Position numbers and translations under genes: made by a program
Assembly: GCA_963801605.1 (NCBI GenBank)
Contig: CAWDFP010000006.1
Span: forward strand, 1,184,001-1,248,000
DNA from: an uncultured candidate division Zixibacteria bacterium
GTDB taxonomy: Bacteria > Zixibacteria > MSB-5A5 > UBA10806
Direction of reading: 5' to 3'
Length of the DNA: 64,000 bases
Notes under the pieces: model-generated
The model's database searches: none
Told to the model about the DNA's origin: nothing
Seen by the model: only the letters and a program-made list of their open reading frames with translations
Shown here: piece after piece, positions 1 to 64,000 of the stretch
How the letters are laid out: each line of letters begins with the position of its first letter
Position numbering within the stretch: position 1 is the first letter of the stretch

Positions 1-1
1 A

Positions 2-1639
2 ATTCAGGAGTCCTACGGCGCCAGAGCAGTAGCGGTAACGATGTCATGGGGAGCGGGTCCCACCTTCAAGGGGATAATCGATATTATTTCGCAGAAAGCA
101 TATACGCATGATAAATCCGGCGGAGTTAAGGAAGTCGCAATTCCAGGGGATCTCAAAGGGGCCGCTGACGCTTACCGCGAGAAAATCATGGAAGCTGCCG
201 CCGAGGCCGATGACGCCTTATTGGAAAAATTCTTTGAGGCTGGTGAACTTACTCCCGATGAACTCAGGGATGGTTTGAAAAAGGGAATCGCTACCGCTAA
301 GATTTATCCCATTTTCGCTGGTGCGGCCTTAGAGACAGCCGGTATCCCGGCCTTTCTTGATTTCGCCGCCGAATTTTTCCCGGCTCCGGATTATATTGGC
401 GAAAAAGAGGGTTTACTTCCCGGTACCGATAAACCTGTCATTCGTAAAATTTCGGTCAATGAGCCTACATCGCTGTACGTTTTTAAAACAATCTCAGAGC
501 CGCACGTTGGTGAGCTTTCGTTTTTTAAGGTATTTTCGGGCAAAATCAGTACCGGCGATGATCTTTTGAATGTAAATATCAATTCTTCAGAGAGAATCGG
601 CCAGATTTTCGAGATGAAAGGCAAGGATCGCAAAGAGGTCGGAACCACTTCAGCTGGTGATATCGGGGCCTTGGTAAAATTAAAAAGCACTCATACCGGC
701 CATACTCTCGCCGATAAAAAAACTCCAATTCAATTTAAGCCGGCGCCCATTCCTAATCCGGTTATCAGAATGGCGAGCAAAGCCAAAGCCAAAGGCGATG
801 AAGAAAAGATCGCTACGGGCCTGGCGCGGCTCCGTGAAGTTGACCCATCATTCAAGCTTGAGGTTGATCCCGAGATTAAGCAAACCATAGTTTCCGGGCA
901 GGGAGAGCTGCATCTTGCCGTAATTATTGACCGCCTGAAAAGTAATTTTGGCGTTGATGTTGAACTTGAAAAGCCCAAGATTCCTTACAGAGAATCGATC
1001 AAATCAAAAGCTGAAGCTCAGGGGAAATATAAAAAGCAAACCGGTGGCCGCGGCCAGTATGGTGATTGCTGGCTCAGGCTCGAGCCGCTACCAAGAAGTA
1101 CTGGTTTTGAATTCGTCGATGAGGTCGTCGGCGGTGTGATTCCCGGAAAATTTATCCCATCCATTGAAAAGGGTGTGGTCGAGGCGCTGGAGAGCGGGCC
1201 GCTTTCGGGAAATCGTGTTGTGGATATTAGAGTAACGGTTTATTATGGCTCTTACCACGATGTTGACTCATCAGATATGGCGTTTAAAATTGCCGGTTCG
1301 ATGGGTTTCAAGAATTGCTTCGCCAAAGCTGACGCTTACCTGCTTGAGCCTATTTATAATGTCGAAGTCATGGTTCCCGAGGATTATATGGGCGATGTTA
1401 TGGGTGATATCTCATCACGGCGCGGCAAAATCATGGGCATGGAACGTGATGGTAATATGCAGAAAATCAAAGCTCAGGTGCCCCTTGCCGAGCTTTACAA
1501 ATACTCAACCTCACTTCGTTCGTTGACTCAGGGTCGTGGATATCACACTATGGAATTTTCACACTATGAGGAAGTACCGCGCGAAATCGCCGGCAAAGTG
1601 ATCGAGGAAACCAAGAAAGAAAAAGAAGAGGAGAAATAA
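2..1639 (+). CDS. fusA: Elongation factor G family GTPase (5' truncated; probably a stand-alone EF-G paralogue)
   Basis: Frame open from base 2; motifs GQGELHL, KKQTGGRGQYG, YHDVDSS, LLEPI, LRSLTQGRG; followed by a hairpin, not by tuf. Confidence 0.93.
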   Translation: MQESYGARAVAVTMSWGAGPTFKGIIDIISQKAYTHDKSGGVKEVAIPGDLKGAADAYREKIMEAAAEADDALLEKFFEAGELTPDELRDGLKKGIATAKIYPIFAGAALETAGIPAFLDFAAEFFPAPDYIGEKEGLLPGTDKPVIRKISVNEPTSLYVFKTISEPHVGELSFFKVFSGKISTGDDLLNVNINSSERIGQIFEMKGKDRKEVGTTSAGDIGALVKLKSTHTGHTLADKKTPIQFKPAPIPNPVIRMASKAKAKGDEEKIATGLARLREVDPSFKLEVDPEIKQTIVSGQGELHLAVIIDRLKSNFGVDVELEKPKIPYRESIKSKAEAQGKYKKQTGGRGQYGDCWLRLEPLPRSTGFEFVDEVVGGVIPGKFIPSIEKGVVEALESGPLSGNRVVDIRVTVYYGSYHDVDSSDMAFKIAGSMGFKNCFAKADAYLLEPIYNVEVMVPEDYMGDVMGDISSRRGKIMGMERDGNMQKIKAQVPLAELYKYSTSLRSLTQGRGYHTMEFSHYEEVPREIAGKVIEETKKEKEEEK

Positions 1640-1658
1640 CTCTTCTATTCGAGATTAA

Positions 1659-1696
1659 AAGAGGTCCCGGGTTAATGCGGGGCCTCTTATTATTTT
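1659..1696 (+). terminator. Intrinsic terminator after EF-G gene
   Basis: AAGAGGTCCCG/CGGGGCCTCTT stem followed by ATTATTTT. Confidence 0.6.
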
Positions 1697-2596
1697 ATGA
1701 TAGGACTTTCTACAAGTATATTCACTAAATTGCCTGGTTCGGAAATTGTTGAAAAGGTCGGCAGTCTGGGAATAGCCCAGATCGAGCTTGGTTTTACCCT
1801 CACCCCAAAACAGGTCACGGATATTATCCGAGCGGCCAGGGAAAACGATATTCAAATATCCAGCCTGCATAATTTTGTTCCCGAGCCTCCTGAGACAGAG
1901 CGCGGGATCATGCTTAGCGATATCGACCAATCGTTACGTAATAAAGCGGTGCAGCTTACCAAAGATACTGTTATGCTGGCCTCCGATGTTGGAGCACGGG
2001 CGGTTGTGGTTCACATGGGACAACCGCGAGGTTGGGACTACGAGACAATTCAAAAAGAGCTTCGCGAGGCAATCCGCTCCAAAGCTTCACCCGATGATAT
2101 TGAGGCGTTACGGACACGATTTCAAAAAGAACGGATGTCGCTGCCAGGCGCATATCTTGATTCAATGCTCCGCAGTCTCGATGAAATCCTGCCCCTTTCA
2201 GACGATTTGGATATTAGCCTCGGGGCAGAAAACCGCTTTTATTATGGTCAATTCCCCAATTTTGAAGAACTTGGAATATTGATTCAGGAATTTTCCGGTT
2301 CAAGGCTGGGATACTGGCATGATTGCGGCCATGCCAGGCAAATAGAATATTGTGGATTAGGTAGCTCCGTCGAAGGATTAGAAGCGTTCAGAGAGCTTTT
2401 GGTTGGCATTCATTTGCACGATACCAAATTATGGACAGATCACGAGCTTCCCAGCCCCGATGGCGATATTGATTTCAGCTACCTTAAACCCTTTATTAAT
2501 AGCACCACGATATTGAATCTCGAACCCGGTAAGTGGGTCGATCCCAAGCCGTTGCAGGCGGCTCTTGATCATTTACAATCGGCCGGAATAGAGTAG
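1697..2596 (+). CDS. Sugar phosphate isomerase/epimerase family TIM-barrel protein (AP endonuclease 2-like)
   Basis: IELG, SLHN, VVVHMG, GAENR, WHDCGH, IHLHD, DHELP, LNLEP metal-binding pattern. Confidence 0.8.
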   Translation: MIGLSTSIFTKLPGSEIVEKVGSLGIAQIELGFTLTPKQVTDIIRAARENDIQISSLHNFVPEPPETERGIMLSDIDQSLRNKAVQLTKDTVMLASDVGARAVVVHMGQPRGWDYETIQKELREAIRSKASPDDIEALRTRFQKERMSLPGAYLDSMLRSLDEILPLSDDLDISLGAENRFYYGQFPNFEELGILIQEFSGSRLGYWHDCGHARQIEYCGLGSSVEGLEAFRELLVGIHLHDTKLWTDHELPSPDGDIDFSYLKPFINSTTILNLEPGKWVDPKPLQAALDHLQSAGIE

Positions 2597-2663
2597 TTAG
2601 GCGATATTATGCCGTTCATTATGACTGATAAATGGGCTTTTCCGATCCATCCAGAGAAACATA

Positions 2664-2692
2664 TTGCTAAGTTGGTGTTAGTGTGTTAATTT
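2664..2692 (+). promoter_or_regulatory. Sigma70-type promoter of yebC-ruv operon
   Basis: TTGCTA-17 nt-TAATTT with TGn extension; SD AGGAGG before ATG 2733. Confidence 0.5.
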
Positions 2693-2732
2693 TGAGAAAA
2701 TTGTTATAATGATTTAGTGAATAGGAGGCGCC

Positions 2733-3485
2733 ATGTCTGGCCATTCTAAATGGTCCACCATTAAGCGGAAAAAAGGCAAATTAGACGAGGAACGCGGCAA
2801 AATGTTCACGAAACTGATCCGTGAAATTACAGTCGCGGCCCGCGAAGGAGGCGGAGACCTCGAATCTAACGCCAGGTTGCGGACGGCCGTAAATACGGCT
2901 AAAGCCGCCAATATGCCGGCAGATAATATCAAAAGAGGAATCCTCAAAGGAACCGGCGAACTTGAGGGCGTTCATTACGAACAATCAACCTATGAAGGGT
3001 ATGGGCCCGGCGGTGTTGCTGTCCTGGTTGAAACCCTGTCCGATAATAAAAATCGAACGGTAGCCGAAATCAGGCATATTTTCACTCGGCATAACGGTAA
3101 CCTCGGTGAGGTAGGATGTGTCGGTTGGATGTTCGATCGCAAGGGATATATAGTCGTTGACAAAGGCACAATTGATGAAGATGCTCTGATGGAAAGGGCT
3201 CTTGAGGCGGGGGCATCGGATTTCGTGGTTGGAAACGATATTTATGAGATCTATACCGAGTTCGTCGATTTTGATTCTGTAAGGTCTACATTGGAAAAGG
3301 CCGGTGTTAAATTCGCTACGGCCGAAATCAGTATGATTCCCCAAACCACCGTTAAGCTTGAAGGTAAGCCCGCTGAACAGATGATTAAGCTCTATGAGGA
3401 ACTCGAAGATCATGATGATATCCAGAGGGTCTTCGCCAACTTCGATATCGACGAATCGCTGTTGCTCAAGCTGTCCGAGGCTTAA
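2733..3485 (+). CDS. yebC: YebC/PmpR family protein
   Basis: [28 protein letters not shown]; upstream of ruvC. Confidence 0.96.
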
Positions 3486-3488
3486 GGC

Positions 3489-3968
3489 GTGTGCCCGATC
3501 GTTCTGGGCATAGATCCGGGTTTGCATCGTACTGGATATGCTGTCGTAGAATACAATAATAAGGACCCCAAATTATTGGAAGCTGGTGTCCTGACAACCA
3601 AAGAAACAGACAAGCTGCAAATTCGGTTGAAATCGATATATGATAGCGTTCAAGAGGTAATCGAGGATTTCCATCCCGACTTAATTGCAATCGAAAACCT
3701 CTATTCACATTACAGTCATCCTTTGACCGCGGTAGTGATGGGACATTCCAGGGGGATTATCTTCTTGTGCGCTGCGCACCACAATATTCCAATAACATGT
3801 TACGCAGCCACGAGGATAAAAAAGTCAGTTACGGGCAATGGACGGGCGCCTAAAATGCAGGTTCAGAGGAGCATTCAAACTATAATGAAACTTGAAAAAC
3901 TTCCGGATCCGCCGGATGTCGCCGATGCAATTGCAGTGGCTCTTTGCCATATCGAGGCCGGCCGATGA
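3489..3968 (+). CDS. ruvC: Holliday junction resolvase RuvC
   Basis: LGIDPG, AIE, KKSVTGNGRAPK, DVADAIAVALCH. Confidence 0.96.
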   Translation: MCPIVLGIDPGLHRTGYAVVEYNNKDPKLLEAGVLTTKETDKLQIRLKSIYDSVQEVIEDFHPDLIAIENLYSHYSHPLTAVVMGHSRGIIFLCAAHHNIPITCYAATRIKKSVTGNGRAPKMQVQRSIQTIMKLEKLPDPPDVADAIAVALCHIEAGR

Positions 3969-4621
3969 TATCCAGAATTAGGGGCATTCTTGAATCAATA
4001 GATGAAACCACGTCGGTTGTGAGTGTCGCCGGGTTATACTACGAAGTAATGCTGCCATCGGCGCTGGCTGAATCGATGCACAATACTACCGCTATCGGTA
4101 ATGAGATTATATTTTATACAATCGATTATATTGAATCGGCTCAGGTTGGAAATCAATACCCCCGGCTGGTTGGATTTGCCGATCAGGTCGATAAGGAATT
4201 TTTCAGCATTTTCACGTCAGTTCCGGGGCTTGGAGTAAAAAAAGCTCTGAAATGCTTAACCATGCCGATCAGCGATATCGCCCGCGCAATCGAAACGAAT
4301 GATCTGGCGGTGCTCAAAAAATTACCGGGAATAGGCCCCAGGTTGGCTGAGAAAATCGTCGCCGAACTTAAGGGGAAAACGGCCCGTTTCGCTCTGGCTC
4401 GGGAAAGCAAGCCTCTGGCCAAACCGGAACATAAACCTGATTTCGCTGATGAGGTCATGCTGATCCTTTTACAGTTGCAATATCGACGATCCGAAGCGCA
4501 GGCTATGCTTGACAGGGCTATAGCCACCGGAAAGCGGTTTAAATCATCAGAGGACTTATTGAATCAAATATTCAAACAGACCACAAAATTGGATACTAAA
4601 GAAACAGAAGAAATAGAATGA
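3965..4621 (+). CDS. ruvA: Holliday junction branch migration protein RuvA
   Basis: MISRIRG start (ATG 3965 overlaps ruvC stop); HhH motifs VPGLGVKKA and LPGIGPRLAEKI. Confidence 0.94.
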   Translation: MISRIRGILESIDETTSVVSVAGLYYEVMLPSALAESMHNTTAIGNEIIFYTIDYIESAQVGNQYPRLVGFADQVDKEFFSIFTSVPGLGVKKALKCLTMPISDIARAIETNDLAVLKKLPGIGPRLAEKIVAELKGKTARFALARESKPLAKPEHKPDFADEVMLILLQLQYRRSEAQAMLDRAIATGKRFKSSEDLLNQIFKQTTKLDTKETEEIE

Positions 4622-5640
4622 GAGAACGAATCGTAACGCCCGGAAAGGTATCCGAAGAAGAAGAACAGTATATTGCCAGTCTTCGGCCAAGAAGGCTCGA
4701 AGACTTTATCGGCCAGAAAAAACTGACTGAGAAGCTGATCGTTTCCATCAAGGCTGCACTTCAAAGAGCTGAACCTCACGAGCACATGCTTCTATATGGT
4801 CCTCCCGGGCTGGGCAAGACGACTTTGGCTCATATCCTGGCGCAGGAGATGGGCACCAAGCTGGTGGTCTCTTCGGGTCCTTCTCTTCAAAGGACCGGCG
4901 ACCTCATGGGCATATTGACTAATCTGGAGCAGGGCGATGTCCTGCTAATCGACGAAATTCATCGGTTAGCGCCGGCGGTAGAGGAATTCATCTATCCAGC
5001 CATGGAAGATTTCAAGGTTGATTTCATTGTCGATAAAGGCGCCTTTGCCCGCGTTATAAACGTTCCGCTCAAGAAATTCACTTTAGTAGGCGCGACTACA
5101 CGAGCCGGGCTTATCTCTGCTCCTCTTCGGGATAGGTTTGGAATTGTTCATCATCTTGATTTTTATCCTCCGGAGGAGCTGGCATTAATCGCTAAGCGCT
5201 CGTCGGGAATTTTAAATGTTAGTATCACTGATGATGCCGCATTCGAGGTTGCCGGGAGAAGCCGGGGCACACCGAGGATTGCCAATCGCCTCCTTCGCCG
5301 CGTGCGCGATTACGCCCAGATCAAAGGGCAAAAGGAGCTAACTGTCGAAGCGGTCAAGGAATCATTGGCGCTCGAAGGAATCGATAGTCAGGGTCTCGAT
5401 GATCTCGACCGCCGCTTGATCCGTATAATAGTTGATTATTATAACGGCGGACCGGTGGGCATAGAATCGCTGGCGGCAACGTTAAATGAGGAATCGGATA
5501 CTCTTGAGGAAATGGTAGAGCCGTTTCTTCTTAAAATTGGTTTTATCAAACGTACCTCAAAGGGCAGAATAATTGGGGATGCCGCCTTGAGACATCTTGG
5601 ACTTAAGGTCAAAGGAGATACCCAACAAGATTTGCTATGA
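4618..5640 (+). CDS. ruvB: Holliday junction branch migration helicase RuvB
   Basis: LRPRRL, GPPGLGKTT, IDEIHRL, GATTRAG, SRGTPRIANRLLRRVRD. Confidence 0.98.
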   Translation: MRERIVTPGKVSEEEEQYIASLRPRRLEDFIGQKKLTEKLIVSIKAALQRAEPHEHMLLYGPPGLGKTTLAHILAQEMGTKLVVSSGPSLQRTGDLMGILTNLEQGDVLLIDEIHRLAPAVEEFIYPAMEDFKVDFIVDKGAFARVINVPLKKFTLVGATTRAGLISAPLRDRFGIVHHLDFYPPEELALIAKRSSGILNVSITDDAAFEVAGRSRGTPRIANRLLRRVRDYAQIKGQKELTVEAVKESLALEGIDSQGLDDLDRRLIRIIVDYYNGGPVGIESLAATLNEESDTLEEMVEPFLLKIGFIKRTSKGRIIGDAALRHLGLKVKGDTQQDLL

Positions 5641-5740
5641 GTTTGAGTAGAAGGATTTATATTACACTACCTGCAGCCATCATTTTACCCAGGGTGGCTC
5701 TTATAATTTTTAATGGGGTATAAAATTGGGTGAATTATTG

Positions 5741-6781
5741 ATGAGCCTTAATATCGAAGATTATAATTATTATTTGCCCGAGGGTCGAGTTGCTTTCTAT
5801 CCGGCCGAACCGCGAGATACTTCAAAGCTGCTTTATTTACCACGATTTAGCGGACTCTGTCGGCATCTAACATTTACGGATTTTCCGGATTATCTTAAAA
5901 GCGGCGATGTTTTGGTTCTCAATGATTCTAAAGTCTTTCCGGCTCGTCTCTGGGGACATAAGAAAGGGAGTGGCGGCAAAGCCGAAATATTCCTTTTGCA
6001 GGAATTCCCGGACGGTACGTGGGAGGCTTTAGTTAGGCCGGGAAGACGATTACCGCCGGGTTCAGAGATTGAATTTTTCGACGGAAAGCTTCTGGCTACT
6101 CTTGGAGACCGCACCGAAAGCGGCGGGCGTTTAGTCAGATTTGAATCTGAAAGTGATCTTCTATCGCTTATCTGGCAGTATGGAGAGGTGCCGTTGCCTC
6201 CTTATATCGATCGCAAAGCGGAAGAATCCGATAAATCGCGATATCAGACAATTTATGCCGAAAATATCGGCGCCGTGGCAGCTCCCACCGCCGGATTTCA
6301 TTTCACTGAAGAGATCATAAATAAAATAAGGGATATTGGAGTTCAAGTAGTCAAATTAACTCTTCATCCCGGGCTGGGTACTTTTCGGCCGATAACGCAC
6401 GATAAAATCGAAGATCATAAAATGCATCAAGAGCGCTTTTTTATTCCCGAGGAAACATCAAAGGTAGTCAATCTGGCTCGCCAGGAGGGAAGAAGAATAA
6501 TCGCCGTGGGAACTACCAGCGTGCGAGCCCTGGAATCATCCTGCGATGAAAATGGGATATCCATTCCGGGCGGCTGGAGGGAAACCCGGCTTTTTATAAC
6601 GCCGTCCTATGAATTTAGATTTATCGATGGCCTGTTGACCAATTTTCATCTTCCCAAATCAACCTTGTTACTATTGGTTTCGGCTTTTGCCGGCCGCGAT
6701 CGTATATTAGCCGCATATAAAGAAGCAATAGATAACGGGTATCGCTTTTATAGTTATGGCGACGCCATGCTGATAATATGA
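5741..6781 (+). CDS. queA: S-adenosylmethionine:tRNA ribosyltransferase-isomerase QueA
   Basis: PLPPYI, RYQTIYA, AAPTAGFHF, VGTTSVRALES, TNFHLPKSTL, YRFYSYGDAM. Confidence 0.97.
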   Translation: MSLNIEDYNYYLPEGRVAFYPAEPRDTSKLLYLPRFSGLCRHLTFTDFPDYLKSGDVLVLNDSKVFPARLWGHKKGSGGKAEIFLLQEFPDGTWEALVRPGRRLPPGSEIEFFDGKLLATLGDRTESGGRLVRFESESDLLSLIWQYGEVPLPPYIDRKAEESDKSRYQTIYAENIGAVAAPTAGFHFTEEIINKIRDIGVQVVKLTLHPGLGTFRPITHDKIEDHKMHQERFFIPEETSKVVNLARQEGRRIIAVGTTSVRALESSCDENGISIPGGWRETRLFITPSYEFRFIDGLLTNFHLPKSTLLLLVSAFAGRDRILAAYKEAIDNGYRFYSYGDAMLII

Positions 6782-7473
6782 AAGTTTCAAGGAATATCGC
6801 AATTGTAGTGGCTGCCGGAACGGGCAGTCGAATCGGAGGAGAGCTTCCCAAGCAATTTCTCCCGCTGGGAGGGAAACCGATGGCGGTCCATTGCCTGGCA
6901 TTATTCGAACGAAGCGCTCTCATCGATGAGGTCATCCTGGTGGTTAATGAGAATTACCTGAGTTATGCTTCCCAGGCTATTGTCGATGAGTACCATTTTC
7001 ATAAGATCAGGAAGATTACTTGCGGCGGCAAGACTCGTCAGGAATCGGTCCTGGCCGGCCTTTCGGCTTGTCCGGCAGGGATCGACCTGGTGGCTATCCA
7101 TGACGCCGCCAGGCCATTTCTCACTAATGAGCTTTTTGAACAGGTAATGGCTAAAGCATCCGGGACGGGCGCTGCCATCCTGGCGGTTCAAACCAAGGAT
7201 AGCGTCAAAGCTGTAGATAAGGGCATCATAACTAAATCTCTCAAGCGCGACACAATCTGGTTGGCTCAAACTCCACAGGTTTTTCGTTTTGATGGAATTC
7301 TCGACGCCTATAGACGCGCCGAAGCTGCTCGAAATGATGCTACGGACGATTCGGAGTTATATGAGCAATATTGCGGTCCGGTGGCAATTGTGCCGGGGAG
7401 TTATAATAATATTAAAATCACAACACCCGCCGATCTGGTACTGGCCCAGGAGATAATAAAAGGACTTATATGA
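6778..7473 (+). CDS. ispD: 2-C-methyl-D-erythritol 4-phosphate cytidylyltransferase
   Basis: AAGTGSRIG..PKQF, HDAARP, AQTPQVF, TDD, NIKITTPADL. Confidence 0.96.
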   Translation: MKVSRNIAIVVAAGTGSRIGGELPKQFLPLGGKPMAVHCLALFERSALIDEVILVVNENYLSYASQAIVDEYHFHKIRKITCGGKTRQESVLAGLSACPAGIDLVAIHDAARPFLTNELFEQVMAKASGTGAAILAVQTKDSVKAVDKGIITKSLKRDTIWLAQTPQVFRFDGILDAYRRAEAARNDATDDSELYEQYCGPVAIVPGSYNNIKITTPADLVLAQEIIKGLI

Positions 7474-7949
7474 AAGACTTTCGTATTGGCCACGGTTATG
7501 ACATCCACCGGCTGATTGCGGGCCGTAAGCTCATATTGGGCGGGGTTGAGATTGAATTTGAGAAAGGACTCGACGGCCATTCCGATGCCGATGTGATTTG
7601 CCATGCGGTTATGGATTCTCTTCTGGGTGCAGCAGCGCTTGGTGATATTGGCGGACATTTTCCCAATAATGATCCCGCCTATAAAGGCGCCGATTCGCTT
7701 AAGCTTCTATCCCATGTAAGAGATTTGATTTCCGATGCGCATTATTCAATTGGCAATATCGATATCACCGTGATTGCCGAGAAGCCCAGGCTGGCTCCTT
7801 TTATTCCGCAAATGATTTCGAATATTTCCCGTATTCTCGGTGTTTCGCCGGCGGCTGTGTCCATTAAGGCTACTACCAATGAGGGTTTGGGTTTTATAGG
7901 GCGAGAGGAGGGGATGGCCGCGTTTTCGGTGGCTCTCCTGCATAAATGA
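7470..7949 (+). CDS. ispF: 2-C-methyl-D-erythritol 2,4-cyclodiphosphate synthase
   Basis: RIGHGYDIH, GHSDADV, GDIG, KATTNEGLGF. Confidence 0.97.
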   Translation: MKDFRIGHGYDIHRLIAGRKLILGGVEIEFEKGLDGHSDADVICHAVMDSLLGAAALGDIGGHFPNNDPAYKGADSLKLLSHVRDLISDAHYSIGNIDITVIAEKPRLAPFIPQMISNISRILGVSPAAVSIKATTNEGLGFIGREEGMAAFSVALLHK

Positions 7950-8557
7950 GTTTCGATCAAATTCTGGAATTTATCCGCTCCCAGAATGAATTTATTATCT
8001 ACGGTATTCTTCTGGTTAGCGCCTTTATCGAAAATGTTTTTCCTCCGTTCCCGGGAGATACGGTGACATTGGCGGGCGCCTATCTTGCAGGCGAAGGGAA
8101 TATCGCTTATATTGGAGTTCTGTTATCGGTCGTAATCGGCGGAATCGTCGGGGCGATGACCCTATACGTATTAGGGAAAGTAAGCGGGCGGCCGTTTTTT
8201 GAAACGGGCCGGGGCCGGTATTTGATAAAAGGAAGTTTGCATCGGATTGAAATGAAGTTCGATAAATATGGCAGCGGAATAATCCTAACGTCGCGTTTTA
8301 TTCCCGGAATCAGGTCGGCCATTGCCGTTACCGCCGGAATAGTAAAGTATGACGTTTATCGGATGGCAGTTCTCTCGACGATCAGTATTTTCCTGTGGAC
8401 CGGCATGCTGATGGGGCTTATGATTTATTTTAAGTCCAATTGGCGGTTGATTGCACATTTAATAAGCCATTTCAATATAGTGTTTCTGATTATAGGAGCG
8501 CTGCTTTTAATAGGATGGATAGTAAGGGCGTTGTGGAAAAGAAGAAATACAAAATAG
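7946..8557 (+). CDS. DedA family membrane protein
   Basis: FIENVFPPFPGD and SRFIPGIRS motifs; hydrophobic helices. Confidence 0.9.
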   Translation: MSFDQILEFIRSQNEFIIYGILLVSAFIENVFPPFPGDTVTLAGAYLAGEGNIAYIGVLLSVVIGGIVGAMTLYVLGKVSGRPFFETGRGRYLIKGSLHRIEMKFDKYGSGIILTSRFIPGIRSAIAVTAGIVKYDVYRMAVLSTISIFLWTGMLMGLMIYFKSNWRLIAHLISHFNIVFLIIGALLLIGWIVRALWKRRNTK

Positions 8558-9585
8558 CAGTTTTGATGGGGGGGAACTCCGCCGAGCGCGATGTCTCGTT
8601 GGCATCCGGCGCTGGGATTGTGGCGGGCCTTAAGGCCGCCGGCCATGAGGCGATAGGAATCGATACCGCTCTGGGGGCCGGACAGCTTTCGGCTCATGCC
8701 AAAGCCGAGATTAGTGGAATCAAATCCGAACCGCCTACTGTGGGCGACCTCGCAGTTATATCGAGCGAGACTACCATCCAAACCGTGAGTTCTCCTGATT
8801 TAAAAGCGGTAGACCTGGTTTTTATCGCTCTTCATGGTGGCATGGGTGAAAACGGCACCATTCAAGCCCTTCTGGACCTGATGGGGATTCCCTATACCGG
8901 CTCCGGGGTCCTGGCTTCGGCGGCGGCGATGGATAAATTAATCGCTAAAAAGATATTTATTGCCTCCGGAATTCCCACGCCTGATTATTTTGTGAAGGCA
9001 TCGTCAAATATTGGCGCCGAACAGGAGTTGATTGCCGAAGTTGAAAAAACAACCGGTTTTCCGGTGGTAGTCAAGCCCAACGATCAAGGCTCATCGGTGG
9101 GGCTCGATATCGCAAAGGACCCAAAAAGCCTATTTGAAATCGCCAAAAAAGCGGCGCTGTATTCCGATAAAGTTCTCTTTGAAAAATATATTCCCGGCCG
9201 GGAATTAACCGTTGCGATTTTGGATGAACTAACTTTGCCAGTGGTTGAAATCAAGCCTCATGATGGATTCTACGATTACCGGCACAAATATACCGTGGGC
9301 CAAACAGAATATCTTGTTCCCGCGCCGATTTCTATCGAACTGGAACGCCGAACCCGCGAGCTTGGCCTTCAAGCATTCCAGGCTCTTGGCTGTCGCGGAT
9401 ATGCCAGAACTGATTTTCGGCTGTCGCCCGACGGTGAGCTGTATTGCCTCGAGGTAAACACTCTTCCCGGTATGACAGCCACATCGCTTGTCCCCAAGGC
9501 AGCCAAAGCCGCAGGTGTCGAGTTTTCGGAATTACTAAGCCGTATCGCGGATAGCGCCATGCGGTATTATCAGAAAGGAAAGTAA
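8533..9585 (+). CDS. ddl: D-alanine--D-alanine ligase
   Basis: GGNSAERDVS, LHGGMGENG, PYTGS, GSSVG, FYDYRHKY (Tyr-type omega loop), LEVNTLPG; start uncertain (GTG 8533 or ATG 8515). Confidence 0.95.
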   Translation: MEKKKYKIAVLMGGNSAERDVSLASGAGIVAGLKAAGHEAIGIDTALGAGQLSAHAKAEISGIKSEPPTVGDLAVISSETTIQTVSSPDLKAVDLVFIALHGGMGENGTIQALLDLMGIPYTGSGVLASAAAMDKLIAKKIFIASGIPTPDYFVKASSNIGAEQELIAEVEKTTGFPVVVKPNDQGSSVGLDIAKDPKSLFEIAKKAALYSDKVLFEKYIPGRELTVAILDELTLPVVEIKPHDGFYDYRHKYTVGQTEYLVPAPISIELERRTRELGLQAFQALGCRGYARTDFRLSPDGELYCLEVNTLPGMTATSLVPKAAKAAGVEFSELLSRIADSAMRYYQKGK

Positions 9586-9589
9586 GTTT

Positions 9590-10315
9590 TTGAAGTTTGA
9601 TGCAGCCATATTTGATTTAGGCTCCACGCTTATAAATTACGAAAATCACGAATGGGATGAGCTTGGGCGCATGGGATGCCAGAACGCCTGCCCGATTCTG
9701 ATTGGACTTTCAAAGGAGCTTATTACCCCGGAGCTTCTCTGGAACGATTTCCATTATGCGATCGACCAAATGTTTGAAAGTCATACTGCTGATCTGGCAG
9801 AAATTGATCTCTATGAGGTTACATCAAAAATCCTCACCAAACTTGGTATTGGCGTCAGGGATGGTTTGGTCACGAGATTTGTTGATGCTTACTATCTTCC
9901 GATAACCAACCAATGCACAATTCTCCCCGGAGCGGAGGAGATTCTGTTAAAATGCAAATCGGCCGGCCTTAAAATCGGATTGGTATCGAATACAATTTTC
10001 CCCGCCGCTTTTCATCGGGCCGAAATGGAACGTTTCGGAATCTCGCGCTTTTTCGATTTTACCATATTTTCATCTGAATTTAAGTGGCGCAAACCCAGGA
10101 AAGAAATCTATCTTAAAGCGTTGGAACTTGCAGACGTAACGCCCGAGCAATCGGTTTTTATCGGCGATAGATTGGTAGAGGACGTGGGCGGCCCGCAGGC
10201 CGTGGGGATCAAAGCAATTTTAAAATTTGTCGAGGGGCGCGATTACTCGGCCCCCATAACACCCTATAGAACGATTTACAAGCTTAGCGAGCTTGAAAAG
10301 ATAATACTTTCCTAA
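9590..10315 (+). CDS. HAD-IA family hydrolase
   Basis: FDLGSTL, LVSN, RKP, IGDRLVED. Confidence 0.88.
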   Translation: MKFDAAIFDLGSTLINYENHEWDELGRMGCQNACPILIGLSKELITPELLWNDFHYAIDQMFESHTADLAEIDLYEVTSKILTKLGIGVRDGLVTRFVDAYYLPITNQCTILPGAEEILLKCKSAGLKIGLVSNTIFPAAFHRAEMERFGISRFFDFTIFSSEFKWRKPRKEIYLKALELADVTPEQSVFIGDRLVEDVGGPQAVGIKAILKFVEGRDYSAPITPYRTIYKLSELEKIILS

Positions 10316-10328
10316 AACAGGAGGCACT

Positions 10329-11396
10329 TTGAGCAAATATCAGAAGCTTCTACAGGAACTCACCGATGCCCATGGAGTATCGGGTTTTGAAGAAGAAGCT
10401 ACCAAGGTAATGAAAAAGCATATCAATGGCGCGGATGAGATCGTTTACGATAACCTGGGCAGCCTGATCGCCAAGAAACGAGGGAAATCAGATCGCCCGC
10501 GTATCATGATTGCGGGTCATATCGACGAAATCGGTTTTATAGTCAAAGAGATCACATCCGAAGGCTATATTAAGTTTTTGCCTCTCGGCGGATGGTGGGG
10601 GCATGTGGCCTTGGCTCAGCGTGTCATTATCAAGACTATGAAAGGCGATGTGCCGGGAATTATCGGCTCCAAGCCGCCTCATATTCTTAGCGATGAGGAG
10701 CGCAAAAAAGTCCTCGACTTAAAAGACATGTTTATTGATGTCGGCGTCTGCCAGGGATTCGATGTTAAATCCCTGGGAATTCGCCCCGGCGATCCAGTCG
10801 TGCCCGATTCCAAATTTCAGGTAATGGGAAATCCCGATCTCTATATGAATAAAGCTTTCGATAACAGATTGGGAGCGGCTGCAGCCGTCGCGGTATTTAA
10901 TGAGTTTGCAAATATCGAGCATCCCAATACGATTTATGCAGTCGGCACCGTGCAGGAAGAAGTAGGATTACGCGGCGCGGGTACTGCGGCTCACGTAGTC
11001 GATCCCGACGTGGCATTTATCGCCGATGTTTCAATTTCGGGCGATAGCCCCGATTCACAGATGACTTTTGGAAAGCTTGGATCGGGTCCGTCTATTACCG
11101 TGTTTGACGGCTCAATGATACCCAACCGCAAACTCCGCGATCTGGTAATAGACATAGCCGAAGCGCACAAGATTCCCTATCATTTCGCGGCATTGGACAG
11201 AGGCGGCACCGACGGCGGTCGCATTCATATCAGCCGAGCAGGAGTCCCCACGCTCTATGTAGGTGCGGCTACAAGATATATTCATAGCCATACCGCTATT
11301 CTGCATAAAGGCGATTTTGAAAATCTGGTAAAGCTTCTCACCGAGGTTATCAAGCAACTGGATACCAAAACGGTGGAGAAACTGTACCAAAAATAA
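10329..11396 (+). CDS. M42 family (TET-like) metallo-aminopeptidase
   Basis: GHIDEIG, KAFDNR, VQEEVGLRGA, GGTDGG, RYIHS. Confidence 0.94.
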   Translation: MSKYQKLLQELTDAHGVSGFEEEATKVMKKHINGADEIVYDNLGSLIAKKRGKSDRPRIMIAGHIDEIGFIVKEITSEGYIKFLPLGGWWGHVALAQRVIIKTMKGDVPGIIGSKPPHILSDEERKKVLDLKDMFIDVGVCQGFDVKSLGIRPGDPVVPDSKFQVMGNPDLYMNKAFDNRLGAAAAVAVFNEFANIEHPNTIYAVGTVQEEVGLRGAGTAAHVVDPDVAFIADVSISGDSPDSQMTFGKLGSGPSITVFDGSMIPNRKLRDLVIDIAEAHKIPYHFAALDRGGTDGGRIHISRAGVPTLYVGAATRYIHSHTAILHKGDFENLVKLLTEVIKQLDTKTVEKLYQK

Positions 11397-11459
11397 GCGA
11401 GCCTGATCCGGCCGTCCGGGAACTCGAAACGGGGATTCAATTAATCGAAGGAAATTACC

Positions 11460-12857
11460 ATGGCGCTTAGATTTTTCAATACCTTAACCCGGGCATTCGA
11501 GGAGTTTCAACCAATCAATGACCAATCGGTCAGAATGTATACTTGCGGCCCAACCGTCTATGCTCCGGCTCATATCGGAAATTTTCGCGCTTATATTTTC
11601 GAGGATATCCTCAGGCGTTATCTGAAATACAAAGGATATCAGGTGACTCAAGTGATGAATCTCACTGATATCGATGATAAAACCATTCGAGATTCCCAGG
11701 CGGCCGGTATCAGCCTTGATGATCATACCAGGAAGCTTAAGGAGCAATTCTTCCGCGATCTCGATCGCCTTAATATCGAACGCGCCGAAATCTATCCGGA
11801 AGCTACCAAACATATTCCAGAAATGGTTTCTTTGGTGCAGGCTTTGGTTGATAAGGGTCATGCCTATCAATCCGGCGATTCGATATACTTTAAGATTTCC
11901 ACTTTTCCCAAATACGGCGCGCTATCGCATATGGAGTTGGAGGCGCTTAAGGCCGGCGCCAGAGTCGATAGCGACGAGTATGAGAAGGAAACCGCCTCCG
12001 ATTTCGTTCTCTGGAAAGGCTGGACTGAGCGAGATGGCAATGTTTTTTGGGATACATCTCTTGGCAAAGGACGTCCCGGCTGGCATATCGAATGCTCGGC
12101 TATGTCGATGAAGTATCTTGGCAAGCATTTCGATATTCATACCGGCGGAGTGGACAACATATTTCCCCATCATGAAAATGAAATTGCCCAATCGGAAGGC
12201 GCTACCGGTCAGAAGTTCGTCAACTACTGGATGCATAACGCCCACCTCGTCGTTGAGGGCAAGAAGATGGCGAAATCGGAGGGTAATTACTTTACGGTCG
12301 AGGATCTGGTTCGCAAAGGTCAAAACCCGATTGCCATCCGGTATCTTTTAATGTCTACTCATTACCGTCAGCCGTTGAATTTTACATTCGACGGTCTTGA
12401 AGCCGCCAAAAACGCCATAACACGGTTACGCGATTTTAAGCTAAATGTGGAAGGCGCCAAAGCTGGCGCAGGAAATCCTGCGGTTAAAGAATCGATTAAT
12501 AAGGCGGTCAGCGGTTTTGAAGCCGGTCTCGATGATGATCTCAATATCTCGCCTTCAATGGGAGCACTATTCGATTTTGTACGTGAGATAAACGCCATAA
12601 TTGCAGAACAAGGTTTATTCGAGACCGATAAAAACGATGTTCTTCAAACCTTGAAGCGTTTCGATAGCGTGCTTGGTGTGATTTTTCATAAAGAGGATGT
12701 TATCGATGAGCGTATCGAGCGCTTGATAAATGAACGAAATGCCGCTAAAAAAACTCGCGATTTCAAAAAGGCAGATCAAATCAGGGCTAATCTTTTATCC
12801 GAGGGTATCATATTGGAGGATACTCCCAAAGGCACTGTCTGGAAACGCAAGATATAG
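11460..12857 (+). CDS. cysS: Cysteine--tRNA ligase
   Basis: CGPTVY, HIGN, GRPGWHIECSAM, FPHHENE, KMAKS. Confidence 0.98.
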   Translation: MALRFFNTLTRAFEEFQPINDQSVRMYTCGPTVYAPAHIGNFRAYIFEDILRRYLKYKGYQVTQVMNLTDIDDKTIRDSQAAGISLDDHTRKLKEQFFRDLDRLNIERAEIYPEATKHIPEMVSLVQALVDKGHAYQSGDSIYFKISTFPKYGALSHMELEALKAGARVDSDEYEKETASDFVLWKGWTERDGNVFWDTSLGKGRPGWHIECSAMSMKYLGKHFDIHTGGVDNIFPHHENEIAQSEGATGQKFVNYWMHNAHLVVEGKKMAKSEGNYFTVEDLVRKGQNPIAIRYLLMSTHYRQPLNFTFDGLEAAKNAITRLRDFKLNVEGAKAGAGNPAVKESINKAVSGFEAGLDDDLNISPSMGALFDFVREINAIIAEQGLFETDKNDVLQTLKRFDSVLGVIFHKEDVIDERIERLINERNAAKKTRDFKKADQIRANLLSEGIILEDTPKGTVWKRKI

Positions 12858-12949
12858 AAATTGCAAATGCAGAATGGCATGCCTCCAGGCGTAATATCCT
12901 GCTTTTTAAGCAAGACGATTAACCCCCAATAATTATCACCGGTGGGAGT

Positions 12950-13897
12950 ATGATAAAAAGATTAGCAGCCTGCCTGATTCTCCTATTTGCCCTTAACGTT
13001 AAGGGTAATTGCCAGGACAACCAGATTTATAACGATACTACCAGCGATTCATTAAGCGCATCCAGCGATGATGATTTCGGGGAATGGCTTCTCAGTTCAG
13101 ATGATGATACCTCGGCGATAAATAATTCCAAAATAACTCCGAATCTCGATCAAATCCGTGCGCAAATCAACGCGGTGAATTACGATTCCGCTCTGCAGCT
13201 CGTAAACAGTTATATGAAGTATGACAGTCTGGATAACGAAGCCTGGTATCTCCTTGGATTTATATATGATCGCAAAGAAAATTTGCCACGCGCCATGGAA
13301 TGTTATCAAAAATCGATAAGACTCGATTCGACTTACTGGGGACCATATCGCGATCTGGCTTACCTTTATGAGGTTTTTGCCAAAAATGATAGCCTGCATT
13401 TTTATCTGAATAAAGCGATACAATATTCCCCCACGCCGGAAAGCCTTTATTATGATTATGGCTATTCATTCGATGTTCTGGGCAATGGCGATTCCGCTTT
13501 AGTCTATTATCATAAAGCGATTGAAAATGATCCTCGCGATATTGATGCTTACCTGAATATTGGCGCTTTATGGGGAGCAAATAATTATATCGATTCGGCC
13601 GGGATTTATACCCAACAAGCGCTGGAGCTAAATCCTGCCCTGCCTCAAAGTAACTATAATTACGCCGAGATACTCAAATCCGAGGGTGACAGTACCAGGG
13701 CAATCGATTATTATCAGAAGGCTCTGGCGCTCGATCCGTCATTGATAGAATCCAAGCTGCGACTGGGCGAGCTTTACGAGGGCCTTGGTGATTCCGCTAT
13801 GGCTAAAATCTATTTTCAGGAATTTGTTGGCTCCAACCGAATGGATTATTACGACGATATCCAGCGCATTAAAACCAAACTGGAAAATTATCGCTGA
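12950..13897 (+). CDS. Exported tetratricopeptide-repeat protein
   Basis: N-terminal signal peptide; repeated TPR helices (AWYLLG, AYLNIG, YYQKALALDP). Confidence 0.88.
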   Translation: MIKRLAACLILLFALNVKGNCQDNQIYNDTTSDSLSASSDDDFGEWLLSSDDDTSAINNSKITPNLDQIRAQINAVNYDSALQLVNSYMKYDSLDNEAWYLLGFIYDRKENLPRAMECYQKSIRLDSTYWGPYRDLAYLYEVFAKNDSLHFYLNKAIQYSPTPESLYYDYGYSFDVLGNGDSALVYYHKAIENDPRDIDAYLNIGALWGANNYIDSAGIYTQQALELNPALPQSNYNYAEILKSEGDSTRAIDYYQKALALDPSLIESKLRLGELYEGLGDSAMAKIYFQEFVGSNRMDYYDDIQRIKTKLENYR

Positions 13898-14041
13898 TAT
13901 TCCTTGTGGTTGGCGTGTATCATGGTGCGCCGACCAACTCTAAAATTGGTTGAGAAGCAGCTATGACTCGCTCTCAAATTATTTGACCTTTTCGCAGTTC
14001 ATACGTATATCATCTATAATGCGTCTCAGGGAAAGGACCGA

Positions 14042-14692
14042 TTGATGCAAGCCAACGTTATTACATTGGGCAGGATCGTATTGGTTTTCGTGGCGCTCTG
14101 GATGTTTACTCTCGGTTTCCAGTTTAAGTTAGCGGCGACAGTCTTAACAATATTGATTATATATCTGGATTCTCTCGACGGTTACGTAGCGCGCAAACTC
14201 GGGACCGCCTCCGATTTTGGAGCGCTGCTCGATATTGCCGGTGACCGCATTGTCGAAAATGCCTACTGGATATTTTTTGCCTGGATAGGACTTGTCAGCT
14301 TTTGGATTCCGATTATTATCGTGGCCCGCGGCTTCCTGACGGATCTGGCTCGCAGCGTGGCTTTCGCCAAAGGCCAGATGCCATTCGGAAAAAGGACCCA
14401 TCTTCGTTCTAAGATTGCCCGCTTTCTCTGCTCCAGCCGTTTTTCAAGAGCGGTTTATGGTGTTACCAAGGTATTAGTATTTGTCTGGTTGGGGTTATAT
14501 TTGTCGCTTCAGGCGGCAATCAAAAAGTATGATCTGAACCTGCCCGCAATTTATAGCAAAGCGGCTTTTGATATTGGCACCGTACTGGTGTATATTACGC
14601 TTGTTATGTGTGTTCTTCGAGGCATTCCCGTATTATGGGAGTCGCGTTACCTGCTTTTAGCCAAAGAATACCCAACCAGGGCGGGATTTTGA
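14042..14692 (+). CDS. CDP-alcohol phosphatidyltransferase (PgsA/PIPS-like)
   Basis: ANVITLGR and DSLDGYVAR-x7-G-x3-D-x3-D signature. Confidence 0.92.
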   Translation: MMQANVITLGRIVLVFVALWMFTLGFQFKLAATVLTILIIYLDSLDGYVARKLGTASDFGALLDIAGDRIVENAYWIFFAWIGLVSFWIPIIIVARGFLTDLARSVAFAKGQMPFGKRTHLRSKIARFLCSSRFSRAVYGVTKVLVFVWLGLYLSLQAAIKKYDLNLPAIYSKAAFDIGTVLVYITLVMCVLRGIPVLWESRYLLLAKEYPTRAGF

Positions 14693-15330
14693 TCCTCTTC
14701 GATATTGACGGCACAGTACTACCGGGCACGTCCTGCGAGCGCCTGTTTGTACGCTACTTGATTCATCATGGCATCCTTAGTCCCTCAAACTTCGTAAATT
14801 TCGTTATTAGAGGAATATTGCTTTTATATAAAGGCCCGGTTTATTCGCTTAAGGCCAACAAGGGATATTTACGTGGTTTTTCGACAGAGCGAATATCGGC
14901 TATCGGACGGGAGTTTTTTCAAACCGAGGTTGCCTCGCGGATTTCCAAAGTGGCAATCGAAAGAATTAACGAACACAAACGCCGCAGCGAACGCGTTATT
15001 ATTTTTTCGGGTATGCCCGATTTTCTCCTGGCCAATTTTGCGGAATTTCTGGGAGTGCATGAATATTACGGCAGTGTCATGGAAACTAAGGGCGGAAAAT
15101 TCACCGGCAGGACGCTGGGGACTTTTCCCCTGGGACATGGCAAAGTCAAACTGATTAAAAAGTTGATTTCGGAAACGCATTTCAACTGGTCCGATCTCAC
15201 TTTCTATGGGGATCACTGGCTGGATCGCTTTCTACTTTCCCGGGTGGGTCGGCCGATGGTGGTCAATCCCGGTAATCGCCTCAAACGCATTGCCAAACGC
15301 CGCAACTGGCATGTCGAGAAATTCCAATAA
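14689..15330 (+). CDS. HAD-IB (SerB/PgpP-like) phosphatase
   Basis: FDIDGTV, FSG, K, YGDHWLD; TTG start overlaps upstream stop. Confidence 0.85.
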   Translation: MILFDIDGTVLPGTSCERLFVRYLIHHGILSPSNFVNFVIRGILLLYKGPVYSLKANKGYLRGFSTERISAIGREFFQTEVASRISKVAIERINEHKRRSERVIIFSGMPDFLLANFAEFLGVHEYYGSVMETKGGKFTGRTLGTFPLGHGKVKLIKKLISETHFNWSDLTFYGDHWLDRFLLSRVGRPMVVNPGNRLKRIAKRRNWHVEKFQ

Positions 15331-15422
15331 ATAATGCAGCGTTTTCAACTCGCCATATTTGGCGCTTGCGTTTTAAAATATCTTGTGACCGCACTAGCTG
15401 AAAAATTCACTTGGCGTCGGAT

Positions 15423-16353
15423 TTAAGAATCGACGCTTTCGTTCTTTTGCAGGTTAAGACCCTCAGGGGCTTGACGCTTTAAATTTTTAAATAAGACTAC
15501 TTCAAAAATAATTTGCAGGACTGACATTGATGTGCCGATCATACTGGAAATAATAATATAAATTATGCTGAATGATGTTAATCCCATTTTATTCAAACGT
15601 TTGGTAACAACAATAGAAAGAATTGAAATAAAAATTACTACTATAGTCGGCAACAATATCCTTCCAAATACTTGCCACCACCTGTTTTTGACAAGCGCTT
15701 TGCTTTCTGATAGCGCTTTGAAATAATATTTGCGATCTATGACCACAAAATATGCTGAAAAATTAAACCATACATATACAATTATGGCTGGAATTATCAG
15801 GCATAACCCTGAAAGCAGAACACTCAATACGAAAATAGCGCCAGTTATCAGATAAGGGAATTATCAGACCCAAAGTTTCTTTGTAGAGTGTCCCTGCTTT
15901 TCCGGAACTCGCTTCATCATTCGCAGCAATAATAATTGGAATTCCCGAAATCATCACCAGCGTCATGAAGATATAATTAAGAATAGGAAAAATGACATTG
16001 CCTGAGTTCGAGAAGATTGGCATATCCAAAATATTTGATATAATTGATAACAAACAATAAATTGACCCAAGAATAATAAAAATACGCTTATTATCAGCAA
16101 ATATATCAATCGTCATGGACAACAATTTGCCTAGCGGAAGTACCGGTAGCGGCTCTATGGATTCATTTATTATCGGAATTTGATTATGCTGGACTACAGG
16201 ACTTACAAGCGGTGTTTCTTCTTCGGTGTTAATTGCAGATTCTGGCACCATGCTCTCAGCGTGACATGTTTTGCACGATGCCATTTCGCCGACTTTAAGA
16301 AATTTGACGATAATTAGATTCCCGCAGCGCGGGCAATCATATTTTAGAGCCAT
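15423..16353 (-). CDS. Zn-ribbon-containing multi-pass membrane protein, split by a frameshift near 15856
   Basis: CPRC...CKTC N-terminus then TM helices; ORFs 15763-16353 and 15423-15827 join as LIIP-YLITGAIF if one base is removed. Confidence 0.65.
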
Positions 16354-17560
16354 CTATTGCTCTTTCCGCCACCCCGCTCTTTCCAAAGATCGCAAAGAAG
16401 ATCGTTCCGATTACCCCAAATCCAAAGGCTGTCCAGAGATTAACCGTTGGGCTGATTTTCCAGAGCAGCCCGCCGCCAAACGCCGCCAGTGAGACTACCG
16501 TATCGCGAAATAGATAGTAAGTGCCCATCGTGCGCGCCTTTGCCTCCGGTACCGAAAGATCAACGATCAGCGCCTTGCGGGTTGGCTCGCCGAACTCTTT
16601 CAAACCGCGAATGAAAAAAGCGAATATCAACATGCTCGTGGACCGCGAAAAATAGAGGATCGCAGGGAAGATAGTGAAAAAGCAAAAGGTGATGACCACA
16701 AAAGGCTTGCGTTCCGCCTTATCGGAAAAATAGGCCACCGGGATATAGAGCAGCATGGCGGTCCCCATTTCGATTGCGGTAAGCCAGCCGAATTCCAGCG
16801 CCCCCTTTTTCAAAATATCCATCACCCAGAGGACCACAAAGGCATAAGGTATCTGTTCGCAGAAGCGAATCAGAATATCGGAAATTAAAAGTCGCTTAAG
16901 ATTAGGGCTGAAACGCTTGAACAGCTCGAAAAAATGAAGCGGCTCGTAGGGCTTTTTTTCTGCAGGGGCTATACGCTGTTGAATGAATATCGAGATGATG
17001 CCCAGAATTAAGGCAAAACCGAATGCCAGCCTTACGCCGTTTACCACGCCGTAATAGGCAATCAATCCGCCGCCGATTACCGGCCCTAATCCCATCGGAA
17101 TGCGACGGATAATCGAATGCATCGAAACGCCCATAGCGCGTTTGCTCTTGGGCAGAAGATCGGATACCATGGTCATGGTCGCCGGAAGCGATAACGCTGA
17201 CCAGGCTAAGAAAAATATCGCGGCGATTAGCACCGCCGGCCATAACGGTATCAGGATTACAATCAGGTAACCTATCATGGCGATGATATTGAATATCAAC
17301 AGCGCCCGCTTGGTCCCCAGGCGATCCGATAAAATTCCGCCCGGCAAAGACCACAGCGCTCCCAGCAGGTTCTGCAAACCGCCATATAAGCCAATAATTA
17401 TGATGCTGGCGCCAAGAGCTTCGATATACTTGGGGATAAACCGTTCGCCGATTCGCTCGCCCATCCCAATCAGGATTACCATTACTAATAGGAAAATGTA
17501 ATCCCTCTTAAGCCCCAGGAAATTCAGTATGCCGTTTTGCGATGATGTTTCTTCTGTCAT
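16337..17560 (-). CDS. Major facilitator superfamily transporter
   Basis: GILSDRLGTKR motif A, SDKAERK, about 12 TM helices; ATG 17560 preferred start. Confidence 0.92.
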   Translation of the reverse strand: MTEETSSQNGILNFLGLKRDYIFLLVMVILIGMGERIGERFIPKYIEALGASIIIIGLYGGLQNLLGALWSLPGGILSDRLGTKRALLIFNIIAMIGYLIVILIPLWPAVLIAAIFFLAWSALSLPATMTMVSDLLPKSKRAMGVSMHSIIRRIPMGLGPVIGGGLIAYYGVVNGVRLAFGFALILGIISIFIQQRIAPAEKKPYEPLHFFELFKRFSPNLKRLLISDILIRFCEQIPYAFVVLWVMDILKKGALEFGWLTAIEMGTAMLLYIPVAYFSDKAERKPFVVITFCFFTIFPAILYFSRSTSMLIFAFFIRGLKEFGEPTRKALIVDLSVPEAKARTMGTYYLFRDTVVSLAAFGGGLLWKISPTVNLWTAFGFGVIGTIFFAIFGKSGVAERAIDGSKI

Positions 17561-17567
17561 TGGGATA

Positions 17568-17596
17568 AATATATTTCCCAGGAACCAAGATTGCAA
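17568..17596 (-). promoter_or_regulatory. Sigma70 promoter abutting MFS start (leaderless-type)
   Basis: TTGCAA-17 nt-TATATT-7 nt-ATG; no SD. Confidence 0.55.
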
Positions 17597-17924
17597 GAGC
17601 GATGTTTGTAGGTTTGATGCGGGAAATTTTTCACTTTTTAGTCGAAAAGCAGGCTTTGGATTTAAGTCTTGACAGATTATGCTCGATATGTTTAACATAA
17701 GATCGATAAGTTGATTTCTGATAGCTATTTAAGAATTGGACCCTGACATCAAATGGCCTGTGAATTAACAATTTCACATCATTCCGCAAGCGGTCCGAAA
17801 AAGTTGTTTTTATTCAGTCTGAAGGATTGGAATTCAAATTATCGATTATTTTGAGCAGATCAAAAAAATAGTTGTTTAACATCCGCAATTTATTAAAAAA
17901 ATTAATATCGATCGGGAGGACTTA

Positions 17925-18956
17925 ATGCCCTTGAAAGAAAACGATAAAAAACCATCCCTTAAGGAGATTGGACTGTCAGAGGAGACTCTGATGGATTTGT
18001 ATACCAATCTCCTTAAAACCAGGCTTTTGGATGAGAGGCTCCGTAAGCTATTCCGTCAAGGCCGATACGCCGGAACCTATTTTTCGGCGGTGGGTCAGGA
18101 GGCCACCACTGTGGGGCCGACCTACGGCCTTCGCGATGATGACATCATCGGCCCATCGCATCGCGAGATAGGCGCCAATGTCACTAAAGGCGTGCCGCTG
18201 GCTAAGATCGTGGCCCAGGTTTACGCTCGCTCCAATTCGCCTGATAAAGGCAAATCACATCCCTGCCATTACGGCTATCGACCCAAGGGAGTGATCACCC
18301 CGGCCTCGACCGTAGCCGGTCAAACTATCATTGCTACCGGATGCGCCATGGCTTTCAAGATCCAGAAGAAAGATAATGTAGCTCTGGCATTTTTTGGCGA
18401 GGGTGCAACGTCGCGCGGCGGCTGGCATGAGGCGCTGAACTACGCCGGGATTCACAAGCTTCCGATTATTTATATCTGCCAGAATAATCTCTGGGCAGAA
18501 TCGGTACCGGCAACCCTTCAGGCCAATATCGAGAGATTTTCCGATAGAGCCAAGGCATACGGTATTCCGGGTGTCACCATCGACGGCAATGACGTTGTCT
18601 TAACGCACAAGACGGCCAAAGATGCTATCGACAAAGCCCGCAACAATGGCGGCCCGGCATTTATAGAATGTCTGACTTACCGCTGGTATGGCCATTCGGA
18701 AATCGATCCTGCCGATTACCGTCGCCAGGAAGAACTCGAGAGTTGGAAAGCCAAAGACCCGGTGCTTCGCGCCGAAAATCTGCTCATCAATCTTGGTTTG
18801 CTAACGACCCAAAAGCGCGAGGCTTTGGTGGAGACCATTAATCAAGAGATCGATGAGGCTGTCAACGAGGCCGAATCGGCTAAATACTCTGAGCCGGAGG
18901 AGGCTTATAACGATGTATACTCCGAGGATTTCCCTGTTATTAGAGAGGAGATCTAA
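17925..18956 (+). CDS. 2-oxoacid dehydrogenase E1 alpha (branched-chain type likely)
   Basis: GQEA, TPP motif GEGA...QNN, TYRWYGHS. Confidence 0.93.
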   Translation: MPLKENDKKPSLKEIGLSEETLMDLYTNLLKTRLLDERLRKLFRQGRYAGTYFSAVGQEATTVGPTYGLRDDDIIGPSHREIGANVTKGVPLAKIVAQVYARSNSPDKGKSHPCHYGYRPKGVITPASTVAGQTIIATGCAMAFKIQKKDNVALAFFGEGATSRGGWHEALNYAGIHKLPIIYICQNNLWAESVPATLQANIERFSDRAKAYGIPGVTIDGNDVVLTHKTAKDAIDKARNNGGPAFIECLTYRWYGHSEIDPADYRRQEELESWKAKDPVLRAENLLINLGLLTTQKREALVETINQEIDEAVNEAESAKYSEPEEAYNDVYSEDFPVIREEI

Positions 18957-18959
18957 GAT

Positions 18960-19448
18960 TTGTCCAATAATCTAAAATCCAAAAGCCCGGCAGAGTCCGA
19001 AATCGTAATGACTGAACTGGTTATCCCCAATGATGCTAATATTCTTGGCAATGTCTTGGGAGGACGAGTCATGCATTGGATCGATCTTTCGGCCGCTATG
19101 GCAGCTCATCGCCATTGCAACTCGATCTGCGTTACAGCTTCAATCGAAGGGCTTTCGTTTTTACATCCCATAAAACTAGGACAACTGGCTCTTTTAAAGG
19201 CACGTGTCGTCTTTGTGGGAACAACATCGTTGATAGTAAAAGTCACTATCCATTCCGAGGATATGGATACCGGTGAGCAGTTAAGAACTACTGAAGCCTA
19301 CCTGACATTCGTTTGCCTGGGACCGGATGGTAAGCCCAGAGCGGTACCGCGGCTTAATCTTCAGACCGAAGATGAAAAAGCGGAATTTGCCAAAGCCGAG
19401 AATAGCCGCAGGAAAAGGCTTGAATCGCAGAAGCAGGAGAAACAATGA
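18960..19448 (+). CDS. Hot-dog fold acyl-CoA thioesterase (YciA-like)
   Basis: PNDANILGNVLGG, WIDLSA, VTAS, F..PI..G, GTTSL, YLTFV. Confidence 0.92.
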   Translation: MSNNLKSKSPAESEIVMTELVIPNDANILGNVLGGRVMHWIDLSAAMAAHRHCNSICVTASIEGLSFLHPIKLGQLALLKARVVFVGTTSLIVKVTIHSEDMDTGEQLRTTEAYLTFVCLGPDGKPRAVPRLNLQTEDEKAEFAKAENSRRKRLESQKQEKQ

Positions 19449-20428
19449 AAAAGGTTACTTTTATAGATGCCATTACCGAGGCTATGGCCGAGGAAATGGA
19501 GCGGGACGAGAAGGTCTTTCTGATCGGGGAGGATATTGGCCTCTACGGCGGTGTATTCAAAGCCACCAAGGGCTTACAACAGCGTTTCGGAGTTGAACGA
19601 GTCATCGATTCCCCGATATCCGAAGTTTATATCGTTGGCGGTAGCGTTGGTGCGGCCATGGTTGGTATGCGTCCAGTGCCGGAAATACAATTTGCCGATT
19701 TTATCACCCCATCGATGGATCAAATCATTCAACAAGCAGCCAAAGTCCGCTATCGTACTGGTGGGCAATGGACCTGCCCCATGACCATAAGGGTTTGCTG
19801 TGGCGGAGAAGTAGGGGGAGGTCTTTATCACTCTCAAATTAATGAGCAGTGGTTTTTCTCGCAGCCGGGACTGGTTGTGGTTTTCCCGTCCACTCCGTAC
19901 GATGCCAAGGGACTGCTCAAATCGGCGATCAGGGGCAATGATCCAGTTATCTATTTCGAACACAAGAGGCTTTACCGTTCTGTAAAGGAAGATATCCCCG
20001 AAGAGGATTTTACCGTGCCAATCGGCAAAGCCGCCGTAAGAAAAGAGGGCAAGGATGTTACCCTCGTAGCCTACGGGCTTATGTGCCAGAAGTCGCTGGA
20101 GGCCATTCAGATGCTCGAAAAAGATGGTATTTCCGCCGAACTCATTGATATGCGTACGCTTCGTCCCTGGGATCGCGAGACGATTTACAATTCGATCAAG
20201 AAAACATCCAGGGTCATCCTGGTTCAGGAGAATTCCAAAACCGGCGGCGTTATGGCCGAGGTTTCCGCATCGATTATGGAAGAGGCTTTCGATTACCTGG
20301 ATGCTCCTGTTACCCGCGTCTGTGGTTTAGATGTTCCCATGCTGCCTTTTGCTCCTCCTATGGAGCATTTCTTCCTGCCCAATGCCGAGAAGATCACCAA
20401 GGCTGTTAAGAAGTTGATGGAGTATTGA
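19445..20428 (+). CDS. 2-oxoacid dehydrogenase E1 beta
   Basis: GEDIG..GGVFKAT, DSPISE, EIQFADF, GGLYHSQ, FEHKRLY. Confidence 0.95.
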   Translation: MKKVTFIDAITEAMAEEMERDEKVFLIGEDIGLYGGVFKATKGLQQRFGVERVIDSPISEVYIVGGSVGAAMVGMRPVPEIQFADFITPSMDQIIQQAAKVRYRTGGQWTCPMTIRVCCGGEVGGGLYHSQINEQWFFSQPGLVVVFPSTPYDAKGLLKSAIRGNDPVIYFEHKRLYRSVKEDIPEEDFTVPIGKAAVRKEGKDVTLVAYGLMCQKSLEAIQMLEKDGISAELIDMRTLRPWDRETIYNSIKKTSRVILVQENSKTGGVMAEVSASIMEEAFDYLDAPVTRVCGLDVPMLPFAPPMEHFFLPNAEKITKAVKKLMEY

Positions 20429-20446
20429 TATAGTGAAGGAGCCGAG

Positions 20447-21727
20447 ATGGAATACAAAGTAGTCGTACCGCCCCTGGGTGAATCAGTGGTCGAAGGGACC
20501 ATTGTCAAGTGGCTGAAAAATGAGGGAGATAAGGTCAAGGTTGATGAGCCATTGGTTGAAATCATGACCGATAAAATTAATGTCGAATTACCGTCACAGT
20601 ATAATGGGATAATGAAAAAGCATCTTATCTCACCCGATACCACTGTTGAAATCGGAACTGAAATCGCGATTATGGAGATCGAGGGTCAGGGAGCAGAGAC
20701 CAAAGCTTTCCAGGTCAAGCCCGATAGCGTCGAACACATTCCCGTCGAGCAAACCGCCAGCGCACCTCCGGAGGAGTTTGTCGGCACCGCAGCTCACCAC
20801 GAGCGAATGGGAATTCATGCCGATAAAGAGGCAATCGAATCCGGCATTAAAGCGGTGAAAACATCTCCTGTGGTCCGTCAACTGGCTCGCGAGCATTTTA
20901 TCGATTTGCGCCTGGTGCGGGGAACGGGAACAGGCAACCGCGTGAGCAAAGAAGACGTCTTAAAATATATACAGGGCCGTCACGATGTTGATAAGAAAAT
21001 TCCCGATTTCGCCTGGCCCAGCGGAGAGCCTGAGGAGATTATTCCGATTTCGGGAGTGCGCAAGGTTATTGCCGAACATATATCGAAATCTGCCTTTAGT
21101 ATTCCGCATGTCACCACCTTTGATGAGTGTGATATGTCTAAATTAGTCGACTGGCGGAAAAAATATGTCGATAAATTCCAGCAGGTCCATGGTGTTCGAA
21201 TCACCTATATGCCCTTCTTCGTAAAAGCTATTATTTATGCCGCCAGGGAATTCCCCTGGGTAAATGCTACTTTCGAAGATGATAAGATTCATATCAAACA
21301 ATATTTTAATATCGGGATGGCGGTGGCTCGTCAGAATTCGCTCATTGTTCCGGTGGTAAAACACTGTGAACAGAAATCGATCATCCAGATTGCCAAAGAG
21401 ATGCGTGATCTGGGAGATAAGGCCAATACCGATAAGTTATCTCTTGACGAGATTAGCGGCGGGACTTTTACTATCACCAACGCCGGCCTGTTCGGGGCGA
21501 CAGGCTCCACGCCTATAATCGTTCAACCGCAGGTTGCGATTTTGGGCGTACACATGATAAAAGAGCGACCGGTGGTAGTCGATGGTCAAATCGTTATTCG
21601 TCCGATACTGAATTTCGGACTTTCATTCGATCACCGTATCGTCGATGGCGCTTATGCGGTGCAATTTTTGCGGAAAATGATCACATTCTTGGAGGATCCA
21701 GATAGCTGGCTTATCGAGGTAAAATAA
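20447..21727 (+). CDS. Dihydrolipoamide acyltransferase E2 (single lipoyl domain)
   Basis: Lipoyl MTDKINVE, binding domain SPVVRQLA..GTG, catalytic DHRIVDG. Confidence 0.95.
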   Translation: MEYKVVVPPLGESVVEGTIVKWLKNEGDKVKVDEPLVEIMTDKINVELPSQYNGIMKKHLISPDTTVEIGTEIAIMEIEGQGAETKAFQVKPDSVEHIPVEQTASAPPEEFVGTAAHHERMGIHADKEAIESGIKAVKTSPVVRQLAREHFIDLRLVRGTGTGNRVSKEDVLKYIQGRHDVDKKIPDFAWPSGEPEEIIPISGVRKVIAEHISKSAFSIPHVTTFDECDMSKLVDWRKKYVDKFQQVHGVRITYMPFFVKAIIYAAREFPWVNATFEDDKIHIKQYFNIGMAVARQNSLIVPVVKHCEQKSIIQIAKEMRDLGDKANTDKLSLDEISGGTFTITNAGLFGATGSTPIIVQPQVAILGVHMIKERPVVVDGQIVIRPILNFGLSFDHRIVDGAYAVQFLRKMITFLEDPDSWLIEVK

Positions 21728-23133
21728 ATGGCAGATAAATTCAAGTTGGTTGTTATCGGGGCGGGACCGGGTGGATATGTGGCGGCTATCAGGGCCGCTC
21801 AACTTGGGTATTAAAACCGCTATAATTGAAAAAGAATATATTGGCGGGGTGTGCCTGAACTGGGGATGTATCCCATCGAAGGCGCTTCTCTATTTGGCCG
21901 AGCTCAAGCATTTGGTTGAGCAGTCGGAGCGAATTGGTTTAAAGGCTGAGAATGTCGGAATCGATATTGAAAAGCTCAAGAAACACAAAGAAGACACCGT
22001 CAAACGTCTCACCAGCGGTGTAAAAATCCTGCTCGATAAAGCGGGCGTTAAGATTTACAACGGCCAGGCTGCTTTTATATCGGATAAACAGATTGAGGTT
22101 ACCGGCAACGGGGGAGAAAAGACTCTTATCGATGCTGACAACTTCATCATTGCGACTGGATCTTCAACAGCCGATTTGCCCTTCTTGCGTATCGATGGAA
22201 AAAATGTCATCGGCGCCAGAGAAGCGATTGAATTGCCTCGCATACCTGAGCAAATGGGTATCATTGGCGCCGGTCCTATCGGCCTTGAAATGGCTACCGT
22301 TTACAGCGCTTTAGGTTCGAAAATCACAGTAATCGAGTTGTTAGGCGCGGTGTTGCCGACGCTTGATCAAGATATTTCAGCGGCTTCAGAGCGAGCATTG
22401 AGAAAACAGGGCATGGAGATTTATACCTCATCGCAGGTTAAGTCGGCCGAGCAAAAGGATGGAAAAATCATTTTAGAGGTCAAGACTCCTGATGGAGATA
22501 AATCCTTTTCCTTCGATATGGTTTTATTGGCCGTCGGTATGAAACCAAACTCCGCGTAATCTCAATCTCGAAAAAGCTGGGGTTAAAACCGATAATAAGG
22601 GTTTTATTGTAGTCGATAAGAAGATGCGAACCAGTATACCGAATATCTTCGCCATTGGTGATGTCGCCGGCGGCCTGCTGTTGGCTCATAAAGCCTCACA
22701 TGAGGGTATCGTAGCTGCCGAGGTTGTTGCGGGAGGCTTCGCCGAGGCCGATTGGAAGGGTGTTCCTTACGCTGTCTTTACTGAGCCGGAAATCGGGGGT
22801 ATCGGTCTGACGCAGCAGGAAGCGGTTGCGGCCGGCAAAAAGATAAAAATCGGGAAATTCCCCTATCGAGCAATCGGACGTGGTATCGCTACGTTAGCTA
22901 CCGACGGCTTTGCCAAGGTTATCTCAGATGAGGAAACCGATGAGATTCTAGGGATTCATGTCTTCGGGCCGCATTCTGGAGATATAGTTTTTGCCGGCAC
23001 CGCCTTGTTGGAATTTGATGGCACTTCAGAGGACCTGGGGCATTTGATGGCTATTCACCCTACTCTATCCGAGGCCTTGATGGAGGCCGGTTTGAACGTT
23101 CACAAGAGGGCAATTCATATCGTCAATATGTGA
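21728..23133 (+). CDS. lpdA: Dihydrolipoyl dehydrogenase E3 with two frameshifts (about 21806 and 22555)
   Basis: MADKFKLVVIGAGPGGYVAAIRAAQLG, GGVCLNWGCIPSK, GAGPIGLE, AIGD, HPTLSE spread over three frames. Confidence 0.92.
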
Positions 23134-23188
23134 AATAGGGGAACAGGATTTGCCAGGCGGACATTGGATATTTCCAGCGGATTATGAA

Positions 23189-23215
23189 ACCGGGATTATC
23201 ATTGATAGTCCCGGT
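23189..23215 (+). terminator. Hairpin after lpdA (probable terminator)
   Basis: ACCGGGATTATC-ATT-GATAGTCCCGGT; weak U-tract. Confidence 0.5.
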
Positions 23216-23313
23216 AATTATTTGGGATAAATTGAAAATAAAATATCCTTTTCCAAATTGCGCTGTTTACCCTTATGATAAAAAGGTAGAATCTGGAAAG
23301 ATGAGGAGTATTT

Positions 23314-24024
23314 ATGCCCGATATTGAGAATGAAGCTCTGCATATCGAAAAGCATTTCGGGGCCAGTGAAACGGTGCGCGATATTGTTATTGGGATGTCT
23401 GATGGCCTGACAGTGCCGTTTGCTCTGGCTGCCGGTTTATCGGGCGCGGTAGCGTCTACAGGAATTGTGGTTACGGCCGGATTAGCCGAGATTGCAGCAG
23501 GTTCGATTGCCATGGGGTTGGGTGGTTTTCTGGCTGCCCGAGTCGATATCGAGCACTTCGCCGCTGAACGGCGAAGAGAATACGACGAAATTGAAAAATT
23601 GCCCGATGTCGAAACAAAAGAGGTAGCCGATATCTTCCGCGGTTACGGAATGCAGGAAAGCGAGATAGAGCCGGTTGTTAAGGCTATTAAGTCCGATCCC
23701 GCCAAATGGGTTGATTTCATGATGCGGTTTGAACTTGGCCTGGAAGAGCCAAATGCTACTCGCGCCAAATTCAGCGCTCTTACAATTGCCTTATCATACA
23801 TAGTTGGAGGTCTCGTTCCTCTTGCCTCATATATATTTATAGGGAATATTAAGACAGCGCTTTATGTTTCAATAGTAATAACGTTAGCCGCCCTTTTCAT
23901 TTTTGGCTATGTCAAAGGACATTTTACGGGGCTCAGCCCCTGGCGCTCGGCATTTCAGACCATAGTTGTAGGTGGATTGGCTGCCACAGCGGCATTTATT
24001 ATTGCCAGGCTAATCAGCGATTAG
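23314..24024 (+). CDS. VIT1/CCC1 family iron/manganese transporter
   Basis: RDIVIGMSDGLTVPFAL, AGSIAMGLGG, Glu-rich loop, FMMRFELG. Confidence 0.93.
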   Translation: MPDIENEALHIEKHFGASETVRDIVIGMSDGLTVPFALAAGLSGAVASTGIVVTAGLAEIAAGSIAMGLGGFLAARVDIEHFAAERRREYDEIEKLPDVETKEVADIFRGYGMQESEIEPVVKAIKSDPAKWVDFMMRFELGLEEPNATRAKFSALTIALSYIVGGLVPLASYIFIGNIKTALYVSIVITLAALFIFGYVKGHFTGLSPWRSAFQTIVVGGLAATAAFIIARLISD

Positions 24025-24095
24025 TCTCGGCTCGAGCGATTCCGGTCTCGAATATTGATCTTCCTAAACGGCACGGTAAAATAAATAAAAATTGC

Positions 24096-24124
24096 TTGCC
24101 AGATGCTTCGTGTGGTGTTATTTT
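24096..24124 (+). promoter_or_regulatory. Sigma70-type promoter
   Basis: TTGCCA-17 nt-TATTTT with TGn extension. Confidence 0.45.
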
Positions 24125-24177
24125 AAGTCTGAGTTATTTTCTTCGTTATTTTGGCTCTTTAGGAAAACTTAAGTCTG

Positions 24178-24663
24178 ATGGAAAAATCATTCGTTGGCGA
24201 TCCTGTCCAATGGCCCGGATTGGTATATTCGCCCTTAAATAGCGCCGGACTTCTTTTTGCTTTGGGAGCAATTGCCGGGTCAGCCGGTTTGTTATTCGAG
24301 GAGTTTCAAGACGATTGTCAGACTGCGATATGCAGGCGCAAGACAGCAACCGGCTGGGAACGGCTCAAGGTCGCATTTGCCGTTAAAAGCTCATCTTACT
24401 ATGATTCATCCGATGATATTGATCTTTTAATATGCTGGGTAGATGATGCTCCCGATACAATCCGTATACCGCGGCTGGCTCTATCGCAATCGGCGTTAGT
24501 GACGCAAAATCGTGCTGAGCAGCCGGCAAAGGTCAAAGGGATCGAATCTATTCTGCCAGATGGAGCTGCGGAGGATCTAATGGAACGCGGCCGCAGCCAT
24601 GAATCGTATGAGGAGACTGTCAAGTTACTTGATGAGCAGATAAAAAAGCTGCAAAACAATTAA
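24178..24663 (+). CDS. Hypothetical protein resembling a degenerate PD-(D/E)XK nuclease-like domain
   Basis: GDPVQWPGLVYSPLN..GLLFALG...W.R....F...S...DLLICW pattern; own promoter. Confidence 0.6.
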   Translation: MEKSFVGDPVQWPGLVYSPLNSAGLLFALGAIAGSAGLLFEEFQDDCQTAICRRKTATGWERLKVAFAVKSSSYYDSSDDIDLLICWVDDAPDTIRIPRLALSQSALVTQNRAEQPAKVKGIESILPDGAAEDLMERGRSHESYEETVKLLDEQIKKLQNN

Positions 24664-24670
24664 TAATCGC

Positions 24671-24699
24671 TTGCAAAGGCAGGTTCGATCGGCCATAAT
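24671..24699 (+). promoter_or_regulatory. Sigma70-type promoter of cohesin/dockerin gene
   Basis: TTGCAA-17 nt-CATAAT. Confidence 0.5.
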
Positions 24700-24835
24700 A
24701 ATATTACTTTTGGAGCTTCACCAAAGGTACTTGGTTGGGAATTAATTTAGCCGACAAATCCATGTAAGTTGGCTAAAACCGCAAAATTGGGATATGAAAA
24801 TAAAATCCATAAAATTTAAAGAACGGAGATCCATC

Positions 24836-27026
24836 ATGTTGAGGAGAGAAGCATTCCGGGCAATATTGGTGATATTGGGCTTGGTCTGTTTTATTGGACT
24901 CCCATCCTTGTCTTTAGCGCAGGATCCGGGCATTCAGGATTCTATGATTATCGGTAAGCTGGATAGAACGCCAATTCTGGCGGGTCTGAACATGCAGATC
25001 CTCGTGCCGGTTTATTTGCGAACCGATGATTCGATTACATTCCTGCACATTCCGGTGGCTACCGATGATGATTTTATCGCGACTCGCGATGGCGGAATTC
25101 TATATCCGCCTCTTTCGCTGTGGGACGATAAATCATTTCTGGCCCCCGATCCTAATAGTCCCAGGGTAGGCTCTACGAATCAAAGCATTCTTGGATTTGC
25201 CTATCTCCAGGATCCCCGAGATCCCCAGAATTTTCTCTATACCAATAATCAGTGGGTACATATCGCCGATTTTCGGATGACGACCACCAACAATATCGCG
25301 GTTTTGGGTGATACCACCCAGTTTGTCATGGGCCGCAATCCCGCCAATGATACTTTGGTAATGGGTCTTCAGGATGGTGTCACTGAGGTTCATCCTGCCG
25401 TGATCTGGGGCAAAATTTATTTCCCGCCGAACACTCCGCCCGCATTTACCGGTCCGGTTGCAGGTACTTATCCGGTTAATGAGCAGTTTGGAGCGACTTT
25501 CGTTGTTACTGCCGTTGACCCCGACACCGATAGCATGGTCTTAACAGTTGATTTCGGTCCGACCGACTACACTTTCCAGCAATTGCAGAATGTCCCCGGA
25601 ACAATTTCGTATTTATTTAGCTGGGTGCCCGCCCCCGGAAGCGCCGGGACATATCCTCTTACATTTATTGTCAACGATGGCAACGGCGGTGTAATACCGC
25701 TGCAACTCACTCTCGAAGTAACGCCTGCCGGGCTTACCATCGGCAGTATGAACGCCATGCCGGGAGGCACTGTATCTATTCCGGTCGTGCTTGATAATCA
25801 GGGCAGTTCATCGGCAGTTGGGGCGTTCGAGGTGATGGTTAGCTGGAATCCCGAAGCTTTATCGCTTAATGGTGTGACACGCGCCGGACGAACAGGTAGT
25901 TTCGAATATTTCCATATAAACAGGGACGAGGGCGGACCTGGAACCGTAAAAATTGTGGGGGTTGCCGATCTCAGAAATGGCATAGTTTCGCCTCCCATGC
26001 AACCTGGCATTGGCCCGATCTTTATGCTCGATATGTCAGTTGCTCCGGATGAAAACCTGATTGGAGTTGATCTTCCGATTCCATTCTTAAATCTCGATCC
26101 CACCGATAATACCGTTTCTGATTCAACGGGTTACCTTCTCATTCGTCCCAACCTTACCAATGGATTACTCACTATTATCGGTCCGGAAGAGGTTTTATTG
26201 GGCGATATTAACCTCAACGGTTTGCCCTGCGAGGGCGGAGATATAGTTCTCTTTGTCAATCACCTGACCAATCGCATAGCGTTCCCCTTCAATGCCGTTC
26301 AGCGGGCAGCCTCCGACGTTAACGCCGATGGTCTTCCGGAAACGGTGGCCGATCTGATTTACACAATTAATATATTCAATGGCAATATCCAGCAGCCAAA
26401 GCTTGAAATAAACCCAGGCCTGCTCAATCTTAAAATGCTTAGCCAAAACGGCTCCACACAGTTTATTGCCCAATCACAGAGCGCGATCGGCGCTGTCTTG
26501 TTCAATCTTGCTCACGAACCCGGCGCGACGCTCACGCCTGTATCGAACGGCGCCTTCACGCTGGCATTCAATGATGACGGCAAAGTCCTCACTGTGCTTG
26601 CCTACCTGCCCAATTTGACCGAAGGCGGAGCTCCAACAGGCGAATGTGGACTTTTCACCGTAAACGGCAATTTCACCGAGGCCAATGTCACCGAGCTTTC
26701 AGCATCGAACGCTTATGGTTATTTGATGGAAGCGGGAGTTGTGCCTACAACCTACCAGCTTTCGCAGAACTATCCCAATCCGTTCAATGCCACCACAAAG
26801 ATCGAATTTGCGATGCCTGAGGCCGGCCATGTACGCCTCGATATTTACAGCGTCAGCGGCCAAAAGGTTTGCACTCTTATCGATGAAAACCGCAACGCGG
26901 GTTTCTACGGTGTGGTTTGGGATGGTACCGATAACGCCAATAATATTGTATCATCCGGTACCTATTTCTATCGGTCTGGCAACCGGAAGCGATGTTCGCG
27001 CCATGAAGATGACATTACTCAAGTAG
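24836..27026 (+). CDS. Secreted modular protein: cohesin-like, Ig/cadherin-like, cohesin, dockerin, FlgD-Ig/T9SS-like C-terminal domain (frameshift about 26973)
   Basis: SD GGAG, signal peptide SLSLA|QD; NTPP..AVDPD..VNDG; PGGTVSIPVVLDN; GDINLNG...SDVNADG..TVADLIY; QNYPNPFN...GTYFYR continuing as LATGSDVRAMKMTLLK in the next frame. Confidence 0.8.
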
Positions 27027-27048
27027 TAGATTTCGCGATCCAAAATAT

Positions 27049-27082
27049 AAGCCGGGGTTCAATCTCGAATCCCGGTTTTTTT
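27049..27082 (+). terminator. Intrinsic terminator
   Basis: AAGCCGGGGTTC/GAATCCCGGTTT stem running into T7. Confidence 0.8.
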
Positions 27083-27101
27083 ATTTGGGCATTTTAATAA
27101 T

Positions 27102-27136
27102 CAAGAGGCCGGAAAGGGGGATGCTCCGGCCTCTTG
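27102..27136 (-). terminator. Hairpin downstream of DinB-family gene
   Basis: Perfect 12-bp inverted repeat CAAGAGGCCGGA/TCCGGCCTCTTG. Confidence 0.65.
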
Positions 27137-27147
27137 CATAAGGGGGG

Positions 27148-27696
27148 TTACGCTTGGGAGAATACAGATCGAATACTATCTAAAACAATTTTAGTGGTTG
27201 AGCTCTTTTTCGGCGCCTCGTACCCTACTCGCCGTACCTTGAACGCCGGAAGATTGACCACATAGGTCACCTGCCCGATATGATGAGTCTCGTGCATATA
27301 GCTGTAAGCCAGATGCTGCCCAACACTATCAAATTGCCCTCTGCTGGGGCGCGAAAGAAGCGAGGGGTCGCACTGCTTCAAAAGCTGATCGGTTAATAGT
27401 TCGAGTTTCATAAAACGCGTCATAAGCTGTTTGGGTTGAGGATAAATCGATTGGTCGCTTGAGGGCTTGGTGCCGCGGGCAAAGAGATCGCCTAAATCGC
27501 GGGTGGACGGGTCACCTCCGAGAAGTTCGATAATCTCACCACGATTGAGTACAATATGGCCCACTAACCAGATCAAGGGATTGCCGCGCCCTTCCGGTCT
27601 GATGAAAAACTTATCCGACGAAACACCGTCCAATGTTCGTGCCAGATAGGCAAGATTAAATTTTAGCAACTCGGCAAAAAGACCCGTTGTGAACAT
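27148..27696 (-). CDS. DinB/YfiT-like metal-binding protein
   Basis: NPLIWLVGHI and HETHHIGQ His pattern; SD GGAG before ATG 27696. Confidence 0.85.
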   Translation of the reverse strand: MFTTGLFAELLKFNLAYLARTLDGVSSDKFFIRPEGRGNPLIWLVGHIVLNRGEIIELLGGDPSTRDLGDLFARGTKPSSDQSIYPQPKQLMTRFMKLELLTDQLLKQCDPSLLSRPSRGQFDSVGQHLAYSYMHETHHIGQVTYVVNLPAFKVRRVGYEAPKKSSTTKIVLDSIRSVFSQA

Positions 27697-27925
27697 AATG
27701 ACTCCCCTCATTTTCATCTAATGAGCTAATATGATTCGCTGGATATACATATAAAATCCGTGCCAAACCGTTTCAAAATGCATTGCCTGCAATCTGCCGT
27801 TATCCTGCAACGGGTTACAATTGCCGATAAAAAAGAGGGAAAGGCTTTAGCAGTTCAAGTATGGAACAGGAAGCTTAAAAAATCAACAATTGAGAATTGG
27901 CACATTTTTGCGGTCATTGTAGATA

Positions 27926-27943
27926 TTGTGATATTTTTCACCA
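27926..27943 (+). promoter_or_regulatory. Rex-like (or CRP/FNR-family) operator upstream of ald
   Basis: TTGTGATATTTTTCACCA versus Rex TTGTGAA-W4-TTCACAA, 2 mismatches. Confidence 0.5.
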
Positions 27944-27950
27944 AAAAACC

Positions 27951-27979
27951 TTGCGGCGATACTTACATTTGTATAAACT
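27951..27979 (+). promoter_or_regulatory. Sigma70-type promoter of ald operon
   Basis: TTGCGG-17 nt-TAAACT. Confidence 0.45.
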
Positions 27980-28060
27980 ATTGAGGTCAAATGTGACGGG
28001 CTGGGGTTTTGGGAAGATGATGATCTACAACGATTAATCCTGACTGCCCAAGGAGAAGCT

Positions 28061-29191
28061 ATGGATATCAGTATTGCTAAAGAAGTATCGTTAAACGAAA
28101 GCCGCGTGGCGCTGACTCCCGCTGCCGTCCGCACTTTGGTTCGGTTCGGTCATAACGTATATGTTGAAAGTTGTGCCGGATTGGCTGCCGGATTTACCGA
28201 TGAGATGTTTGCCAGCGTCGGCGCTAAAGTTGTTTTTTCCAAAGATGAGGCTTTCAAACGCTGCAAACTTCTTCTTAAGATATTTCCTCCCAGCTTAGAG
28301 GAATATCAGCTTCTCACTGAAGATCAAATTATCTTCTCGTTTTTGCACTTGGTGGCCGCGCATGAGGAGGGTGTTAAAATCCTTCGCGAACGCCATATCA
28401 CTGCGATCGGCATGGAGACAATCGAGGACATGCACGGCAATCTGCCCGTTCTGACTCCTATGTCGGAATTAGCCGGCCAGATGGCATTGCCGTTAGCGAG
28501 CCTGTATCTTTCAAATATCGGCGGCGGGCGCGGTATTCTACTGGGTGGCGCCGCTGGAGTACCCCCGGCTACGGTCACAATTCTAGGAGCAGGCATTGTT
28601 GGCCTCAATGCCGCCCGTACCGCTCGTGGAATGGGCTGTAACGTCATCCTCATCGATTCCAGCCTCGAACGACTGCGTTATGCCAATGATCTTTTCTGCA
28701 AGCAGATTGTAACCTATATGCCCAACCGCTTTAATCTCGAAAAAATTCTGCCATTTTCCGATGTTGTTATCGGGGCAGTGCTTATTCACGGCGAGATAAC
28801 TCCGAAACTGGTACCAGATGAGATTGTCAGTACTATGAAGCCGGGAACGGTTATAATGGATGTGTCGATTGATCAGGGTGGATGTTTCGAAACGTCGCAT
28901 CCCACCAACTGGGCATCGCCCACATATAAAGTGCATGGGGTAACTCATTTCTGTGTTCCCAATATGCCCTCAAATGTTGGCCGTACAGCCACCTATGCTC
29001 TGGTAAACGCCTCCCTTCCTTACATTGCCGCTATCGCCAATAATGGGTTGGTGAAGGCATTCAATGATGATTCCGGATTGGCGAGAGGCGTCTATACTTA
29101 TCGGGGCAAGGTAACCAATCTTTCGCTCGCCAAACGTTTTAACTTGAGCCAAACTCCTCTCTATGAATTGTTTGCCGGAGGAACAGAGTGA
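28061..29191 (+). CDS. ald: Alanine dehydrogenase family protein (divergent active site)
   Basis: ESRVALTP, FLHL, PMSELAG, GGRGILLGG, GAGIVG, DVSIDQGG, CVPNMP. Confidence 0.88.
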   Translation: MDISIAKEVSLNESRVALTPAAVRTLVRFGHNVYVESCAGLAAGFTDEMFASVGAKVVFSKDEAFKRCKLLLKIFPPSLEEYQLLTEDQIIFSFLHLVAAHEEGVKILRERHITAIGMETIEDMHGNLPVLTPMSELAGQMALPLASLYLSNIGGGRGILLGGAAGVPPATVTILGAGIVGLNAARTARGMGCNVILIDSSLERLRYANDLFCKQIVTYMPNRFNLEKILPFSDVVIGAVLIHGEITPKLVPDEIVSTMKPGTVIMDVSIDQGGCFETSHPTNWASPTYKVHGVTHFCVPNMPSNVGRTATYALVNASLPYIAAIANNGLVKAFNDDSGLARGVYTYRGKVTNLSLAKRFNLSQTPLYELFAGGTE

Positions 29192-30483
29192 ACTGGATAG
29201 ATCAGTACCAGCGCAAGAGAACTACTGCCGAAGAAGCGGTGAAATGTATAAAATCGGGTGATCGCGTCTTCATTCATCCCGGTTGCTGCACGCCTGAGTA
29301 TCTTATATCAGCGATGGTTGCCCGCAAGGATGAACTTGAAAATGTCGAGGTTTGCCATATCCTTACCGCCGGAAAGGCCGGCTATGCCGCTCCCGGTATG
29401 GAAAAACATTTCAGGCACCGTTCATTTTTTACAGGCGGTAACGTTCGCGAGGCTATCAACGCCGGCCGTGCCGATCAGATGCATATATTTCTTGGCGAGG
29501 TCGAGGATCTTTATCTATCCGGTCAATTGCCGATTGATATAGCTCTAATACAGGTCAGCCCGCCGGACGAGCATGGTTTTCTCTCCTATGGCGTGGGTGT
29601 GGAAGTTACGATGTCGGCGGCACAAGTTGCCAAGACCGTCATTGCGCAGGTCAATCCGCAAATGCCCAGAGTACACGGCGATTGCTTCATTCATATCAAC
29701 AAGATTACTCACATCGTCGAGCATGACGCTCCGTTGCTTGAGATGCCGCAAGGCACAATCGATGAAACCTCGCGGCGGATCGGAGAGCTTATTGCGGAGC
29801 GTATTGAGGACGGCTCTACGCTTCAAATGGGGATTGGCTCTATTCCCGACGCTTTTCTGGTGGCCCTTGAAGGCCGTCGCGATATGGGTATCCATTCAGA
29901 GATGTTTTCGGATGGAATCATTCCGTTAGTCGAATCGGGAGTTATAAATAATTCAAAAAAAACGCTTCATCCAGGGAAGATTGTCTCAGCATTTATCCTG
30001 GGTACCAAAAAGATTTTCGATTTCTGCCACGATAATCCGATTATCGAGCTGCACCCCTGTAAATATACGAATAACCCTTTTGTTATCTGTCAGAACGAAA
30101 AAATGGTATCTATAAACTCTGCCTTGGGAATCGACCTGACGGGTCAGATTTTCGCCGATTCATTGGGATTTAGCTTCTATTCCGGATTTGGCGGCCAGGT
30201 CGATTTCGTCCGAGGGGCAGCGAGGTCTAAAGGCGGTAAACCGTTTCTGGCGTTTCCAGCCACCGCAAAGGATGGCACCGTCAGCCGGGTTGTTCCTTTT
30301 ATCCCTCCGGGTACCGGTGTGACCACAACCCGGGCCGATGTGCATTGGGTGGTAACCGAATTCGGAGCGGTTAATCTTCATGGCAAAAGCGTCCGCGAAC
30401 GCATCATTGAACTCGTCAGCATTGCCGATCCCAAATTTCGCGATGAGCTTATGCGTTTTGCCCACGATAAAAAGTATATTTGA
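29188..30483 (+). CDS. Acetyl-CoA hydrolase/transferase family (4-hydroxybutyrate CoA-transferase-like)
   Basis: LQMGIGSIP, HSEM (catalytic Glu), SGFGGQVDF, VVTEFG. Confidence 0.93.
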   Translation: MNWIDQYQRKRTTAEEAVKCIKSGDRVFIHPGCCTPEYLISAMVARKDELENVEVCHILTAGKAGYAAPGMEKHFRHRSFFTGGNVREAINAGRADQMHIFLGEVEDLYLSGQLPIDIALIQVSPPDEHGFLSYGVGVEVTMSAAQVAKTVIAQVNPQMPRVHGDCFIHINKITHIVEHDAPLLEMPQGTIDETSRRIGELIAERIEDGSTLQMGIGSIPDAFLVALEGRRDMGIHSEMFSDGIIPLVESGVINNSKKTLHPGKIVSAFILGTKKIFDFCHDNPIIELHPCKYTNNPFVICQNEKMVSINSALGIDLTGQIFADSLGFSFYSGFGGQVDFVRGAARSKGGKPFLAFPATAKDGTVSRVVPFIPPGTGVTTTRADVHWVVTEFGAVNLHGKSVRERIIELVSIADPKFRDELMRFAHDKKYI

Positions 30484-30505
30484 TTGGACAATTATACAAA
30501 TGTCT

Positions 30506-30538
30506 GGCGTTAACTCCGCGTAGTTGACGCCTTTTTTT
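30506..30538 (+). terminator. Intrinsic terminator
   Basis: GGCGTTAACT/AGTTGACGCC stem plus T7. Confidence 0.85.
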
Positions 30539-30621
30539 ATATGGTACGCTATCGGTTCTCCAGGTCCGCCTGTCTCATTCAGCGCTTATCCATTTCTGCC
30601 GATAATATTATTGGAGGGATT

Positions 30622-30825
30622 ATGAATAAACGTCAACCTTTTGTGGAATTGGAATTATCGGGGGAGAAGCTTGATACCCTTGTTTATAGCTTAAGAGATA
30701 AATTATTGGGTGAATTCTGGGCGCACGTGCCCGATGGGGCTTACCGTAACGAAATTAAATCCCGCCTTGAACGGAATATAATGGCCGCTCTCGATTATGC
30801 TCCCGATGATATGGAGGCGACTTGA
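30622..30825 (+). CDS. Small hypothetical protein (67 aa)
   Basis: SD GGAGG before ATG 30622; helical, protein-like composition. Confidence 0.6.
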   Translation: MNKRQPFVELELSGEKLDTLVYSLRDKLLGEFWAHVPDGAYRNEIKSRLERNIMAALDYAPDDMEAT

Positions 30826-30945
30826 GCTTAGACTACTTCCAGATAATATTTTTTCACGGTGCCGGGTTACTGAATTCGGCACTTTTTTTTGCGCCAATTT
30901 ACTTGTCCTTGCAGGGAGTCTTTTCGACTGACGATGCAATCCCAT

Positions 30946-30974
30946 TTGACATTTGCCATGACATATTTTAATCT
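30946..30974 (+). promoter_or_regulatory. Sigma70 promoter, leaderless-type
   Basis: TTGACA-17 nt-TAATCT-6 nt-ATG(30981). Confidence 0.65.
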
Positions 30975-30980
30975 TACGGC

Positions 30981-31466
30981 ATGGATACAAAAGATACTTT
31001 GATTTCGGATTTTGCCAAGCTCTGGTTGGCGCATGACGGTCTCTGGTTCCAGGCGGTTGAAAACGCCTATGGTCTCGAAACCGCAATTAAGCTCGATACT
31101 GAGGCCTGGAGCAAGTTCTCTCCAATCGAGGCCAAGCGGATATTGGAACGGCTTGGAAAAGAGCCGGGGGGCGGCCTGGATCTTCTTGAGGAAGCCCTTG
31201 GCCAACGTCTCTATGCCTTTATTAATAAACAAAGGGTTGTCGAAAAAACCGATCATAAGATAGTGTTCGAGATGACCGCTTGCCGCGTTCAGGACGCTCG
31301 TCATCGCCGGGGACTGGAATCGTTTCCCTGCAAATCGGTTGGTATCGTTGAATATTCCACATTTGCGAAAACCATCGATCCCCGAATCGAAACCCGCTGC
31401 CTGCATTGCCCGCCTGATCCCTACAATGGCGAATACTGGTGCCGCTGGGAATTTGAGATAAAATAA
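30981..31466 (+). CDS. DUF6125-like Cys-containing protein
   Basis: WLAHDGLWFQAVE, CRVQ.AR...G...FPCK.VG, CLHCPPD..WC.WEF. Confidence 0.75.
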   Translation: MDTKDTLISDFAKLWLAHDGLWFQAVENAYGLETAIKLDTEAWSKFSPIEAKRILERLGKEPGGGLDLLEEALGQRLYAFINKQRVVEKTDHKIVFEMTACRVQDARHRRGLESFPCKSVGIVEYSTFAKTIDPRIETRCLHCPPDPYNGEYWCRWEFEIK

Positions 31467-31707
31467 TATTTTTTGGCGACTCCCATTATAGGTTTCCCGC
31501 TCAATAAAGAATAAGATATAATCGTTGTAATGCAGGATAGAAAGTCTATTTTGGATGATTTCTGTTATTTGGATACTTCTTTTGCTCATAAAATATAGTC
31601 TCAAATTCTTCTTGACAGCATTCTCCATTCTTCTTTATATGCCCCAGATTTTGGAATTTACGGACCTCGAAATTTGATCGGGGAACCGTCTGAGTGTGGG
31701 AGGTAAA

Positions 31708-31890
31708 TTGGCTTACATCATTACCAACGATTGCATCATGTGCGATGCCTGCTTGCCGGAATGTCCGGAAAACGCGATCAGTGTCGGTGATCCGGTCTAT
31801 ATCATCAGTCCTTCTTTATGCACCGATTGCGGAGAGTGCGCCGAGGTCTGCCCAACCGAGGCCTGTGTCCCCATGGACGATGAGGAATAA
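31708..31890 (+). CDS. 2x[4Fe-4S] ferredoxin
   Basis: Two CxxCxxCxxxCP motifs; SD GGAGG before TTG 31708. Confidence 0.95.
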   Translation: MAYIITNDCIMCDACLPECPENAISVGDPVYIISPSLCTDCGECAEVCPTEACVPMDDEE

Positions 31891-31930
31891 CGTTCAGTAA
31901 AAAAAGTAGTATCTTAAATAGATTTATGTA

Positions 31931-31968
31931 AACCGGAGGAGCCGGATGACTCACTCCGGTTCTTATTT
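31931..31968 (+). terminator. Intrinsic terminator after ferredoxin
   Basis: AACCGGAG/CTCCGGTT stem followed by CTTATTT. Confidence 0.65.
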
Positions 31969-32031
31969 GCTGGAAATATCCAGATATATTTTTTAGATTA
32001 TATCAATGAACAACTCGGGATTCGAAGAATA

Positions 32032-33903
32032 ATGATCTTAGCATCATTTTCGGCAGTAGATAAAGCTTTTCCGTCACGAACAGTCTTGAACGGAGCCGCC
32101 GGAGCCATCAAAAACGGCGACCGTATCGCTCTTTTAGGGATCAATGGTTCCGGCAAGACAACCCTGCTTGAAATCCTGGCCGGCCGAATCGATCCCGATA
32201 TGGGGATTGTCGAAATACCCAACGCCGTTCGCCGAGGCTACCTGCCTCAGGTTATCGAGGTTAACGGGGAGGAGGTTCTGTTGGAGTATGTCCTGGGCGG
32301 TTTGCAGCATCTTCTCGATATCAAAAGTCGGCTGGAGGAGATTCATGAGCTTCTGCCACACGATTCAGGAAATACGGCTCTGCTGAGCGAAATGGGCTCC
32401 CTGCAAAAAATCTTCGAATCGTCAGGCGGATACGATCTCGAATCAAGGGCAGCGGACGTTCTGCGCGGTCTGGGCTTCAAGGATAGCGAATTCGGCATGA
32501 AAGTAATCGAGCTTTCGGGCGGACAGCGCAACCGAGCCGCGCTGGCCCGTACTCTGATTGCCGCACCGGAGCTTATTCTTCTCGATGAGCCAACCAATCA
32601 TCTCGATATTTCCGGTCTGGAGTTTCTGGAATCGTATATGCGTTCGTTCCCCGGCGGAATCCTCTATGTTTCCCACGACCGTGCTTTCATTCAGAAAACC
32701 GCCACAGCTATTTGGGAATTGACCCTGGGCCGCATAGCCTCGTATCCGGGGGATTATGAAAATTATACCGTGGAACGCCAGAAGCGTCTGGAGACCATGT
32801 CCAAAACCTACGAGGCACAGCGCGATTTCATCCTGAAAACTGAGGATTTTATCAGGCGCAATATTTACGGGCAGAAAACGCGGCAGGCGCAATCGAGACG
32901 AAAAATGCTCTCCAAGCTGGAGCGGCTGGAACGTCCGCCGGGGGCAGCGGATGTTGCTCATATCAGGTTTTCGGGCGCCGATCGCTCTGCCCGGATAGTA
33001 GTGCAGTGCCAGTTGGCGGGCTTCGCATACTCCGAAACGCCGATCTTGCGAGACCTTGATTTCGAAATCGAACGCGGTGACAGAATCGGCCTCGTCGGTC
33101 CTAACGGCTCCGGTAAAACTACGCTGATTAATCTTATCACCGGTAAACTTGCCCCTCAAACGGGTCGCCTTGAATTGGGCAAGAAACTTTCGATTGGTTA
33201 CTATGACCAGCTAACCGAAAACCTCAATCCGGATTCAACCCCGCTGGCTACGCTCTGGGAAATAAAGCCAGAATATAATGAGGGCCAGGTACGCTCTTAT
33301 CTGGCCAGGTTTCTTTTCCGTGGCGACGATGTTTTCCGCACAATTGATTCCTTTTCTGGTGGAGAACAGTCCCGTTTGGCTCTGGCTCGTTTGATAGCGA
33401 CTGCTCCCAACTTCCTGGTGCTTGACGAGCCGACCAACCATCTCGATATACCGTCCCGAGAAGCTCTGGAATTAGCTCTGGCTGAATATGATGGCACCAT
33501 CCTGTGTGTTTCGCATGACCGCTATTTCCTGGATCATTTTGCAGAGAAGATTTTCGCTCTTGAAAACGGTACCGTTAAAATTTATTTGGGCGATTTTTCC
33601 GAATATCGAGAAAAGATTCGAGCTGCACAGGAGCAAATCAAACCTCAATCGGTGAAAACGCAGTCGCAACAGGAAGTGTCAGCCAAGCCCCGTGAGAAAC
33701 GGATAAACCCGATTATCATTCAAAAACTCGATTCCGAGATTGCCTCGTTAGAGGAAAAAATCGTGGAAACTGAAATCACCCTGACCGCCTCAGAGACATC
33801 CACGGACTGGCAGCGTCTGGCGGTGCTTCTTAACGAACGGGACCAGCTATATGACGATCTTGAGCGGCTATATCAAAAGAAAAATGAACTTTTAGGTTCC
33901 TGA
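32032..33903 (+). CDS. ABC-F family ATPase (Uup/YheS-like)
   Basis: Two ABC cassettes (GINGSGKT, LSGGQ, LDEPTNHLD twice), no TM, C-terminal coiled coil. Confidence 0.94.
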   Translation: MILASFSAVDKAFPSRTVLNGAAGAIKNGDRIALLGINGSGKTTLLEILAGRIDPDMGIVEIPNAVRRGYLPQVIEVNGEEVLLEYVLGGLQHLLDIKSRLEEIHELLPHDSGNTALLSEMGSLQKIFESSGGYDLESRAADVLRGLGFKDSEFGMKVIELSGGQRNRAALARTLIAAPELILLDEPTNHLDISGLEFLESYMRSFPGGILYVSHDRAFIQKTATAIWELTLGRIASYPGDYENYTVERQKRLETMSKTYEAQRDFILKTEDFIRRNIYGQKTRQAQSRRKMLSKLERLERPPGAADVAHIRFSGADRSARIVVQCQLAGFAYSETPILRDLDFEIERGDRIGLVGPNGSGKTTLINLITGKLAPQTGRLELGKKLSIGYYDQLTENLNPDSTPLATLWEIKPEYNEGQVRSYLARFLFRGDDVFRTIDSFSGGEQSRLALARLIATAPNFLVLDEPTNHLDIPSREALELALAEYDGTILCVSHDRYFLDHFAEKIFALENGTVKIYLGDFSEYREKIRAAQEQIKPQSVKTQSQQEVSAKPREKRINPIIIQKLDSEIASLEEKIVETEITLTASETSTDWQRLAVLLNERDQLYDDLERLYQKKNELLGS

Positions 33904-34031
33904 TAATTGCAATTAGCATTTTCAGTTAATTTTTTATATAATATTAAATTAAGTCGCCTCAGAGATTGGGCTCTAATAAGGTTTTGTAGTCGTTTTGATC
34001 GAATAAATGGTGATTGTGAAAGGTGGGAATA

Positions 34032-35135
34032 ATGATCGATCCGCGAATTACCAGGCTGGCCGAGGTTCTACTCGGCTATTGTGTCAAACTAAAAAAAGAT
34101 CAGCTTGTTGTCATCAACAGCACAGAGTTAGCCGCGCCGCTGGTGCGTGAACTTTATAAAAAAGCCCTTCGGATGGGAGCTCATCCTTACACCAGGATCG
34201 CTATCGAAGGTATTGAGGAGATCTATTATAAATATTCCTCGCTTGAACAACTTAAGTACATTTCTCCTATAAGTAAATTCGAGATAGAGAAAATTGACGC
34301 CGCGGTCGGAATCATGTCAATCTATAACACTCGTTCACTAACTAATATTGATCCTCAAAAGCAGGCTATTTCGCATAAAGCGTCAGCGTCATTAATGAAA
34401 CGATATATGGAACGGGCCGCTAAGGGACAGCTCAATTGGGTAGGTTGCCTGTATCCGACCTATGCCTCGGCTCAGGACGCTGGTATGTCGCTGGTCGATT
34501 ACGAGGATTTCGTGTTTGGCGCCTGCGCGCTCGATAAAAAAGATCCGGTTGCCGAATGGAAGAAGATTTCAGCCTACAATCGCCGCATTGTCAATTATCT
34601 CAAGCGCAAAAAAGTGATCAGAATCAAGGCTCTTGATACGGATTTGACATACAATGTAGCCGGTCGTACCTGGATCAATTGCGATGGCGCCAATAATTTC
34701 CCCGATGGCGAAGTTTTTACGTCACCTCATGAGGATTCGGCAAATGGACATATCCGTTTCTCGTTTCCCGCCGAGTTTTCTGGTCGTGAGGCCGAGGATG
34801 TGCGTCTGGAGTTCAAGAACGGCAAAGCTATCAGCGCCAAAGCCGCTAAGGGCGAGGATTTCCTCAATGCCATGCTCGATGTCGATAAAGGCGCCCGTTT
34901 TTTGGGTGAGGTGGCTATAGGCACCAATTTTGGTATCAAGCAGTTTACCAGAAACACCTTATTCGATGAGAAGATCGGCGGTACGATTCACATGGCTCTG
35001 GGCCAGTCATATCCCGAATCCGGCGGTAAAAATCAATCCGGTATCCATTGGGACATGGTATGCGACCTTCGCAAGGGCGGCGAAATCTATGCGGATGGAG
35101 AATTGTTTTTCAAGAATGGCAAGTTTTTGAAATAG
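34032..35135 (+). CDS. M29 family aminopeptidase (AmpS/AmpT-like)
   Basis: NFPDGEVFTSP, LGEVAIG, LFDEK, HMALG, SGIHWD. Confidence 0.93.
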   Translation: MIDPRITRLAEVLLGYCVKLKKDQLVVINSTELAAPLVRELYKKALRMGAHPYTRIAIEGIEEIYYKYSSLEQLKYISPISKFEIEKIDAAVGIMSIYNTRSLTNIDPQKQAISHKASASLMKRYMERAAKGQLNWVGCLYPTYASAQDAGMSLVDYEDFVFGACALDKKDPVAEWKKISAYNRRIVNYLKRKKVIRIKALDTDLTYNVAGRTWINCDGANNFPDGEVFTSPHEDSANGHIRFSFPAEFSGREAEDVRLEFKNGKAISAKAAKGEDFLNAMLDVDKGARFLGEVAIGTNFGIKQFTRNTLFDEKIGGTIHMALGQSYPESGGKNQSGIHWDMVCDLRKGGEIYADGELFFKNGKFLK

Positions 35136-35156
35136 GGTATATCTGCGAATGTTTAT

Positions 35157-35192
35157 TGGCTGGCACACGTCCTCGTATGCCAGCCATTTGTT
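35157..35192 (+). terminator. Intrinsic terminator
   Basis: TGGCTGGCA/TGCCAGCCA stem plus TTTGTT. Confidence 0.65.
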
Positions 35193-35349
35193 ATGCGGTT
35201 GAATAAATCCTGATACGCCTTTGCCTGATAATTACCAGGCAATCCGATAAAAAAGATTGCCAAATCGTTCCTCACCCTATTAGTTTATCTATTGTCAAGT
35301 GATGGAAGTTAATATCCATTTAGAATAGGAATAGATACGGGAGGAGAAT

Positions 35350-36328
35350 ATGACACTGCTCTTATCGCGAAACGATGTGATGAAGGTCCTGGATATGCCG
35401 GATTGCATGAAAGTTGTTGAAAAGGCGTTTGGCGAACTGGCCTCCGGCACTGCGGTGCTGCCTCTGCGTATCAATATCACTCCGCCGGATGGTCTGGCTC
35501 TATATATGCCGGCATATCTTAAAGAAATGGGCGCATTGGCTTGTAAGGTCGTCACAGTCTATAAAAATAATCCTACCAGGCACAGCCTGCCCACCACAAT
35601 CGGTAAGGTGCTTCTGCAAAATCCTGAGACCGGCGATGTTATTTGCATTATGGATGGCGGTTACCTGACAGCGGTGCGTACCGGAGCGGTATCCGGAGTG
35701 GCAACGGAGTATTTGGCTCGCAAGGACAAAGGCCAGGTGGCCGGAATTTTCGGGGCGGGTGTACAGGCCAGAGATGCAGCTATGGGCGGTGGCAATCGCC
35801 AGAGAAATTTCCAAAGCGTATGTCTATGATAAAATAGATGATTCCGCAATTAAGTTTGCCAAAGAAATGAGCGATAAGCTGAAAATTGATGTCATTAAAG
35901 TTGATTCGCCGGATAAAATTCTCACGGCCGATATAATTTGTGCTGCCACCTCATCGCCTACTCCCATTTTCGATGGTAAAAAAGTCAAAAACGGAACTCA
36001 TATAAATGGTATTGGCAGTCATACTCCTGGGGCCCGTGAGCTTGATGCCGAGATTATCAAGCGCTCCAAATTGGTAGCCGATTCCCGCGAGGCTTGCCTG
36101 AAAGAAGCTGGCGATATCATGATCCCGATCAAGGATGGCATAATTAACGAAAATCATATCTGGGCGGAATTGGGCGAGATTATCAATGGCAAAAAAGCCG
36201 GACGGGCAAACGATAATGAGATTACCCTGTTTAAATCTAACGGCCTGGCGATTCAAGATACCGCCACTGCCAAACTCGTCTATGATAAAGCCCGAGTCGC
36301 CAGAATCGGTACTAATGTAGAAATCTGA
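35350..36328 (+). CDS. Ornithine cyclodeaminase/mu-crystallin family protein (frameshift about 35773)
   Basis: LYMPAY, KVVTVY..N, LTAVRTGA, GAGVQA, HINGIGS, FKSNGLAIQD over two frames. Confidence 0.9.
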
Positions 36329-36385
36329 TGATAGCTTAAATCCCGTAATAGATTTGATAATTCAATATCGTATGAGAATATCAGA

Positions 36386-37039
36386 ATGATCGATAAACGC
36401 AATCCGGGTGCAATTAGCTATTTCGATCGACGCATAGATGATTTCGACAGTATCTACCGTAGCGAGCGCACCGGTTTGATGGCCTGGCTGGATAAAACCT
36501 TGCGGGCCTCGGTGCGTGAACGATTTCAACTCGCTTTTGAACTCGCGGGAGACTTAAGCGGCAAATCGGTACTCGATATAGGTTGTGGCAGCGGGCGGTA
36601 TATGTTCGAGGCTGTACGGCGCGGCGCAATTGACGTAGTAGGTCTTGACGCAGCCCCCGGAGCCATTGACGCTGCCCGAAAATTCGCGGGTGAATTGCAG
36701 CTTGAAAAGAATGTCAAATTTATCCAATCAGATTTCATGGATTTGAAATTTGAACGTCAATACGACATTGTTTTCGCAGTCGGTTATTTTGATTATATTT
36801 TAGCTCCTCAGCCGCATCTTGAAAAAATGTTGGGACTATGTGATCAATTCCTGTTTGTTTCATTTCCGCGCCTCTGGCATCCAATGACCCCGGTCCGTAA
36901 AATCAGACTGGCGCTAAACAATTGTCCCGTAAGGTTTTATTCTCGCTGGCAAATCATGGAAATGATCCCAAAAACAGACTATAAAAAACTCGATCTGCGT
37001 ACCGTATCGCGCGATTTTACGTTAATTATAAAAAAATAA
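36386..37039 (+). CDS. Class I SAM-dependent methyltransferase
   Basis: VLDIGCGSG, VGLD, YDIVFAVGYFDY. Confidence 0.9.
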   Translation: MIDKRNPGAISYFDRRIDDFDSIYRSERTGLMAWLDKTLRASVRERFQLAFELAGDLSGKSVLDIGCGSGRYMFEAVRRGAIDVVGLDAAPGAIDAARKFAGELQLEKNVKFIQSDFMDLKFERQYDIVFAVGYFDYILAPQPHLEKMLGLCDQFLFVSFPRLWHPMTPVRKIRLALNNCPVRFYSRWQIMEMIPKTDYKKLDLRTVSRDFTLIIKK

Positions 37040-37091
37040 AAAATCCATACTGCCGTTATTCAGTCGGACTATTAATTACTATAATTTTAAT

Positions 37092-39272
37092 CTAAGGAAG
37101 TCGATACCGTTTGCGCAAAGCCCATTCGAGACATAGGCCTGCTAAAAGAAGGCCGAGGAGTAACGGCAATCCAAACGGTCTGATACTCGCCTGATTTTCC
37201 TTCACATAAGGAATAAGCTTCAGCTGTTCCGGGAATTTTTGAAAATCATCGGCACTATAAGCAATGGCGCCGGTAGCATCGGAAATGCGTCTGGTGAGAT
37301 TATAATCGGGGGCGCTTGACGCCATCTCCAAACTGAAGTTTTCTATTGTAAATTCCCCCGATGTCTTGCCAACCGTATCACCGTAACTTGTGGCGTAAGC
37401 TTTAAAGTTGTAATGCCCGGGTCCCAGAGAAGATATTTCTTCAGAATATATACCATTGTTTACTGGGGGCAGAACAATATCTTTTACACTGGTCTGTTGG
37501 CTATCGGGTAAAACCGAAATCGCGACATAGGCGCCATTTTTGGGACGATTAGCCTCATCATAGAGATAGCCCGTCAAGCGGACGGGCTCGCCCAGACGAT
37601 ACACTTTGCGGCCCGTAATAACCTTGAAATTCTGCATCTGGTCGGTGGCGGCCGACCACTTAACGAGATTTCGCCAGAAATTCGGAATTGCCCCTGCGAT
37701 CTTCTGATCACTGACTGAGCCGAAATAGCTCTGCCACCAGGGATATCCGGTGATTGCGGCCACTCGACCTTTGCCGTGCTGGGCGACTGTCAAAACAGGC
37801 TGTCCATCCAGCCTGGTCGGATTTGGTATTCTGATATTTAGAAGCGAATCATTTATGCTTATCCCGGCTTCCAAAAGAACAATTCCGGTAGGCTCGATTC
37901 CCGTGATGATATCTCTGAATGGCGGCAACGAATGCCAGAGTCGCGCGCTCTGATCGGGATCATCATTCATCAGAATTGCCGCATGCTGTTTTCGGGTTGG
38001 CGCCGGTTCGAAAGAATATTCGCTTTCTCTTATCTGAGGATTCGTTAGTTTTATCGGAAGCAGATCTCCAAACGCCTTTATATTATAAATTGCATTTGTG
38101 CCAGCCAGATAGATCAGGGAGCCGCCTTCATCGAGATATTTTCCAAGGTCGGCCGTGGAGATATGTAAATCGCCGGGAGCGCTGTTTACAAGAATTATTG
38201 TATCATACTTTTTTAGGCCCTCAAGCCCGCGAAGAGTACCGGGTGATGCAAAATTCCCCGGAGCCAGCGAATAAACCGCGTCAATATCAAACTCCTCAAA
38301 TTTCGAAAGCGCCTGTTTTACAAATTTGAATTCCCAATTAAGAGCTGACGATCCTATGAAAAGTTTGAGCTTGTTTTTAAGCACGCGAATGGCGAAAATC
38401 CTATCATTGTCGACCTTATTGGTTTCGCCTTCGAGAATTGGAGTCGATACCGTATATTCGTAATTTCCCGGTTCAGGCGCTTTTAGATCGAAACTAACTT
38501 TAACTTTTCTGCCTTCCTGGGGGATATCGAAGGGCTTGTCCGATATCACGTTGGAACCAAGCTTGAGGAACACTCTTGATTTACCCGCTGGCAGACCCTC
38601 CGCCGAAAGTTCAGCTTCGATCTTTAAATCCGCTCCGCTATATGCTACGGCGGGGTAGATGGTGTTATCTATTGAAATATTTATTTCCGGTATTTGATGT
38701 CCGACCGTCAAGGTATAAACCGGCATGTTTAGCTTACTCGCCGCCGTAATTGGATCCTCGCCCAAATTCTGACGACCATCCGTTACAACTATGGCGGCGC
38801 CATAATTATCAATATCTTTTCTCGAGGCCAGATCCCGCAACGCGTTGGCAATCGAGGTAGCATCGCCCGTGAGGTCCGATTCGGCCGGAACGCCGTCCGC
38901 TTCCTTGATGCCTGTGGAAAAATCGAATATGTGGTGTTCCGCTTTTATATTCGCTAGCGCCTTCTGAGTTAATTCGCTTGCTTCCGCAATACGGCTCGTA
39001 GTTCCCTCTCTGACCCCCATGCTCTTGGAGATATCCATGAGGACCGCAATTTGAGGCTTGATGGTTTTGGTCGAATATAAATTTATCAGCGGCTCGATCA
39101 GGAAAATTCCCAATAGCAGCAGCATAACTGATCTCAGGGCGGCCAGGAAGAATTTTTGAGCTTTTCCCAGCGGAGGAAAGCTGCTACGATACGAAATTAT
39201 TCCAATCGCGATGGCTATAATTGTAAGAAGTATATACCAGATGATGTGATGAGAGATTAACTGGATTTCCAT
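37092..39272 (-). CDS. Membrane-anchored vWA-domain protein with Ig-like and GATase-like regions
   Basis: Two N-terminal TMs, MIDAS DISKS..T..TDG, GKGRV, C-terminal TM ending LEWALRKR. Confidence 0.8.
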   Translation of the reverse strand: MEIQLISHHIIWYILLTIIAIAIGIISYRSSFPPLGKAQKFFLAALRSVMLLLLGIFLIEPLINLYSTKTIKPQIAVLMDISKSMGVREGTTSRIAEASELTQKALANIKAEHHIFDFSTGIKEADGVPAESDLTGDATSIANALRDLASRKDIDNYGAAIVVTDGRQNLGEDPITAASKLNMPVYTLTVGHQIPEINISIDNTIYPAVAYSGADLKIEAELSAEGLPAGKSRVFLKLGSNVISDKPFDIPQEGRKVKVSFDLKAPEPGNYEYTVSTPILEGETNKVDNDRIFAIRVLKNKLKLFIGSSALNWEFKFVKQALSKFEEFDIDAVYSLAPGNFASPGTLRGLEGLKKYDTIILVNSAPGDLHISTADLGKYLDEGGSLIYLAGTNAIYNIKAFGDLLPIKLTNPQIRESEYSFEPAPTRKQHAAILMNDDPDQSARLWHSLPPFRDIITGIEPTGIVLLEAGISINDSLLNIRIPNPTRLDGQPVLTVAQHGKGRVAAITGYPWWQSYFGSVSDQKIAGAIPNFWRNLVKWSAATDQMQNFKVITGRKVYRLGEPVRLTGYLYDEANRPKNGAYVAISVLPDSQQTSVKDIVLPPVNNGIYSEEISSLGPGHYNFKAYATSYGDTVGKTSGEFTIENFSLEMASSAPDYNLTRRISDATGAIAYSADDFQKFPEQLKLIPYVKENQASIRPFGLPLLLGLLLAGLCLEWALRKRYRLP

Positions 39273-39286
39273 AAGCGGTGATCTCT

Positions 39287-39327
39287 AACAAAAGCGCCAC
39301 CCATCAGGTTTGGTGCGAGTGGCGTTT
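39287..39327 (-). terminator. Intrinsic terminator after polyprenyl synthase
   Basis: Minus strand AAACGCCAC...GTGGCGCTT followed by TTGTT. Confidence 0.6.
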
Positions 39328-39364
39328 CACGAAATCCTCATAAATCGAAACTTATTTACGCATA

Positions 39365-40330
39365 TCATTTATCTCTGACGGCGGCCAAAGTTGCCAGGCT
39401 TACCAGCGCTTCTTTGGTGGGCAAGCCGTCCATGCCGCGTAAGATTGCAATCGCTTTTTCAACGTATCCTCTGGCTTTTTGTTCCGCGTATTCGATTCCC
39501 CCGTTATTCTTGACGAAACTTACAACTTTTTCGAGTTCAGATTGGGCGATATTGGCTCCGAGGATATTCTTGAACTCTTTCTTATATTCGCCGTTGCCAT
39601 TTCTAAAGGCATAGATAAGCGGCAGGGTCACCCAACCTTCGCGGATATCGGACCCCAGCGATTTGCCTGTTTTGGTTGTTTCTCCGATCAAATCCAGCAG
39701 ATCGTCGGTAATTTGAAAAGCCAGCCCCAGATTTTCGCCATACATTTTGAGCAACTGACAGGTTTTTGAGTCCTGTCCAGAACAAATTGCTCCGGCCTCA
39801 GCTGAGCATGCGAATAGCGAGGCCGTCTTATCCGATATGATTTGAATATACATTTCTTCGCTGATATCGAAATTACCGGTATAAAAAGCCTGATTCAATT
39901 CGCCGACCGATACCCGCTCAGTGGCAGCTGCGAAAGATTGCATTAGCTCTGGTTTGCCGGCTTTAACCAAAAGGCCGAAAGCTTTGGCAAACAGATAATC
40001 GCCCATCAGCACGGAAATCAAGTTATTCCATTTGTGATTGACAGTATCGATACCGCGCCTGGTGGGAGATTCATCGATGACATCGTCGTGCAGCAATGTG
40101 GCGGTATGGATAAGCTCAACTGCCAGGGCAGGATAGAGAGCCGAATTATCATTTTTGCCGGATGTCAGATACAATAGTGCCGGACGCAGCCGCTTGCCGG
40201 AGGCGCCCATAAGATGATCGGTGATCTGCCGCACAATGACAGAATCCGATTCCAAAATCTCTTTATATTGGGTTTCGAACCGTTCAAGCTGGCTCGATAT
40301 TGGGTTAAATACTGCCGAAAAATCCATCAA
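39365..40330 (-). CDS. Long-chain trans-polyprenyl diphosphate synthase (IspB/HepT-like)
   Basis: GKRLRP, LLHDDVID..RRG, KTASLF, FQITDDLLD; start TTG 40330 or ATG 40327. Confidence 0.93.
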   Translation of the reverse strand: MMDFSAVFNPISSQLERFETQYKEILESDSVIVRQITDHLMGASGKRLRPALLYLTSGKNDNSALYPALAVELIHTATLLHDDVIDESPTRRGIDTVNHKWNNLISVLMGDYLFAKAFGLLVKAGKPELMQSFAAATERVSVGELNQAFYTGNFDISEEMYIQIISDKTASLFACSAEAGAICSGQDSKTCQLLKMYGENLGLAFQITDDLLDLIGETTKTGKSLGSDIREGWVTLPLIYAFRNGNGEYKKEFKNILGANIAQSELEKVVSFVKNNGGIEYAEQKARGYVEKAIAILRGMDGLPTKEALVSLATLAAVRDK

Positions 40331-40459
40331 TCCCCACGGTACAAAATAATCTTGCTCCGCAACACTCTGCCATCCATAATCTCATGGACAAGCGGTAAAA
40401 CATCAAAATATCGGTTGAGGTTTCGGATGTCAACCCCAAACGATTAGAATTCCCATCGA

Positions 40460-41216
40460 TTATCCCGCAAGAACCGCTCCGCCATTGACATTAAGGATTT
40501 CTCCGGTAATAAAACTGGCCCAATCGGATGCCATAAAGACTATCGGCCCGGCGATTTCGTCGGTTGTTCCGGCCCGTCCCAGGGGAATGATGGGAAACGA
40601 ATTTAGGGCCATCGGGACCGCTTAACGAGGCGTGGCTCATATCGGTATCGACCCAACCAGGCGCCACGCAATTGACCCTGATATTATGGCCCGCCAATTC
40701 CGGAGCTAACGATTTTGTAAGCGAGATCAACGCGCCTTTTGAGGCCGCATAGTGGGAGTGCCAGGCTTCGCCCCGCTGCCCGGCGGTGGATGCTATATAA
40801 ATTATATTTCCCATCTTTTGACGTTTCATATACGGCACCGCCGCAGACGTGGTATAAAAACAGCCCTTGATATTAATATCAAGGGTTCGCTCGAGGATTT
40901 CATCGGTCATGTTCTCGATTGCCGCCTCGGTCCAGATTCCGGCGTTATTAACCAGAATATCGATCCGGCCGAGTACCTTTGCTGTCGAATTCACCAGATT
41001 TTCGCAGTCTTTTCGCAATCCCATATCGGCTTTAATGACTAAACATCGCCTTCCAATTCGCTCGATATCGGCACTAACCATCTCGGCGGCCTTTTGATCG
41101 GAATAGTAATTAATTGCCACATCGGCCCCAAGCTTCGCAAATAATTTAGCAGTCGCGGCCCCGATGCCTCTTGAACCCCCGGTGATTAACGCAACCTGAT
41201 TATTAAAATTAAACAT
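40460..41216 (-). CDS. Short-chain dehydrogenase/reductase (FabG-like), frameshift about 40592
   Basis: TGGSRGIG, NNAG, YAASK, PGWVDT; corrected C-terminus IPLGRAG..FITGEILNVNGG ends at 40460. Confidence 0.9.
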
Positions 41217-41425
41217 GAATCATCCTTTTAAATAGGGCTAAAATCCTGCAAACGCCGCAAATAAACAGTTGTGACGATATTTGTCAAGCGTCAGGCGTTA
41301 TAATACCACGGAACTCCACGCTCAAGATCATCGTTTGTCGTGAAGAACCGACCGAAAATGGCCGGAATATATATTGACAAAAATCTTAAGTTTTACAAGA
41401 TTAGCCTAAACTAAAAGGAGGACCT

Positions 41426-42695
41426 GTGGCGACATATCCATCGACAGACATGCAGCTCTCGGCGCTTGAAAACGCTATGCAACAATTTGACGAGGCCGCG
41501 GCCAAGCTCAATATCGATCAAGCTATGCTCGATATTTTGAAACTGCCGCGTAAGGCGATTATTGTAACGCTTCCTATTTTGATGGATAATGGCAAATTCA
41601 AAGTATTCACCGGCTACAGGGTTCAGCATTCCATAGTGCGTGGCCCGGCCAAGGGAGGTATCCGCTATCATCCCAATGTGAATCTCGATGAAGTCTCCGC
41701 CCTGGCCGCCTGGATGACATGGAAATGCGCCGTGGTCAATATCCCCTTCGGAGGCGCCAAGGGCGGTATCGCCTGCGATCCCACCAAAATGTCGGCCAAT
41801 GAACTCGAACGATTAACCCGTCGCTACACGGCCGATCTCATGGATTTCATCGGCCCGGAAAAAGATGTTCCTGCGCCTGATGTTAACACCGATTCGCAGG
41901 TCATGGCCTGGATCATGGATACCTACTCGATGCACGCTCGCCATACGGTGACATCGGTAGTGACCGGCAAACCTGTCGAGCTTGGCGGCTCGCAAGGCCG
42001 GCGAGAAGCCACCGGCAGGGGGATAGTCCTTGCTATACGCGAGGCTTGCAAGCACAAGAAGATCAATCTTAAAGGATGCCCGTTGCGTGATCCAGGGTTT
42101 TGGTAATGTTGGATCTGTGACGGCTGAGATTCTTCATAAGGAGGGCGCCAAGGTTATCGCCGTTTGCGATGTCTTTGGCGGTGTATCCAATCCCGATGGG
42201 CTAAATATTCCGGCCCTGATTGCACATGTCCATAAAGTTAAAAAGGTGGTCGGCTTCGAGGGTGGAACGCCAATCACTTGCGATAATATTCTGCACATGG
42301 AATGCGATGTGTTGGTACCGGCCGCGCTGGAGAATGTCATTACCGCCCAAAATGCTCATGAAATTAAAGCCACGATTATAGCTGAAGGCGCCAACGGCCC
42401 CACCACTGCCGAGGCCGATAAGATTCTCGATTCGCGCGGTGTTTTCCTTATCCCTGATATTCTCTGCAACTCCGGCGGCGTGACTGTCAGCTATTTCGAA
42501 TGGGTTCAGGATCGGATGGGGCTGTTCTGGAGTGAAGAGGAGGTCAATCAGCGGCTCGAGGCGATTATGGTTAAGGCTTTTGATGATGTCCTGCAAACCT
42601 CCCTGACTAATAAAACCAATATGCGAATTGCGGCTTTCATGCTCGCTATAAAAAGAGTGCTTGATGTCAGCCTGATTCGAGGAGTTTACGCTTAA
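41426..42695 (+). CDS. gdhA: Glutamate dehydrogenase (Glu/Leu/Phe/Val family), frameshift about 42075
   Basis: [55 protein letters not shown]. Confidence 0.93.
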
Positions 42696-42697
42696 CA

Positions 42698-43336
42698 ATG
42701 ATTGATAGATTAATTATCAGGCTTCTCTATTATCTGCCGCCGTTACTTCTGGCCCTTTCGTTTCATGAGAGCGCCCATGCTTTTATGGCCTATCGTTTCG
42801 GAGATACTACAGCCAGAGATGAGGGACGAATCTCCCTCAATCCGATAGCACATATCGATCCTTTCGGACTTATCGCGATTCTTTTTTTCCCCATCGGATG
42901 GGCTAAACCGGTAATGATTAATCCCTATAATCTTAAAAATCCAATTAAGGATAATATTTGGATTTCATTGGCCGGGCCGGCCTCAAATCTAATCCTGGCT
43001 GCCATTTTTGGAATAATATTCAGACTTACTTACGGAGCGCTTTCATCATCGGTGGCTGGCCAGTATTTTAGCCAATTGATTCAAATCTCCGTTCTCCTGA
43101 ATATCAATCTCATGGTATTCAATCTGATTCCAATCCCGCCGCTGGATGGCTTTCATATTCTCGAGGGAATCGTTCCTACCGAAACCTACGTGAAACTTCA
43201 GCAAATCCGGCAGTTTGGGCCGCTTCTGCTCATTGCCATGGTAATATTTGGCGGAAGCATATTGTGGGCGATACTTGGCCCTATACAGCAAGTTTTGGGA
43301 GGATTCCTGCTTGGCATGCCTGTGGTGCTGCAATAA
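42698..43336 (+). CDS. Site-2 (M50) intramembrane metalloprotease
   Basis: HESAH, AGPASN, FNLIPIPPLDG. Confidence 0.93.
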   Translation: MIDRLIIRLLYYLPPLLLALSFHESAHAFMAYRFGDTTARDEGRISLNPIAHIDPFGLIAILFFPIGWAKPVMINPYNLKNPIKDNIWISLAGPASNLILAAIFGIIFRLTYGALSSSVAGQYFSQLIQISVLLNINLMVFNLIPIPPLDGFHILEGIVPTETYVKLQQIRQFGPLLLIAMVIFGGSILWAILGPIQQVLGGFLLGMPVVLQ

Positions 43337-44028
43337 AACTGCCCTGACAGGCATTATTATATTTACTTTTCTATTTGCCTGTGGGCTTCCGCCCAAAGAT
43401 AAACCTCTTGAGCCGCGTCTGCTGTTTACGACCGGCTCATCTTTTTTAGACAATGTCAGCAGCGTGGCGTTAAAGGGGCAAATTTCATTCGAGGGCGGGT
43501 AAAATCGATCAATCCGGTGGTTTCCAGTTATTCATCAATGGCCGGGACTCACTCTCATTCATAGTCGATGGCCCCTTCGGAACTGATATTTTTAGAATGA
43601 TTATTGTTGGCGATACCGCTTTCCTGCTTTCAAACAAAGAGGAGGGTTGGGTAACTCTGAAAAAAGATGAGGATATATCAATCCCTGAGTATGGTATCGA
43701 AAATATATCTCCTTTTTTGCTGGGCTTGTTTGCTTTTCCGCAATATTATCTGAATTCCAATTCGGGTGATTCGCTTTCTGATGAGTACTCTTTTCGCAAT
43801 CAAAAGATTGTCAGCCAGTTTGGACGGAACGACCGTGAGTTTTTATTGATCGACCCGCATTCGCTGGTGGCCGGAGCCTACACAAAGCGAAAAAACTTTA
43901 ACGATGGATTCTTTCCGTCAATGGTTAGGATTTTTGAACCCGGCCGCGATTGGCAGATAACTCTTCAGATCGATAAAATTCGCCTCAGCCCGCCACTCCC
44001 CGAAAGCATCTGGAAAAGAGGATTATAG
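43320..44028 (+). CDS. Putative lipoprotein, LolB/DUF4292-like; start uncertain, frameshift about 43499
   Basis: Lipobox-like FLFAC; removing one G joins EGG to KIDQSGGFQLFINGRDSLSFIVDGPFGTDIFR and then ORF 43597-44028. Confidence 0.55.
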
Positions 44029-44040
44029 TATTTGCCTCTA

Positions 44041-44073
44041 AAAATAAAAAAATCCCGACGATAGCGCCGGGAT
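44041..44073 (-). terminator. Intrinsic terminator after cold-shock gene
   Basis: Minus strand ATCCCGGCG/CGTCGGGAT stem plus long U-tract. Confidence 0.8.
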
Positions 44074-44097
44074 CAATATAAAATATATTAGCAAAAA

Positions 44098-44301
44098 CTA
44101 AAGCTTCATCACCTCCGTGGCCTGCGGCCCTCTCGGACCCATGGCAAAATTATATTCCACCATTTGACCCTGCGTTAAGGTTTTGAAGCCCTCGTCCTTG
44201 ATGGCTGAGTAATGGACGAAGATGTCGGTGCCACCCTCCGGCGGCTTGATGAACCCGAATCCCTTTTTCTCGTCGAACCATTTGACCACGCCAGTCGGCA
44301 T
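44098..44301 (-). CDS. Cold-shock domain protein
   Basis: [21 protein letters not shown]...GFKTL. Confidence 0.96.
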
Positions 44302-44434
44302 GAACTACCCTCCTAAAAAAGTTAAAACTGTAACGAAACCGTTAATTTTATCGGCATCTAAAGACGATTATTTAGCACGTTGGACTGCCGCACTCGATTA
44401 GCTGATAGTTATTTCTAAAGAGTAGCCCGCAGGC

Positions 44435-45691
44435 TTATGTTCCCATTTCCCAGGAAGTCAGATACTCTCTCTGCTCTGCAGTGAGCTTGTCGATAGTGAC
44501 TCCCATTGTTTGCAGCTTGAGCCGAGCGATTTCCATATCTATCTTATCCGGCAAAGCATAAACTCTGCGCTGCAATTTGGAGGCATTCCGCAAAACCCAT
44601 TCGGCCCCCAGCGACTGATTGGCGAAACTCATATCCATCACGGCTGCCGGATGTCCCTCTGCTGATGCCAGGTTGATCAATCTTCCCTCGGCCAAAAGCA
44701 GGATATGCTTGCTGCCCTTAAGCGTATACTCCACCACGTTCGGACGAATATCGCGCTTTTTGGTAGCCATTTTTTCGAGCGATTTGATATCGATCTCAAC
44801 ATCAAAATGGCCGGAATTTGCCACGATGGCGCCATCTTTCATAAGCTTGAAATGCTCGCCAGTGACAACATTGATATCGCCGGTTAAAGTCACAAAGATA
44901 TCGCCAATCTTCGCGGCCTTGCTCATCGGCATGACCCGGTAACCATCCATAACCGCCTCGATTGCCTTGAGCGGATCGATCTCGGTTACGATGACGTTAG
45001 CGCCCAGCCCGGAGGCCCGTCTGGCTACGCCTCGCCCGCACCAGCCGTAACCGGCTACCACGAAATTCGAACCGGCCAGAAGATAGTTGGTGGCCCGCAG
45101 AATACCGTCGATAGTGGATTGTCCGGTGCCGTAGCGATTATCGAAAAGATGCTTGGTAAGCGAATCGTTGATCGCCAAAACCGGGAAAAGGAGCACACCT
45201 TTCTTTTCCATCGCTTTTAGCCTGATAACACCTGTGGTTGTCTCTTCCGAGCCGCCCATTATCTCCGAGGCTTGTTTTTGACGCTTGGTATGAAGAGTGC
45301 TCACCAGGTCGGCCCCATCGTCCATGGTAATGGATGGGTGGATATCGAGACAGGCGTTGATATGATCGTAATATACTTTATTGGATTCGGCCCTGATTGC
45401 AAATACCGGAATTTTGTGATCTGCTACCAGCGAAGCAGCTACATCGTCCTGAGTAGATAGAGGGTTTGAGGCACACAGGTAAGGCATAGCCCCGCCCGCC
45501 TTGAGTGTAATCATGAGATTGGCGGTTTCAGTCGTCACATGCAGGCAGCATGCCATCTTAACCCCTTTGAGGGGCTTATCTTTTGAAAATCTTTGCCGGA
45601 TTGAACGCAGCACAGGCATGAACTTTTCAGCCCATTCGATTCGGTTTTTGCCGGTTTTGGCAAGCTTTAGGTCTTTGACATCGTAATTCAT
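44435..45691 (-). CDS. ahcY: Adenosylhomocysteinase
   Basis: [49 protein letters not shown]. Confidence 0.98.
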
Positions 45692-45709
45692 TCGGCCCTC
45701 TATGGTAAT

Positions 45710-46873
45710 TTATGCGTCTTTTATCAGTTGGTCGACTTTGTCGGTTTTTTCCCAGGTGAAATTGGGCATCTCACGTCCGAAATGGCCATACGCGGCGGTC
45801 TCATTGAAAATTGGCCGTTGAAGGTTAAGGTCGCGGATGATGCCTCGCGGGGTAAGATCAAAATGCTTTCTAACAAGCTCTGTTAATCTCGAATTAGGCA
45901 TAAGCCCGGTGCCGTTGGTAAATACCATAACGGAGACTGGCTCGGCCACTCCAATAGCATAAGCTAATTGTACCATGCACTCCGCGCATAACCCGGCAGC
46001 CACCAGATTTTTGGCGATATACCTTGCCATATAAGTTGCAGAACGATCCACCTTGGTCGGGTCTTTTCCGGAGAAAGCGCCGCCGCCATGAGGCGCGGAA
46101 CCGCCGTAGGTATCAACGATAATTTTGCGGCCGGTCATTCCGGTATCTGATTGGGGTCCGCCGATAACGAATTTTCCGGTAGGATTGACGAGATACTTGG
46201 TATTTCTATCAAGCATTTCTTTGGGCACGATTGGCATTACCACTTCCTGGATAATCTCTTCTTTGGCGCGGTTGGTAATTTTTTTTCCGGTACTATCCAG
46301 GATATCCTCAGTATGCTGCGAGGAAAGAAGCACCGTATCGATTCGGCAGGGACGTCCATCGGCAAATTCCACTGTAACCTGGGTTTTGCCATCGGGGCCG
46401 AGATAGGGGAGAACGCCTGTTTTTCTAATCTTCGATAGCTGCATGGCCAGCTTGTGCGCCAGGCTTATCGGAAGAGGCATTAGTTCAGGTGTTTGATTGA
46501 TCGCATACCCAATCATTAACCCCTGATCGCCGGCTCCACCGGTATCGACTCCCTGCGCGATATCAGGTGACTGCGACCCGATAGCATTTAGTATTCCGCA
46601 GGTCTTATGATTAAAACCGTATTTGGAATCGGTATATCCAATCTTGCGTAAAACGTCTCTAACGAGACCGTTGACATCTACATAACCATTTGTGGTGATT
46701 TCGCCTCCGACAATAACGAGCCCCACAGTAATAAAGGTCTCGCAAGCTACCCGGCCGTTGACATCTTGTTTTAAGACATCATCAAGCACGGCATCGGAAA
46801 TTTGATCGCATACTTTGTCAGGATGCCCCTCCGTCACCGACTCGGAGGTGAATAGGTATTTGTCTTTAATCAC
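45710..46873 (-). CDS. metK: Methionine adenosyltransferase
   Basis: [39 protein letters not shown]. Confidence 0.98.
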
Positions 46874-46915
46874 TTTGCCTCCGCAAAACTTGGTTTACCC
46901 CTCCTGAATTGGGGC

Positions 46916-46944
46916 AATTTAAATAACTCTGGTCCCCCAAGCAA
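46916..46944 (-). promoter_or_regulatory. Sigma70-type promoter for metK-ahcY
   Basis: TTGCTT-17 nt-TAAATT on minus strand. Confidence 0.45.
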
Positions 46945-47005
46945 GTAATTCTTGGGTTATTATCAATAACATTTATAAATGATTTCACTTAAGATAAAAA
47001 CGCCC

Positions 47006-47980
47006 TTAATATCCGATCTCCGAGGAATCCCCCAAATTAACCTTTTGATAGTGGCCCAAAAGATAAGAATGATTTCCCACCAGCGACGAATCCAACATCG
47101 AATCGACTACCTCAGCCGACTCTGAAATGATGCTGTCTTTGACTATCGAGCGGATGATCCTGGAATCGTCACCCACGGAGACATAAGGTCCTACCACCGA
47201 ATTCTCCAGAATCGCCGTTGGCGAAATAAAAACAGGCGGAATAATAACGTTTCCTTCGCGGCGATCTATCGATTTAATTTGTGAAAGCAGATAGCGGTTG
47301 GTGGCTAATAAAGCATCTGGCTTACCGCAGTCAAACCAACCATCGACATTGAAAGTCGTCATCTGGCATCCGTATTTAAGCATCAGCGCCAGGGCATCGG
47401 TTAGCTGATATTCGCCTCGGGTAGTGATTCCCTTCTTCATTAACTCGTCCAAACATTTCGAAAATAGATCGATCGATTTTATATAATAGATTCCTACCAG
47501 GGCCAGGTTCGATGTGGGGTTTTCCGGTTTTTCGACGAGGGCTGTTACAAATTGCCCTTTGGTTTCCGCTATCCCGAAACGTCTTGGATCTTCCACGGTT
47601 TTTGTTCCGATGGAGTCATAAGCGCCTGTAATAACCTTATTTAAGTCGGTCTCGAAAATTGTATCACCCAGGATAATCAATAATGGCTCATTATTAAAGT
47701 GTTCGCGCGTCAGATAGATCGCCCATCCCAGCCCTTTCAATTCTTCTTGCGTCACAAATGTAGATTTCAACGCGGGATAGTTCTTTTTAACATATTCAAC
47801 GATTTGGTCACCCAAAAAACCCACAATGATTACAACCTCCCGAATCCCAAAGGCGCGCACCTCGTCGAGAATGTGCCCTAAAATCGGTTTTCCCGCTACG
47901 TGTAATAGCGCCTTGGGAGCGGTGTGGGTATGCGGTCTGAGACGGCTTCCAATTCCCGCCGCCGGTATGATTGCTTTCAA
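47006..47980 (-). CDS. Sugar-phosphate nucleotidyltransferase with C-terminal left-handed beta-helix
   Basis: AAGIGSRLRP.T...PK, EKP, GEYQLTD, WFDCG. Confidence 0.9.
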   Translation of the reverse strand: MKAIIPAAGIGSRLRPHTHTAPKALLHVAGKPILGHILDEVRAFGIREVVIIVGFLGDQIVEYVKKNYPALKSTFVTQEELKGLGWAIYLTREHFNNEPLLIILGDTIFETDLNKVITGAYDSIGTKTVEDPRRFGIAETKGQFVTALVEKPENPTSNLALVGIYYIKSIDLFSKCLDELMKKGITTRGEYQLTDALALMLKYGCQMTTFNVDGWFDCGKPDALLATNRYLLSQIKSIDRREGNVIIPPVFISPTAILENSVVGPYVSVGDDSRIIRSIVKDSIISESAEVVDSMLDSSLVGNHSYLLGHYQKVNLGDSSEIGY

Positions 47981-47987
47981 TCCAACC

Positions 47988-49040
47988 TCAATTCGTTAAC
48001 TTTTCTTTTAAATAGTCAATTGCCGCCACCGGATAAGGATCGACCTCATTCAATAGCGCCAGATAGTAACTCGTAAAATCCAGATATTGGATGAAGAAAA
48101 AGATCCTTTCCAGGTCTTGTCCGGCCCGGTTCTCAAGTGTAATTACTCTAAATCCTTTATCTTTGAGATACTGGGTCACTATTTCCATTCGGGCTTTTAT
48201 ACGCTTATGCTCCTGAATATCTTTCAGGATAACAATTGTAAATTTTTTGTCGAGATCATAGAGTTTATGCCAGCCGACAAGTTCATTGTGATTTTGCTCA
48301 GGGAAAACATTTGTGAAGGCTAACGTCTCGGCATTTTCGCTTATCTGTCCCTTAAAGCGCGTGGCTACGGCATCAAATTTCTCATAACCTGAATAGATTA
48401 CGGGCACTGTGCCGTGAATCTGTAGCGCCAACCATAAGGCCGGATTTTTATCATCATTCGATTCGTAATCCTTTGCCCATCTCTTCATGGACGATGCCGC
48501 CAGCAATATCTCCTCCGATTGCTCCTCGCATAACCCCAGACGCGTCAGAATCATTAACAGCGGGGCAATCGAATATCCCAGGGCGGCCCTTGGCGGTAAT
48601 CCGCCCTTAATCTTAACGACCGGTATTCCATCGCTATCGGCTTTTTGGGCAAGTTTTCCGCCGCTGGTGATCGCAATGATATGAGCCCCGTTATCGATGG
48701 CGTTATCGTAAGCTGCCAGAGTTTCTTCGGTATTGCCTGAATATGACGAGCATATCACCAGCGTTTTGCGATTAACAAAACCTGGTAAACGGTAGTGACG
48801 GCAAACTACAAAAGGAATCTGCATCGATCTATACAAATAGCTTCTGGCAATATCACCGGCTATGGCCGAACCGCCCATCCCGGCCACCACGACGGAGTGA
48901 AACGTTTCCAGCTCCAAACCTTTCAAATCGGCTTGCCTGCCTAATGAGACGCCCTCTTCCAGATTAAACGGCATAGCCTTGATCAAGCCATGCATATCGT
49001 GGCTATCATACATTTCCCTGAGCGCCTGAATATCAGACAT
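47988..49040 (-). CDS. Bifunctional phosphoglucose/phosphomannose isomerase
   Basis: GMGGS, SYSGNTEET, PPRAALG, QISENAE, PEQNHNE. Confidence 0.92.
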   Translation of the reverse strand: MSDIQALREMYDSHDMHGLIKAMPFNLEEGVSLGRQADLKGLELETFHSVVVAGMGGSAIAGDIARSYLYRSMQIPFVVCRHYRLPGFVNRKTLVICSSYSGNTEETLAAYDNAIDNGAHIIAITSGGKLAQKADSDGIPVVKIKGGLPPRAALGYSIAPLLMILTRLGLCEEQSEEILLAASSMKRWAKDYESNDDKNPALWLALQIHGTVPVIYSGYEKFDAVATRFKGQISENAETLAFTNVFPEQNHNELVGWHKLYDLDKKFTIVILKDIQEHKRIKARMEIVTQYLKDKGFRVITLENRAGQDLERIFFFIQYLDFTSYYLALLNEVDPYPVAAIDYLKEKLTN

Positions 49041-50829
49041 GCGAATTTCTCCTCGAAAACTCTATGACCGGTATGATATCCGGAAAAACTCGAGCAATTT
49101 CCTTCTTCAGATACGATTCTATGTCGCTATGGCTTTTCATTTCCATTGCAGTTTCGGCTATCTGCTTGGCATCCGAAAAAGTTATCGATCTTATCACCTT
49201 TTTCAATATCCCGGTCATGCGGAATCCACCGGAAAGCTGATCGACACCCAGCCCGATCAATAACACTGCCGCCAGAGGATCGGATGCCATCTCGCCGCAA
49301 ACGCTCACCTTACGTTTATACTTATGCGCTGCTGTTACCGATGTTTTAATAAGGCTTAATATTGCCGGATGGAAACTCTGATAAAGTTTGGAAAGCAGTT
49401 CATGGTCACGATCGACAGCTACCGTATATTGAATAAGATCATTGGTGCCGATTGAAAAGAATTCGGCCTCGCGCGCCAGATGCTCCGAAATTATTGCAGC
49501 GGACGGTACTTCGATCATTATTCCCAGAGGGATATTTGCTTTATAATTAACATTCTCAGCCCGCAACTCCTCCTTAGATTCCTCCAAAATCCGTTTGGTG
49601 GCGATGAGTTCATCGTAATTTGAAATCATCGGAACCATGATCGAAAGATTTCCCAACACCGAAGCCTTAAGAAGAGCTTTTAATTGTATTTTGAAGACAT
49701 CGGGACGATCCAAACAAAACCTGATAGCCCGCCATCCCAGAAAGGGATTAGCCTCGGCATAAGTCCCTGCCATCCCCGGGAATTTGTCGCCCCCGAGATC
49801 AAACGTTCTTATCACAACCGGTTTATCACCCATCTGGCGCAAAATTTCGGAGTAGGCCTCGTACTGTTCGTCAAAAGAGGGGAAATCGGTTCTGGTTAAA
49901 AATAAATACTCAGTGCGATAAAGACCGATACCCATAGCGCCGGCCGCCAGAACCTTGGGCACTTCATTGGGCAGCTCTATATTGGCCAACACCGAAATCT
50001 CTACACCGTCTTTAGTGATTGCAGGCTTGGTCCTGAGTTCCTCGAGCTGACGGTGAAGATTAACCTCAGATTGTTCAAGCTTACGATACTCCTGAATTGT
50101 GCTCTCCGAGGGATTTAATATGAATACCCCTCTGTAACCATCGATAATTACCCTTGCCCCGGAGGGCACTTTTTCAGCAAGCTCGCCTAATCCCAATACG
50201 GCTGGCACTCCCAGGGATTTTGCCATCAAAGCTGCATGCGATGTTGGGCCGCCGACTCCGGTGGCAAATCCTATATTTTTCTTAGATGAGATTGCCAGAA
50301 TATCGCCGGGGGAGAGGAACCGCGATACAACCACGGTTGGACCATCAATATCTCGCAGAATTGTTTGTTTTTCGCCCTTAAGAGAACTTATAAAGCGTGC
50401 AGTTACCGCCTGTATGTCCTGAATGCGTTCTTTAAGATAAGAATCTTTCGATTCTTCAAGTTTGGCGATAACCTTGCGGGCTTCATCATTATAAATATAT
50501 TCGACGCATAAGCCTTCTTTTAATATACGCTGTTCGATCGTCTTATTCCATACTTCATCGCCGGCGATCATCGCTTGAGCATCGAATATCCTCGCAAAAT
50601 CGCGGCCATGCCTTTGAAGCACTACCGCCGCCGTAGTTTCCAGCGAATGTTTAACCTGCGCAATTACATTACGAAAAGTTTGTACTTCGTTTTTTGCGTC
50701 GGATACCTTCGTGGGCGTAATGTTGTTGTTATTTCGCGATAAAGTTCGAGCAATGCCAATAATTATTCCCGGTGATGCGGGAATGCAGTAAAATTCTTCC
50801 TCTTTATCATTATACAACATGAAACTCAT
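49033..50829 (-). CDS. ptsI: PTS enzyme I (PEP-protein phosphotransferase)
   Basis: GGPTSHAA phospho-His, GLYRTE, NPFLGWR, SIGTNDL, CGEMA. Confidence 0.96.
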   Translation of the reverse strand: MSFMLYNDKEEEFYCIPASPGIIIGIARTLSRNNNNITPTKVSDAKNEVQTFRNVIAQVKHSLETTAAVVLQRHGRDFARIFDAQAMIAGDEVWNKTIEQRILKEGLCVEYIYNDEARKVIAKLEESKDSYLKERIQDIQAVTARFISSLKGEKQTILRDIDGPTVVVSRFLSPGDILAISSKKNIGFATGVGGPTSHAALMAKSLGVPAVLGLGELAEKVPSGARVIIDGYRGVFILNPSESTIQEYRKLEQSEVNLHRQLEELRTKPAITKDGVEISVLANIELPNEVPKVLAAGAMGIGLYRTEYLFLTRTDFPSFDEQYEAYSEILRQMGDKPVVIRTFDLGGDKFPGMAGTYAEANPFLGWRAIRFCLDRPDVFKIQLKALLKASVLGNLSIMVPMISNYDELIATKRILEESKEELRAENVNYKANIPLGIMIEVPSAAIISEHLAREAEFFSIGTNDLIQYTVAVDRDHELLSKLYQSFHPAILSLIKTSVTAAHKYKRKVSVCGEMASDPLAAVLLIGLGVDQLSGGFRMTGILKKVIRSITFSDAKQIAETAMEMKSHSDIESYLKKEIARVFPDIIPVIEFSRRNSHV

Positions 50830-51091
50830 TCCTCACCGAATTTGGATTGAATAACCTGGATGATTGCCTCCACAGCTTCCTTTTCATCCGGTCCTTCTGC
50901 GATAATCGTGATTTTCGATCCCATTTCTGCGGCGAGCATCATCACTCCCATGATGCTTTTGGCATTTACCTCGAGATTGAACCTCTTGAGCTTTATTTCA
51001 GCTTCAAATTTCGAGGCGCGTTGTACGAGTTGCGCCGCCGGACGGGCATGCAGTCCTAATCTATTGATAATTGCGACTTCTTTCTCGAACA

Positions 51092-51092
<1 letters not shown>
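50826..51092 (-). CDS. ptsH: Phosphocarrier protein HPr
   Basis: GLHARPAA (His15), NAKSIMG (Ser46). Confidence 0.96.
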
Positions 51093-53918
<2,826 letters not shown>

Positions 53919-53922
<4 letters not shown>

Positions 53923-54749
53923 GATTTGCTTGCTCCGCTGATTTTTTCAATCATCGAAATTGCACGTTTAGTCTCAGCCACGTCGTGTACCCTTACAATA
54001 TCGGCCCCGTTTAATACCGCATAGCAGGCCGCGGCGATAGAGCCTTCGAGGCGATCTGGCATTTCAAGTTCTTTCCCGACAAATGATTTTCTCGATACAC
54101 CAACCAAAAGGGGATAATCCAAATCGAGAAAACGATGTAGGCTCTTTAGTATCGAAAAATTACCTTCAACTGACTTTCCAAATCCAATGCCTGGATCGAT
54201 GATAAGTCTGTTATTCGCGACTCCGGCCCTGGCTGCTTTATTCGTTGCCGCTTCAAGGTAGGAGTGAATCTCGCCGATCAAATCGTTATATTTGGTGTCC
54301 TTTTGCATTTCCTTGGGGGTTCCGCGCATATGCATCAATATAAGATAGGCTCCGTATTTTGCGGCGACTTCGCCAATTTTCTCATCGAAATTCATTGCGG
54401 AAATATCGTTTACGATTGATGCTCCGGCTTCGAGAGCGCGGCTTGCCACCTCAGATTTGGTTGTGTCGATTGAAATCGGAATATCGAATTCGTCTTTCAG
54501 CTTTTCAAGGATAGGTATTACGCGTTGAATTTCATCTTCGGTAGAAACGCTCTCGGAACCCGGCCTTGACGATTCCCCTCCAATATCGATAATATCTGCT
54601 CCTTCGCTTGCCAGGCGCCTGGCATGCTCTACCGCCTTATCCGGCGCGAAAAATTTACCTCCGTCGGAAAAGGAATCAGGAGTGACGTTGAGAATTCCCA
54701 TGATCAGGGGCCTTTGGCCCAGATCTTTGATTTCTCGGTATCTCGACAT
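53919..54749 (-). CDS. folP: Dihydropteroate synthase
   Basis: GILNVTPDSFSDGG, GGESSRPG, DPGIGFGK, SRKS, RVHDV. Confidence 0.97.
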
Positions 54750-54774
54750 AAAAAACGAGGCTCTCCTCTTATTT

Positions 54775-55332
54775 TTAGTTTGATTTAATCAGCAACAGAG
54801 CTTCCTGTCGTGTTGCTTCATTTTTTAGAGCTCCCCTGACTGCGGAACTTATGGTCCTTATCCCCGGTTGCCTGAGGCCCCTCATTGTCAGGCAGAGTTG
54901 TTCGGCCTCTACCACTACCAAGACGCCCTTGGGATGTAAAACCTCGACAATCGTATCGGCAATTTCGGTGGTCATGCGTTCCTGAATTTGGGGACGACGC
55001 GATAATAACTCAACGACCCGCACCAGGCGCGAAAACCCGGTGATAGTGTTATTCTCGGGAATATAAGCTAAATGCACTTTGCCAAAAAAGGGGAGAAGAT
55101 GATGCTCGCACATTGAGAAAAAGGAAATGTCCCTGGCGATTATCAATTCATCGCGGTTTTCGGCGTGATAGAGTTTAAGCGAGGCCTTTGGATCTTCATC
55201 CTTACCCGCGAAAAATTCACTATAAAAATTGGCTACCCGGCTGGGAGTATCCTTTAATCCTTCGGATTGAAGATCCACTCCGAGGCCTTCCAAAATCAAA
55301 TCAACGCCCTTTTGAATTTTCGCCTTATCCAC
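54775..55332 (-). CDS. folE: GTP cyclohydrolase I
   Basis: [32 protein letters not shown]. Confidence 0.96.
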
Positions 55333-57338
55333 GGGGTGATTCTCCGCCGGGATCTACGCCGGCTGTTTTTACTTCCAACTGCTCTTCATCATCAACTTGC
55401 TTTAGTATCGCATCGATCTCGGGGCCATCCAGGATTTCCTTTTCAAGCAGGCTCTTGGCCAGTGTGTCGAGTTTTTTGACATTGGCTGTCAGAAGTTCGG
55501 TTGCATTCTTCTCGGCTTCGACGACAATATCCCTAACTTCGTTATCGATTTCCACAGCAATTGCTTCGGAATAATCCCGACGCTTTGCAAAATCCCGGCC
55601 CAGAAATATCTCATCATCTTTTTTACCAAATGTCAGCGGCCCGAGCTTTTCCGACATTCCCCAGTCGCATACCATCTTTCGAGCCAAATTCGTGGCTTGC
55701 TCAAGATCGTTTCCAGCGCCTGTGGTTAGTTGATTAAATTTCAATCTTTCAGCTACGCGGCCTCCCATCATATGTACCAGTCTCGTCTCCAGATACTCCT
55801 TGGAGAGCGTGTGACGTTCATCGATTGGCAGATAATGAGTGAGGCCCAAGGCCATACCGCGAGGAATTATTGTCACCTTGTGAACCGGATCCGAACCCGG
55901 AATAAGCTTGGCTACGAGAGCATGACCGGCCTCATGATAAGCGGTGGTCTTTTTCTCTTCGGGAGAGATGACCAACGACCGTCTCTCGGTGCCCATCATT
56001 ACTTTGTCTTTGGCATCCTCAAAATCGTTCATGCTAACCGAGGTGCGATTGCGGCGAGCGGCCAGCAGCGCGGATTCGTTAACCAGATTGGCCAGATCGG
56101 CGCCCGACATGCCCGGCGTTCCGCGGGCCAAAATCTTGAGATCCACATCGTCAGCCATCTTGATCTTTTTGGCGTGAACTCTCAGAATGCCCTCGCGACC
56201 TTTGATGTCGGGTTGATCGACTACTATCTGACGGTCAAATCGGCCCGGACGAAGCAGCGCAGGATCGAGTACATCGGGACGGTTGGTGGCCGCGATCAGG
56301 ATTACTCCCTCGTTCGATTCAAAACCATCCATTTCGACGAGCAATTGATTTAGCGTTTGTTCACGTTCGTCATGACCGCCGCCAAGCCCCGCGCCGCGGT
56401 GACGGCCCACGGCATCGATCTCATCGATAAATATTATGCAGGGAGCGTTGCGTTTGCCCTGATCAAACAGATCCCGCACACGCGATGCGCCAACGCCCAC
56501 AAACATCTCTACAAAATCGGAACCCGACATCGAGAAAAACGGTACCTGCGCTTCGCCAGCTACGGCCCGCGCCAGCAAAGTCTTGCCTGTTCCGGGAGGG
56601 CCTAAAAGCAGCGCGCCTTTGGGGATTTTTCCGCCAATTTTTGAAATTTACCGGGATCTTTGAGAAATTCGATTATCTCCTCGAGTTCTTGCTTGGCTTC
56701 ATCGCACCCGGCGACATCCGCAAAGGTTACTTTGGGACGAGAGCCCGTTAAGAAGCCGAGCCTTTGATTTTCCAAACGAGAAAATTCCCTTCGGGCCCGC
56801 CCTGCATCTGGCGAAGCATGAAGATCCAGAAAAATATTAAAAAGAGCCAGGGGAGGGTTGCGATCAGCAGGCTGCCCCAATTGCTTGACGGCTTTGGCCT
56901 CGATCGGTACATCATGATCTTCCATAAGCTTGAGAAGTTCGGAATCGCTTGCAAACGGAATCATGCTGGTGAATTTCTTGGCGGTGACAGTCTGGTTTCC
57001 AACCTTTTTGGTGAAATCGTTCTTAAAATCGCCGCTGACCCGACGTTCCTCAAAAGTGACCCGCGATACATTTCCCGCTAAAATCTGATTTTGCAGATCA
57101 GTATAGGTTATTTCCACCGTATCCCGTCCGGTGCCGAAATAGTAGTTGAAAGCCCAGAAGGAAAGTAGGATAATCACTGCCCAGAAGGCCAGCGTCTTTA
57201 ACGGTTTTCTGCCAGTTGAAATCCGGGCCGCTTCCGTCGGGTGCAGGCGGTTTGCCCCGGGGATTGCGACGGTCATCGTCCGGTCCTCCGCGGCTGAAGC
57301 TTATTATCAAGTTTTTGATCGTCAAACTGCTGATTCAT
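55325..57338 (-). CDS. ftsH: ATP-dependent zinc metalloprotease FtsH with about six frameshifts in the 5' 720 bp
   Basis: Two TMs, [40 protein letters not shown] 57338 just after hpt. Confidence 0.93.
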
Positions 57339-57342
57339 TTAC

Positions 57343-57846
57343 TCATCCTTTGGCAATATATGGCAATTGCCGGTACTTTTCATTGTCATCTAATCCGTAT
57401 CCCACCACAAAAACTTCCGGGATGTCAAACCCAACATATTTTATGTTTAAGTCGACTTTTCGTGCCGTTTTTTTATCAAGTAATGTCACGAACTCAACCG
57501 ATTTCGGTTTCCTGAGCTGGATATATTGCATGATATAGTTGCCGGTCAGGCCGCTGTCGATTATATCCTCGACGATTAGCACATGCCGGCCCTGGATATT
57601 TACATTAATATCCTTCAGAAGCCGGACTACTCCCGTGCTGCGATTATTCGAACCGTAAGATGCCACACCCATGAAATCGATCTCGCATTGGATATCGGCC
57701 GCCCGAATCAAATCCGCCATAAAAATAAAGCTTCCCTTTAAAATACCTATAAAGATCGGGTCCTTATCTTTGTAATCGGATGCAATTTTGCGGCCTAACT
57801 TTCGCACCCCGGCCTGGAGCTTCTCCTTAGTTATCAAAGCGCGCAT
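57343..57846 (-). CDS. hpt: Hypoxanthine phosphoribosyltransferase
   Basis: LKGSFIFMADL, VEDIIDSG, FVVGYGLD. Confidence 0.97.
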   Translation of the reverse strand: MRALITKEKLQAGVRKLGRKIASDYKDKDPIFIGILKGSFIFMADLIRAADIQCEIDFMGVASYGSNNRSTGVVRLLKDINVNIQGRHVLIVEDIIDSGLTGNYIMQYIQLRKPKSVEFVTLLDKKTARKVDLNIKYVGFDIPEVFVVGYGLDDNEKYRQLPYIAKG

Positions 57847-59200
57847 AACGTAGATTCAATACCTCTCGAGTTTGTTCAGTGAGCCTGAAATCATCCGAGA
57901 TCATTACCCCGGGAATCCAGGCGATATTCTTATCCGATAAAACTATTGGAACAATTTCTCTTTCATACTCGGGGATTTTTCGGTTAATGAAAATATCGGA
58001 TAACAGTTTATGTCCTTTCATCCCCAGCGGCCTGATCTTATCACCGTCCTGCCAGAATCTGGCCGTAATATCCCCCAACTTCTCCTGATCGAGATAGATA
58101 TTCAAATTACTTTGGTCGAGTTTTTCGATCCTGTCGCGCTTCACGATTTTGGCTTCAATAAGGCCTTCGGGAAACTCCGTTTTTCCCGGGATTGCCAGCC
58201 GGTAGTTGCCTTTGCCTGCTTGAGGTTTTAAGATTGCAATCCCGCCCTGGGATTTTTCGATGCAAATTCCTTGTGTTAGTGGCGCTTTTCGCCCGCTTTC
58301 TCCGTTAACGATGCTCAAGGCTCGGGAAATACTTTGAGACGATAGGCTATGGATGTCCCCGCTCAGGATCCTAAAGGCCTCCTTGATCACCTTTTTTATC
58401 AAACTTTTATCATATTGCACAAGTTTCCCTAAATCAAGGACTATTTTGCTCTTACCGCTCTCAAGCAGTGCTGCCTTATAGGCTAATACCGTCAAATTGG
58501 CATTAAATTCAACCTCATCCGAAACTATCTCACTTAGCCGCATGATATTTTGTCTGGCGCCGGAGTTTATTTTCTCTAACTCTGGGATAACCTTCAGCCG
58601 GATACGGTTTCGCGAATAATCAAGCGAGCGATTGGATTTATCCTGTATAAATCTGATTTTTTGCACTTTCAGCCATTCAAGCAGTTCCGCTTTTTCAATA
58701 TCCAATAGCGGACGAATAATCTTGCCTCGTTTTCGGGGTATTCCGGCCAGGCCGGAAAGGCCGCTGCCTCTAATCATGTTGAAAATGACCGTTTCCACGG
58801 TGTCATCGAGCGTATGGCCGGTGGCAATTTTATCACATCTATATTTTTCCGTCAAAGAATCGAAATAATCATATCGAGCCTTACGGCCGGCTTCTTCAAC
58901 CGAAAGCTTATTGCGCCCGGCCAGCGCAGGGATATCAAGGCGTTTGGAATGAAACTTGATATGGAGATTGCGGCATGCTTCCTTGCAAAATTTCTGGTCT
59001 TTTGCCGACGTTGGCCTGATGGTATGATCCAGATGAGCGGCGGCCAACTTTATATCGTATTTAGCCTTAAGCGAATTAAGGAGATGCAAAAGCGCCATCG
59101 AATCAGGACCGCCCGATAGGGCTATAAGGATATGGTCCCCTTTTGAGAAAAGGGAATATTTTTTAATAGCCTGCTCGATCTTATAAACGATATCTACCAT
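57827..59200 (-). CDS. tilS: tRNA(Ile)-lysidine synthetase
   Basis: SGGPDS PP-loop, RKARY, GHTLDD..ET, IRPLL, RNRIR, C-terminal KIP...R. Confidence 0.96.
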   Translation of the reverse strand: MVDIVYKIEQAIKKYSLFSKGDHILIALSGGPDSMALLHLLNSLKAKYDIKLAAAHLDHTIRPTSAKDQKFCKEACRNLHIKFHSKRLDIPALAGRNKLSVEEAGRKARYDYFDSLTEKYRCDKIATGHTLDDTVETVIFNMIRGSGLSGLAGIPRKRGKIIRPLLDIEKAELLEWLKVQKIRFIQDKSNRSLDYSRNRIRLKVIPELEKINSGARQNIMRLSEIVSDEVEFNANLTVLAYKAALLESGKSKIVLDLGKLVQYDKSLIKKVIKEAFRILSGDIHSLSSQSISRALSIVNGESGRKAPLTQGICIEKSQGGIAILKPQAGKGNYRLAIPGKTEFPEGLIEAKIVKRDRIEKLDQSNLNIYLDQEKLGDITARFWQDGDKIRPLGMKGHKLLSDIFINRKIPEYEREIVPIVLSDKNIAWIPGVMISDDFRLTEQTREVLNLRYARFDN

Positions 59201-59206
59201 TGATAC

Positions 59207-59235
59207 AAATTAACAAAATTGGCCCATGAAGTCAA
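59207..59235 (-). promoter_or_regulatory. Sigma70 promoter abutting tilS start (leaderless-type)
   Basis: TTGACT-17 nt-TAATTT (TGn extended)-6 nt-ATG; no SD. Confidence 0.65.
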
Positions 59236-59314
59236 TTGCGGATATGGAGGAAATCGAATGCAATCTGGCTGCCAGTTCGATAACATTCGTTCGGGGCGAA
59301 TAGGAATATCAAGG

Positions 59315-61486
59315 CTATCTCAATAGCACCATCTTTCGCGCCGTCTGGTTCCGTCCTTCGATGATATAGAAATAAACCCCCGAGGACGCATCCCTGGCAT
59401 CCCAGATCAATTCATGCTTTCCCGCGGATTGAAAGCCCGTTTCGAGTGCAGCTACTTTGCGTCCCAGGATATCATAGATCTCAAGCGTCACCTCAGTGGC
59501 GTTAGGAAGATAATAGCTTATCGTCGTCTGCGCGTTGAACGGGTTGGGGTAGTTTTGTAAAAGCGTAAATTCTTTCGGCGTGTTCGGAATTTCCCGCGTC
59601 TCTATGCCCGTTGGCGCGCCCCAACGAAGATGCTGAAGAGAGTAGTAGTCTGAGGCAAAAAAGTTATTGCCGATTGTACATACCTGATTGATAACGTTGC
59701 CGGTAGAGTAGCCGCCTTTATATTGAAGATCATTGTAAGGCATATAATTGAAAGTAAAAATCTTTATTCCATTGACACCATCGGCGATATAAAGAGTATC
59801 GTTTGAGGAATAAATTTGCTTTACGTCGGAGAAGTACTCAGGGCCGAGGAATGCCAGGCTGTCGAACGTGTTGATATCAAAAATATGGGTGCCATGACGG
59901 CCCGAGGCCCAAATTATGGCATTTAATATATCAAGATTTTGCAAAGTATCCGCTGGCAATTGCAATTCCAGCTCTATTACTGGTAGAGTAGGGTTGGCGG
60001 CGTTAATCTTAACCAACTTCGCCAAATTCTCCTCGAGAAGAACCGAGGTGTTTAGATACTGCCCTATCGATGTCAGGCTGCCTGCGGGAAAGTCCATACG
60101 CGAGAGGATGGCCATGCCGTTTAGAGAATCATAATCGATGACATAATATGATTGATCGGTTATGGCAAACAAGAGGCTGTCGTAAGCCGCGCAATCCAAA
60201 ATCTCAGCCTCAAAACCGATTAGGAAATGGCTGACCACCGGCTGGGCCGGATTCGCCAGGTTGACCTGGAAAATTCTATCCCGGCAAAAACAGATTGCAG
60301 ATGAGCCGATAGTTATAATTTTGGTAGGCTCTACTCCATCCAATGCTGCAATGAGATTCAGTTGATTTGACTGATCAATCTCGTGCACTAACAGCTCCCC
60401 GCCATTAGATTCCGCGCCAGAAAGAATGTAATTGCCATAGGTGGCAGTGGAGAGGATGCCATAGTGCTCTGGGCCGGTAGAGGCTAAAAGGGGCATCTGT
60501 ATATTATATGAAAAGGTAGCTTGATAAATATCTATTGAATGGATTTGATCTTTAATAAAATACTGATTATTGTATATTTCAAAATTGCAGTTAATTCCCA
60601 AAGTATTCGGTGACAGGGGACCCAATATTGACATATTACTATAGGAAAAGACGTCACCTACATCCGTAAATATATCTGAAAATGCATATCCGTATTTGGT
60701 ACATTGGTATTCAATGGGATCAGAAAAGGGATAACCGGTAATATCTCGCCAAGCGCTGTCTGGCAAAAATTGATAAAAAAGTAATCCGCTACTAAACATT
60801 ACGGTCGAATATCCTATTGCCAAAGTATCACCGTTTCCTTGAGTCATTCCATAGGACACAGAGCCAACGCTAACCGTGTCGGAATATCCCAGGACTATAT
60901 TATCAGGCATTCTTATATCATAAATATCATAATAGATGACAGATATAACGAGAATATAGTATTCCGCATATACTATTACCAAAGGCGATTGTTACAAAAA
61001 TTCCATGAGGTATGCTTCTATATAATGAAATTGAGAAACTAATGTTGGATTATTGATATCGCTGATACTATATGTCCTGATAGAATCATCATTCGAAACG
61101 GCGAATAAATAATTACCCGCTAATTTCCAATTGAGCATGCCCAATAAGGAAATATGACCTGCAACTCGCGTGCTATCAAAATCTGCGAAATCGACCAAAC
61201 TTAATTCGCCAGATTCGGCTTTCGCCATCAGCCGTCTCTGAAAATCTATCTGGTCAAAACCCGAGACCTCCTCGCGGCCGATAAATACCGGATTGGACGG
61301 ATCGGCTATGTAATAGCGCTCCACACCGTGACCATTAAGCGTATTAACATAAAGTGTATCGCCGTCAAGGGCCAACTTGCCGTATCCCGACGGCCATAAA
61401 GTATTGATATGATCTATTTCATTTTGGGCAATTGCCGGATAGGTAAATATAAAAAGCGCACAAATGATTTTGATAATCTTACACAT
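59315..61486 (-). CDS. Secreted LVIVD-like beta-propeller protein with FlgD-Ig/T9SS-like C-terminal domain, interrupted by in-frame TAA at 60992-60994
   Basis: Signal peptide PAIA|QN; YIADPSNP, ISDINNP, NLANPAQP, LYIADG repeats; QNYPNPFN...KMVLLR; both ORF pieces share a frame. Confidence 0.75.
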
Positions 61487-61522
61487 GCGCATCTCCAGTT
61501 TTATTTAGTGGCCTGCAAGTAA

Positions 61523-61551
61523 ATAATATGATTCGTGGAGATACTTGTCAA
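61523..61551 (-). promoter_or_regulatory. Sigma70 promoter
   Basis: TTGACA-17 nt-TATTAT; SD GGAG before ATG 61486. Confidence 0.65.
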
Positions 61552-61601
61552 GCTATATTTTAGTCTATTGTAGGTTAGTTCGCCCGCAACCTGACTTTTT
61601 A

Positions 61602-61877
61602 TTACCCGCCAATTACCACCGTCCAGGGCCGAACCTGCCATTTGGTAATCAGGCCTTGCGTCACATAGATATCATTTTTCGCAAAGTTTTCGGCGACTGC
61701 GGGGCTAACTCCCTTGAATATGAGAACTGCAGTATCGGTGGGGTCCGCCAGCGCTCCGGCCAGCAGCAGCTCTCCTCTGTCATGAGCCGCGGTGGCATAT
61801 TTCAGATGAGTGTCGCGGAAAGGTACGCGTTTTTCGATGTAGTTATCGACTGTCGTATAAAAGAGTATGTAATACAT
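61602..61877 (-). CDS. YciI-like protein
   Basis: R.PFR..HL, LLLAGAL, FAKNDIYV..GL...W.VRPW; SD GAGGAG. Confidence 0.9.
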   Translation of the reverse strand: MYYILFYTTVDNYIEKRVPFRDTHLKYATAAHDRGELLLAGALADPTDTAVLIFKGVSPAVAENFAKNDIYVTQGLITKWQVRPWTVVIGG

Positions 61878-61921
61878 TCAAATTTCTCCTCGTTTTTTCG
61901 GATGATAAATCAGGGACGTCC

Positions 61922-63373
61922 CTACTTCACCAACACTAACTTGATAGAGCTCCGCCTTTGCCCGTTTTCAAGCCGCGCAAAATATACCCCTGACGATTGA
62001 CCATTCCCGTTCCACAAGACCTTGTGCTCGCCAGCGTTTTGATTGCCATCGCGTAGCGTAGCCACCATCTGTCCCGTCAGATTGTATATCGTTAGCCTCA
62101 CATCACCTGGCCCGGTAAGGTTGTAACGAATCAGCGTACTGCCGTTAAATGGGTTGGGATAGCACTCCAGCAGCGCTGTCCTTTCCGGTATCGGTTCATC
62201 TTCGATCCCCTGAGTGGGGATCATGATACTTATCTGCGATTCGCTGTCCGGTTCCGAATATTGCCCGCAGGATGTTCGCGCGAAAACCGTGTAATAATAA
62301 CGCACTCCGGGCGTGAGCGTATCGCCGATCAACTCCTGGCCCGGTCCCTCATAAACGATATCGCCGTCAAACGGCGTCTGCGGAAAACCGGTGGTGCTCC
62401 TGTGAAGAATCGCCTCTGTAAAAACACTCATCCAGACCGGGTTTGTCCAGCCAATATCGGCTTTTCCATCGATAGTGTCAGCATGGATGCCTATTACCTT
62501 AAGCCCCGGGATGTAGAAACGGTTGGCAGCGCCGCGGCTTGGAAAACCATCATTGAAACTGAACGATGTAATATCATTGTAGCCCCAGAAAGCTCGAGAC
62601 CAATTCTGTCGAGTTGTATCACCATCGGGGTAGCGCATAAAAGAAACATCCGCGCCATGATCGCTTGACCACCCAACCTGATCAACCAGGCAACTATCGG
62701 TATCAATTAAATAAATATTATCAGCTTCAAAATCCATATCGAAAATGGACGGGAAATTATTTTCATCTAAGACATAATATCCATGAGGGCCGATTCTGGC
62801 ATTCTCGGGTAAATTGTATATAGTATCACAAACAATTTTCCAATCTGCAAGATTGACCTCGCTATTAGTAATATTATAAAGCTCCACGAAATTGCATCTA
62901 TTAGCCCAATCGCAATGGGAATTTATTTCATTGATCACCACCTGATTTCCTCCATGGTACGACCATACGAAATCGAAGCTCAGGCAATAGAGCATTGGAG
63001 AATACAATTTGCGATCAACTGAATAACCTTTGATGGGTGGAGTGCTTATATCCCACGTACCCCATTTAACCGGTTCCATTCCAGGAAGATTTGTTGTTAA
63101 TGAATCTGTTTCTGAATTGAAAACAAATCCGGAGGTATTAGAAGAATCAAGTATGATAGAATAAGAGGAATTTACTCCTGAATCAATTAAGGCTATTCCT
63201 GTTGACGTATATATGGTATCGCCGGAAAGATCAGTCGGCTGATATGTACGAATGCGAAATTCTGGCGGATATGCCCTTACATACTCGATATAAAATGGCG
63301 GCAACGGATTTGCCATCGCTCCATTCATGGCAAACATGCCCGCCAAAAGAATAAGTATCAGCAATCTTTTCAT
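61922..63373 (-). CDS. Secreted protein with lamin-tail domain, Fn3-like domain and FlgD-Ig/T9SS-like C-terminal domain
   Basis: Signal peptide; VVINEI..FVELYN..VNLADW; WTNP..YYYTVFA; YPNPFN...KLVLVK; SD GGAGG. Confidence 0.8.
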   Translation of the reverse strand: MKRLLILILLAGMFAMNGAMANPLPPFYIEYVRAYPPEFRIRTYQPTDLSGDTIYTSTGIALIDSGVNSSYSIILDSSNTSGFVFNSETDSLTTNLPGMEPVKWGTWDISTPPIKGYSVDRKLYSPMLYCLSFDFVWSYHGGNQVVINEINSHCDWANRCNFVELYNITNSEVNLADWKIVCDTIYNLPENARIGPHGYYVLDENNFPSIFDMDFEADNIYLIDTDSCLVDQVGWSSDHGADVSFMRYPDGDTTRQNWSRAFWGYNDITSFSFNDGFPSRGAANRFYIPGLKVIGIHADTIDGKADIGWTNPVWMSVFTEAILHRSTTGFPQTPFDGDIVYEGPGQELIGDTLTPGVRYYYTVFARTSCGQYSEPDSESQISIMIPTQGIEDEPIPERTALLECYPNPFNGSTLIRYNLTGPGDVRLTIYNLTGQMVATLRDGNQNAGEHKVLWNGNGQSSGVYFARLENGQRRSSIKLVLVK

Positions 63374-63394
63374 AACCCCAAACCTCCGTCAAAT

Positions 63395-64000
63395 CTATTT
63401 TGACTTCCAGCTTATCACCATATCTCTATTAGGCATAAAATTAGTACGACGCGCCAGATATTCGCAATTGTCACCCTTTATTATCGAACTGTCCGGCTCG
63501 GGCCAGGCCTGGACGTCCTTAAAACGCTTAGGTATGATAAATCTATAGGCGGCATCTTCTAATGGTTTTCCCCAGGCGTTTGTGGACGTTATTATATAGA
63601 CCGCTCTATTGCTTTTTATCTTCTGGCTATAATCCAAATGCCAAACTGTAATGCCATTCGCTTTTATCGGGATGGAGATCCTCACCGCATTTTTCATTCT
63701 TGATGATCTAATATCCAGCTTGCTTGTATCGGCGCCGTTCAAGACATAAGCATACATCGAATCGGGGAATAGGCTCAAGCTATCGACATAAAATGGAAAT
63801 ATAATCGGTATAATTCCGTCACGATCAGTATTGCTGCGAAAATAATAGATACCCGACACGTTGGATACACCCTCACCAACCGTAAGCGTTATCTCTTCTT
63901 TGAAAAAATCGAGAAGAGGAGTATCCGGTATCGGCTGTTTATCCTGGGCAAGGCAAACCGCGATGGAACTCAGCAAAATCAAGATACAAATCGATTTTAT
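63395..64000 (-). CDS. Exported hypothetical protein (start lies beyond the window)
   Basis: Frame open to base 64000; signal peptide ending CLA|QD; YIITSTNAWGKPL motif reminiscent of DUF4424-like proteins. Confidence 0.65.
   Translation of the reverse strand: MKSICILILLSSIAVCLAQDKQPIPDTPLLDFFKEEITLTVGEGVSNVSGIYYFRSNTDRDGIIPIIFPFYVDSLSLFPDSMYAYVLNGADTSKLDIRSSRMKNAVRISIPIKANGITVWHLDYSQKIKSNRAVYIITSTNAWGKPLEDAAYRFIIPKRFKDVQAWPEPDSSIIKGDNCEYLARRTNFMPNRDMVISWKSK

Follow-up and report, generated by a model that had tools for sequence, protein, structure and literature searches.

The window, by which we mean the whole 64,000-nucleotide stretch of Zixibacteria DNA analysed here, carries on its forward strand a gene for a predicted secreted protein made of several modules; the modules and sites of this gene described below, and the small ORF upstream of it, lie on that strand. 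As assembled, the open reading frame ends at 27097 and offers two starts, an ATG at 24794 (767 aa) and a second at 24836 (753 aa); gene calls of the homologs begin at the upstream ATG in P0001 and P0004 and at the second in P0002. An AlphaFold2 model computed from 84 aligned sequences (mean pLDDT 88) has six domains, and each of the modules named in a first-pass annotation of this DNA was found at the position given there. Because sequence profiles alone are weak, the module assignment rests on predicted structure together with motif conservation, and all fold assignments are those of predicted models. No catalytic family was detected in the protein, in agreement with the first-pass annotation. 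The chain begins with a predicted Sec/SPI signal peptide (24836..24919, residues 1-28, ending in ...SLA/QD), recognised by eye and with a crude hydrophobicity rule, and the QDP start of the mature protein is at least 90% conserved in the 84 aligned sequences.

The domain that follows (24929..25423) is assigned a cohesin fold with insertions on the basis of AlphaFold, Foldseek and HHalign, and belongs to a lineage-variable class. Folded alone it gives a pLDDT of 93, and the best Foldseek matches listed are all cohesins (5nrm_A with E 7e-6 and TMt 0.73; TMt up to 0.74). HHalign relates it to the central cohesin at 97.9% (E 5e-13) with a diverse alignment and at 1% with a shallow one. Between the two lies an Ig/cadherin-like spacer (25430..25723), recognised from a Big_9 match below the cut-off (E 0.0019) and from Ig-fold matches to residues 169-271 of the model. 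The central cohesin (25727..26179) has a type I-like fold, predicted as the nine-stranded beta-sandwich of cohesins. In the VIA structure search it aligns with 5nrm_A over 140 residues (Z 19.5, rmsd 1.6 A), each of the first 36 rows is an entry that contains a cohesin, and a wide search of 48,161 chains again returned cohesins (Z 19.3); the closest structures are 5nrm, 4uyp and 3ul4. The Pfam Cohesin profile (PF00963) scores 20.8 bits on the query, short of its cut-off of 24.1, while several homologs and paralogs do pass. Whole-chain Foldseek matches to multi-Ig proteins swamped the search and were set aside as meaningless. On the question of whether these domains are generic Ig folds, raised by the first-pass annotation, structure prediction and search match both of them to cohesin folds.

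An internal dockerin of what we call the scaffold class (26192..26389) comes next, identified by VIA and by ligand conservation. Its predicted model has the three-helix dockerin fold and superposes on 2ccl_B over 62/62 residues (Z 11.4, rmsd 1.3 A), with 5m2o_B also at Z 11.4. The putative Ca ligands (D457, N459, N461, E466, D469, D494, N496, D498, T503 and D506) are 93-100% conserved among the aligned homologs, and each of the two Ca loops carries a one-residue insertion, giving loops of 13 residues. The family consensus reads E-[VI]-[GSA]-D and T-[VI]-A-D. Dockerin_1 (PF00404) has no match on the query, and a profile match to the PDB entry 5m2o_B is weak (E 0.025). Between the dockerin and the tail lies an X domain of ~108 residues (26417..26740), an eight-stranded beta-sandwich by predicted secondary structure and part of a conserved Coh-Doc-X-CTD cassette; the first-pass annotation had missed it. 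HHalign gives it a probability below 1% against the cohesins with shallow and deeper profiles alike, and it is left without a family assignment. By eye it suggested a third cohesin, and the matching slot of a 709-aa paralog scores as a Pfam cohesin.

The chain closes with a T9SS type A sorting domain (26744..27026) that runs from YPNPFN to KMTLLK and a stop and is split over two frames. It scores 25.6 bits with TIGR04183 (cut-off 23) and 30.3 bits with FlgD_ig (cut-off 27), and with its signal peptide and C-terminal sorting domain the query has the make-up of T9SS type A cargo. The FlgD_ig profile is known to overlap T9SS tails and has 95 matches in this genome; identity of the tail with FlgD, the flagellar hook cap, was dismissed. 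The profile searches suggested at first pass were divided in their outcome, FlgD_ig and TIGR04183 exceeding their cut-offs, Cohesin falling below its own and Dockerin_1 giving no match.

Three-frame reading and homolog comparison place a one-base frameshift relative to intact orthologs at 26972..26975, also missed at first pass, and the last ~40 codons of the assembled ORF are out of frame. The ...KMTLLK end and its stop at 27024-27026 stand in a different frame from the body of the ORF, and the end coordinate of the first-pass annotation (27026) is the stop of this end. The terminal strands of the sorting domain are therefore out of frame here as assembled and intact in orthologs; the KMTLLK end is in frame in P0001, a 90%-identical homolog, and in the orthologs of relatives. 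The frameshift near 26973-26975 is probably an assembly error rather than the mark of a pseudogene, because intact orthologs exist, because other genes of the same assembly are split (lpd at 21750-23133 and one paralog of the scaffold gene), and because canonical tail ends are fewer here than in relatives (103/125 versus 135/144, counted by a crude rule). Reads from four runs contain 5-8% of the words, and none lies over 26884-27200. An RNA-library contig matches 24935-25165, which is no evidence of transcription.

The first-pass annotation had also given the gene its own promoter and terminator. Candidate sites do lie in the right places, a sigma-70-like promoter (TTGCAA-17-CATAAT, 9/12) at 24671..24699 and an intrinsic-terminator-like 12-bp hairpin with a T-run at 27049..27088, just past the in-register stop; this is a matter of placement only, as the numbers of such sites are at chance level (promoter-like, 5 against 3.8 expected; terminator-like, 3 against 3.0 expected). 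A homolog search returned 167 homologs; among the matches listed (120), 85 exceed 300 bits, mostly over the full length of ~730 aa, and every one above 300 bits that is labelled with an organism belongs to the Zixibacteria. Many genomes have intact orthologs of about 730-750 aa, frequently as tandem paralogs. A scan of species genomes with the scaffold gave 75 related loci, 33 of them at least 16 kb long and most titled Zixibacteria; the others are labelled, as deposited, Ignavibacteria, Calditrichota, GN15 or unclassified. The sole neighbour in the window that recurs upstream of the orthologs is an ORF of 161 aa without a Pfam match (24178..24663), kept in 13/75 of these loci. Homologs of the bkd, lpd, ald, CoA-transferase, VIT and DinB genes stand beside 0/75. 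Peptide catabolism read from the genes nearby, those for a 2-oxoacid dehydrogenase, an alanine dehydrogenase and a CoA-transferase, was dismissed on this count.

The T9SS genes that the first-pass annotation proposed to look for are present in the genome, with SprA at 717 bits (cut-off 200), PorU at 701 (420) and a PorV/PorQ family member at 237 (90), the PorV gene passing the family cut-off and missing that of the PorV equivalog; the genome also encodes 118 T9SS tail modules. GldM (TIGR03517) has zero matches in this 87%-complete genome and likewise zero in the control genomes. There are 14 cohesin genes, 11 of which have a T9SS tail: six of these contain an internal dockerin and five consist of a leader, a single cohesin and the tail. 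Two of the remaining three are lone cohesins and one joins a cohesin to a dockerin of the G-L class described below. Six cohesin genes are grouped on the contig of the window (C6:266-283 kb) among large dockerin-terminated proteins. The N-terminal cohesin of the query is of the same class as that of four single-cohesin-plus-tail proteins, and other cohesin classes also occur. No long tandem-cohesin scaffoldin was found in the genome, the maximum being 2-3 cohesins per chain.

Whether the genome encodes other dockerin-bearing proteins was a question on which the first-pass proposal turned, and a census found 51 further modules. Pfam alone gives 19 dockerin matches, and a genome-specific profile gives the 51 modules in 53 ORF segments. 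All 51 lie within 47 residues of the stop, and 0/53 segments have a T9SS tail, whether in frame or in the 700 nt that follow. At positions 10/11 the parsed repeats carry G-L in 77/95 cases and G-[LIVM] in 92/95; these positions are established specificity determinants, and the symmetry of the repeats is as in dual-mode binders, as far as the available part of that source goes (PMC8063739). Such uniform dockerins in one genome could also stem from recent duplication or conversion instead of receptor selection. By a crude rule 31/53 segments have an SPI-like leader and 0/53 a lipobox; many of the segments lacking an SPI-like leader are frameshift fragments.

We surveyed the cargo with Pfam in 65 segments, the 53 dockerin segments and 12 upstream ones, at E <= 1e-6. 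Peptidases found in frame are S8 (two), C25 (three), M14 and M28, and upstream fragments of split genes add C25, M14 and C1. Recognisable peptidases thus make up ~10/51 of the dockerin cargoes. The other cargo includes LVIVD, Kelch and Vps10 propellers, Ig chains, one cupredoxin, one protein with five CxxCH motifs (a pentahaem protein) and many proteins without a Pfam match. No glycoside hydrolase family was detected in the 65 cargo and upstream segments at the same threshold, at which many cargoes had no Pfam match at all, and neither CBM3 nor GH9 turned up in the 87%-complete genome, in searches whose controls matched. The suggestion made at first pass of protein rather than cellulose degradation is thus upheld in part, by the peptidases and the lack of glycoside hydrolase families among the cargo, and fails as far as it was drawn from the neighbouring genes. 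Since most cargoes are propellers, Ig chains or of no recognisable family, the dockerin system looks like a general display system. By a hand count from the table, a tail-terminated paralog exists for 25/40 dockerin passengers, and for 11/40 the likeness covers at least 60% of the length. The same families of passenger end in either a dockerin or a T9SS tail, tags that are interchangeable and exclude one another.

In a sample of 151 genomes, which includes the present one (G000) and consists of kin rather than independent genomes, Dockerin_1 is matched in 149, the cohesin-dockerin unit of the query in 146 and SprA (SprA_N) in 150. The 75 related loci contain 114 complete dockerin ORFs, 2 cut ORFs being set aside; all 102 with the scaffold-class dockerin also carry a cohesin and 94/102 carry a tail, against 0/12 with a tail in the G-L class, counts that favour the scaffold class because the loci were chosen by the scaffold, and in which the G-L profile misses the cargo of other lineages. 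Throughout these loci the scaffold dockerin keeps E-[IV]-[AGS]-D and [TS]-[VI]-A-D. It is a second class, conserved across families and seen only in cohesin-bearing chains, and the cargo pair shifts by lineage, from G-L in this genome to I-L in G045 and M-G in G034. Among the best 30 of 72 dockerin matches in G045, 28 are terminal and none has a tail, and I-L occupies both repeats in 22/28. In G034 the dockerins are terminal in 17/26 cases, with M-G in at least one repeat in 11/17; the 9/26 internal matches fall mostly outside the two-class scheme, and 1 of the 9 has a tail. The Coh-Doc-X-CTD cassette is found 102 times under differing N-terminal passengers, about 500 to over 3,500 aa. In distant cassettes with an upstream cohesin (n=26) the median identity to the query is 18% for the N-terminal cohesin, 30.5% for the central cohesin and 34% for the dockerin, whereas in the close group the order of the two cohesins is reversed (57% N-terminal versus 49.5% central), a contrast that is confounded by the choice of loci.

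We consider it fairly probable that the protein is a surface anchoring or adaptor scaffoldin, in which the variable N-terminal cohesin holds cargo dockerins and the central cohesin and internal dockerin link scaffolds. A scaffold role is likely because the protein combines predicted cohesins, a dockerin and a T9SS tail, and because some fifty proteins of the genome terminate in a dockerin of another, uniform kind. The first-pass annotation had named it a candidate non-cellulosomal scaffold or adaptor in a diderm, and the predicted folds, the tail, the T9SS genes and the dockerin census support that candidacy. By analogy with Bacteroidota, the protein would be exported by Sec and then directed by its tail through SprA, and PorU would cleave the tail and anchor the protein at the surface; T9SS type A cargo of Bacteroidota is described, in the available part of Lasica et al. 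(2017, PMC5445135), as cleaved by PorU and anchored to A-LPS. By analogy with cellulosomes, the cohesins may then capture dockerin-tagged, tail-less proteins in a Ca-dependent manner. The lineage-variable N-terminal cohesin would most likely bind the lineage-specific cargo dockerins, and the conserved central cohesin the scaffold dockerin of other Coh-Doc-X-CTD proteins, linking one scaffold to the next. This cohesin-dockerin pairing is the weakest step of the model. A self-polymerising scaffold, as suggested at first pass, would be compatible with the two dockerin classes. The outcome would be a surface network showing peptidases (S8, C25, M14, M28, C1), propellers, Ig adhesins and a pentahaem protein.

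Several observations stand against the scaffold reading, namely the sub-threshold Pfam Cohesin score, the absence of Dockerin_1, the Ca-loop insertion, the frameshifted tail, the lack of a long tandem-cohesin scaffoldin and the small share of cargoes (about 10/51) recognisable as peptidases; it also leaves the crossing of the outer membrane by tail-less cargo without explanation. That crossing is what the proteins with cohesin and tail would achieve as export adaptors, binding tail-less dockerin cargo in the periplasm and carrying it through the T9SS translocon, with the dockerin as a second secretion signal. Such a role, compatible with a surface scaffoldin rather than exclusive of it, would fit the mutual exclusion of dockerin and tail on the same passenger families, the SPI-like cargo leaders without a lipobox, the five proteins that have a leader, one cohesin and a tail and nothing else, and the pentahaem cargo, which would need to fold in the periplasm, as is established for c-type cytochromes. 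We nevertheless think it doubtful, given that folded cargo could take a T2SS- or pilus-like route through the products of two secretin genes in the genome, that some cargoes, at 1,600-2,657 aa, would be a heavy load, and that binding in the periplasm would let scaffolds cross-link prematurely. A combined reading is likewise doubtful: the dockerin would be a lineage-barcoded second outer-membrane address by which proteins with cohesin and tail pick up folded, tail-less cargo (proteases, adhesins, the pentahaem protein) in the periplasm, and piggyback T9SS export would be joined to a self-assembling lattice at the surface, a two-tier, cellulosome-like coat built via the scaffold dockerin.

It seems to us unlikely that the Coh-Doc-X-CTD proteins form nothing but a structural coat or adhesin lattice, the G-L cargo binding instead to the single-cohesin anchors or to another receptor. 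The retention of the cassette as a unit under very different passengers would suit a lattice, as would the tandem paralogy of many orthologs and the other cohesin classes of the genome, but the N-terminal cohesin is of the class of the four single-cohesin anchors and within the family is conserved as much as the central one, which suggests that it has a partner of its own. A lack of any docking role, with the cohesin- and dockerin-like domains serving as Ca-stabilised spacers or caps or with this copy a true pseudogene, we regard as quite improbable. The sub-threshold Pfam scores and a frameshift without reads across the site are consistent with it, whereas the residues at the specificity positions, symmetric and lineage-specific in each of three families, near-invariant putative Ca ligands and the intact orthologs of many genomes argue against it, as does the frequency of frameshifts in this assembly, seen in the split lpd and in the reduced share of canonical tails.

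The anchoring or adaptor scaffoldin that we favour has precedents, and the first-pass description of an undescribed system was overstated. For Ca. Stygibacter (Cloacimonadota), the available part of Williams et al. (2021, PMC8542988) proposes, from genomes only and likewise for a diderm candidate phylum, a cohesin scaffold with a T9SS-type C-terminal domain and C-terminal dockerins on S8 and C25 peptidases. Dockerin-bearing S8 and C25 peptidases and a T9SS-tailed cohesin protein are also found here. The complex described there differs in having one scaffoldin of 3,755 aa that combines tandem cohesins with CBM2/3, and in its GH18/GH57 cargo, whereas our query has two cohesins and no CBM match. 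The Zixibacteria scaffolds are short, contain 2-3 cohesins and carry the second-class dockerin internally; neither CBM3 nor GH9 was found, there are about 50 cargoes per genome, and the pattern is phylum-wide. The planctosome of Nemodlikiaceae (Planctomycetes), in the available part of Andrei et al. (2019, PMC6461901), is a hypothetical peptide-degrading cohesin-dockerin complex that shares a one-chain dockerin and cohesin adaptor and M14 peptidase cargo, and differs in its lamin-tail anchor in place of T9SS, its few components and, in that part of the account, the lack of a two-class dockerin scheme. For two other phyla the concept had thus already been put forward, with no experimental work. 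With T9SS type A cargo of Bacteroidota, as far as the same part of PMC5445135 describes it, the Zixibacteria share a signal peptide and C-terminal domain and the SprA, PorU and PorV-family genes; here many paralogous passengers carry a dockerin tag instead of the tail. We found no published work on Zixibacteria together with dockerin, cohesin or T9SS, nor in wider searches any title on this system in the phylum, with subscription journals left mostly outside the coverage.

The clostridial adaptor and anchoring scaffoldins (ScaB/ScaC of A. cellulolyticus, OlpA/OlpC of C. thermocellum) share with the query the type I-like cohesin fold and the dockerin fold (2ccl, 5m2o), and in them too enzyme-borne and scaffold-borne dockerin classes are kept separate. 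They differ in belonging to monoderms, in being SLH- or sortase-anchored and in having cellulases as cargo. The scaffold dockerin of clostridia is usually terminal, whereas that of the Zixibacteria is internal, with 13-residue Ca loops, and is followed by the X domain and the T9SS tail. The Zixibacteria system would work like the adaptor and anchor tier of a cellulosome yet is no cellulosome in the strict sense, because dockerin-bearing cellulases or hemicellulases were not found among the cargo surveyed.

A good understanding of cohesin-dockerin assembly has so far been confined to Gram-positive anaerobes that degrade cellulose. The predicted modules for it occur here in almost all genomes sampled from a Gram-negative phylum, built onto the type IX pathway, and the tagged proteins of a genome number from some tens to more than seventy. 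What goes beyond annotation are the family-specific recognition pairs and the question of cargo export, which for T9SS biology becomes the question of how a protein that bears a dockerin in place of its sorting tail gets across the outer membrane. The two specificity classes and the family-specific recognition pairs are testable predictions, and the lineage-specific pairs could yield new orthogonal cohesin-dockerin parts for designer scaffolds. If the scaffold reading is true, this system would have a main part in organising both the surface of the Zixibacteria and their scavenging of protein.

The gene cluster L001/L002 of this Zixibacteria genome (G000:C6:258-283 kb, minus strand) is likely the hub of the cohesin-dockerin system, and consists of six cohesin genes followed by genes for dockerin-terminated proteins: a chain of 2,657 aa with Ig repeats, an S8 peptidase of 929 aa and a further protein of ~1,600 aa. 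A tandem pair of genes of ~115 codons (L040:304-1034, minus strand) carries only a signal peptide and a G-L/G-I dockerin, and two lone secreted cohesins are found at C6:1732363 and C7:388815. These dockerin-only proteins and lone cohesins could possibly act as caps or competitors.

Three proteins of ~180-200 aa (in L059, L061 and L062) combine a leader, a small 'xVDxYVxxxGG' domain and a dockerin; each is encoded immediately 3' of a fibre-like gene ending in Peptidase_S74, and they are possible adaptors that dock trimeric fibres. At L060:1123-2898 (plus strand), a G-L dockerin ends a secreted chain that has an Ig domain and five CxxCH haem motifs, and this protein may be a surface cytochrome attached by docking. 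The same genome has an ORF at C6:773354 with 42 CxxCH motifs and another at C6:306520 with 58.

Within the window, a 161-aa ORF without Pfam match (24178-24663, plus strand) is conserved next to the scaffold ortholog, on its 5' side, at 13 of the 75 related loci, and may resemble a degenerate PD-(D/E)xK-type domain. The dihydrolipoamide dehydrogenase gene (21750-23133, plus strand) is split into two ORFs, probably by one of the many likely indel errors of this assembly. A 726-aa ORF (37092-39272, minus strand) matches no Pfam family at E <= 0.001, and two more T9SS-tail proteins, one with a lamin-tail domain, are encoded at 59315-60982 and 61922-63373 (minus strand).

Immediately 3' of porU, a PorV-family protein (L064:10290-12875, plus strand) carries a propeller-like insertion of ~530 residues within its barrel sequence, and might unite PorV and PorZ-like roles.
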